Assembly: GCA_000934665.2 (NCBI GenBank)
Contig: KZ538689.1
Span: forward strand, 1 to 53,902
DNA: 53,902 nucleotides
Reading direction: 5' to 3'
Source: Catajapyx aquilonaris
Taxonomy: Eukaryota
Part shown: positions 1 through 53,902 of the stretch, piece after piece
Position numbering within the stretch: position 1 is the stretch's first letter
How the letters are laid out: each line of letters begins with the position of its first letter
Notes under the pieces: model-generated
The model's input: only the letters and a program-made list of their open reading frames with translations
Database searches by the model: none
What the model was told of the DNA's origin: nothing
Program-made: the position numbers and the translations under genes

Positions 1-130
1 TACCAAGTATCGGGATCATTTTCATTTATTGCTAATATTGCTTAAAGTAGCAATTTTTGTGTAGCTTGTTGCAAACCCAATCCATGTACCCAATTACTCC
101 CGGTGGTCTAATGTAGCACTTGCTACTTAA

Positions 131-248
131 GGCCCGGTTCACACGTGGCCACTTTTGGAAATACACAGGATTGAATGAGAGCATTCACACATGGCCACTG
201 GCTGTGGCCAGTTGCTGCCACTAAAAGTGGCAACGTGTGAACCAGGCC
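131..248. mobile_element. Harbinger/Tourist-like MITE
   Basis: TIR GGCCCGGTTCACACGT / ACGTGTGAACCAGGCC flanked by TAA. Confidence 0.65.
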
Positions 249-431
249 TAAAAGGTCATGTGGATCTCTCACAAGCTACAAAAAACAACAACAGCCAGGC
301 TTGAAATTACCTTTAACTACAAAGCAACCAGCATACTCGGAACACCCTCATGTTGCAAAACAAGTGTGAGAAAAAAAATTCTTAATCACTCTAAAAAAGC
401 AGTTGGAGTTATGCCACTTATGAATTCAGTG

Positions 432-817
432 CTACAGTACATATTCTGTAAAACTAACTTTGGCCTTCTTTTCAATGTACCCCCTGCAGTTGGCTGCACC
501 ACAGAGGCATCGCTTCTTCTCTTTTGTAAAGGTATGAAGGTTGTAATCAAACGTGATCTCTGATCCGGCTGGTATGTCCTTGATGGCAAAGAGTCCAACT
601 CGGAATTGTCTACAGACAGTCCACTTCTGGGTTTCGCAATTGGGATCGCAGCTGTGATTCATGAAACGGGCCAAATTGCCTCGGTGGCCTGCATCCAAAA
701 TGTCATCTTTATCAAATTCCATGAAGTAGTACTCAGAGTCACCATCCATGTGGCCCTTTCGAAGTAGCATTTCTTCCTTGGATATAACTTCACCAACATA
801 CTCAATCACGAATTCCC
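432..817 (-). CDS. NSD: NSD-like exon: SET core and post-SET. Ends at TAG 432-434, or splices at GTTAGT (458) to exons outside the window
   Basis: Acceptor ttccag|GG; EFVIEYVGEVI, GNLARFMNHSCDPNC, EITFDY, post-SET CLCGAANC. The four exons total 2301 nt, an intact 766-aa frame. Confidence 0.92.
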
Positions 818-1532
818 CTGGAATGCAAAGAGATGCATGATGTACTGTGCAGCTTCATGCAGGACATAGTATATGCACATACAGTAATGCATGGGTGAGC
901 CCGGGAAATCGTAACACATGGATAATAATCCCAAAATGGTCCTAGATAACGTAAAAATGAGTTATTTCGAGGTTTTAATGAACAAATCTGTACATATAGT
1001 GTATGCTGCTTTAAATCAAGTTTAATCAAAATAATTAAATTTAATCCATTTTTTAGTTTGTCTTCAGGAAAAAGTATGTTAGATTTCTTTGCTTGCAAGA
1101 CATATTGAGATTCTTTTGGACTCTTTGCCTTTGGTTCAGTGCATCCCAATCTTTCCCATTGGCAACCCCAGAAAATCATCGCGTAAAATTCGAGTCCCCT
1201 TATTTCCAATTGAACCCCCCCCCCTCCCCCCAGTCCTCCCATATGCGCACATTTTAAATCCCCAACATGAAAAGGTGGGTAAAAAGTGAAATGAAAACAA
1301 ATGATAACTGGGTCATTCTAGGTCAATCCTGTAAATGGTGGTGGCTTGACCCCTTCCGATTTAATTGTAAAAAATCAGGTAGGTAGGGACCCGTACCTTG
1401 TTGTGAAATCCTAAATTTGCGGTTGCTGGAGTCATCTCTCACGGAGATATGACAATGGAAAGTTTAACAATGACGTCCATATAAAGTATTTTGAAGTGTT
1501 CTCCCAACACCAACATGTTATATATCAAAAGG

Positions 1533-1694
1533 ACCGAAGCAGGTTGGCATAGTGGATAAGGCGTCCGACTGCTAATCGGGAGGTCCTGGGTTCGAATCCC
1601 GGGGCCGGCAACTCTGACCGTTGTTTTCTGTGGTTTCCCACGGTCCTTCCAGAATAATTCCGGAGTTGTTTCCGTAATTAACAGGCCACAGCCG
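1533..1694 (+). mobile_element. tRNA-derived SINE family A (head and body, 3' truncated)
   Basis: A box TGGCATAGTGG, B box GGTTCGAATCC, anticodon-like arm CCGACTGCTAATCGG; same head as four other copies. Confidence 0.8.
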
Positions 1695-2171
1695 AGGTTC
1701 AGGCTGAGGCCCAGGCGTTGATAAATATGTTCACTTATCTACTTTCAGTCTGTGGTTCTAGGCCTGGTCAAGCGTCTGTGGTCTCAAAGATTAGAGAATA
1801 GAAGAGAGCGGAAGAGAGCCTATTCACTTTTTTTTGGGTGGTCGCCCTAATGTCGATCGTCGCGCGCTCTGTCGGCAGATTTCTAAGCTGATTTCCCCTT
1901 CGAGACGGGCTTCAAGAATAAGCAGCTATTTTGGCCCAAGTGGAGGCACCGCTGTACCTGCACCGTGGTTTATATATACTTTGGTCCTAATTCCGACCAC
2001 CATGCCATCTCCTTGGTAACGTGTTGCACATTCCCGGTGACAATGGTAAAATGTCACTAAGATGGAATATATTGGTGTGCTGGCAGCACAGATGCGAACA
2101 TCTGTGCATCGTGCAACCTTTGACACCAGTTTGTTTTTAAACGCATGTGGATTGTAGCGCATGCTATTATT

Positions 2172-2177
2172 ATTATT

Positions 2178-2213
<36 letters not shown>

Positions 2214-2504
2214 TTGTACCCCGTGCTAGAGCCATGGGCCCTCTGAGGAGGGTGGGATACCACCATTTTTTTTTAAATATCTGGAACTCTTACTTTTGTT
2301 GTTACTTCTCTTATATGGGGATGGGATAGGGACGGAAGGAAGCGGCTGTGGCCTATAATTACGGACACTACCCCGGAAATTTCCTGGTGAGACCATGGGA
2401 AACCACAGAAAGCTATGGTCAGGGTCGGCGGCCCCCGGGATTCGAACCCAGACCTCCTGATTAGCAGTCGGATACCATATCCCCTCCGCTACCACTGCTT
2501 CGGT
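2172..2504 (-). mobile_element. SINE family A, full length, (TTA)n tail
   Basis: Target-site duplication GTAGCGCATGCTATTATT at 2154-2171 and 2503-2520. Confidence 0.85.
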
Positions 2505-3355
2505 AGCGCATGCTATTATTGGCCATAATTTCCCAGCAATTAAGCTATGCTATTCAATAATCTCTTTTAGGCTATGCCCACACAACACAAGGACGTACCT
2601 AGGACGTCCCAGGGATGACACATTGGGATAAAGGGACGTCCACGGGTGGTCCAAGATCCGGATGTGGAGGTCCCTGGGACGGTCCAGGGATCACGAATTA
2701 GAAAAGTTTCGATGCCCCTGAAATGTCACTGGAAAGTCCCTGGGATGGCCCAAAGGACGTCTCCCGCATCACATAGGGACCAGATTGTGACATCCTGTGT
2801 ACGTCTCGTGAACTTCCACGGGATGACATGTGCATTGATTTGCCACTGCCCCCAGGTGATTTATTGGAGTGAATTCCAAATAATTATGTCTCGTACGTGA
2901 CATAGTCATTTGAAATGGATTCCAAAGTTTGAATTTTTTTAAAGCACAGCACTCTATAAGGAAGCCTGCCTTTATATCCAGCTATGAAAGGTGTTCAAAA
3001 CTTGTAAAAAACTGTCACTATTACACTTACATGTTCCTCGTTGTTTTGTTGTAAAAAAAAAATCTCCGTTATGGACATTTATCTACTCTTAGATTCAAGG
3101 ATTCAATTGTCACAATCAGGGTTGGCAATAATCAATGATTATTTTAAAATAATCAAATAATCGGATTATTTTGATAACAATCGGATTATTTTGATAATAA
3201 TGTTATTATTTGTAGTACAGCACTTTATTTCATTTCCTGATAAAAAAAAACCCACCTGCTATTTGAAGAAAATCAAGAAATGTATGTCAGTATTGTCAAA
3301 CATGTTACATTCCAAGGAAAGTGCATTATACAATATACAGTCAATCCTCGTTTAA

Positions 3356-3872
3356 GGGGGCGCATTAGTAAAAATACGGTAGGCACATTTTTGAGGGAAT
3401 TATATATTTTGTGGCGAAACGGACCGTTAATCGGAAAAATCACGACGAAGGTGCCCTGCGCAAAGGTTTGGCCTTTACTATGGCACCATACTCGATATGA
3501 TTGCATAAAAATTGTGGACATACGGGCGCAGAAGCGTTCCCAACTTTGTCGCGTTCCTGCCGCCATGTTATTCAAATGGGCTTTTGGGGAACGCCATTTT
3601 CCTTTCACGTCAACTCGATGAAAAGGTCACTTCTAGGCCGAAAATGGTAAAATGACGACGAAGGTGCCCTGCGCCAGATCATGTCCTATTTTTTGGTGTA
3701 ATTTTTGTGTCCATTGCTCCCTTTTTGCGGCCGTATGGCCGCAGAAGCGCGCAGAAGTGTAGACATGTCGAATCCCCATATGCTGTCCATGCATACGTGA
3801 GTTTGTTCACGTGGTCGCCAAGGGCTCGCATTGTTACCGATTGTTACCGTATTTTTTTACTAATGCGCCCCC
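3356..3872. mobile_element. Kolobok-like MITE
   Basis: TTAA flanks; TIR GGGGGCGCATTAGTAAAAATACGGTA (5'-RR termini). Confidence 0.65.
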
Positions 3873-3876
3873 TTAA

Positions 3877-4917
3877 GGTGGAAATGAAGCGACTTGCTAA
3901 TCAAATGAGAGTCTAGAATTGGAATGTTAATAAGAAGGGCTAAAATCAGGAAAACATACGCAACCGATGCAGCAGTAAATGCTGTTCAATCCTATGCATT
4001 CTATTCGAATCTGCGTTTTAAACTCGATTTAATATGGGCCTATTACCGGCTGCAAGTTCTTGTGCGCAGGCGCTATTTTCACGACTGCCAACTTAAACAT
4101 GGTATTTGGAGGTGTGCTTAATATTTGTTATTTTTGATGGAAATCGATTTTATTCGGTCGTAATTACCAGGTCCCAATTTGTCATGGCATTTTTAAAAGT
4201 TTAGTTCCGAAAGGGGAGCCTGTAGCTCTTCATTTGTGCCGGATTTGGAACACGTTCAGTTGGTACGCGTGTGACAGATAGAAGCGACAACGCAGCAAAG
4301 GTCCAGGCCAATTATCGCGTAGCAGTATGTGACGTCATTGCCGGGTGGATTCGAATCATTCGATTATTATATTATAATTATAACTATATAAACTAATAAA
4401 ACGGTTCTGACGTCTGACAAACACCCCCGCCAAACGAAAATCCTGTGTGAGCCATTGTAAAAACCATGGTGGAAAAACCATCATACTAACTTGTACTCAT
4501 ATTTCGCGGTCGTATGCAACCGTATCTCGCTACCGTAAACAACGCTGCGTTGCCACTGCCTCACTCGAGTGGAGCACTGTGACGTCACTGGATCATTTTC
4601 GGATCGTTTTTCCGCAATACAAATTGAAAGAGCACGGTGAGGTAGGTTTTTCTTTTTGCGGTTGCGATCAGTATATAATTCCCGACATATCCCACATTAA
4701 ATTTTAAGATTCTCATTTACTTATGATTTTTTTGTGGACTATTGAAAATTCGGCCATAAGGCTCCATGTTAAATCGCGAACTTCTGAGCCCTCCAGTTCG
4801 CTAATTTGCACGGTGACGTGTATTTTTCTTTGCGCCATTGATAAGAGGACACAAAACTGCGTAACATATGTTTTTTTCATAAAATTCTCATTAAGTGACT
4901 CTAGCTTCATTTCCACC
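3877..4917. mobile_element. Second Kolobok-like non-autonomous element
   Basis: TTAA flanks; TIR GGTGGAAATGAAGC / GCTTCATTTCCACC. Confidence 0.6.
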
Positions 4918-5064
4918 TTAACACGGATTCCGCTTACTTGGGAGCGACTAGCCGACTACACTATTCAGTAGTATACCTGTGTACATACCTGTAAGTCTGT
5001 AACACTTACAGTATTATTGTACACTTCCGTTTTACGCAGAAAGCAGTGCCTGATGTACTACCTC

Positions 5065-5065
<1 letters not shown>

Positions 5066-5110
<45 letters not shown>

Positions 5111-5291
5111 GATTATAATCAAGCTTTTCCATTATTAATCAGTTGATTATAATCAAGCTTTTCCATTATTAATAAGTTGATTATAATCAAGCTTTTCCAT
5201 TATTAATCAGTTGATTATAATCAAGCTTTTCCATTATTAATCAGTTGATTATAATCAAGATTTTCCATTATTAATCAGTTGATTATAATCA
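5066..5291. repeat. (TAT)n microsatellite followed by about 5 tandem copies of a ~34-bp unit
   Basis: Unit TTGATTATAATCAAGCTTTTCCATTATTAATCAG repeated head to tail near the end of the hAT-like element. Confidence 0.9.
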
Positions 5292-6180
5292 TGCCAACCC
5301 TGGTCACAATCGAGTCAAACCCTTCTTTAGGTGCATCTGGTAGACGGATATCAGGAAATTGAGCCTTTCTGTACATGTGGCCTAATTCTCTCGACCCTTC
5401 GGCTGGGAAATGAGAAAATTTTCCGTACTCACCAACATGAACTTTAACTTAGGGAGACTGAAATGCATCAATATCCCATGGTAAGGCACCGCATGCACTT
5501 CGACTTATGGAAGTTCAACTTATTTTACTGTAGTTGCATATGTACTAACCTTACCCAAATCCCATAGTTTACGCGCGCCCCCAAAAAGTGGAGGGGTGGG
5601 GTAGTAAACAAAATGTGACAAAAAATCCCAGTGAAGATTACATGGACTTTAGAATTGATAATGATGAAGAGTAACAATGGAGCTAGGATGGCACCAGAGT
5701 TAAAGATAATTTGACAGTTAACAACTGAAAAAAATATGATTACACTTTGGACAGTGAATTTCGGTGGGGTCTGGTAATAATTGCTGTCACTACATTAATT
5801 TGTTACATATCAGGAGATTTATTTTAATGACGAACCTGAGGGGCCACACAAAGCCAAAGACTGAATTGAAATTACTTACAAAAAATTTGTCGCTGAATTA
5901 AAAATGTCGATATATCGTTTAAGTTTTTAGAATTTGCTACCCCTTTGTTGAACTACATTTAACATTGTTATTTATTAATAAAATAAAATGTGATGACATT
6001 GTGTATTTAGACCTCAGTGCAATGTGCTACGATAAAAAATTTCAATTGAATGAATGTGAAATGGCTTTTTAAATCCCTGCACCCAAAAATGCACAGAAAA
6101 TTCGACATTTGCAAGCCATGATAAACATTTGAAAAATCTGTGGTGGATTTTTTGTAATTAATTTTAATGCTGTCTTCAGC

Positions 6181-6424
6181 GGGCGACACGGTGGCCGAGT
6201 GGTTAGCGCCACAGCCTTCCACCTCTAAGGTCCCGAATTCGATCCCCGGGTCGGATGGAGGATACTTATGTGAATAGTTTCGATGGGTTCTCTCCGTGTT
6301 CGCGTGGGTTTTCTCCCGTTTCCTCCCACTATCAAAATCCATCACATTTCAGGCAAATGATTAAAGTCGGTTATTCAAAAGATGATCCCCAAGGAGGCCC
6401 AAGGGGCCTATCACGGGGTATCCA
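6181..6424 (+). mobile_element. tRNA-derived SINE with V-domain-like core
   Basis: A and B boxes; TTCTCTCCGTGTTCGCGTGGGTTTTCTCCCGTTTCCTCCCAC; TSD TTAATGCTGTCTTCAG (6164-6179, 6425-6440). Confidence 0.75.
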
Positions 6425-8875
6425 TTAATGCTGTCTTCAGGTTTGTGTGGCCCCTCAGGTTCATTATTAAAAGAGCATTTCGGTGTCCGGCCGTTTCATT
6501 AAAACATCAATTCTGCAGAAAGAATGGTTTGAAAAGCAATATACTGCAGAATGGACGGTTTAAAACGTCCAGACTGCAGAATGGATGGTTGGACAAGGAG
6601 CATTCTGCAGTATGGACGTTTTTTTCGCCCTATTGCCGTTTTCGGGGTTTGAGCCTAACAGACACATTATCAAGTATCAAACATTTTTGACCACTCCCCG
6701 AGGGCATAGGTCAAAGAATTTTTTCTAACATATAGACCCACAAGTCTGCTTTATTTTACACTAGGTGTGTCACTGCTCTTCCAAGAGGAATGTTCTAATG
6801 GTAAAGAAAAGCACAGTCTCCTTTGGAAGTAGCAATGAGACAGAAATTACGTCGCACTTAAAAATTGCTGAAACACATGTCACTTGTAGAGTATTAAAAT
6901 TGCACTTTTCAAAAGTGACAATCATGTTAGTCACTGCTATCGGGATATCGAGCTTTGGCCCATCGTTAATTAGAATCTTATTTCAGGCATTTCTTGAGAC
7001 ATTTCTGCTCTTTTTGCATTTTATATGGATGGACATCCATCAAAGGAAGGAAAGAATGCCATAAAAGCGTTTCCGTAAAAATTGACAGATGGGCCCTTAT
7101 GGCATTGTGATCTTCAATATATTGTGCTCGTTATGTTCTATTTACATGGAATTTTCCAATTGTGGCGCATCATGTCAGCACTCAATAACCTTTGGATTTA
7201 GGAGATCTTCAGATTTCAGATTAAGGATTCTCAACCTGTATAACGCTCTTCAAGGGACCAACCTAACGTAGAGTTATAAGCAAGAATTAGTTTTGTGGGA
7301 AATACAATTTAATTCACCTATTACTCAGGAAACGAATGCTTTCACTGTTATGTAGATTGCTGCCCATTAACCACATTAACATGACCTGTCCTGCCCATGT
7401 AGATCACAAAAGTATCCCTTGGCGCAAGAGTGACTAACCGAGGTCATATTAATTGTACCCATAAACTGCCTGTTCATGACATGCAACTCTTGGTGACAAG
7501 GCCCACCTCCTCACACCATCCTACAGTGGCCCTCATACTTCCAAGGTGTATGGACAAAATGCCATATTATTTATTGCTTGTTTTCAATTGCTCATTGCTC
7601 CCATACTCCCATCCTGAAGGCCGCTGTCATACTGCCAGCCTGCTTTCGAATCCCCCCTCCCTTTTCAGTACCTTTTGCAGTCATTAGCCAGTGTATAATC
7701 CGAAATCCAAATAAAAATTCCAGTCCAAGCATTTTGGATAAGGGCAATTCCACGAAAGAGCGGACATGGGGCGCGGTTCTTACATCTTGACGCAGTTGGA
7801 ATCTGAGTGACTAAAACCGATAGCATGTGGACCATGGTTTCCTTAGCCATGTTAGTTTGTGACAGTATCATTCCCAACAACCCAGTATTATTCCCAGAGT
7901 ATCTCAGCGTGCGCTCTGTGATATCCGTTCGGCTAATGCGCATTGCCAGCTGGTTATTCGCTGTACCGATATGTGAAAGGAAGAGAGACAGACGTCTTCA
8001 TATAATTCAAGGGCACAAAATGCAACATCGATCTGTGCAATCACTTTGCAGTATGCATGAATGTGTGACCTTCCACAGCCACACCAAAAGGTATCCAAAG
8101 GTCAAAAACTGACCTAGGTCCTATTTCAGTGCATAATAAGATTATGAATTCACAGACATTTCAATTTCCAAAAATTTATGCTACTCCCAGTAAATCGCTG
8201 CAGGTTGTACGTAACGATGCCGGGTGGCACGTAACAGGTGGATATCTCAAATGTTTTCACGTTCAAAATGAGAATTCTCCCAATCTAATGGCATGATGAG
8301 GTTCCTCGCACCCTACTGCCCCACATGCACTTGAGCTTCGAAACCTGTACTGTCAGATTTCGCAGAGTTTCCCCCTAGTTGCATATACCCCAGAAACTGG
8401 TGTCCAATGACGGATTGTACGTAACGAGAGTTCTGACAATCGCACAAGCGTGGATGGCCATCGAATGAAATTTCCATGATGTCCCGCACCTTCACATTTC
8501 TGAGCTGCATCTGATTTTCATAACAGTTAATCTATTACGGCAAGTACCTAGCCGCGGTGGACTCCTAAACACCTCAATACAGCTTCTGATGGTCTGTACA
8601 TAACGCGTGGAATTGCCCATAAATGATTATGAACATGTATCATACTTCTGAATAGTTACTCCAAGAAGTTGCAAAAATATACTAGTGGTCCTATTAAGCC
8701 GAATTGAAGTCATTCTGGCCTTGAAACCCAATGAATTTTATGATCCTAACTCATATTATGCATAGTTATTAGTCCTGGCATCTCTGACCACTGCATAAAT
8801 AAACAGGTTTAACTCTTCCCATCCATCCAAGAACAACTGGATTAGAGAAACCTTATCGTTGAAACATACTCTCAC

Positions 8876-9329
8876 CTTTTTGAATGTCTTCTAGAGTTTT
8901 GAGGCCCCAACCTCTGGTCTCTGTTTTGAAGGGACCCAAGCTGGGGTAACACCTCTTCTGGAACCTCCTGTTACCGCATTTTTCCTGCGCTGGACAGAGA
9001 GCACGATCACACTCTGTTAACGTCGCTCTGTTCAGGCAGTTTGAGTCCTTTCCACAAGGCGATTCAGAATTATGCTTGCATGAACAAGGACTTGATGAGG
9101 CATGATTGCCGTTGGAGTCCTTCCGATGCTTCCTGTTCTTCCCATACTGATTAATTTTTATGTGACTGTATGGGGGAGGCTTGGTTTCGTCAGGGAAGAA
9201 AGTCTTCCACACCCACTCGGAACACTCTTTGTCCCGCTGGCACCATGCATCTTTCGCTGCTTTCAGTGCAGGTTTGAAGGCACTTCCCAAGCCATGGTCA
9301 GTTGTAACCTCCTCGATGTCATCAGCATC
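8876..9329 (-). CDS. NSD: NSD-like exon: linker, AWS domain, start of SET
   Basis: Acceptor aaacag|GAT; KPPPYSHIKIN, CSC..PCGKDSNCLNR..ECD..CPAQEKCGNRRFQ, RGWGL..EDIQKG; donor G|GTGAG. Confidence 0.93.
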
Positions 9330-9688
9330 CTGTTTGGAAATGAGAAAAAAGGAAGGGATTAATCCCACATAATAAATATATTTTGCCCATACAAACCAGC
9401 ATGTAACATTTACAACTAAAAATAAAAAATTATTTACATGCCTCTATCAAACGAAAAAGTGGTTGTTAGGATGCCATTCGAAAAGGACATTATTTACGGA
9501 CTCATGTGGCATTTACAAACTCAAGCACTTTGTGGTTATGTAAAGGGCAAGTCAGACAGCAGTTGAGTCAGGATGGTGGGGCATCTGCAGTCATGACTAA
9601 GAAGGAGCAAAAAACTTTTACGAAGAAGAGAAAATAGATTACGCAAAAATGTATAAATTTTATTTGGGATGTTGTTTAAGGGGATATA

Positions 9689-10279
9689 CAGGGTGTATCA
9701 GAATCACGGGTCAAGCGAGTGCGAGGGGGTGGGGAAAAATCGTAGGTGGCGACAACCCCAGTCGGTTTCATAAAACAATTAGAAATACGGCAGTAATCAA
9801 TTTATTTATTATGGCCGTATGGCGTGACGTCACATCCTACTTTCTGTTCGAATCGACTGGCAGGGACTGACAGGTGCCCTTGTTTGAAGTCCTTGAACCT
9901 GCTTGAGCAGCTTTTTAGCCTTGCGGGTTGCACTGAAAAAGGCGCTCTCCGGCAGGGTACTGAACACAGCACTGTACAGTAGTACACTACTTTGTACAGT
10001 ACCCTACCGGTATAACATGAGAGCGCCTTTTTCAGTGCAACCCGCAAGGCTAAGAAGCTGCTCAAGCAGGTTCAAGGACTTCAAACAAGTGCCCTTGTCA
10101 GTCCCCGCCAGTCGATTCGAACAGAAAGTAGGATGTGACGTCACGCCATACGGCCGTAATAAATGAATTGATTACTGCCGTATTTCTAATTGTTTTATAA
10201 AACCGACCGGGGTTGTCGCCACCTACGATTTTTCCCCACCCCCTCGCACTCGCTTGACCCGTGACTCTGATACACTCTG
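9689..10279. mobile_element. Palindromic (foldback) Tc1/mariner-type MITE
   Basis: TA-flanked, CAGGGTGTATCAGA ends, near-complete 591-bp self-complementarity; second copy at 51740-52769. Confidence 0.85.
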
Positions 10280-10446
10280 TATAAGTAAAGATTCATGTGG
10301 CACACTCTTAACAATAGATGGTTTTGTGACTGGTGTAATGTGGCTCAGGCAGCATCATCTGTTTAGAAATGGCAGCTCCCCTTCAGGTCGAGGAGTGTGT
10401 GTATATACAGGTTGAAGGGAAACTCGCGCCCAATAGCCACTTATAC

Positions 10447-10830
10447 AACAACAACAACAACATCACAATTCCCTATGAGGGGTAGTCAGCGATGAAGGGA
10501 GACGCAAGCTAACCCAACATATGAACTAATAAAACTCATGAGAATAAACCTAAAAACAACCTGTCCCACCCCCCACCCCTGCCCACCTCAGACATCACCT
10601 TATCCTCAGACATATTTACCTATTTACCCATTAATTAACCTACGCCATTTACACCTATCCAAACAAACAACCCTAGCCTCAGCCACGTCCATGGTCCTAT
10701 TGACACAAGAACGTCTCGGCTTAACACTAGCAACACCCTTAAGACACTGACCCACCTGGTCCAACCATGTCTTCCTAGGCCTACCCTTGCCCCTCTTACC
10801 TACTACTCCACCCAAATAAACCTTCTTCAC
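10447..10830 (-). mobile_element. 3' end of an RTE-clade LINE
   Basis: GKRGKGRPRKTWLDQV...A..VCLDRCKWR is typical of the RTE ORF C-terminus; followed by a 3'UTR and (TTG)n tail. Confidence 0.7.
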
Positions 10831-11881
10831 CTAAGTTGATGCCACCCCACCCCAACCCAAATTGACAAAAGGTTTTGAAATAAATTATATGCAATGGTAT
10901 CGGGCAGCTACATTCAATTGGCCTGGCAGTGGTGCACCTGTCGGAATACTTCCATATTGCTTGAATATTTTACACCACTCTTAGACAAGTGACAAGATAC
11001 ATGCTGGATTTGAGCAGTGCCTTCATTCACGGATACATTTGGATGGGTTTTGTCCATTCCATGCCCAAAACTGAGCAACACCTCTCTCCACCTCCTCCTT
11101 GATGCCCACAGGGAGAGGGATGACCATCTGTCCAAAGCTACTGTACGACTTACTAACATTCCACCTAATGGCAAACTTTAGGAACTTATGGACGAGACAT
11201 GACATGAGTTCACAACTATACATCTCAAACAGCGTCAGCATTGCATGTAAATAAATATAAATAATTGCACTTCTCTTGTTTTCATTTGATCCACCTTCAC
11301 AATACTGGGACATGGAAAAAATCCCTTAAATAAATAGTCAGAAATAGAGCTCTGTCTTTGAACAATCTTATCCCTAATTAGAGGGGAGTAACAATCATAT
11401 GCTGTTACGCTGGCTTTAAAAAATTCTGCTGGCGAAACTATAGCGTTTTCCCACAATGTAACGTGGTTTGTGTGGTTTAAAAAAAATTTCTTTCGCGTAA
11501 AAATAAATCGCGAATTTTGGAACCAAAATCTTGCATAAATAAACCAGATTAACTTGAATGACATCATCTTTTTGTGGTCGCTGAAAGAAGCTTTCCTAAA
11601 AAAAAGGGCATGACCTAGGCCGGCACATTTTGACATACAGAGCTGCCTCCAAACCTCATCAGGAGATTCCATCCTAAAATTAGTGCAAAAGATAATTCAA
11701 TAGTTTTAAAATAAATCATGTTCCTAAATGCCAATTATTGGCGCTGCATTGCCACTCCCACCCGGCCTTTCCCAAGATGGAGGGCCCGGCGCCCGGCAGG
11801 CCTTTTGAACAGCTGTGGAGAATGCCCTCTGGTGGGGGTGGATGTTTCTCTCTGTAGCTCGGATGCCCATCCTGTGGCGTA

Positions 11882-12413
11882 CAGTAAAACTTCTATAAGT
11901 TGAATCTCCATGGGACCGGGAAAAAACTTCCAGTTATAGAAGATTCGAGTTAGAGAAGTTTTAAAATTTTTAAGCACATAACTCCATAAGGAAACATACC
12001 TTTACATCCAGCAACGAAAGGTGTTCAAAACTTAAAAATAACTGTCACTATCATGCTTACAATGTTCCTCATTGTGTTGGTGTAAAAAAAATCTCTGTTA
12101 TGGACATTTGCCTACTCTTAGACTCAAGGATTCAATTGTCACAATCGAGTCAAACGCTTCTTTCGGTGCGTCTGGTAGACGGAGATCAGGAAATTGAGCC
12201 TTTGTGTGCACGTGGCCTACTCTCGACCCTTCGGCTGGGAAATGAGAAAATTTTCCATACTCGCCAACATGAACTTCGACTTAGGGAGACTGAAAATGCA
12301 TTGATATCCCATCGTAAGGCCCTGCCTGCACTTCGAGTTATGGAGAACTTCGAGTTAGGGAAGTATATTTCCTATTATTTTACATTGTGAACAACCGAGC
12401 TGAAGTTTTACTG
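11882..12413. mobile_element. Tc1/mariner (pogo/Tigger-like) MITE
   Basis: TA-CAGTAAAACTTC...GAAGTTTTACTG-TA; same family at 45242-47695 and partially at about 2925-5530. Confidence 0.8.
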
Positions 12414-12775
12414 TAATTCATTCCCTGTGCTTATGTACTGGTCTGTTCAGCAGCACCAGGGCTACAGACCCATATACTTCTTGTCATAGCAGGAGAGTGA
12501 CAAAAAATTAGAATAGGTGCGAAACACACCCCCTGCGCCACCTGTTGCGTCTTTAAGAATATACATCTCCGCTTGGTTTGGCAACTTGAGGGTCCCCTAG
12601 ATGGCCTCCAAATCAAGCCTAGACACTGCACTAGAGACTAGACGATGTGACTCACTAGATTAGTCACATCTCGTCCCTCAAATGACAATGCAAGCGAATT
12701 GAAATTTTATGCTCATGTTTCATTTTTGTTTCCAAAACTGACAACATATTTGAAATCTATGATTTTTGTGGTTGC

Positions 12776-12776
<1 letters not shown>

Positions 12777-12818
<42 letters not shown>

Positions 12819-13140
12819 TTCTTAACATTACCCTGTGATAAGGCGGAGCCATTTTAGGGGGGTGGGACACCACCATCAGTTTTCTCGTAACTGTGTGTCA
12901 CATACTATTTTTCTTCACTCACCGGTGCAAGGAGATGTCCAGGGACACGGGTAAGGATAGGGATTTTTGAGGAGGAAACATGTGGTGCGAGTGCAAGGTC
13001 TGTAAAGGGGTCATGTGCTGTTCCCCAGGAGGTTAGGTTGCCAGACACCTCCAAGGTGCAGGTCAGAGACCCTCCTGATGCAGGTGAAAGGAAAGCTCCC
13101 CAGGCGGGGATCGAACCTGGGGCCTTTCACTCAGCCATCT
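12777..13140 (-). mobile_element. tRNA-derived SINE family C with microsatellite tail
   Basis: B box GGTTCGATCCC on minus; body shared with the copy at about 38825-39163. Confidence 0.65.
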
Positions 13141-13312
13141 ACACCTCCCCTCTATGATTTATTTAATAATGGTGGGGCCCAACTTGGCCAAGGACCAATT
13201 ACTTCCATTAACTTGTTAGTTGGGACAATATCTTCCTTGATATTACAGTGGGTTCCATCAGTTTTCATTACATTACAATTGAATATAACTAGCTGGGTCA
13301 TTCCATGCCAAG

Positions 13313-13696
13313 ACCGACAAGTTGGTGGCTCGACCATCTCAGAATTTGATATAAAAAATCATGTGCGTACATACCCATGAGTTGTTGCTAAAAACAAAAT
13401 TACAGCCTCCCAGGTGAAAATCCCTCGGAGATATGGCAACGTCTTTCGGCAACAATTGAGCCGGACGGACAAACTCCTATTTATTTCAGGTGGAGTTATT
13501 GTTGTAACCCCATGATCATATATATCAAATGAACGGCAATGAGATGAGGAACATTGTGGTGGCAACGGGTTTAACCTAGAGTGTAAAACAAAAAGTCTAA
13601 AAAATGCGCAATTCTGTGCAAAAAGGTCACATTTCCAATGGCGACATGTCATTGTTAAACACATGCTGAGAGTGTGAAATTTAATTTATATGGTAA

Positions 13697-13752
<56 letters not shown>

Positions 13753-14993
13753 TGTTGGGTTAGTGCTCACCCAGAGGGTATTTGCACGGACCTTTATTTT
13801 AATCGAAGTATACATGGTGCCATATTCGAAGGGCCCGGGCCCACGGGCAGGATGACAGGAGGGGATGTGCAAGTGCAGTGCAATAACGGTGCTTGGTCGT
13901 TTTTGTGAACTCCCCCGGGTGGTTTAGTCTGTGGATATACCACCCGAGACGAAGCCAGAGACGACCCCAGAACTCTGCACGAGATGAAGGGGGTGTCCCC
14001 GGCTGGGATCGAACCCGGGACCTTAACATCCGTGGGCGCGCACGTTACCGCGGCGCCACTCCGTCTCCCTAATTTATATGGTAAGTACATGGTCATCTGG
14101 TCATTATTGATGTTGAAGTAATACAACACAAGTCAAGCAGTCTTGGAAATAATAAATAGTGAAATGTCCAATTTCTCGTGATTTGGTCATCTTCGAGGTC
14201 ATTTTTCTTGATGTGGGGCTGGGTCGATTTTTGAGTTACGCATGCTAAACGACGCGTCCTTCCATGCTTGACATAGCGGTATAAGAACGATTCACTTACC
14301 ATGATCGTGGGTTCCTCAAGGAAGGCATGTGAGGTGCATAGAAAATCCCTTATTTGGCGCTAGAGTTAAAAATTTGCTGAGGCTGAACCGATTATGTCTA
14401 GTGAATCGTTCTTATACCGCTATGTCAAGCATGGAAGGACGCGTCGTTTAGCATGCGAAACTCAAAAATCGACCCAGCCCCACATCAAGAAAAATGACCT
14501 CGAAGATGACCAAATCACGAGAAATTGGACATTTCACTATTTATTATTTCCAAGACTGCTTGACTTGTGTTGTTTTACTTCAACATCAATAATGACCAGA
14601 TGACCATGTACTTACCATATAAATTTCACACTCTCAGCATGTGTTTAACAATGACATGTCGCCATTGGAAATGTGCCCTTTTTGCACAGAATTGCGCATT
14701 TTTTAGACTTTTTGTTTCACACTCTAGGTTAAACCCGTTGCCACCACAATGTTCCTCATCTCATTGCCGTTCATTTGATATATATGATCATGGGGTTACA
14801 ACAATAACTCCACCTGAAATAAATAGAAAGAGTTTGTCCGTCCGGTTCAATTGTTGCCGAAAGACGTTGCCATATCTCCGAGGGATTTTCACCTGGGAGG
14901 CTGTAATTTTGTTTTTAGCAACAACTCATGGGTATGTACGCACATGATTTTTTATATCAAATTCTGAGATGGTCGAGCCACCAACTTGTCGGT
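13313..14993. mobile_element. Foldback DNA element with ~600-bp inverted arms and a 103-bp spacer; SINE inserted in left arm
   Basis: 13313-14296 (minus the SINE) is the near-exact reverse complement of 14400-14993; mirrored ORFs appear in the ORF track. Confidence 0.85.
13700..14070 (-). mobile_element. tRNA-derived SINE family B
   Basis: B box GGTTCGATCCC, (TTA)n tail, TSD AATTTATATGGTAAGTA (13683-13699, 14071-14087). Confidence 0.85.
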
Positions 14994-15999
14994 TGAGTCG
15001 GTCTGAGTTTTGACTGAGTGGTCTGATTGGTCCACTCTTTCGGATCATTCTTTTCGTATGCTCCCGTCAGCTAGTGTGAACCCCCCTTTACAACGCCTTT
15101 CCCTTCAGATTCACCAGTTAAAATCAGGCCTATAGGCAATCCAATCACAATCCCATATGACATGTGCATATGTGCTATGTGCATATGTGACAATAAATAA
15201 AATGAAGAAATTAAGAATTAATAGTGATTATTATTTCTGATAGACCTAATAAATTGCCATGTAACCTTACACTTTGCCATGCAACCTGATGGGCTTGCCA
15301 TTCAAACTACTGTTTTGAAAAATCTTACTCTTTGCAGCTGAAATTTAGAAGTTAATTAGTAACATATAATGTATTGCTTATTTGCTTTCTGTAATTATTT
15401 ACTTATGGTGAAGGATATTTGAAAAATGATATTGGCCCAAAACTTTGGCTAAAATGGTGAACCTAACCTCGTAAAAAAAATTGCTTGGAAAATTTGCCAT
15501 CCAACCTTACTTAACCTATGGCTTCCTCTTCGGATAATTAGGTTGTCACACAATATATGGCAGTGAAGTATTTTTTGTAACACAGCTGGAAGGTGGCTCC
15601 ACAGTATGAATAAACGGCAACTTTAGAAAGGCGCGATTTCCTAACTATTTTAATTTAACAAAAATCTTTGCCATACAACCTGACTTGCCATCCAACCTAA
15701 TTTTACCCTATGTTTGGCAACTAGGAGACGGCAGAAAAAAATTACGCATTCTTCGGTCATGCCTGATTTACTGGTTCAAAAAAGTTTTTTATTTTTGTGG
15801 ATAGTAACATTAATAAATGCAGTACTGTGCATTACACGCATATGGAAAGCAGAAATCATTGTGTATAGGTTGCAAAAGTGGTGATTTGGCTATAACAGAC
15901 CTTGGTTATAACAGACTTTTTTCCACGGTCCCTTGAAATCTGTTATATCTGGAGTCAACTGTATTTGGCTTTAAGACATGGGAATTTTGGAATACTCAC

Positions 16000-16832
16000 T
16001 TCATTCTGAAATAAGAAGACTCTTCTATGGTGGACCCAGTGGAAGATACGAGATCGAAATAACCGAACTGCAATCTCTCCCGAATCATGCTCCAGAGCCA
16101 TGACGGTTTCTGGAATCTCCTCGGGGGGTACAATCCTCGCCGGCCACCACATCTTTCCATCCACTGACACCCACACAACATCACCATATGCATAGAACTT
16201 CCCGCCATTACAATGGCTGCAGAAACATTCTCCTTCCACATCCTTAATGTTTAGGCACTCTTTATGAAAGGCAGCAGGGCAACCTTCACAGCATAACAAA
16301 TTGCCACCATCGAAGCACTTGAAGCACCAGTCCATATTAGCATCAGATCTGACAGGCTTCTGCTTTCCATCTTCAACCACCCAAATGTGTCTTGGGCACA
16401 AAATGTGCTCCTGACTAATAGTCAGGGAACCAGCAGCCAGGCAATGAATACCTGCATGGTATGCAGTGGGACACTGGATGCATTTGATGAGTGGCTTCTC
16501 CATGTCATACCTGGTTGGGCTCACCCCACGACCATCCTCATGGCATGTATGGCATACGTGGATTGGGCACGCTCCCATAGGTCGGCTCTGGGGCCACTGT
16601 GATGGTTGCAAACAATCCTCATGATAGTACAGGCCGCACTTTGGCACTGAGCAGCGAACAGGTTTGGCATCACCTTCAATTTTCTTACAAATGAAACACT
16701 GCTCTGAGTTAGTACAACACCCTTCACACCAAGAGTTTCCTTCCTTGCTGCCTCTGGTGTCCTCCACACAAGACCGGTGTAAATGTCTCCCACACTTGCC
16801 CTTGCACTGGTGGAATTCATCCCTGCCGCCAA
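16000..16832 (-). CDS. NSD: NSD-like exon: PHD1 (end), PHD2-4, PWWP
   Basis: Acceptor tttgcag|TT; CKGKCGRHLHRSC, CFICK..CSVPKCGLYYHEDC, CHTC..CIQCPTAYH, WCFKCFDGGNLLCCEGCPAAFH, YGDVVWV..WWPARIV; donor GAA|GTGAGT. Confidence 0.93.
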
Positions 16833-17023
16833 CTGCAAAGATGACATGTGAAGGTCAGGTTATCTGTTGTTTTCAGACATAAGCACTATATCACATGAAG
16901 CTACATGTAGCCCATGTAATGTGTGAGGGTTTTTATTAAGTTATGCATATATTTTTCATTCGAATGCCAGGGCAGTTTAGACATGCATGTGAAATGCTTT
17001 CCTGACTCTTTCACTTACAAGGG

Positions 17024-17755
17024 AAGTGTCTGTGGGGTATCGGCCAATCAGCCCAAAAATGACACTTCAGGTAAATTGCAGGCCAGAAATTCATTGGTGA
17101 AAATAAAAAGTGCCACTAGCCAAGCGTTTTCAAGATATGAGCGACGATAGGTGCACGGCAAACCTGCGCGCAGTCGGTAGAGCGTCCGCCTCATGTTCCA
17201 AAGTCTCCCCATTCAAGTCCGCGGGAAGCGACTTCCTCCCTCCCCCCCGGTCTTGGAGCATCGTTGTCTTTTTTTCCCCAGCACCGTTTATCACCACATA
17301 TCTTCCCCTTTGCAATCAACAGGAATAAAACAGCTTGTTGGGAAGTGCAGTACTTTTTTTCCTCTGCCGATGCTTACCTACTCTCTCCATGGCTTCATAT
17401 ACGGAAAAATGAATAGTCACAAGCTCAGTAAATAATCAATTATTCGTGTCCCTTCGTAATTATTTTTTGACCTGTACACGCGTTCATTTACAGTTCCGGT
17501 TTCATTGAGCCGTTATTGCGAGTTGACAAGGACACAAATGAGAGATGAAATATCAAAGTCAACCTGTTCGCAGTGTTGGAACATGAGGAGGACGCTCTAC
17601 CGACTGATCGCAGGTTTGCCGTGCACCTATCGTCACTCATATCTCGAAAACGCTTGGCTAGTGGAACTTTTTATTTTCACCAATGAATTTCTGACCTGCG
17701 ATTTACCCGAAGTGTCATTTTCGGGCCCATAGGCCATTACCCCTACAGACACTTC
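17024..17755. mobile_element. MITE with ~150-bp inverted ends
   Basis: About 17024-17170 is the reverse complement of about 17608-17755. Confidence 0.65.
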
Positions 17756-18002
17756 AATTGTTAGTCAAAACCACCCAAATATTAGTCAAATTTCTCCACG
17801 AGGCTTATCCAACAAGGCTCACAAAACTGGTGTACCAGGGATAAATGCCCTGTAAGAGGGCTATTTTTCTATCAAGTTCTGATGAGCTGTGAATGAAAAA
17901 CAAGAGTGATGAAAAATAAAAAATCATACTTACAAAAGTTACCAACATTCTTATGCTTTTTTCCCACATAGTCACCATCCCAACTGAATCACTTGTCATA
18001 AT

Positions 18003-18722
18003 TAGTCAGGATTTTTAGGCAAATGCCTATTTTGTTCCCTAACAGTTGGGATGGTTGTGTGAATAGAAGAGATCTATCCATTTCGTAAGTACAGGATGTG
18101 GAAAATATATGTTTTATAGGCCTAAAATGGCCTATTTCGTAGTTTTGGGAACAATGTTGCCTAATCTGCCTTGTTGCGACTTTTCATGCATATTTGGCCT
18201 TTTTTAGGATAGTTTTTGAACTTTTTGCAATAATTTCGGGACTTTTTGGGCCTATTCCAGGCTTCAGAGGCATGTTTGGTTTTTTGAGGAGTCTGAGTTG
18301 AGCTCCTGAAAGGACCAAAATCGTTCAGAAGTCATACAAATCATGTTTCCGTGACGAGTATGCAAAATATTTTTCTAAATTTTCCTGATTGGAAAAATAT
18401 TTGGCAACATATTGCTGTGCAAGTCTGGTGCAAGTGGAAACTGGCTATATAAAGCAGTAGAGTTCAGAGCGAGTGATACTTGCTTGCACCTTGTGTCATT
18501 TGGCCAAGTTTTGTGATTTCATGTCAGTTTATCATTGTTATTAGATTTTTGCTCTGGTTTACGACCTTATATTTATACTTTAGGTCTATAAAATTATTAT
18601 GGCTTTTTGATTTTCTGTAACATTATCCTCCGCATGCCCAAAGAAGTAACCTTTTTGTGCCTATTTTAGGTTTTTTCGTGCCTATTGGAGGGTTTTTTTC
18701 GTGCCTGATAATCCTGACTCTA
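18003..18722. mobile_element. hAT-like non-autonomous element
   Basis: Ends TAGTCAGGAT / ATCCTGACTCTA, 8-bp TSD GTCATAAT. Confidence 0.55.
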
Positions 18723-20841
18723 GTCATAATTCAGCACCATCTTTAGTATTCCTACCCCATAGAACGTTGCCACCTGGCTAGTGAGGGAACCTATCACACA
18801 CTTTTCAGCTCTTCGTCGTCACAGGAAAGCTGAGATCTCACAAGCGTTGTGCACAGTGGGTACAAGAACAATGTCATAAAGTGCTGACCGCAAGATTTGG
18901 GGGAAGATAATCAGACAAGTCAGAAATTGCGCTATAAGCCAACATTGTTTACTTTTTAACAACTTGGGAGTAACCCCCCCCCCCCTCCGACATTCCTCAT
19001 CATGGGGATCAATTTGTCCTCCTTGAAAATTCTGACACAGCAATGTTACTCATGCACTTTTCTCCATACACACGACTCCTATGAATTTTTGCTGCTGGAT
19101 GTATGTCCTTTTAGCTTAAATAAATGTAATTACAGAGCGAAACTCGCATTTGGCAGGAGCGTCGATTGTATCAGGGTTACAAAAGATGGGAGTCACGTTA
19201 TGACAAGTGACTCAATCGGGAATGTCACTAAGTGAGGAGGAAGCAGAAGGGTGACTCGCTTTTGTCAGTTTAAAAATATTTTTCATTACTCTTTTTTTTA
19301 AATTTTACAGCTCCTTGGTACATGCTTTTAAAATAGCCCTCATACAAAACCAGTCAGGATGAAGGTTACATGCAAGCCCTGCAGCAATCCCCTCAGACTT
19401 GGGAGGGATGGATGGAGGGCCTGCAAGACACCTTCATCCTTACTGGTTTTTTACATATGGCATTTCTCCTTGGGACAGCAGAAAGTAAGCAGAGTAATGG
19501 GACAGGTACTGGTATTAATCATACATATCACATATGTATGCATAAGGTAAGCAAATGCTGTCAGGTTTTATGCATAATAGTGACGATATCAGACACATCT
19601 ACCATAACTGCTGGTAACCTGTCTTTTCCTATGGCCAAAGAGGTTGGCTTATCCATGCAGCTTTATTATAATTGAATCACTCAATAGAACAAGTTCCCTT
19701 GTCCAGGTTGAAGCAGGATTGACATGGGCTCTCGTTCTATTGGGCAATTCAATTGCATGTTGCATCACACTGCATGCAGGTTTGCTACCAGAAGATGAAA
19801 ATTCCAAACCTGAGCCATCTAAAATAGGCTGATTGGCAGGATGGCAAGTGAAAGTTGCCTGCACCACTTTCATCTATAAGCATGGCGCATGGCCAGTGGT
19901 GGGCACACCTAACAGAAAGTCTAGCTTCACTAACCACTAATCCGCTAAATAAAAAAGTTAATTTTTCCAACTTGAAGCTCACTTTTCACAAAGTCTTCGT
20001 CGTTTACGATGATTGTTGGCCAATATGAATATTCTAGCGTAGTTCGTTAGCTTTCCTAATGACATCACTTTAGCAGTCCTCAGTTGACGCAATCCGAAGT
20101 CACACTGGCCCGAAGCCCATTGCTCACCATAGAATTGGGTCATTTTGCTGGACCCCCCATGTGCACGCCATAACCTTGAGCGCTCGGTCCTAAGGTCATG
20201 TCAGGTGCGGTGTATTTATCATTTGAATGTTGCTTAATTAGTTTTGAAATCAGAAGATGAAAAGATGAAGATGTCATCAGTCTGTCAGTTTTCATCTGAG
20301 AGGGTGGAATATGTATGAATTCCGTTAGTGGGCTAGTATATAGGGGAACTAAATATAGCAGAAGCTAATTGGTCCACTAACGATTTTCAAAGTTACCTAA
20401 AAGGCTAATCAGCTAACAAAAAAGCTACTTCCGCTATTAGTGGTTAGCTGATTAGCGGAACCCTGCCCACCCCTGGACATGGTTATCTTGCCTGCAATCC
20501 CGACCTGCTTCCCTATCTGTCATTGCCAGCTAGTTACAAGATTGGGAATCACATCATAGAAAATCAACTTTGACTTGAAATTTATGCTTATGGTAAGTTT
20601 GCTACCAAAACTGACCATATTTGAAAACAGAGTACTTTCTGATCCTCAGACGTCAGCATGCAAAATGAATGAACCCTTCCTTTAAACAGTTTAAAGAATA
20701 GCCATAAGAAATTGACTGGCATATTCCTCATCAGCAACCTCTGTGACCTAATCCCTCAAACAAATCCAGGTTTTCTGATCTACTACATGTATTTTACCTT
20801 TGATTAAAATTACCACCTCAGGGTGGATGAATGTTACTCAC

Positions 20842-21469
20842 CAACTTCTTTTTTACAAATCTGGCAGACCATGCAGTACCTCGTTGATTTGCCCCTGCTC
20901 TTCCCGGAAGATGTCTTATGCTGATGACTGCTTTCTTCTTCCGCCTGGCTTCCCCCTTCTTCGTTTTCCCCCTTCATATTTTCGTCTTTCTTCTTGTTTC
21001 TTTCACTCCCATGTTCTTCCATTGTCCTCAATCGCCCTCTATCCCTTGTTGGCCTAGCATTTTCATCTTCTTTCCTCCATTTGGGAGTCTTTCTCTTCCT
21101 CTTGGGCCTGCTGTTGTTAGGTTCTTCCACATTACTCAAGAATTCTCTGGCTGGAGATTGACAGCGTTTCCTCTTTGAGCTTTTGGAGGATGACACATCC
21201 ACAGAAGCGGCAGCTCGATGTAAATGTTTGGCTTCTCGCTTATCAATTCTGGCATCATCTGGAACCCTTCCTGTCACCTGTGGTGTTGGTTCGGAACCCC
21301 CTACACAGTCTGTGATGGTACTCACTCCAGTAGAACTCTTAGCAGGAGAAGTGTTGGAAATCTTCACCTCTATGCCAGGCTTCTTTAATGTATCACCCTT
21401 TACTCTTTTGGCTGGTTTTACCATTCCTTTCTTCTTAGTCTGCGGCAATTTGGCTGCGCCCTTCATCAT
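20842..21469 (-). CDS. NSD: NSD/Mes-4-like H3K36 methyltransferase, first coding exon (basic low-complexity N-terminus, start of PHD1)
   Basis: ORF MMKGAAK...RYCMVCQICKKEV with basic NLS-like runs. Acceptor ttttag precedes 21492; in-frame TGA just upstream of ATG 21469. Phase-1 donor G|GTGAGT at 20842/20841 joins in frame to the exon starting at 16832. Confidence 0.8.
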
Positions 21470-22889
21470 TTCTCACATCCAAAACGTGGCTCCTAAAATA
21501 AATTTGGAAAGGAAACAATATAGTTACAATCAGTACATAAAAATAAGCCATCATCATTCGCACTGTATCATGCCAGTATAAAATGAGGTTGACCTAGAGG
21601 TCTGCACACCTGAGGGGAGCCAGATGGCCTGAAGAAATTATGCTAATTTTCACGATTCCTCCTTCCCCTCAAAATCATCACAAATAAATAAACTTGATGT
21701 GCTCTAGCACAGGTTTTACCGACTCTCAGGCAATAATATTCTCCAATTCTTTTCCGATGCTTGTAAATGATTACTAACAGTGGTTTCTACCTTGCTTCAC
21801 CTCACATAATGCAAATCATGATACAGTTTACTCCTGATATAACTGCCTCGGGTACGGAATATTGGTTCTTGGAAGTTTTTTCTTGTCCTGATCAGCACAA
21901 TGCAAGTTACAATCATTTCAAAGTCATTCTTTGAGAAGATATGTGGCTAAACAATCTGCAAGGGGTTTGTACATAACTTATTCAACACATTGGCTAATTT
22001 CATATTCTTTGGGGGAGGGGGATTTCTAAAATGATGCAAAAAGCTTCTCTCTTAAATATGATTCTCTCATAACAATATATTAAAACAGTGAAACAAGGCA
22101 AAAATCCTTGGCAAAATGTAGAGTGCAGTATAAATTACCATTGCACCTGTAGTAGTACACAGTACTCCTGATTATCCGGGCTGATGAATGGACAGGTGTC
22201 GCCAAATAATTGGTAAACACAGATACAGTGTACAGGGTGAAGGGAAACTCGTGGACAGTCGCCAGGTAGACTGAGAGTACTCATAAAACTGATATAGGGA
22301 TGTGTAATTAGTTGTGGGCCCCATTGCGTAGTTAATGCGTACGGCGCCGTCCTACAACTGTCCCCTTTCCAGATAACATACTCTGTACGGCATCAAAAAT
22401 GGTTCAATTGACACAGATATTGCAAAAATAAAAGTTGAACTAAGGCTCGCAACCCCCCCGGGGGGTCGTGACCCACTGGTTGGAAACCCCTGCGCTAACC
22501 ACTATGCCACCGTGTCGCCCTTCTCTTATAACATAACTTTTGGATGGTCCCTTGAAGAGCATTATATCGTGGTTTTACGGTAACCCGAAAATGGTCCTAG
22601 ATATCGTAAAAATGACTTATTCACAGGTTTTTACTGTCCTACCGTACTGTGTATGCTGCTTTAACTCAGCTTTAATCAAAATAATAAAACAATATAAGTA
22701 CATTAAAACCTCAATATAACGCTCTTCAAGGTGCTCTTCAAGCCAAAGTAGCGTTTTAACCCCTTGAGCCCGAACTATACCGCCATCGCCTAGATTTTCG
22801 TTCCTGTTAAATTTACATGTACTCTGAAGATAACAAATCATATATTTTACCAATAATAACGGCTATACTTACACGTTCATGCTCTACGC

Positions 22890-24581
22890 CCAGGGTTGTG
22901 AACCGAACCGAACCCTGGACCCGTGAACCCGATAACATTGAACCCGCTCCGGAGCAGTCGAGTCGGGTTCGGAGCGAGCGTCGGAACGGGGTACGGGTTC
23001 AAGCCGGTTCAGGGGCCAAGGTCGGAGCGGGTTCAGAGCTGTTCAAAAGCTTGGTTAGGTAGGCCTACAACATACCAACCCAATAGGGGGAAAGGCAGTA
23101 AAACCGCTGGATTTACTCCAGAGTATGCATCATGTTTTCATGGTGGGAGAATGACATTTCCAAGCACCCGCGATACAGGGTGTACTGCAAATGTCACATT
23201 TTGATGTCATACGCACTTTTGTATGCCACAATATGTCAGAGGCCTACCCATTTTTTTGATGTCACATTCTCACGTCATACACATAACAATGTCACATTTT
23301 TATGTCATAGGCATTTTTGTACGTTACAATATGTCATACCCATTTTTGGACCGAAGCAGCGATAGCGGAGGGGATATGGTATCCGGCTGCTTATCGGGAG
23401 GTCCTGGGTTCGATCCCCGGTGCCGGCAACTCTAACCGTGGTTTTCTGTGGTTTCCCACGGTTACCCCCAGGAGAATTCCGGAGTTGTTTCCTAAATATT
23501 AGGCCACAGCCGCCTACTTCCTTTCCTATCTTTGTCCTGTCCTTGAGGAGGTGCGGGGTCGGTGGGGGGGGTTCTGACCCCGCCCCTAGGGGGATGTCTT
23601 AAGCTTGGCCCTCTGGGGGACTGCACACGACCCCCAACGTGATGACAATGCACCTACACCTGTGTCCCCCCCTCACTATCCCTATCCTGTCCCCTGCACC
23701 AGTGAGAGAAAAAGTTCGAAAATAGCGAAAAAGCTAAATGGTGGTATCCCACCCCCCTACAGAGCCAGTAGGTTTATCACGGGGTAAAATAAATAAAATT
23801 AAAAAACCCCATTTTTGGATGTAACATTTTTATGTCTTACGCATTTTTTGTATGTTACAATATCATATTATTGTAACATACAAAAAATGTGTATGACATA
23901 AAAATGTGACATCCAAAAATGGGTATGACATATTGTGGCATACAAAAATGTGTACGGCATATTGTAACATACAAAAAATGCCTATGACATGAAAATGTGA
24001 CATACAACAAATGCGCATGACATGAGAATGTGACATGCAACAAATGCGTATGACATGAGAATGTGACATGCAACAAATGGATAGGCCTCCAACATATTGT
24101 GGCATACAGAAGTGCGTATGACATTGTGGCATACAAAAGTGCGCATGCCATATTGTGGCATACGAAAGTGCGCATGACATATTGTGGCATACAAAAATGC
24201 GTATGACATATTGTAACGTACAAAAATGCGTATGACATCAAAATGTGACATTTGCGGTACACCCTGTATCGCGGGTGCTTGGAAATGTCATTCTCCCACC
24301 ATGAAAACATGATGCATACTCTGGAGTAAATCCAGCGGTTTTACTGCCTTTCCCCCTGTCGGGTTGGTATGTTGTACCTAACCAAGCTTTTAACCACTCC
24401 GAACCCGCTCCTGAACCCGCTGGCCTGAACCGAACCCCGAACCCGCTCCGACCTGGGCTCCTGAACCGGCTTGAACCTGTACCCCGTTTGCGACGCTTGC
24501 TCCGAACCCGACTCTACTGCTCCGGAGCGGGTTCAATGTTATCGGGTTCACGGGTTCAGGGTTCGGTTCGGTTCACAGTCT
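22890..24581. mobile_element. Foldback element with GAACC-rich ends and internal ~22-bp tandem subrepeats
   Basis: TGTGAACCGAACCGAACCC / GGGTTCGGTTCGGTTCACA ends; about 23045-23340 inverted relative to about 23870-24390; array of ATGACATATTGTGGCATACAAAA-like units. Confidence 0.75.
23350..23807 (+). mobile_element. SINE family A
   Basis: ACCGAAGCAG head, B box, TSD CCCATTTTTGGA. Confidence 0.8.
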
Positions 24582-25413
24582 ACGCCAGGGGTATTCAATT
24601 GGTGGACCTCGGTCCAGATCCGGACCGCGACGCAATTTTGTCCGGACCGCAACAATATACAGGACAATTTGAAATAGGATTAGCAAGTATTAATTCATGA
24701 TTTTTTTTTGGAAAAAGTGCTACAAATTTCATCAAATACACATCCATTCAAATCTCCCACATTCACCTAAGCTCGTGTGACTTTGAACACCCCCCCCCCC
24801 CAAATCGCCTGCGGAGGGCATCCTCTCCGCCCTTTACGGCTTGTTCACCTTGCGCTCATGAAATGGTCCCCCCTCCGAAACACTTTCTGCCTACGCACCT
24901 GTACAGGACATCATAACGGCCGAAAATGTATTAACATGTCCTGTCTTGTTAGGCCCTTCTTTCAAAAATGAAACCTGTGGTACCATGTAAAATCCATATC
25001 TTTACCTGGGGAAGGAGGGGGGGGGGAGGGGAGAGAGTGGACCTTCAATGGCCCAGGAAAGGTAAATACTGGACCTTGTCATAAACTAGTTGAATAGCCC
25101 TGATCTACTCTATGTACATGTTTGGAACCAGTTTCATAATCAAGCAGTCTATAAATTAATTTCCATAAGGATCGCCGCAGAGTATAGCTATACTGCCACC
25201 ACCTAGTTTTTGGCTTGCACGTACTCTAAAGATAATTACATCATATTTTTACAAATAATAACAGCTATACTTACATGTTCAGGGAAAACATAACGTATAT
25301 CTTGGAAACTATTTTCCTTGTCTAGAATTTTGCTTGCACTTACTCTGAAGATAAGCATAAGATATTTCACAAATAATAACAGATACCCTTACACGTTTAT
25401 GCTCTACACTATG

Positions 25414-25700
25414 ACCGAAGCAGTTTGGAGGAGGATATATGGTGTCCGACTGTTAATCAGGAGGTCCTGGGATCCTAGGGCCAGCAACTCTGACCGTGGT
25501 TTTCTGTGGTTTCTCACGGTCCTGCCAGGAAAATTTCGGAGCTGCTTCCGTAATAATAATAGGCCACAGCCGCTTCCTTCCGTCCCTATCCTATCCCAAA
25601 GAGCACAGTAAAATGAAAAGCAAAGAGTTCCAGGCAAAACAAACTTCCCCCCTAAAAAGCCGATGGCTGATAACGGGGTATGAATTATTTATTATTATTA
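25414..25700 (+). mobile_element. SINE family A
   Basis: Same head; TSD TTATGCTCTACACTATGA (25397-25414, 25701-25718). Confidence 0.8.
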
Positions 25701-26234
25701 TTATGCTCTACACTATGAATGCGTTGAAAACTATTTTCACTCGTCTAGAAGTCCCTAAATTAATTTTACTGGCCAACCGTTAGGCTACCGATTAGATTTG
25801 TCCTTACACGTACTCTGAAGATAAGGACAATATATTTTACAAAATAATAACAGCTATACTTACATGTTCCTTGAAAATGCTATGAATATGTTTGAAACAA
25901 TTTTCCTCCTCTAGAAGTTCCTAAATTAATTTCCAAACTGATCACTGTAAAAAAAACTCAAAATGCCAAGAACTGCCGGCCAACTGTTAGGCTGATTTCA
26001 TTATGAAATACATTAAAATATACGGAATATTAACCTTGAGAACCTTGCCAGATGAGGTTGCTGAAATCGTCGTACTTCGCAAGAAATAAATGAATCTGGA
26101 AGATTTCCGAAGTAACAGGAAAGCCGCAGATAAGAACTCATTTATTTCTCGCAAAGTACGACGATTTCAGCAAATTAGTGGGGCACTATTCTCAACATTG
26201 TTATTCCGTGTATTTTAACGTATTTCATTATTAA

Positions 26235-26704
26235 CCCTTAACTACGTAGGTGGAGCCTGAGAGGCTCCAAGCACTATTTAAACGCATGTAACTTTTTCAT
26301 TGAATTTTATTTTCCACTCTCCTTCCGTGACTTTGTCAGAAAAACCTTCCTACGCATGAAAAGGAAAGAAAAAAATTTTTAGTCCCTATTCTTTGGTTTA
26401 AAAAAATTCGTAACGAGGAACAGGTCCCTCTAACCACTCAGGCTATCCCTATGCAGGTGAAGCCAGAGCGGCTCAAAGTTGTTGATGTAACCTTTTAATT
26501 AAAATTTTTTCCCTGTCAGAATACGCTGACTCAGCGTGTGATTTTTACGTTTTCGGAAGCCTAATGATCTGAACTGCACTTTCTGTATGTGAAAAGTCCA
26601 ATATAACAATTTAGTTGATAAGCAGAAATTTAAATATACCGTTGGAGCCTCTCAGGCTCCACCTACATAGTTAAAGGTGTTTCGCCCACCTACGTAGTTA
26701 AGGG
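26235..26704. mobile_element. piggyBac-like MITE family P1, copy 1
   Basis: TTAA-CCCTTAACTACGTAGGTGG ... CCACCTACGTAGTTAAGGG-TTAA. Confidence 0.85.
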
Positions 26705-26942
26705 TTAAATCAGCCAAGTAGTTGGCCAGAAGTACTCAAATTTCGAGTTTTACAGTGATATTTTTGGAAATTAATTTAGAGACTTCCAGATAAGAAAAAT
26801 TGTTCCAGACACATTCATAGTGTTTTCCCTGATCGGGTAAGTATAGCTGTTATTTTGTGTAAAATATCTTGTCCGTATTTTCAGAGTACTCGTAAGCAGG
26901 AAACTTGCCGTTGCCGAGTATAGCTGGGGCTCAAGGGGTTAA

Positions 26943-27218
26943 TCCTAGAACCATGCCATGCCTGAAAGTTACGTTAACCGTGTCTCTTAGGACCCCACGA
27001 CATATTTTCATTTTTATTAATTTTTCTATAATACTTTTCAATGTATTGACTATATGCAATCATTCTTTGAACAATGCCTAAAATGATGGCTAATTCAAAA
27101 TAAACATGCACTTCCTGTTATATACTTTTTTTAAATGGCAAACAGTTCATTGTAATTGCAATTTTAATGCATTTTAAGACCTTTGGGTCCGAAATGAACC
27201 CACGGCACGGTTCCAGGG
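26943..27218. mobile_element. piggyBac-like MITE family P2
   Basis: TTAA flanks; inverted homolog of 41476-41765. Confidence 0.7.
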
Positions 27219-27253
27219 TTAAGCAGGAATTTTGTACAGTCCCGGCTCACCAG

Positions 27254-27498
27254 TCCCAAGGTTGTGGGTTCGAACCTGGCCGAGGTCGGTGACTTTTCTC
27301 CGGGTGGTAGAAAAGTGAGAGTGCGCCTTCCTTCGGAGGGGAAGTAAAGCCGTCAGTCCCGTGTGCTTGTGACATTGCGCGAGTGCACGTTAAAGATCCC
27401 CAGAGTGGCCAAATTTCCAGGAGGAGGACCACCCCCTGGCATCGGTGTTGAGCCTTAGAGGCAAAAATAGGCCGACGTTAAGCCCCACTGAACCCAGT
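27254..27498 (+). mobile_element. tRNA-derived SINE family D (5' truncated)
   Basis: B box GGTTCGAACC, TSD CAGTCCCGGCTCACCAG; highly similar inverted copy at 43322-43578. Confidence 0.75.
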
Positions 27499-30112
27499 CC
27501 CGGCTCACCAGAGCGATGTAATGAGTTAAGACAAATTATGTTCAAAGGGCAGATTTGGCTAATTTATCAGTGTCCAATAGGTTGTAGATATATGTACATG
27601 AATTATTTCCCCGAATTCTGTGGTTCAAGACCTCCACAAAAATTTATAAGTTGATTAGGTGGAGAGTGCTACGTTCAAAGATAAAAAAGAATTGCAGTAA
27701 TCTGCAACTCAAAAATCTCCATTTTTGAATCGCCCATATCTCGGAATCATATTGTCCTACACAGCTGAAATTTCGGATTTTGCAATGTGTCCCACATGTA
27801 TACCTGTACGAAAATTTTCAAGAAAATCGGAGTTGGTCGAGCCACCACGTTCCCTGAGTTCAGGTGGAATAACCATTGTTGAACTTGTGTTCCTGATAAG
27901 CTTCACCCGAACCAAATTCGCCTTATAAACCTACAGAAACCCACCTCACCCACATTGGAAGAGTACGCCACATGTGGCCGCATGCCCCTAACGCTACACA
28001 CTTATCGGACCCTCACAACTGGGGCCATTTCCGCCCTGTGCCAAACCTTTTTTTCCCTCTGGCCCTGGCCCGACCCCAACAGACTAGCACTTTACCTCCT
28101 CCAGGGTTGCACCCACAGCCGCACCACCTCCGACAGGTTGGAAGTTGGAACTTGGAAAGGAACCTTTCGGCGTCGGCTGCAACCAGGTCGGCTGCTTTGG
28201 CGCCTACGAATCCCATTGGCCGAGATGGGAACAAAGGGCGGGACCAGTGGGACACATCCTGGTTGGCGACCCTGCACATCTGAGGAGTGCTATCATTGGG
28301 TGGATGGGCAGCCATGTTGCAGCACTGCAATCACGTGACTTGTCTTTTCCAAGCTGATTGGTCAGTATGAATACGACGTGAGACATGGAGGCCTGCATGG
28401 GGCTTCAAGGCATTCCAATGCTACCACTAGCTTGCACCTATGAAAACCGTTTATTTGAATTTTGAAGTTTCATTGCAACCGTTAATTCTTCGCCACCGAT
28501 TCTCGCGCATGTTTTCTACAGAAATCACCACGCTCGTTACTTGCGTATTCGTAATTTCCGTTGACATGAGTCATTTTTAACCGTTACGTTAACTAATATC
28601 GTGAGCAAAATAACTAGTATCATGGGGTCATGGGTGGTAATTTAATTATATTTAATCTCCAATTCATGTGATTAAATTTTGAATGCCATGTAATATAAGT
28701 ACGCATAAAGCTTATGTCAATAATGAAACAGACTTATAGGAAACGTGATTATTAAACACTGCAAATCGCTACAATAAACTTATTATAGAATGTGTATAAT
28801 TATGGTTATCTCAGCAGCAACCTGTAGCACCAGTGTAGCCCCAACAATTTACAAATATGATTACTTATGTAGAAAGTCTCAAATGATGAGCAATAGGCTA
28901 CTGTATCTTGTACATAAATAAATGACGATAAATGACCTGCAATTAATATTTTCAAAAGTATCCTATTGATAAACGTATTGATGGCCTAGGCCCATGCCTA
29001 ATTATTTACAACATAATATACCAGACGGTTACGCAATATCTCATTTGGCTTTTGATTCATTAGTTACTTAATTCTAATTGACACTGTTAATTCTCGTAAG
29101 CGTGGGGCAGGGGCATGCAGGGTCACCACAAAGACCATGATACTAATTAAGGGTTAATTTCATTCGTCCAATATGGCATGCACGTTCAAACTTTATGGGC
29201 AATAGAAGCCTGTGTACCATAGTTCCAGCGAACGTCCATGCGTGTCATGCGTATTGTGATGGTCCAAGTAACCGGAGCGTAGGAGTCGATTGTGACCAAG
29301 CGCCCAGTTTGCATTTGTTCGGTAAGAGGGCTAAAGTCCATCAGTTAGGCACTTCTCCATGGCAATTAGAAAAATAGTACCCATTGCCACCTGTCGCTTT
29401 CATCTGAGTGACCAATTTTGCATTCTCTTTTCGGATAATTGGGTCACCAAAGGCAATGGCCCGGCTGCATGTTTTAAACTCCACACACCCTTTGCATGAA
29501 CCCACCTTACAAAGGCCGGGCTGGTCATAACGAAGATATTGCACCACAGAAATAGGGAGGGAGGAAAGAATGGGAAAGGTAGGCCTATGTCGTAGTACAG
29601 GGAGGAAAGGACAAAGGGGAAGAAATGGAGGGCGTCCAGGCCTGTTGCATGAGACCACAGAACCAGCAACACTGAATACACTCCACGAATATTGTGATGA
29701 TTCGAGCAGCCCAGGACTTGGGAGTCGATTGTGACAAAGCTCCCAGCTTGCATCATCCTTTGGTAAAAGGGCTAAAGCATGCCAGTTAGGCGCTTCCCCC
29801 TGGCAATTGGGAAATTGTTCCCAATAGCCATCTGATAAAGACAACATGAAGACTGGCCTGGCCTGTGAAGGCCCTACAGCCAAAAAAGTCCCCAATTTAT
29901 TACCATCATAAACTACAAACAACCTGATATCAATGACAATACATTTAACAAAAGTTTAACAAAATGTTGATGCACCTTAGTCCCCATGCGCCATCCACCA
30001 GTGAAGTCAGAGCTGCGGCACCTCATTGATGCAGACAGCTGAGTCACTGGTTAGTCTTGGACAGGAAGCAGTCAATATCCAAGCATGAGGTTTAAAGGCA
30101 TCCCACACAGAT

Positions 30113-30188
30113 CGACGCCTAAGGATTATATTGTCGTATGTCGTATGTTAAAACATACGAGATACGACAATATAATCCTTAGGCGTCG
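30113..30188. repeat. 76-bp near-perfect hairpin flanked by AGAT direct repeats (minimal MITE?)
   Basis: CGACGCCTAAGGATTATATTGTCGTAT.TCGTATGTT-AA-AACATACGA.ATACGACAATATAATCCTTAGGCGTCG. Confidence 0.8.
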
Positions 30189-30886
30189 AGATGTCACCAA
30201 GGCCTGATGACCATGCTGCCAAAGCGGAGGACAAAGAGCGCTGGACCATACCCTGTCCCAACTGAATGCAAGGGGAGACCAGAGGAGTGGAAAGCAGTAC
30301 CTGATCCATATCTGAAAGGAGGCGTGGGGCAATTGCCCTGACAGCAGAGGAATCAACCTACCTTGGTCTTACACGGTGGAGAGCTGTAACCCTTGTGATG
30401 CTGAGTTAGAGGTCATAATAGCACAAGCTGGAGGTAAAGTGACGAAACTGTCAGTTCAGGCGATTTCAAATTAAGAGTCATATGCTAAGATTGATGAGTG
30501 TTGCAACTGTTTTCCACAAGAACTCTTACAGATGAGACTCTTGTTAAAAGCCTAAGTAACCTAAAGACTCTTGAGCACATGTCACTGCCTAGATGAGTTT
30601 CACATGCCTTCCTGTCAACGCCAGATGTCATTAGCTCTCTTAAAACCCTTGATCTCTCTATGTAATCTATTTTCTTAAAATAGGTACATTTTGCAGCACA
30701 CAAGCTCTCCTTGGGGTGGATTCATCAAATGTTGTAAGTCAAATTTTCGTGATATCCAGTCGTAACCATAGTTAGTTCATTATTGTAACTATAGTTACGA
30801 CCGGTTACGATGAAAATTTGACTTACCACATTATTTTGATCAATACACCCCCTGTATTTTGTAGTATAAATAATATAGTTTCTGAA

Positions 30887-31223
30887 GGGAGGCGTAGTGG
30901 TGCTGCGGTAACCCACACGCCCACGGATGTTAAGGTCCCGGGTTCGAACCCAACCAGGAGTTCCCCCCTTCATCTCGTGCAGAGTTGGGCCATCTCTGGC
31001 TTCGTCTCGGGTGGAAATTTCCGCTAGACTAATCCACCCGGGGGAGTTCACAAAATGACCAAGCAACGACATTGCACTTGCACTATGCACATCCCCTCCT
31101 ACCTACCCTAATGGTTGACCAACTAAATAATTGTCAATCATACACATGGTTCCAAATATGGTAGTATTCCCNNCCCCCCCCCCCAAGAGGGCCTTTCGGC
31201 CCTATCATGGGGTATCTAAATAA

Positions 31224-31301
<78 letters not shown>
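30887..31301 (+). mobile_element. SINE family B with (TAA)n tail
   Basis: GGGAGGCGTAGTGG head, GGTTCGAACCC B box, homologous to 13700-14070. Confidence 0.75.
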
Positions 31302-31302
<1 letters not shown>

Positions 31303-31694
31303 CATTGTTTGATATTTTTTTACAATAACATCACACAGAATTAGTCTGAAGATATGTGGATATTATACTTAAAAACTGAAAAAATAGCTAGTTAATGTGT
31401 TCTATCCCTGCCTGGCAGTGCTTAGGCATGTTTAACAATGACTCCGGTGAAGACATACATTATCTGATTTCAGTCACTGCCATGCAGTGTTGTGATGACC
31501 ATGCAATTACCTAATTTAGGTGGAATCTGCAATGACAATAAAAGATGAGTTTTCTAATAATTAATCTACAGATAGGGCCTACAATGATTTTTTGAGAAAG
31601 TACCAGGATGTGTCACTTAATTTATGGATAACATCCATGATTCCATTCATTCTTGACATTAACTATTTCACATGTCAATTATAATAGCAAGTAC

Positions 31695-31700
31695 TTTATT
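31695..31700 (-). terminator. Candidate polyadenylation signal of MsrA
   Basis: AATAAA on the minus strand about 500 nt after the stop, downstream of the SECIS. Confidence 0.3.
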
Positions 31701-32084
31701 TAGCAGTTATACTCAGCAGTACATACATGTATGTATATTTATATGGACTCAGATAATACATACGCAAAGTTTAATACATACATTTCAAAAATAATCCATT
31801 TCAAAAATAATACTTCTCGACCCAGCCTGAAATAACTGGCAAACACTCTTCAATGTATTTAATAAAACCTTCACACTCTTGGCTAAAGTGGTAATACAAT
31901 GGGCTTCATCAGAAAAAAAATTAATAATTAAGTACTGACTGTGACCTCACATCTTGTGAATGAAGAGGCAAATACCGGTAGTCAAAAAAATTTACTTCAT
32001 CAATCTTTCTTAGCGTGGCAAAATATTACTGACAGAAAATTAATAAAGATAACGTCCAATTTTTCCTCTAATTTCTGACACACA

Positions 32085-32156
32085 TGACAACAATTATTAT
32101 CATCAGCACAAAAGTTGCCCAGGGCTTCACTCTAAGTGCGTCATACTTTGTTGTCA
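32085..32156 (-). promoter_or_regulatory. SECIS element (form 2-like) in the MsrA 3'UTR
   Basis: Minus strand: TGACAACAA AGT ATGAC GCACTTAGAGT G AA GCCCTGGGC A ACTTTTGTGC TGAT GATAATAA TTGTTGTCA. Perfect 9-bp helix I, AUGA/UGA core, helix II, apical AA, GCC/GGC mini-stem. Confidence 0.9.
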
Positions 32157-32191
32157 ATTACACCAGAAATTACAGGGAAAATAAAGATTTT

Positions 32192-32432
32192 TTAACAGCC
32201 AACTTTTGCCCGGCCATAATTCTCCGCAATGCAGCGTCGCACAAAATCAGCCACCTTTTCATCCAATCCCAGCTTCTCTCTCTCAGCTTCGAAGCTTGCA
32301 AGCGATCCATATCCACCAACATAGCCATTAAGGCGGCACGCAACATTGGACTGAATCAGATCATCCAGATCCATGTCAAGCGATTGCAGTATCCAGCCAT
32401 AACGACTTTGCAGCAAATACTTTTGATGGTAA
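32192..32432 (-). CDS. MsrA: MsrA last coding exon (YHQKYL...RLNGYVGG...KVGC*)
   Basis: Follows a 52-nt intron; AE-D-YHQKYL motif, invertebrate-type C-terminal extension with LNGY and a terminal Cys, TAA stop. Confidence 0.95.
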
Positions 32433-32484
32433 CTGCAAACAAGGTGGTTACTATCTCTTCACGAATTTATAAATTGAAACTTAC

Positions 32485-32621
32485 TCCTCCGCTTCATAGA
32501 ATGTTTTTGCTGGCAAAATGAGGGTTGTAATTGGTCGACTCCTTTTTGTCTTCTCTCGTTTCATCGTCTGTTCTGCCAAATTTTTTTGCTCGTCATCATG
32601 GTAAAATATGGCCGACATGTA
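32485..32621 (-). CDS. MsrA: MsrA exon (YMSAIFYH...FYEAE)
   Basis: Acceptor tttgcag, donor GA|GTAAGT; YMSAIFYHDDEQKNLAEQTMKREKTKRSRPITTLILPAKTFYEAE. Confidence 0.95.
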
Positions 32622-33229
32622 CTGCAAAAAAACGTATGAATTACAACACATGGAGGCATATTTCAGTCCTTCATCCTACATTATGAGAACTGCTTCCACC
32701 AAATATTGTGGTGGTCCAAGGAAAAACCATTCCTGGCAGTGTTCCTTTCAGTGGAATGGGGGCAGTCAGGATTGAAAATCTTCATGTGCATTGAACCATC
32801 AGTAAAAGTGTCTAGCTATGCTAATGATTAATTTGTGACAGTTGAATCATGTGTCATTCAAACTGAAAATTAGCATCCACCATTGATTTCATTGCCATAA
32901 ATGCAGTTTTGTAATGACTGTGAAAGTTGCATTTTTTCCAAATGTCCATTTCAAAGGGAAACTTTCCAATCTACTATGGTAATAACAGTATGGTACTATA
33001 GCAGCGGTTCTCAACCTATGTCATATTGGGCCCCGCTGGAAAGTAATTTCAGATATCCCCCACCTCTTTTTCCATCCCCCACCCATCTAGGCACTACGAC
33101 AACTTCACTACTAGTAAGTAGTCCAGTACGTAGTTTAGGAAGATACAAAAGTACTGTACTCCATAGGTCAAATCACAGTAATTGTTCAATATGTCCTGCA
33201 TTGAGTACCGCACAGGCCTGTAGGGGGAA

Positions 33230-33501
33230 TCACAGGTTCTTCAGCACACAGGAAACAAAATTTGCGCCTGTGGCATGGCATTTGTCCTCGATCCTGGTGC
33301 AGAGGTGGGCCATATTGCGAATCTTCACCTGTACACCCATCCGTGTAATGAAATGGCCTCGTCAGAAAACAGCACAGGATCCATCCTGTCTCAGAACCAA
33401 GCACACATTTCCACCCTCCAGACCTGTGCATGACTCAATGACGGTAATGTTGAACAATTACTGCAATTTGGCCTATGGTGTGGGACTTTTTGGACACCCT
33501 G
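33230..33501 (-). mobile_element. Degenerate Tc1/mariner remnant in an MsrA intron
   Basis: TA-CAGGGTGTCCAAAAAGTC end; VLFSDEAISLHGWV resembles the first-Asp motif of DDD/E transposases. Confidence 0.5.
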
Positions 33502-33915
33502 TATATTGCTCACAAAGTTGGGAGATAATTTTACATTGAAACCAAATGCAAAATCATCTCCTTTTCGAGTGATACAGTACACCCCTTTAAATTAATACAT
33601 GCAACTTTCCAATTTCCCCTTTTTCTGGCATGATAATGGACCTGAGTAGACCTACCCATATTGGCATTGTAATAATTATCACACAAATATCAGTAACTCA
33701 GTCATTACCCCAAATATATTTTTGGACCCCTTTGCAAGACCACAGATAGGGGTGTCCAGATTAATGATTGAAGGTCACTGTGTTAAAACACCCTACAAAA
33801 CATGGCAAAAGACTAACAAACTAATACTTATAGAAGGCTATGATACCCAGATTCTTGGGAATTAATCCATAAGGTGCTTTACAACTCGTTTCTAACACGG
33901 CTGCTAGCTAAGTAC

Positions 33916-34030
33916 CTGTCTTGACTTCTTTCCAGTTGGATCGTGCCCATTCCAGAACATATCCAGGAGCTTGGTGTAATTGGTTTCAGTCTCATCATAG
34001 TCCATGTCAACTGTTTCAGTGTGGTCGCCA
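33916..34030 (-). CDS. MsrA: MsrA exon (GDHTE...FWNGHDPT)
   Basis: Acceptor ttacag, donor CAG|GTACTT; GDHTETVDMDYDETETNYTKLLDMFWNGHDPTGKKSRQ carries the MsrA HxE and FWxxHDPT motifs. Confidence 0.95.
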
Positions 34031-34194
34031 CTGTAACAAAGAAGCATTCAGCAAAGGCAATATTTATCAACCAGTACTTATGGACCAGCACTCAACTGCA
34101 AAACAAAATTCCCTACATTAAATGTTTGCCCCCAAAATGTTAATGACAAATTACAAATGAAGAGGGGGACTTAATTTGGGTAACAAGGTCTTAC

Positions 34195-34379
34195 AGGTTG
34201 CGATACGTAGGATTGGGTGTTGTCCCACCAGTGTATCCAACACGTGTTTGCACGACCCCCGGAGCACAGCCGAAGGCTGCCTCCGGGAACCAAAATCAGG
34301 ACATGCTGAAGGTGGCCTTTTTTGTGGGCTTGTTTGGATTGGACATCATTCCAGATGCTCCTCTATGTGATGCAAGTAC
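34195..34379 (-). CDS. MsrA: Selenoprotein MsrA, catalytic exon with in-frame TGA (Sec) at 34296-34298
   Basis: VLASHRGASGMMSNPNKPTKKATFSMS*FWFPEAAFGCAPGVVQTRVGYTGGTTPNPTYRNL. TGA occupies the Cys position of the MsrA xCFW motif. Acceptor ttaccag, donor CT|GTAAGA; internal ATG at 34349. Confidence 0.92.
34256..34289 (-). other. GC-rich stem-loop starting 6-8 nt 3' of the Sec UGA (candidate Sec redefinition element)
   Basis: TT-CCCGGAG-GCAGCC-TTC-GGCTGT-G-CTCCGGG-GG: 7-bp plus 6-bp stem with one bulge. Confidence 0.5.
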
Positions 34380-34950
34380 CTGGTAAAATGAACACTTCAT
34401 TGAGAATACATCATTTTAAAAAAATTATAAAGCCAACCATAACAACACACGAAGCATGCAACCTCCGTAACAAACTTTGCAGGCATGACAACTTCAAGGA
34501 AGTACATCTTTAAAATATACTTTTCTGGACCCATGTTCACTGGGCTTTCATGTCATTTGGCAAGTGTTTAGACCTGCATCTGCGAAGTTTGTTACAGAGG
34601 TTTAAAGACACCTTTTCTAACTGAAATTTAGTAATATCTCAGCATAAATCTGCTTATTTTTAACTTTCTATTATTGCTTCAACCAAAAAATTGTACTTCT
34701 GTTGCGACTTTCAACAATGTCAACCAAATTAAACGCAGTTTCCATCTCCATCGTGGCCCACCTTTGTACTGTACAAGTACTGTCTAATAGCCAGACAGTC
34801 TTAGCAAGAGGCCTACTGTTGGCCTGAAACACACAACTTACAAGAGCAGAAAAAAAAACTTTCACTCTCTAGATTCAGTATGTACCGGTGTGTAAGCAAT
34901 CAATCAACAACAAAATGTGTATCTACTTCCCCCCCAAAAATTTAACCAAC

Positions 34951-35001
34951 CTGGCTGATGCTTCGCGGAAGTAGTGCAATCACGCACTTTCGCAATATCA
35001 T
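34951..35001 (-). CDS. MsrA: Candidate first coding exon of MsrA (mitochondrial presequence-like MILRKCVIALLPRSISQ)
   Basis: ATG 35001, 17 codons, phase-0 donor CAG|GTTGGT matching the phase-0 acceptor at 34379; Arg/Leu/Ser-rich, no acidic residues. Confidence 0.55.
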
Positions 35002-35072
35002 TACATCATAATACTGTAGAACGCTTGTAGAATGTAAAACAGGAGAGCGCACGGTTTAGAGAGCACCTTCAA

Positions 35073-35108
<36 letters not shown>

Positions 35109-36005
35109 TTCAAGGTAGTTGAAGGGTCCTACTACCTGTGGTCAAGCCTGCCACATTCCCACACTCCCAGAAAGGCAGAAACCTCTCATTCACAAAATTG
35201 ATGCGTAAATACAGAACTGATGATTAAATAAAAGTTCAAAGCGCGAGTATTTATTTACAGTAAAAGCACAGGTAGTAAGAAACTGCCATTATTGGTCGTA
35301 ATCACGGTCGTAATCGTCATAATCAACAATAATTAGTCTGAATAAGTCATTGTTAATACCGGTTAATACCAAAGGAACCATTGATATTGCTCAGCAATAT
35401 GTCATGGCAATATCTTCGGTGCCACAATAATGTATGCATAATCATAATGTAATGCCTATAATGTAGCCCTAATCCCATAATTTGTGGATGGCCTTTTTCT
35501 TGCAAACAATCATTTAACACTTAACCACCTACGTGAATCTGCCACTCATTGGCTACGACGCGACGTGGGGTATTTCACGACCCCACGCGGTTTTCATTTT
35601 TTTTTTTAAATTTGCCTTAATAGCACTAAAGCCATTCTTCCGCGCTAAATTCTGCCTGTATTCTCATCTGTATGTGTAAAAAAAATCGATCTCCTGTGAC
35701 CATTGGTTGAGTCCGTTGAGTCATAAGGGACCTGAGACTCCGTTATCGCACCTTATTCGTAGCCTTCCAGTTTGATTCTGTAAGTTAGTAATGGCTTATA
35801 ACGTAAACATTTCCAGCTGCACAGTCTGCAAGATTTTAGTTCTGAGCAATATTTATTGCTGAATATCGACACTCACACTTTATAAAATACAATTTTGCGG
35901 TGATGCGCTGTGATATGTGCTCTCTAAAAAATTATGTACATTGGCTACGACGTGGGGTATATCTGGACCCCACAGGGACGCTTAGCAGCAGAAAAGTACC
36001 GGTAA

Positions 36006-37088
36006 GGGGACGTCCACATATTACGTAACGGTATTTTTGGCCATTTTTGACCCCCTCCCCCCCTCTGTAACGGGACCGTAACGATCTCCTGAACCCCCCC
36101 CCTCCCCCCCCCTCCGTTACGTAACGCCCGCTTTTTTTAAAATTTCGTGCTTTGGAACGAGCCCCACGTGTTTCATGTATATAAAACCAAGGCAATAATT
36201 TTAAGAATATGTTTACTGTAAAACTACTGTACTTGTGAAAGAAAAGAAAACTTTTGTACCGATACTAAAATTTAATATAGACAGAAATGATCTGTATTTC
36301 AGAAGATTTGTTTAAAAAGGGGAAGCCTGAGTCGCCTCGACTCAGGCTATGAGGCTCTTGGGAGGGTGGGGGGAGGGCGAAAGAAAGGGGGAGGGGAAGA
36401 TAGTTTTTGGAGTGTGGGAGGAAATTTATAACGGGAGAACCCCGATATAAAACCCACGCAAGCGCGGAGAGAACTCCATCGAAACTCAATCCATATGGGA
36501 AATCCTTGGCCCAATCCGGGGATCGAACCTGGGACCCCAGAGGTGGGAGGAGGCGGACTTTATAATATTAAACCACTACGCCACCGCGTCGCCCGTATTT
36601 CAGAAGAAAAACGAAAAAATTAACGAACTACGTTACGTACAGGTGCGTATTTTTAAAGCTACAATATGGGCATGTTTTATATAAAAGAGAAAATAGTCAG
36701 AACAAAAATGACATTTTTCTATGACTTTGAGACCCTGGAACAATTGTCACGCAATAGGTATGGAATCAACAAGTAGTACAACATGTGACTCACATAAATA
36801 CCTTGCATAAAAATAGTGAGGTTGTCAAGTTCCTACGAAAAGTCTCATAAATAGCTTTTTTCGCACGTTTTTTTTTACCGATTCGGACCACTGTGAGGCG
36901 TCACTCAGTGGGTAGCGGACGACGCAGCCACGCAGGCCACGCTGAGTCGCACTCGGAATATTTATACAGTGCGTTCAAATGCGTTACGTAACGGCTACCC
37001 AACCCCCCCTCCCCCATGTAACGGACCGTCACGCTCGCCCAAACCCCCTCCCCCCCTAAATCCCGTTACGTAATATGTGGACGTCCCC
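36006..37088. mobile_element. Harbinger-like MITE
   Basis: TAA-GGGGACGTCCACATATTACGTAACGG ... CCGTTACGTAATATGTGGACGTCCCC-TAA; another copy begins at 53799. Confidence 0.8.
36307..36594 (-). mobile_element. SINE with V-domain-like core
   Basis: GGGCGACGCGGTGGCGTAGTGG head, B box, TSD GTATTTCAGAAGA. Confidence 0.75.
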
Positions 37089-37694
37089 TAACTCCGCAAA
37101 AAAAAAATCTACTGATGTCAAAATTTTTCTTTGGATCGAAGAAAGTATGTCTTAGGAATATAGGCCTGCCATTTTTCATTTCATACAAAATTTATTAATC
37201 GCGATGGTATTAACTACATTGTGGGGTAGAAAAATACCCCACGTTGGTGGTTAAGTGTTTAAGACATTTTATCTCATTTGTTGTGTTTTGGTAACTGAAC
37301 CAATTTTTAAAATATTTCAAAGATAAATTAAAATATTTATTCCAGAGTAGTGAGTAAGGCCTGGGAACAGGACTGTTTACTGTCGTCTGATAAACTGCAT
37401 TGCGTTTAACGGTAATGGTTGCTGGTATAACCAAGGGTTTGAGGAGTTGTTTGGAATGGTGAGGTGTGTTGATTGACTGTTCTACAGAGCAGACTTTGTA
37501 TAGGTACCTCTTGTGGGAGAATACAGTCATCTGGGACTGGGAGCTGTCAGGTACCGTGTTTGATGGCATATAAGACACACTTTTTTCCCCCAAAAATTGC
37601 TCAAAAATCTTATATGCGCAAATGCATTACAAACTTTTTTTTACCAAATATTATCTGCTGAAATGGGGGTGCATCTTATATGCCGTCAAATACA

Positions 37695-38058
37695 GGGGAG
37701 GCAAAGTGGCGCTGTGATAACGTATGCGCCCACGGATGGAAGGGTCCCGCAGGTTCAATCCCAGGCCGGGGTCTCCCCCCTTCATCTCGTGCAGAGTTGG
37801 GTGGTCTCTGGCTTCATCTCAGGTGGAATCTCTGATAGGCTAATCCACCCGGGGGAGTTCAGAAAATGTACCATTACAGATATTGCACTTGCACCTTGTA
37901 CATCCCCTCACAGTAGTTACCCTGCCCGCAGACGACCCGGGTGATTCGCAACAAGGTTCCAATGTATGTACACATTGTACGCAGGCCTAAAAGAAAAATA
38001 AAGGTCTGTGGAATACCTCCTCAGTTGGGAGGTCTGCACTACCCAAATTATTTTTATT
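37695..38058 (+). mobile_element. SINE family B
   Basis: Homologous to 13700-14070 including the tail. Confidence 0.7.
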
Positions 38059-38071
38059 ACTGATGGTATAA

Positions 38072-39227
38072 CAGGGTGGATGGAAAGTTGCGGACCCCCC
38101 CCCCCCCCCNNNNNNNNNNNGTACTACGGGACGCATAAAGAATGTCCGGGGAGATTCTTCGTTCAGCCTGGCGGAGGCAAACCATTGCACAGGTGTGTAC
38201 ACACACACTTGTGTGTACGTCCATGCTTATCTGCCGAGTTTTTTCCCTCCTCCCTTAGCTACCCAGGTGCAATGGGTTGCCTCCACAAGGCTGAACGAAG
38301 AATCTCCCCGGACATTCTTTATGCGTCCGATAGTACACTATATTTTGAGGCATAATCTTAACAACATGTGAGCACCTTCGCTTCTGCAATTCCATTAATA
38401 ACTTCGCCTCTGTGACTAATCCATACATCCTATCTGATTTGTGTTTATTTTACTTGTTGCCTAGGAGGAACCTGGTCGTATTCTGCTGCAGGTAAGGTTT
38501 TCATGACCCTTTTCCATGAATTCCCTCCATTAAAATGTGGTGAATTCATTCCTGACCTTATTTTTCGCATTGATATATCACCTGGCCGAATAAAAATATG
38601 AAAAGTTGATTAACTTCTGGCGGACCCAGGGTCATTAGAGTAGGCTACTTTCCAATTCTCATTTTGGTACTCTCCATTTTTACTTTAAATTTTTTTTTTT
38701 TTTGGGGGGGGGGGGNGGGGGGCACAAAAGAACAGTAGACAGTAAATTAATCAATTCGACACATTTCCACATTAAGAATATCTCTTCAGAGGACACTCTT
38801 CTTTTTTTTATTTTTTTTATTTTTTTAAAAACCCCATTGGAGGGAACGAAGCCCTTTGAGGGGGGTGGATTACCACCATCTGGATTGATTTTCTAGTTTT
38901 TTTCTTCAGACTCCGTGCAAGGACATTAGGGATGTAGGGTAAGGATGGGGGGATTTGGGAGGGGGGACAGGTGCAAGTGCAATGTTATGTCTGAAAAGGG
39001 TCATGTGCAGTCCTCCAGGAGGCTGGTTGTCAAGACCCCTCCTTAGGCGCAGGCCAGAGACCCACTGACACAGGTGAAAGGTAACTCCCGGGCCGGGATT
39101 AGAACCCGGGACCTTTCGCACAGCAAGCTGAGACATTACCATCTCGGCCACCGCATCTTCCCCCAGAGGACACACGTACATTAGAATTCCAAATCTGGGA
39201 GGGGTCCGAAACTTTCCATCCACCCTG
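38072..39227. mobile_element. Tc1/mariner-type MITE with a nested hairpin MITE (38121-38335) and SINE C (about 38825-39163)
   Basis: CAGGGTGGATGGAAAGTT..CGGACCCC inverted ends; inner ~70-bp inverted repeats. Confidence 0.6.
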
Positions 39228-40381
39228 TATTATTATATGCCATCAAATGCGGTAACTCGTATTTGGAACAGCCATGAAGACGTGTCGTCAAGAGTTGTTG
39301 TGGAGTGTTCACAAGACGTAAACCAACCCTGGATGGCATTGGCCACCTCACAGGCACAGCTGGGTTAATAACTATAATGTTTCAAATACTCAGCCTAAAA
39401 AGCAGCAACAGTAGCTTATGTGGGAAAATTTTGGAAATTTTGGAACTTATTTCATTCATTTACATTATAATTTTGTCTTGTTTTACATGGACTCACTTAT
39501 TGGCACTGCACTGTGTTGCTGGAACCAATTAACAGTGTAAAACCGGTACCTACTTCCTGTAATTAGCGTCAAGTCTTCAATGTAGTTAACCCTTAATTAT
39601 TTATATTATTTTCAGTTCGCCTGAGAATGACCTAATTTGTGAATAAATTCATTTCCTAATTACATCGTGCCCATCGTTAATTATTAGTAGCCTTAGTAGT
39701 AAGTACGAGATGTTGCCCATTATGAAAATGATACCCAAAAGGATATTTACCTTCAAAGCAGGTGTACTTGTACTGTACAGCAGCTCTTTGTTCACAGTCA
39801 CACTTACGAACGCCAAAGGAAAGAAAGATTTCCTTTTCCTTGGAACCCTTTTCCTGGTTCGGTGGTTTTTGAAAAGTGATAATGCTATGCCTGGGATATG
39901 TTGTTGCTTCCTGTGATAATATTGCATACCACTGCCGCAGTGATAATGACAGACAGAATAGTGGTACTGCAATGTTTTTGTATACTTTCTGGCAAGTTTC
40001 TTTGTTACATAACACCTTTGTGCTTAGTCAGTATTAGTGTTCATTTAGAAAAATATATATATATATATATATAATGGAGTGTTGGAAGGAAATATCGCTC
40101 ATGAATATAGTTTAAGTGGTGTGTTTGCAAGCTCAGGCAAATCAGTAGTTACACGTGAATTCGGATTGTGATAAAAATTATTCATAACACTCCATCTCCT
40201 TCTTAAAAAGGCTTTTACATGGCGGAGGGAGGTGGAGAACACATAGATAGTGATGAGGTCATGACTCTCATGAGCATTCAATTTCTGGCAACCGGAATTA
40301 GCTGGCAGATCCCTGTTCCCTCTTGACCTTGCAGACTCACTTTAATCTTATAGTATAGATGATTCAGTGTAAAAACCATAA

Positions 40382-40857
40382 CCCTTAACTACATAGGTGG
40401 AACCTGAGAGGGTCTAACGACTATTTAAACGCATGTACCTGTAACTTTTTCATTGATTTTTTTTCCCCCCCTGTCCTTCCGTGACTTTGTCAGAAGAACC
40501 TTCTTCAGCATAAAAGGGAGAAAAAAAATTTTAAGTCCCTATTCTTTGGTTGAAAAAAATTCCTAACGAGGAACAGGTCCCACCTGGAGCCGCTCAGGCT
40601 CCACATACGTAGGTTGAGCCTGAGCGGCTCCAACATGATGTAACCTTTTGATTTTAAATGTTTCCCTGTCGGAATATGCTGACTCAGCATGTGATTTTTA
40701 CGTTTTCGGAAGCCTAATGATCTGACCTGCACTTTCTGTATGTGAAAAGTCCAATATAACAATTTAGTTGATAAGCAGAGATTTAAATATACCGTTGGAG
40801 CCACTCAGGCTCCACCTACGTAGTTAAAGGTGTTTCGCCCACCTACGTAGTGAAGGG
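40382..40857. mobile_element. piggyBac-like MITE family P1, copy 2
   Basis: Colinear with 26235-26704; ATAA/TTAA flanks. Confidence 0.85.
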
Positions 40858-40985
40858 TTAACAAAACATTGATATAGTCAAATGATTACCATTCAACTGA
40901 CCTTAATGTGAATTTCAGTGTAGTGACAGGCTGCTTAAGGCCGGTTTCACCAGTGCAGGATTCAGTAAGAATCGCAGAGAGATAT

Positions 40986-41026
<41 letters not shown>

Positions 41027-41475
41027 TCGTTTTGTATCCAATCTCTATCTGACAATCTGGCACTATCAGACCCAATGCATCTTTCTCTCAAGTAGCCTAC
41101 AGATTAGATACAATAACAAGCTGAGAGTCTTGTCAACTGACCATGTAATAAGTCACATAGAGGGCTTGTCTCCCTATTCTGTATATGCAATATAGTGTGT
41201 GTTCACTGCAATTCAAGTTATCTAAGATCAACACTTAACAGCAAGCATTTATGATAACACCTAACAAGTGCAACTGTGCAATAGTAATTCACTATTAATA
41301 AACGGTTTATTAATAGTGAATTACTTGGAGGTTTATTATAAACCTCCAAGTACCAAAAAATGCGAACCACTACGAACAATTCAGTTTGGAACACACTGTG
41401 TATTACAAATGGCCTGCCCTCTTTATGAAGAAAAAGTCATACTAGCAACTATAACCAAAGTTGTGATTTCCTTAA

Positions 41476-41765
41476 CCCTGGAACCGTGACGTGGGGTCTT
41501 TTCGGACCCCAAAGGAATTAAAATGCATTAAAATTATAATTACAATGAACTGTTGCCATTAAAAAAAAGTATATAACAGAAAGTGCATGTTTATTTTGAA
41601 TTAGCGATCATTTTAGGCATTGTTCAAAGATGAATGATTGCATATAGTCAATACATTGAAAAGTATTAGATAAAAATTAATAAAAATTAAAATATGGATG
41701 GGGTCCTATAAAAGACCCCACGTCACGGTTAGCGTGTAACTTTCAGGCACGTCACGGTTCCAGGG
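41476..41765. mobile_element. piggyBac-like MITE family P2
   Basis: TTAA-CCCTGGAACCGTGACGTG ... CACGTCACGGTTCCAGGG-TTAA. Confidence 0.85.
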
Positions 41766-41832
41766 TTAACAAGAGCTGAAAATAGAGAACTAGTACCATT
41801 ATCAAGTCGAATCTCACACAATATCAGTACTT

Positions 41833-41868
<36 letters not shown>

Positions 41869-42029
41869 ATGTAGCCTATACAGTATAAGGCCCTCTACCC
41901 TTCTCATCATTCATTCTCCCTCTTCTTTATTGCACATTCCAGACGAAAGATACAAAGAGTTACAGAATCGTAAGTAACAGAAAAAGGCATCCGTCAGGAG
42001 TGAAGGTCCTGACTCACAAGAGACAAGGG

Positions 42030-43730
42030 CCTAAGTGTTCAAAACAGACAATATTCTGTCTACCGCTAGGCAGAATAAGGTGTTAAATTCCACTAGGAAA
42101 CACGTGACGAAGGCAGTCCTTGGGCACGGCCAACCCAGTCCTCTGGACGTGGCCACACTCAGTATAGGGACACCTGTCCTGGTGTCCTCGGTCACAAGGG
42201 CATTGGGCATCCTCCATCCTTCCTTTCAGCCTAAAGTGAGACACGTAAGCCCGGAATGGGCCATGGCCGGATATGACCCAGGCCACATGTCCATGCAGGT
42301 GACGGTCGTCATCCACCTCGGGAAGGAAGGCATGGCACCAATCCCCTCTCGTCGCCCACCTCATCTGGCAGTTCATCAGGTAACGATGCCAACACCTCCT
42401 CCCCACGGCTGCTCCGGTCTCTGGCAAGAAGGCCCTCTCCACCATCAGGCCAGCCGCTCTCCATGCTTCGCTGTCCACTCGCTCGTTGCCTAGGATTCCA
42501 GCATGCCCCTTGGCCCAGCAGAGGGTCACCTCAGCTGAAATGGAACGCAGCACCTCCCTCGTCCTGGCCGCCACACCATCGATGAAATTCTGGAGTCAGC
42601 TAATGTCTGCAGGGCCGACATAGAGTCGGACAGTATATCCACGCCACACTGCCCCTCAGTAGCTGCATCTCTGCCAGCATCTCAACGGCCCTCTCCACCA
42701 CGTCCAGCTCCACCTCGTAGATTCCCGCCTTTGTCAGTAAAGCGACTCATCTTACAAACAACTCCTCAGCACTCCCACTGATGCCCACCATGGCCACACC
42801 AGCTTTCTGGTCTCTTGTGAAGATGATCACATCCAGCCCCTTGGGAGACTCTGTCCATTTCAGGATGTCTAGCCACTCCCACTGCTAGGGGTGGACAAGA
42901 TGGTACATCACCCGGCTCCTCATCGTGGGCCTAGCAGCTTTTTGTTCCAGAAAGTCCCAAAGAGCTTAGTATCTAGCTTGAGGCTGTAGGTCCGGAGGCG
43001 GACAGCTGGCAAAGATGTTCAGGATCGCATTGGGGGTTGTCCGATATGTCCTAGTAGTCACCAGAAGCATCAGCCGGATGGCCACCTGCAGGCAGGACCT
43101 GATGCTCATATCGGTTGGATGTCTTCCTCACACCTCGGACCTGAACAGCAGAATCGAGAGAATGGCCCATCCCAACACCACACATCTACTATGGGGGGCC
43201 ATCCTCCAGTTGAGGCCTGCCACCCTCCAGATCCTGGCCAGCAGCCCCCACACCTTGTCCCTCATGATGCAGGCGTGTGAGATCCAAGTCAGGCGCACGT
43301 CGAGATGGAGCCCAAGACTCTGACTGGGTTCAGTGGGGCTTAACGTCGGCCTATTTCTGCCTGTAAGGCTCAACACCGACGCCATGGGGGGTGTCCTCCT
43401 CCTGGAAATTTGGCCACTCTGGGGATCTTTAACGTGCACTCGCGCAATGACACAAGCACACGGGACCGACGGCTTTACTTCCCCTCCGAAGGAAGGCGCA
43501 CTCTCACTTTTCTACCACCCGGAGAAAAGTCACCGACCTCGGTCGAGTTCGAACCACAACCTTCGGACCAGAGGCGAGCCCCAAGACTCTGATTGTCAAT
43601 CCCAACGTGATGTGCTCTCCCTGGAAGGCCACCCTCGGCTTCCCTTCCAACAGATGGTATGGGAGGAAAAGGCCCTACAATATCAGCGAGTACTATACAG
43701 ACAAGCAGGTGTTTAGGGGCAAATGTAGGT
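42030..43730 (-). mobile_element. Degenerate non-LTR retrotransposon (RNase H-bearing, R1/I group) 3' region
   Basis: VTLCWAKGHAGILGNERVDSEA RNase H motif, upstream ILSDSMSAL, downstream SGHGPFRAY and Cys/His knuckle remnants; frameshifted; SINE D inserted. Confidence 0.75.
43322..43578 (-). mobile_element. SINE family D
   Basis: Inverted copy of 27254-27498; TSD CCCAAGACTCTGA. Confidence 0.75.
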
Positions 43731-43774
43731 GGTTGTCCAGTAAATTGGGAAAGCTGTTGTCAGATATATATTAA

Positions 43775-44239
43775 CCCTTAACTGCGTAGGTGGGCGAAAC
43801 ACCTTTAACTACGTGGGTGGAGCCTGAGAGGCTCCAACGGTATAAATTTCTGCTTATCAACTAAATTGTTATATTGGACTTTTCACATACAGAAAGTGCA
43901 GTTCAGGTCATTAGGCTTCCGAAAACGTAAAAATCACACGCTTAGTCAGCATATTCCGACAAGGAAAAAATTTTAATGAAAAGGTTACATCATGTTTGAG
44001 CCGCTCAGGCTTCACCTACGAGATATAGAGCCAGAGCGGTTCCAGGAGGGACCTGTTCCTCGTTACGAATTTTTTATAACCAAAGAATAATTACTAAAAT
44101 AAACTTTCTTTCATTTTCATGCTTAGGAAGGTTTTTCTGACAGTCACGGAAGGACAGGGGAAAATAAAATTCAGTGAAAAAGTTACATGCGTTTAAATAG
44201 TGCTTGGAGCCTCTCAGGCTCCACCTACGTAGTTAAGGG
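43775..44239. mobile_element. piggyBac-like MITE family P1, copy 3 (inverted)
   Basis: TTAA flanks, same TIRs and body as copies 1 and 2. Confidence 0.85.
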
Positions 44240-44529
44240 TTAAAAACTCATGCATCTATGGTGGTTGGCCACTGGGGTTTTAAATGGCAAAAATACAACA
44301 GTGGTGTGGCACTTGGGGTATCATCAAGAGTAGATGCATGTGTGTTGTGCCACATGCTGGTGTTTCTTTCCCTATCCCATTCTACCCTGTGTACACAGTA
44401 CAGTACTTTGCCACAACAAGCCCACTTGAACTGACTCAACTACTGGCATGGCTAAAAGACGCCAAAATACAAATATCTTCTGGCCCCTGATTTCAATTGC
44501 ATCCTGCTCTGTGCATGAAAATAGGATAA

Positions 44530-44531
44530 TG

Positions 44532-44603
<72 letters not shown>
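44530..44603. repeat. (TAA)n microsatellite
   Basis: Direct reading; similar tracts at 13698-13752 and 31227-31301, and (GA)n tracts near 35080, 40988 and 41834. Confidence 0.95.
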
Positions 44604-44605
<2 letters not shown>

Positions 44606-44678
44606 GTACCTAGTTTTTAAGAGGCTTGTACTGTACGTATCACTTCCTTAAAAATATAACATGACAGTGCAAGCAAAT

Positions 44679-44684
44679 TTTATT
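44679..44684 (-). terminator. Candidate polyadenylation signal of CHMP1A
   Basis: AATAAA on the minus strand about 120 nt after the stop. Confidence 0.35.
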
Positions 44685-44803
44685 ACAAATACAGTATTGA
44701 GGAGGAAATAACAGTGCATGTGTTTACTCCAGCTGACTCTTCATTAAGCCATGTTGCTGAAACATTCTCAATTTTGGATCAGGAATGCAACCAAGTATCT
44801 GTT

Positions 44804-44825
44804 CTAATTCCGCAATGCTGCCAGT
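44804..44825 (-). CDS. CHMP1A: CHMP1A terminal coding exon (R)LAALRN*
   Basis: Acceptor tttccttgcag|A CTG GCA GCA TTG CGG AAT TAG completes the MIM1 motif (DELSKRLAALRN) after a 5.9-kb intron. Confidence 0.9.
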
Positions 44826-45359
44826 CTGCAAGGAAACAAAAAACATATATCAGTTAACAAGTCACTAGTACCCCATACAATGTATCACAAGGAGAAAATA
44901 TGCTCTCAAGTTTCATAAGACAAGACAAATACAATTACTGGCAATTTCATCAGGCACAGGCTGAGACAGAATTATTTCCAAACCAATTGAATGGCCCAAT
45001 AGAACAAGGGCCCATGCCCAGGGTGAAATCTGGGAGGCAGCAGATATATTTATTTTAAATTCCTAAACTACTTGAAGTATTAAAATTCTGCAAAAGGAAT
45101 AGGCCTAAGACTAACACATTAATGTTGGAACACCAATGGAGGGTACTGTTTTTCCCAAATTTCAACCTTGGACTTGTGCCCTTGTTCTGTGTAGGGAGAT
45201 GACATGGGTCCAGTGCTATTGGAAGATAGTTTTTCCTATTACAGTAAAACTTCCATAAGTCGACTCTCCATAGGACCAGGAAAAAACTACGAGTTGTAGA
45301 AGATTCGAGTTAGAGAAGTTTGGAATTATTTAACCTCCTGAGACCTGATGTCCAATATA

Positions 45360-46257
45360 CGAGGTGTGATCGAAAAGTTCCCGGACTGTGTTCATAAAAA
45401 CATTATTATTTACATTAAGTCCTAATTTCCACTGCCACCTTCAAAGTAGTCACCTTGGGCACGTATACAACAATTCCAGCGAATTTCCCATTTTTGGAAG
45501 CACCAAAAAAAATTGACCAACAGTAGTGTGTTCAACACCTGCTGCGATTTTGCTTAGACCTCTTTAGTGGAGTCAAAATGCCTCCTTTTCTACCCAAATT
45601 TCATTTTAGGGAAGAGGTAGAAATCACGTGGTGCCAGGACAAACGAATATGCAGGGTGGGGAATAGTGGTCATGTTATTTTTTTATCAGGAAGTCCCTGA
45701 CTGTGTGCAGGCGGCATTGTCATGGTGCAGCAACCAGTCTATGTTCTCCCACATCTCCGGCCATTTGAGGCTAAATCGTCTCAAACCATCGCAGTAACAC
45801 TTGCCGTTGACAGTTTTACCAGGAGGGAGAAACTCCATATGCACAATTCCTAAAATGTCAAATAAAATGATCAGCATTGAGTTGATTTTACCGCGAACTT
45901 GGCGCGCCACTTTTGAAGCTGTTAAACCACTCATATGTTAATGCTTGTCTTACAACTTGCTCATCAAAAGCCTTGTTCAGCATTCGGTTGGTTGCATCCG
46001 AAGTTTTGTTGAGCCGGAAGCAAAATTTAATACAAATCTTTTGCTCCCTAACATCAGCCATTTCGAAAAATCGCAGAAGCACAACAACACGGTGTCAAGA
46101 AAACTGCCGAAACTCGGAAACATGTGCACCTATGAAGACGAGATTTTTCAGACTAATAGATGAAAGGTGCACCTAGCGCCCCCTAACGTCACAAGTTCGT
46201 AGCTCCACTGGTTTGCGCGGTATATCGACAGTCCGGGAACTTTTTGATCACACCTCG
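45360..46257 (-). mobile_element. Internally deleted mariner transposon (transposase pseudogene)
   Basis: TA TSD; TIR CGAGGTGTGATC.AAAAGTTCCCGGACTG; MADVREQKICIKFCF..YEWFNSFKSG (HTH) and MLIILFD..GIVHMEFLPPGKTVN..LLHHDNA. Confidence 0.9.
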
Positions 46258-46415
46258 TATTGGACATCAGGTCTCAGGAGGTTAAGCACCTAACTCTATA
46301 AGGAAGCCTACCTTTATATACAGCAAGGAAAGGTGTTCAAAACTTTAAAATTATTGTCACTATCACACTTACAATGTTTCTCATTGTTATGTTGGAAAAA
46401 AAGAATCTCCGATAT

Positions 46416-47311
46416 CCTCCTGAGACCTGGTGTCGACATATGTCGACATCAGCAAAAGATTTTTTTGGCGCCAACCAGTGATGCCAACAGAACTGTAATA
46501 GGCTGGTATCCCATGGTTACAATCTGGCCTCAATAGCTGTAGCCACCTAGCGTCGAATATCTGGCTTGGGCCGCGAAAATTAAATCGCGGACAAAATGGC
46601 GGATTCCGCTGCTGAAGCTTAGGTGCTCATCTGATAAGTTTTATTTTTTTACTCATATTTAGAATGCGATTTTCGCAATGCAGTGAATGTCCTGGGATTC
46701 GCAAGGAATGTGTCTTAGGAACTGCGAAAAGATGATTCTGTGACAATCTTTGTTGCTGTAGAGAACTGGTAATTTTCTTTTCTTCCTGAGACAAAATGTC
46801 CATTTAAATGGACATCCGAAAAATGGCATTTTTAGCTGAATGGGTGTGACTTTTCTTTACGTGCCTGTACCTATACACCCATAAGGAAGTGGGCTTTTCA
46901 CTGTGCAGTTCAGTTTTAAAATCTAGAATAGCAAGTACCACTCTAGCGGGTAAGAAGGGAAGGAGCAAGCCCCATGCCTGGAGTGGTGGCGTTAAAAAAT
47001 TATTTCATTTATCTTTAATTGTCTTCTGAGAGGAATTGCTACCACTAATTCCACAAATGAATTTTAAAAACATTGTTTGGAGGATAGAGCACTATGTGAG
47101 TGATCCATTAAGTGGTATTTCAATTTTCAGCTTTCATCCGTTCTGCTTTTGTAGCACCAATTGGGTCCTAATGTTCTCATTGGTTGTTTGTCGCCATTTT
47201 TGTCGATATTTTAAAACTAAAATTTTTTTCTCGTTTCTTATTGGGAACATGTTCAGAAAATGCAATAGGAACTGACATTGCGTTAAAAAATTCTTCTCAG
47301 GTCTCAGGAGG
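46416..47311. mobile_element. piggyBac-like non-autonomous element
   Basis: TIR CCTCCTGAGACCTG / CAGGTCTCAGGAGG; ATAT/TTAT flanks at a TTAT site of the host MITE. Confidence 0.65.
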
Positions 47312-47949
47312 TTATGGACATTTGGCTACTCTTAGATTCAAGGATTCAATTGTCACAATCGATTCAAACATTTCTTTCGGTAAGTCTGATAGACTGAGAT
47401 CAGGACATTGAGCCTTTCTGTACATGTGGCCTACTCTCGACCCTTCGGCTGGGAAATGAGAAAATTTTCCGTACTGGCCAACATGAACTTCGACTTAGGG
47501 AGACTGAAAATGCATTGATATCCCATCGTAAGGCCCTGCCAGCACTTCCAGTTATGGAGAACTTCGAGTTATAGAAATTCGAGTTAGGGAAGTTTATTTC
47601 CTATTATTTTACATTGTGACCAACCAAGCTCATCATTTTCTTCGACTTATAGAGAACTTCGACTTCGGGAAGTTCGACTTATGGAAGTTTTACTGTATAT
47701 TGAAAAATTTCCTACCTGAAGCACAGATGTGGTTGTTTTACTACATGCTGTCACAAGTGGTTCATCAAGGAAGTCAATTATGTACCCCCGCGAGCATAAA
47801 GATGGAGACGGCAGGCCCTTTTTTGACCTTTCTTTATCCGCCTCAAATTAATGAACTCTTTTTGGACCGAGTTAGCTGCTTCAGGCGTGTGTTTGTGTAT
47901 TTATGACAGTATATTTGATACCATAACAGCTGAGATTGGCAGAGCAGCC

Positions 47950-48400
47950 TGCCGAAGGTGAGGGCCTGCCGTCTCCATCTTTATGCTCCCAGGTGTACAT
48001 TTGGCCAGAGCAGGAAAGTGTGAACTCACAGTCCTGACATGATTGCATCACTATGTACAAAATTGGTTCCCCCACCCCCACCCCCCACAAGGGCACACAG
48101 TTGTGTAAAATCAATCAATCAATCGATACATACATAGAGAGATAAAAACTTTGTTCCTGCCACTGCAGAAATATGTTTCTCTTCCCTGATGCCTGTCCAG
48201 ACCAAAACCATAACCACACCATGATAAGGTATTGGTTTATCCAGGTGTATAACAAACTATTTGGACAAGTGTTGCATAATTCCCAACACATGGCCACAGT
48301 TATTTACCATGTGATCGCCACTTTGCAATACTTGAGAATAAGCCCAGGAAAAAGGAGGTGGTGGAAACCCACCATGAATGGAAGGATATGGTGCCCTCCC
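47950..48400 (+). mobile_element. Degenerate DNA-transposase fragment (Sola-like, tentative)
   Basis: LFPDACPDQNHN and, in another frame, GHSYLPCDRHFAILE, resembling DxCxxQNxN / GHSxLxxDRxF transposase motifs. Confidence 0.45.
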
Positions 48401-48640
48401 CCCCCCCCCCCCCCNCTTCTACAACTGACCCATTTCCAGAAAACATACACTCTGTATGGCCACAAAAATGGTCAAATTTACACAGAAATTGCAAAAAAAA
48501 AAGTTGAACAAAGGCTCGCGACCCCCCGCGACCCCCAGGTTGGAAACCACTGCACTAAGTTTTGCCATACCAAGTTTTCGGGCTATTAATTTTGCCTGAT
48601 CTTTTGGACCATCTGCCTGCACACGAGCAATACATTGAGC

Positions 48641-48976
48641 CAAGGGGGTAGTCACTCCTCAAAAAAGTGTACACCGGCTCTCTTGAGTTTCGGCTCTCCA
48701 CGGCTCTCCGCGGCTCTCTTCAGCTCTCCCCCGGCTCACTAGCAGGCTCTCCACGGTCTTATGGGCTCACCGATGCCTCGGAGAGCCACAAAGAGCCTCG
48801 GAGAGCCCCGGAGAGCCGCAGAGAGCTGCGGAGAGCCAACTACGTAGCAACTCGCGGGGTTGATGATATGACATCAATATGACATAGTTTTGCCTCGGCT
48901 CTCCGCGACTCTCCTCGGCTCTCCGTGGCTCACCAGTGAGGGTGTACACCGGCTCTCCGAAGTGGCTACCCCCTTG
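48641..48976. mobile_element. MITE with 8-bp TSD (P- or hAT-like) and 10-bp CGGCTCTCC subrepeats
   Basis: TSD CATTGAGC; TIR CAAGGGGGTAG.CACT. Confidence 0.75.
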
Positions 48977-50686
48977 CATTGAGCCTTTGGGTTACTCAGA
49001 GGCCTCCTGGGAGGGTCGGGAGTGAACCCGGCTGTAGTTTCTATTTTTGTGACTCGCAGGAGATAATGTGAACCTTTTGATTTCCGTTATGAACAGGGAT
49101 TTTCTTTGAAAGGAGACAAAAATCCTTTCTGTTTCCATGTTGGGCAGGTTCTGTTATAGCCGTCAAAAAATACATTGCATGCCCTATGCATACGCCCATT
49201 CCCGGGAAAAATTCCACAATGGATAGGTTTCTGCTATCCCCAGGGTCTGTAATGGGCCGGTTTCACTGTACGAGGAAGGTGGCTGAGATGGTGGATGCAT
49301 TAAAACAATGAAGACTGTAGGTTTTTGTTTGAAAGCTCAAAAGGCTACTATAACATGTTTAAAAATGCTCAGTTGGAGACAGTTGGAGATGATTATTAAT
49401 GACTGGTGACCGTTCATTGCAAAATTATCATGTATCCAGACCAGCCTCCGGACTCTCCTATACCAAGTCCACAGCTCCCCTGTATTCACTAGTTGTACTC
49501 CCCCACCCAGGTGGCTCAAAGCAATACCTTTTTAACAATAGAACAAGGGCCCAAGTCCAAGGCTAAAAATTTGGAATAATGGCAGAGTTGCACACTCCAT
49601 CAATGTGCCAAAATTATCATGCCTCCGTGCTGCCCTTTCAGACTTACTCCTTTTAAACAATTTCAATACCTCAAATAGTTTAGGAATTAAAAATAAAATT
49701 CTTCACCCCCAACTCTTTTTTCACCCTGGACATGAGCCCTTGTTCTATTAGGCCTTTCAATTACAAGATGGTATTCTCTGCCTTTTGGAAGGCCAACTTA
49801 ATCCTATTGATCTGAGATACAGAGAATGTTCACACTTCAAGAAGGAAGTAGCAGTGAGGTTTGATGTTCAGGACATCTACAAAATTAATGTTATTCAAAA
49901 ATTTCCCTTCCAGGGTGAATTTTGTGGGGAGGCTGGATAATTTTTGGTGGAAGTTGTTCCTAATTACATTCAGTACAAAGTGAAACTAAGTTTTTAACTA
50001 TTTGTTTTCTGAATAGTGAAAACCGAGCCTTGAATGTTGAGAATATGCCATTTTTTTCTCAGGTGAAATAGCCAACGGAGATGCTAGGAATCTGACAAAA
50101 AAAAGACAAGTGGTAGGTGATTAGCTGCTCTTGCTAGCAGACACACAGTAGCAAGGCGTCACCCAGCTAAATTCTCATGAATTCCCGCACATTTTGAATC
50201 ACGTTTCACTTCCGTAGGTGTACTAATTGGAAAGTTATGCGGAAATAAAAATAGTTACCGACTTCTGCTACACCCTGATATATCTCAAAAAATTGGCCAC
50301 TAACTGAAATTGTAATAAAAATAAACACACAAATTCTGCCAGATTCCTAGCACCGTTTGTGGCCATTCCAAATGCAAAAAATTGCAAATTCTCAACTTTC
50401 AAGGCCAAGTCAGAAAACATTTAAAACCTCAGTTTCAATTCATTTAATATCATCAGAAACAACTTCCAGTAAATATTGATTTGGCTCATTGCAAATCCAT
50501 CCAGGAAGGGACCCTTTGATTGGTTGATCAGTTCTAGGAAAAACTATTTGACTTCACCTGATTTGGTGAGAAAATAGTTACAGCTCAGCTATGCTTTACA
50601 ATTAGAGTTCAGTCAATAATTGCCACCTCTTCCTTACTCAGAAGCACCCTTTCAAATATGACAATTCCTCCTCTTATGCTCCACAC

Positions 50687-50880
50687 CTTTTTGATAACTC
50701 ATCGTCTCTCTCGGGGTCTCGTTCACGTGTTGATAAGGATCCGCTGGGGACTGATGCTGCATCTGCCAGCTGATCTGCAATTTCTAATCCAGCCTCATCG
50801 GCAATTTGTTGAATTAGAGAGTCAACTTGTTCCTTTGGTGTTGTCAGCGTTGTGGCTGTACCCATTGCATCTTCCACCAC
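50687..50880 (-). CDS. CHMP1A: CHMP1A exon
   Basis: VVEDAMGTATTLTTPKEQVDSLIQQIADEAGLE...DDELSK; donor AG|GTGTGG, phase 2. Confidence 0.92.
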
Positions 50881-50940
50881 CTGCAATTCAAATCAATCTA
50901 GTTTAGTTTATAGTTAAATTACAAGCATCTTCATACAAAC

Positions 50941-51069
50941 CGATGTCCTGACATCCAGGTCTTCAAACTGCTGTTCAAACTTCTCCATCACTTGTGACAC
51001 TTTTTGAAGGTCCATTGAGTTAAGAGCCTTATCCAATGCCTTGACTACAGAGGACATGTTTTTGGTTAC
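50941..51069 (-). CDS. CHMP1A: CHMP1A exon
   Basis: [47 protein letters not shown] borders, phase 0. Confidence 0.93.
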
Positions 51070-51133
51070 CTGAAAAAAGCAATGATGTAGCATACATTGG
51101 CACAGATGAGTGGCAAATAACTGAGTGCCCTAC

Positions 51134-51378
51134 TCCTTTCATGGTGACAGCTGACTGGACTTTGGATGAGACTGCATCCACTTTGGAGGACATACGAAGA
51201 TAATTTAAGCCTTCATTTTTCTTGCGGATGGCATTCTCAGCATAGATTCGTGCACCTTCCACATTTCCCTGTTGCAGTGCTTTCTTCACCTTGTTCTGCT
51301 GCACTTTCTGGTCTTTTTCAGCCTTATGTGACAGCTTCTCCAGCTGCTTTGCACAAAAACGCAGCTGGAAAAGTGTGT
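51134..51378 (-). CDS. CHMP1A: Charged multivesicular body protein 1a (ESCRT-III), first visible coding exon; start exon not found in window
   Basis: (D)[24 protein letters not shown]...[40 protein letters not shown] matches the CHMP1A pattern; ttgcag acceptor, GTAGGG donor. Confidence 0.93.
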
Positions 51379-51739
51379 CTGCAACACAAAAATATCTTCT
51401 GCAATATTATAACAATACCAATATATGGCAACAACAACAACGACGACGACAACAACAATACCATGGTACCCCTCAAATGACAGAATTCCTATGAAAAGGG
51501 TGGTGACCACATGAGCTAATCGTGACATCAGCAGATTATGATAAGACTGGCTGCATTTAATTAGTATTGGCATATAAAGAGGCAATTTCAGGCATCCAAA
51601 ACAGTTCTTGTAACTAGGACGTTGGAAAGATTTTAAACTCTCTTTGATGTGCTACCCAATAATTTTTTGGGGGAAAAAAATCCACTTTTTTACTGATCTG
51701 TTTGTGTGAATGGATCAATCAATGAGACAATAAGCTGTA

Positions 51740-52769
51740 CAGGGTGTATCAGGTCAAGCGCGCGCGAGGGGGTGGGGAAAAATCGTAGGTGGCAACAACG
51801 GTTTTATAAAATAATGAGAAATACGGCAGTAATCAATTTATTTATTACGGCCTACCGAAGCAGTGGTAGCGGAGGGGATTTGGTATCCGACTGCTAATCG
51901 GGAGGTCCTGGGTTCGAACCCCGGAGGCCGGCGATCCTGACCTTGGTTTTCTGTGGTTTTCCAAGGTCGCTCCAGGAATAATTTCCGGGATCGTACCATA
52001 ATATAGGCCACAGCCGCTTCCCTTCTTTCCCTGTCCTGGAGGAGATGCGGGTCAGTCGGGGGTTTCTGACCCGCATCTAGGGGGCCATCTATGGCGAACG
52101 GACCCCCTGAGGGACTGCACACGACCCCCAACTTGAGACATTGCACATGCACCAGTGTCCCTCCCTCCTATCCCTACCCTGTCCCTGCACCAGCTACTGT
52201 ACAATAATAAAAATAAAAATAAAGGTCCGTGTGATATACCCCCAGTTGGGGGTGAAAGCACTACCCCAGTTGTTGTTATTGTTATTATTATTTATTACGG
52301 CCTACGGCGTGACGTCACATCCTTTCTGTATTCGAATTGACCCCTGAGGCAAATGCAAGGCAAATGCTTTCAGTTGAACCTGGTTGAACTGGTTTTTAGC
52401 CTTGCAGGTTGCACTGAAAAAGGACCTCTCATGCTACACCGGCAGGGTACTGTGCAACGTAGTGTACTACTGTACAGTGGTGTGTTCAGTACCCTGCTGG
52501 TGTAGCATGAGAGCGCCTTTTTCAGTGCAACCCGCAAGGCTAAAAACCCGTTCAACCAGGTTCAACCAAAAGCATTTGCCTTGCATTTGCCAGTCCGCGG
52601 GGGTCAATTCGAATACAGAAAGGATGTGACGTCACGCCGTAGGATGTAATAAATAAATTGATTACTGCCATATTTCTCATTATTTTATAAAACCGACCGG
52701 GGTTGTCGCCACCTACGATTTTTCCCCACCCCCTCGCGCGCGCTTGACCTGTGACTCTGATACACCCTG
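51740..52769. mobile_element. Palindromic mariner-type MITE (same family as 9689-10279) interrupted by SINE A
   Basis: Same ends and body; TA flanks. Confidence 0.85.
51855..52287 (+). mobile_element. SINE family A
   Basis: TSD TTATTTATTACGGCCTAC (51838-51855, 52288-52305). Confidence 0.85.
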
Positions 52770-52773
52770 TATA

Positions 52774-53360
52774 CAGGGTGATTCACTAGTTAGCTGACCC
52801 TATTATAGCTTCCTAGCATACACAGAATACAAGCAAAGACACTGAGTTTGTTTTCAACATACCATATTTGATGTGAAACACGATGCCCTCACAGTAGGTG
52901 CTGCATAGATATGACTTGATGCAAAAGTCTGTTTCTGTATATACTACTTGGAAAACTACTGTCTGATTTATTTCACTCCCAACAGATGTCACCAAGCCCC
53001 CTTCTCCTCCACCCTTCCACCCCTCCATGGACTGTACTTGTTATCAGCCTAACCTCACACAAGTGGCATCACAAACAATGTTGTAATTAAATCATACACA
53101 CATACATTTTGTGATATAAATTATTAATGTGAGTGTTCATTGACACTCTGCGTATTCTCTTGTCATGGACAGGAAGGAATAGCGTTAACTATATATTGCA
53201 TTACTGGTGACAGCAATGACCACGTGCGTGAGGTTAGGTTGGTAACAAGTACAGTCCGTGAGGGGTGGAGATGAAGTGGGCTTGGTGACGTCGGTTGGGA
53301 GTGAAATAAATCGGACAGTACACACATTTACCTGGGTCAACTATCTAGTGAATCACCCTG
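52774..53360. mobile_element. Tc1/mariner-type MITE
   Basis: TA-CAGGGTGATTCACTAG ... CTAGTGAATCACCCTG-TA, with additional internal inverted repeats. Confidence 0.75.
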
Positions 53361-53798
53361 TAGCAGGTTCAGTAGCTACCTGTAGGTTACTTCTTTGTCT
53401 ACACTACAACCAAGAGCTCTTGCTACAACTGAGTCAGTGACAATGTGTGTTTTGCAACTGAGTCTTGCCTGCTGATATCATGAGATAAACTAATTGTTGC
53501 GAAGCTGAAGTTAACTGTACACTGTTCATGTTTTGGAACAGGAAGTGGGGATGAAAACTACATAGCTTTATCAAATAATAAAAACAATAATAATATTCTA
53601 GGAGAGTCAGGTCAGGAGAATATGCAGGCAAGATTACTGTATGCAATTGCCAGAGACGTTCTCCGACACCAAGAATTAGAGTGTATTGACGACACAGGAT
53701 AGTGCAACTGCACACATGGCTTCCTCATCATTCCAGTCATCAGGAGACATCTTTGGCAATTGCATAATCTGGCCTGCTCTTTTTCCTAACCTGTATTA

Positions 53799-53902
53799 GG
53801 GGACGTCCACATATTACGTAACGGTATTTTTGGCCATTTTTGACCCCCTCCCCCCCCTCTGTAACGGGACCGTAACGATCTCCTGAACCCCCCCTCCCCC
53901 CC
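53799..53902. mobile_element. Harbinger-like MITE, left end (cut by window edge)
   Basis: Nearly identical to the start of 36006-37088. Confidence 0.8.

Follow-up and report, generated by a model that had tools for sequence, protein, structure and literature searches.

A genuine methionine sulfoxide reductase A (MsrA) gene of an animal, both spliced and transcribed, lies on the minus strand of the window (the whole stretch of DNA analysed, 53,902 nucleotides). Its four coding exons, joined by script, give a frame of 648 nt, corresponding to 215 codons and a TAA stop, that encodes MsrA. The sole internal stop of the joined frame is a TGA at 34298-34296, codon 18 counted from the ATG at 34349, and it occupies the position of the active-site Cys. 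The features of the locus are listed below in the order of transcription, with positions in the window; CoMsrA denotes the selenoprotein MsrA of Clostridium (Alkaliphilus) oremlandii, PMSR the Pfam family PF01625, and X1, X4 and X5 are sequencing runs.

34951..35066, minus strand: exon 0, joined to exon 1 at 34379 in the X5 contig, which extends for another 88 nt across a CT microsatellite.
34195..34379, minus strand: exon 1, opening with 30 nt of stop-free frame ahead of the ATG ATG at 34349, after which comes the N-terminal part of PMSR, active-site motif included.
34296..34298, minus strand: catalytic in-frame TGA, probably read as selenocysteine; aligns with Cys16 of CoMsrA and is kept in the X5, X1 and X4 contigs.
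33916..34030, minus strand: exon 2, PMSR profile positions 48-82, with the GDHTE and HDPT motifs.
32485..32621, minus strand: exon 3, PMSR profile positions 91-137.
32192..32432, minus strand: coding part of exon 4, containing YHQKY followed by the helical domain PF20939 at the C-terminal end, a final Cys and the TAA at 32194-32192.
31990..32191, minus strand: part of the 3'UTR in the X5 contig, 202 nt covered by the transcript contig.
32061..32181, minus strand: SECIS-type hairpin, found by descriptor match and fold, inside the transcribed 3'UTR.

From the ATG at 34349 the coding exon spans are 34349-34195, 34030-33916, 32621-32485 and 32432-32192. All three introns between them are of the GT-AG type, with the donors GTAAGA, GTACTT and GTAAGT and with acceptors consisting of a polypyrimidine tract followed by AG. 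In the translation the TGA stands in the context ATFSMS-U-FWFPE. The frame 3' of the TGA is intact over three introns, a coding signal is present on both sides of it, and the first Met 3' of it comes only after the GYTGG and HTE region. The protein contains four Cys residues, one of them at the very C-terminus.

The domain content was determined by scanning each exon alone against Pfam, with gathering cut-offs of 23.7 bits for PMSR and 23.7 for PF20939. PMSR was matched above its gathering score by three of three exons and in collinear profile order: exon 1 at profile positions 1-40 (45.5 bits, E 1.2e-11), exon 2 at positions 48-82 (34.3 bits, E 3.4e-08) and exon 3 at positions 91-137 (37.4 bits, E 3.8e-09). 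Exon 4 matched PF20939, 'Selenoprotein methionine sulfoxide reductase A, helical domain', with 49.2 bits and an E-value of 4.6e-13. Since these exon matches far exceed chance, the initial observation of the gene is regarded as confirmed.

The best matches of exon 1 in the PDB were chains of CoMsrA (4W8C, 7C13, 4U66, 4LWJ and others), at 51-52 bits with a top score of 51.9, and query residue 18, the TGA, was aligned with Cys16, natively selenocysteine (Sec), of 4W8C and 4LWJ. Exon 4 matched CoMsrA chains only (6/6 sequences at E<=1), aligned to CoMsrA residues 136-199. The reference list of conserved active-site residues (Tyr, Glu, Gln-Tyr, His, Tyr) is that of CoMsrA, as given in the available text of PMC4333827. 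By alignment, from which the equivalence is taken, the active-site residues of MsrA are present as U18-F-W, PTY, HTE, QY and YHQKY.

Five sequencing runs cover the stretch. Four of them (X1-X4) are DNA from one sample, possibly the window's own source, and the fifth (X5) comes from a different sample and a different study; its RNA nature was inferred from its spliced contig. Contigs of X5, X1 and X4, a form of data in which rare variants are dropped, were aligned to 31200-36500. X5 gave one spliced contig of 1084 nt with joints at 32432/32485, 32621/33916 and 34030/34195, identical to the predicted introns, which read GT..AG on the minus strand. It contains no letter that differs from the window and the TGA is kept; an independent sample thus contains a spliced molecule with the TGA. 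The introns are without X5 cover except for repeats, consistent with a transcriptome. The DNA contigs of X1 and X4 span 33527-35066, likewise with no differences from the window. The TGA is therefore not a read error, with the proviso that X1 and X4 are possibly the source of the window. The earlier note on this DNA had proposed to look for the TGA in reads and in spliced RNA, and had named transcripts skipping the TGA-containing part of the exon as evidence that would speak against its reading; the codon was found in both DNA contigs as well as in the spliced contig, which retains that part of the exon.

A fourth joint in the X5 contig lies at 34377/34949, or equally at 34379/34951, again bounded by GT..AG when read on the minus strand, and it connects exon 1 to exon 0. 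The four spliced exons of the earlier gene model, encoding a 215-aa MsrA, are borne out by the joined frame, the Pfam matches and the joints of the spliced contig, but its exon count was too low, the fifth, upstream exon ending at 34951 having been overlooked. The same model had described the TGA as the only interruption, located at the active-site Cys, which agrees with the translation and with the alignment to Cys16 of CoMsrA, and had described the downstream MsrA motifs as intact; all the motifs that it listed were found in the translation.

Exon 0 supplies an in-frame ATG at 35001-34999, from which the frame is open to the ATG at 34349, adding 27 residues. Further upstream the exon 0 frame is closed by an in-frame TAA at 35058-35056. 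A two-codon uORF at 35009-35001 ends in a stop that overlaps the ATG at 35001. The 27-residue extension has five basic and no acidic residues, and in a metagenome relative of the gene (L002) the active site is preceded by an in-frame extension that is basic and rich in Ser. Mammalian MsrA is described as having a mitochondrial presequence and an alternative start (PMC6316033, in its available text). By analogy with this arrangement, a targeting presequence with alternative initiation from the ATG at 35001 is plausible, and the upstream ATG would then add a basic, acid-free presequence of 27 residues and, as with the mammalian enzyme, give rise to isoforms for mitochondria and cytosol.

The earlier note had also claimed a SECIS after the stop codon. 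Its presence is supported by structure, that is by descriptor, by fold and by its location in the transcribed 3'UTR, but not by the Rfam models. The hairpin starts 10 nt 3' of the TAA stop. The 123 nt at 32060-32182 were folded and compared with 200 shuffles, giving a minimum free energy of -39.1 kcal/mol and a z-score of -4.49, and none of the 200 shuffles folded as well. Its 5' core, AUGA-C, is located at 32144-32140 and its 3' core, U-GA-U, at 32105-32102. Between the cores lies a helix II of 9 bp with a 1-nt asymmetry, and an unpaired AA at 32127-32126 follows 13 nt past the UGA of the core. A mini-stem of 3 bp makes the element type II-like. Helix I comprises 9 bp (32156-32148 paired with 32093-32085), and there is in addition a long basal stem. 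The published consensus for the SECIS core is UGAN/KGAW (PMC3753652, available text), and the AUGAC...UGAU core of the window fits it.

The descriptor used in the search was written by ourselves after the candidate had been seen, which makes any chance estimate derived from it optimistic. It found 11 sites on both strands of the 53.9 kb window, or about 0.1 per kb per strand; on this optimistic, post hoc basis, the 202 nt of transcribed UTR would contain about 0.02 sites by chance. The most favourable helix II energy among the 11 sites in the window belongs to the one in the 3'UTR.

The Rfam models SECIS_1 to SECIS_5 gave no match to the hairpin when 31000-32300 and 32060-32195 were searched at E<=10. 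The only match in the whole window at the gathering threshold was a tRNA-like one at 1539-1610. A match to mir-BHRF1-2 (28 bits, the cut-off being 87) was rejected, as it merely reflects the long stem. Hairpins of the same architecture are found downstream of two metagenome relatives: in L005 it was recognized by the descriptor, with a fold z-score of -4.86, and in L002 by the fold, with a weak Rfam match to SECIS_1 (17.9 bits), the strict descriptor missing this one. Common to both are the AUGA, a helix II of about 9 bp, an AA located 12-13 nt past the UGA, and the mini-stem. No SECIS-like element was seen in the 241 nt of 3'UTR examined for a third relative, L001. The Rfam SECIS models give nothing on the strong hairpin of L005 either, and because they miss this element too, their silence on the window is taken to reflect low sensitivity and not to be counter-evidence.

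A word-indexed protein search with exon 4 returned 11 relatives. The closest, P0001, shows 82% identity over 179 residues, and those with names come from an amphipod (57% identity), a coral (47%) and an Anaerolineae bacterium; the amphipod and coral proteins carry PF20939. The active site is absent in 11/11 of these database relatives, ten of which start downstream of it, the remaining one being a chimeric ORF. As judged from the sequences, these missing active sites are due to truncation by gene callers at the in-frame TGA. Metagenome contigs were scanned with an alignment of ten of the exon 4 relatives (P0005 left out), 80 loci were kept, and the upstream frame of each was read. The catalytic codon was TGA in 75 of the 80 loci and a Cys codon in three, and two loci were too short to be judged, which gives TGA in 75/78 judgeable relatives; use of TGA at this position is family-wide. 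Conserved residues of the pattern ATF..G/S-U-FW extend upstream of the TGA in 78/78 judgeable loci. The unusual MS-U-FWFPE variant of the window recurs in L001, L002 and L005, and among the 13 aligned relatives of the helical type, seven have a Cys close to the C-terminus. A protein search with exon 1 returned three bacterial-type Cys-MsrAs only, a look-up of P0001 in the ESM Atlas gave bacterial MsrA clusters only, and an MsrA tree of 14 rows did not place the pair formed by the window and P0001.

In structural terms the nearest known system is CoMsrA (PDB 4LWJ-4LWM, 4U66, 4W8C and 7C13), which likewise combines a PMSR catalytic domain with a C-terminal helical domain and has its Cys16 where the window has the TGA. 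The available text of PMC4333827 describes the helical domain as essential and the enzyme as a 1-Cys MsrA, lacking any further Cys and recycled by glutaredoxin. CoMsrA differs in being bacterial and in having one catalytic Cys only, whereas the protein of the window has four Cys including the C-terminal one. The active-site motif is S-U-FWF in the window and G-C-FWG in CoMsrA, and recoding in the window would use a 3'UTR SECIS, in contrast to the bacterial in-frame hairpin of CoMsrA. Vertebrate Cys-MsrAs (bovine 1FVG, mouse 2L90 and human mitochondrial 6AGV) share the catalytic domain, exon 1 matching them with 37-41 bits, but they have Cys instead of Sec, and the helical domain of exon 4 found no match among vertebrate MsrA chains in the PDB at E<=1. 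Drosophila Eip71CD is a canonical Cys-MsrA.

Sec-MsrAs have been published from several groups of organisms, and the following is what the available parts of the papers state. They are known from algae, namely Chlamydomonas, Ostreococcus and Thalassiosira (PMC2375036), and from bacteria, CoMsrA being an example (PMC4333827). They are called 'widespread in marine invertebrates', with the sponge Amphimedon, the placozoan Trichoplax, the sea anemone Nematostella, the annelid Capitella and Branchiostoma as cases (PMC3473315), and they have been reported in Strigamia (centipede), Daphnia pulex, Ixodes (tick) and Branchiostoma (amphioxus), while insects and vertebrates are said to have Cys forms of MsrA only (PMC4244043). 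Likened by their descriptions, the published eukaryotic Sec-MsrAs resemble the gene of the window in having a UGA at the catalytic Cys, a SECIS in the 3'UTR and a nuclear, intron-containing gene that routine annotation truncates. A presequence with a start that overlaps a uORF is not mentioned in the available parts of these descriptions.

Taken as a whole, the gene is with a probability of about 0.9 a genuine Sec-MsrA whose catalytic residue is a UGA-encoded selenocysteine. The earlier reading of an active Sec-MsrA that ordinary annotation truncates is supported by the Cys16 alignment, by TGA in 75/78 relatives, by the spliced contig, by the hairpin and by the 11/11 truncated database relatives. 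The mRNA has five exons, and its UGA at codon 18 would be recoded to Sec by the type II-like SECIS, which lies about 640 nt 3' of that codon. If other MsrAs are a guide, the Sec would attack the sulfoxide of Met-S-O to form a selenenic acid, which may then be resolved by a protein thiol, or directly by a reductant of the glutaredoxin or thioredoxin type. The best candidate for a resolving protein thiol would be the C-terminal Cys, and the C-terminal helical domain would hold the active site in shape, as in CoMsrA.

Three other explanations for the in-frame TGA were weighed. According to the first, this is a selenoprotein gene that has died recently: Sec decoding has been lost or is being lost in the host, translation ends at the UGA, 17 (or 44) residues into the protein, and what follows is a relic that is still transcribed. 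Loss of selenoproteomes is documented in insects and nematodes, in the available text of PMC4244043 and PMC2375036, and Capitella is described as having incomplete Sec-MsrA copies without a SECIS (PMC3473315, available text). The gene of the window, on the other hand, has no further stop or frameshift over four coding exons, its splice sites and all of its Pfam domains are intact, the SECIS-type hairpin is strongly structured (z -4.49), the identity to P0001 amounts to 82% over 179 residues, and a spliced transcript contig exists in X5. We consider a dead gene very improbable on these grounds.

According to the second, translation really does end at the UGA, and a start further downstream yields a catalytically different protein. 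Gene callers do yield N-terminally truncated models of just this kind for the relatives, but as the first Met lies past the GYTGG/HTE region the product would be without the catalytic residue, and residues upstream of the TGA are conserved in 78/78 judgeable relatives, which makes this explanation still less likely than a dead gene. The least likely of all is that the codon is really one for Cys (TGC or TGT), the TGA being either a mistake of sequencing or assembly or a nonsense allele that is rare: a single base change would turn Cys into TGA and Cys is found in 3/78 judgeable relatives, but the TGA is present, with no differing letters, in the X1 and X4 DNA contigs and in the spliced contig of X5, whose sample and study are different, as well as in 75/78 judgeable relatives, so that this explanation is largely refuted.

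The preferred reading of a genuine Sec-MsrA leaves knowledge of Sec-MsrA itself unchanged. Such enzymes have already been published in invertebrates and in non-insect arthropods, and the gene of the window adds one more animal to them. It provides a clean, transcript-supported case of a selenoprotein that is missed or truncated by automatic annotation, and it places the animal enzyme in a helical-domain subfamily shared with anaerobic bacteria. This membership matters for what happened in insects and vertebrates: conversion of the gene to Cys, or its loss with retention of a paralogue. The earlier note had seen its significance, for a hexapod host, in dating the switch from Sec to Cys. In that form the claim is not supported: Sec-MsrAs have been published from non-insect arthropods, nothing in the data points to a hexapod, and the gene belongs to a helical-domain subfamily to which no vertebrate structure was matched. 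Because no vertebrate MsrA structure matches the helical domain, the Cys-MsrAs of insects and vertebrates may, from the sequence comparison, be paralogues rather than converted orthologues. We regard it as very improbable that the host belongs to a lineage thought to have Cys-MsrA only, e.g. the hexapods, in which case this would be the first helical-domain Sec-MsrA from that lineage. With a host of the hexapod type, insects would have lost the Sec paralogue rather than converted it.

The window contains other genes as well. The window is metazoan, and a gene of the NSD type, with SET, AWS, PHD and PWWP domains, lies at about 432-21472. For an NSD-like exon of 299 aa the best identities were 37-40% among six NSD-like sequences out of seven matches, those with names being from a snail, an eel and a tick and none from an insect, and in an exhaustive search of representative sequences the identity was at most 46%; both of the libraries searched are very large. 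An exon similar to Snf7/CHMP1 is found at 51 kb of the window.

In the upstream exon of the MsrA gene a two-codon uORF (ATG ATG TAA) is found on the minus strand at 35001-35009, and its stop shares one base with the upstream in-frame ATG of MsrA. This overlap may represent a termination-reinitiation arrangement controlling the long MsrA isoform, which would start at that ATG.

The contig depth in the DNA runs revealed high-copy repeats in the following areas:

32970-33146, MsrA intron 2
33501-33677, MsrA intron 2
35448-36500

Single-copy sequence has a depth of about 30; in these repeats it was 10-80 times as high, and numerous loose contig ends were observed at 33528/33561 and 36005.

Metagenomes from sediments and anaerobes contain MsrA with the helical domain very frequently (metagenome loci L003-L080). 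In these loci the catalytic codon is almost always TGA, and many of the copies are extended upstream by sequence that varies.

A large NSD-type histone-lysine methyltransferase gene, with exons spread over 432-21472 on the minus strand, was also observed, with the following exon domains:

435-854, minus strand, SET
8856-9443, minus strand, AWS
15958-16854, minus strand, PHD_NSD, variant PHD and PWWP

The top identity to any library protein was just 39-46%.

At 1539-1610 (plus strand) a tRNA-like sequence of 72 nt was called as tRNA-Ser(GCT) by ARAGORN and scored 39.7 bits on Rfam tRNA. It sits inside a repeated element, the translated stretches of which were found again elsewhere in the window:

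~23305-23598, similar translated stretch
~25404-25688, similar translated stretch
~51838-52167, similar translated stretch

The sequence has the look of a SINE family of tRNA origin, not of a tRNA gene.

A degenerate retroelement remnant was noted at 42086-43511, where long ORFs of the two strands overlap and RNase H is matched weakly (E 0.0055). Finally, an exon at 51032-51406 on the minus strand is similar to ESCRT-III proteins of the Snf7/CHMP1 type, its Pfam matches to Snf7 and Ist1 scoring under the curated cut-offs.
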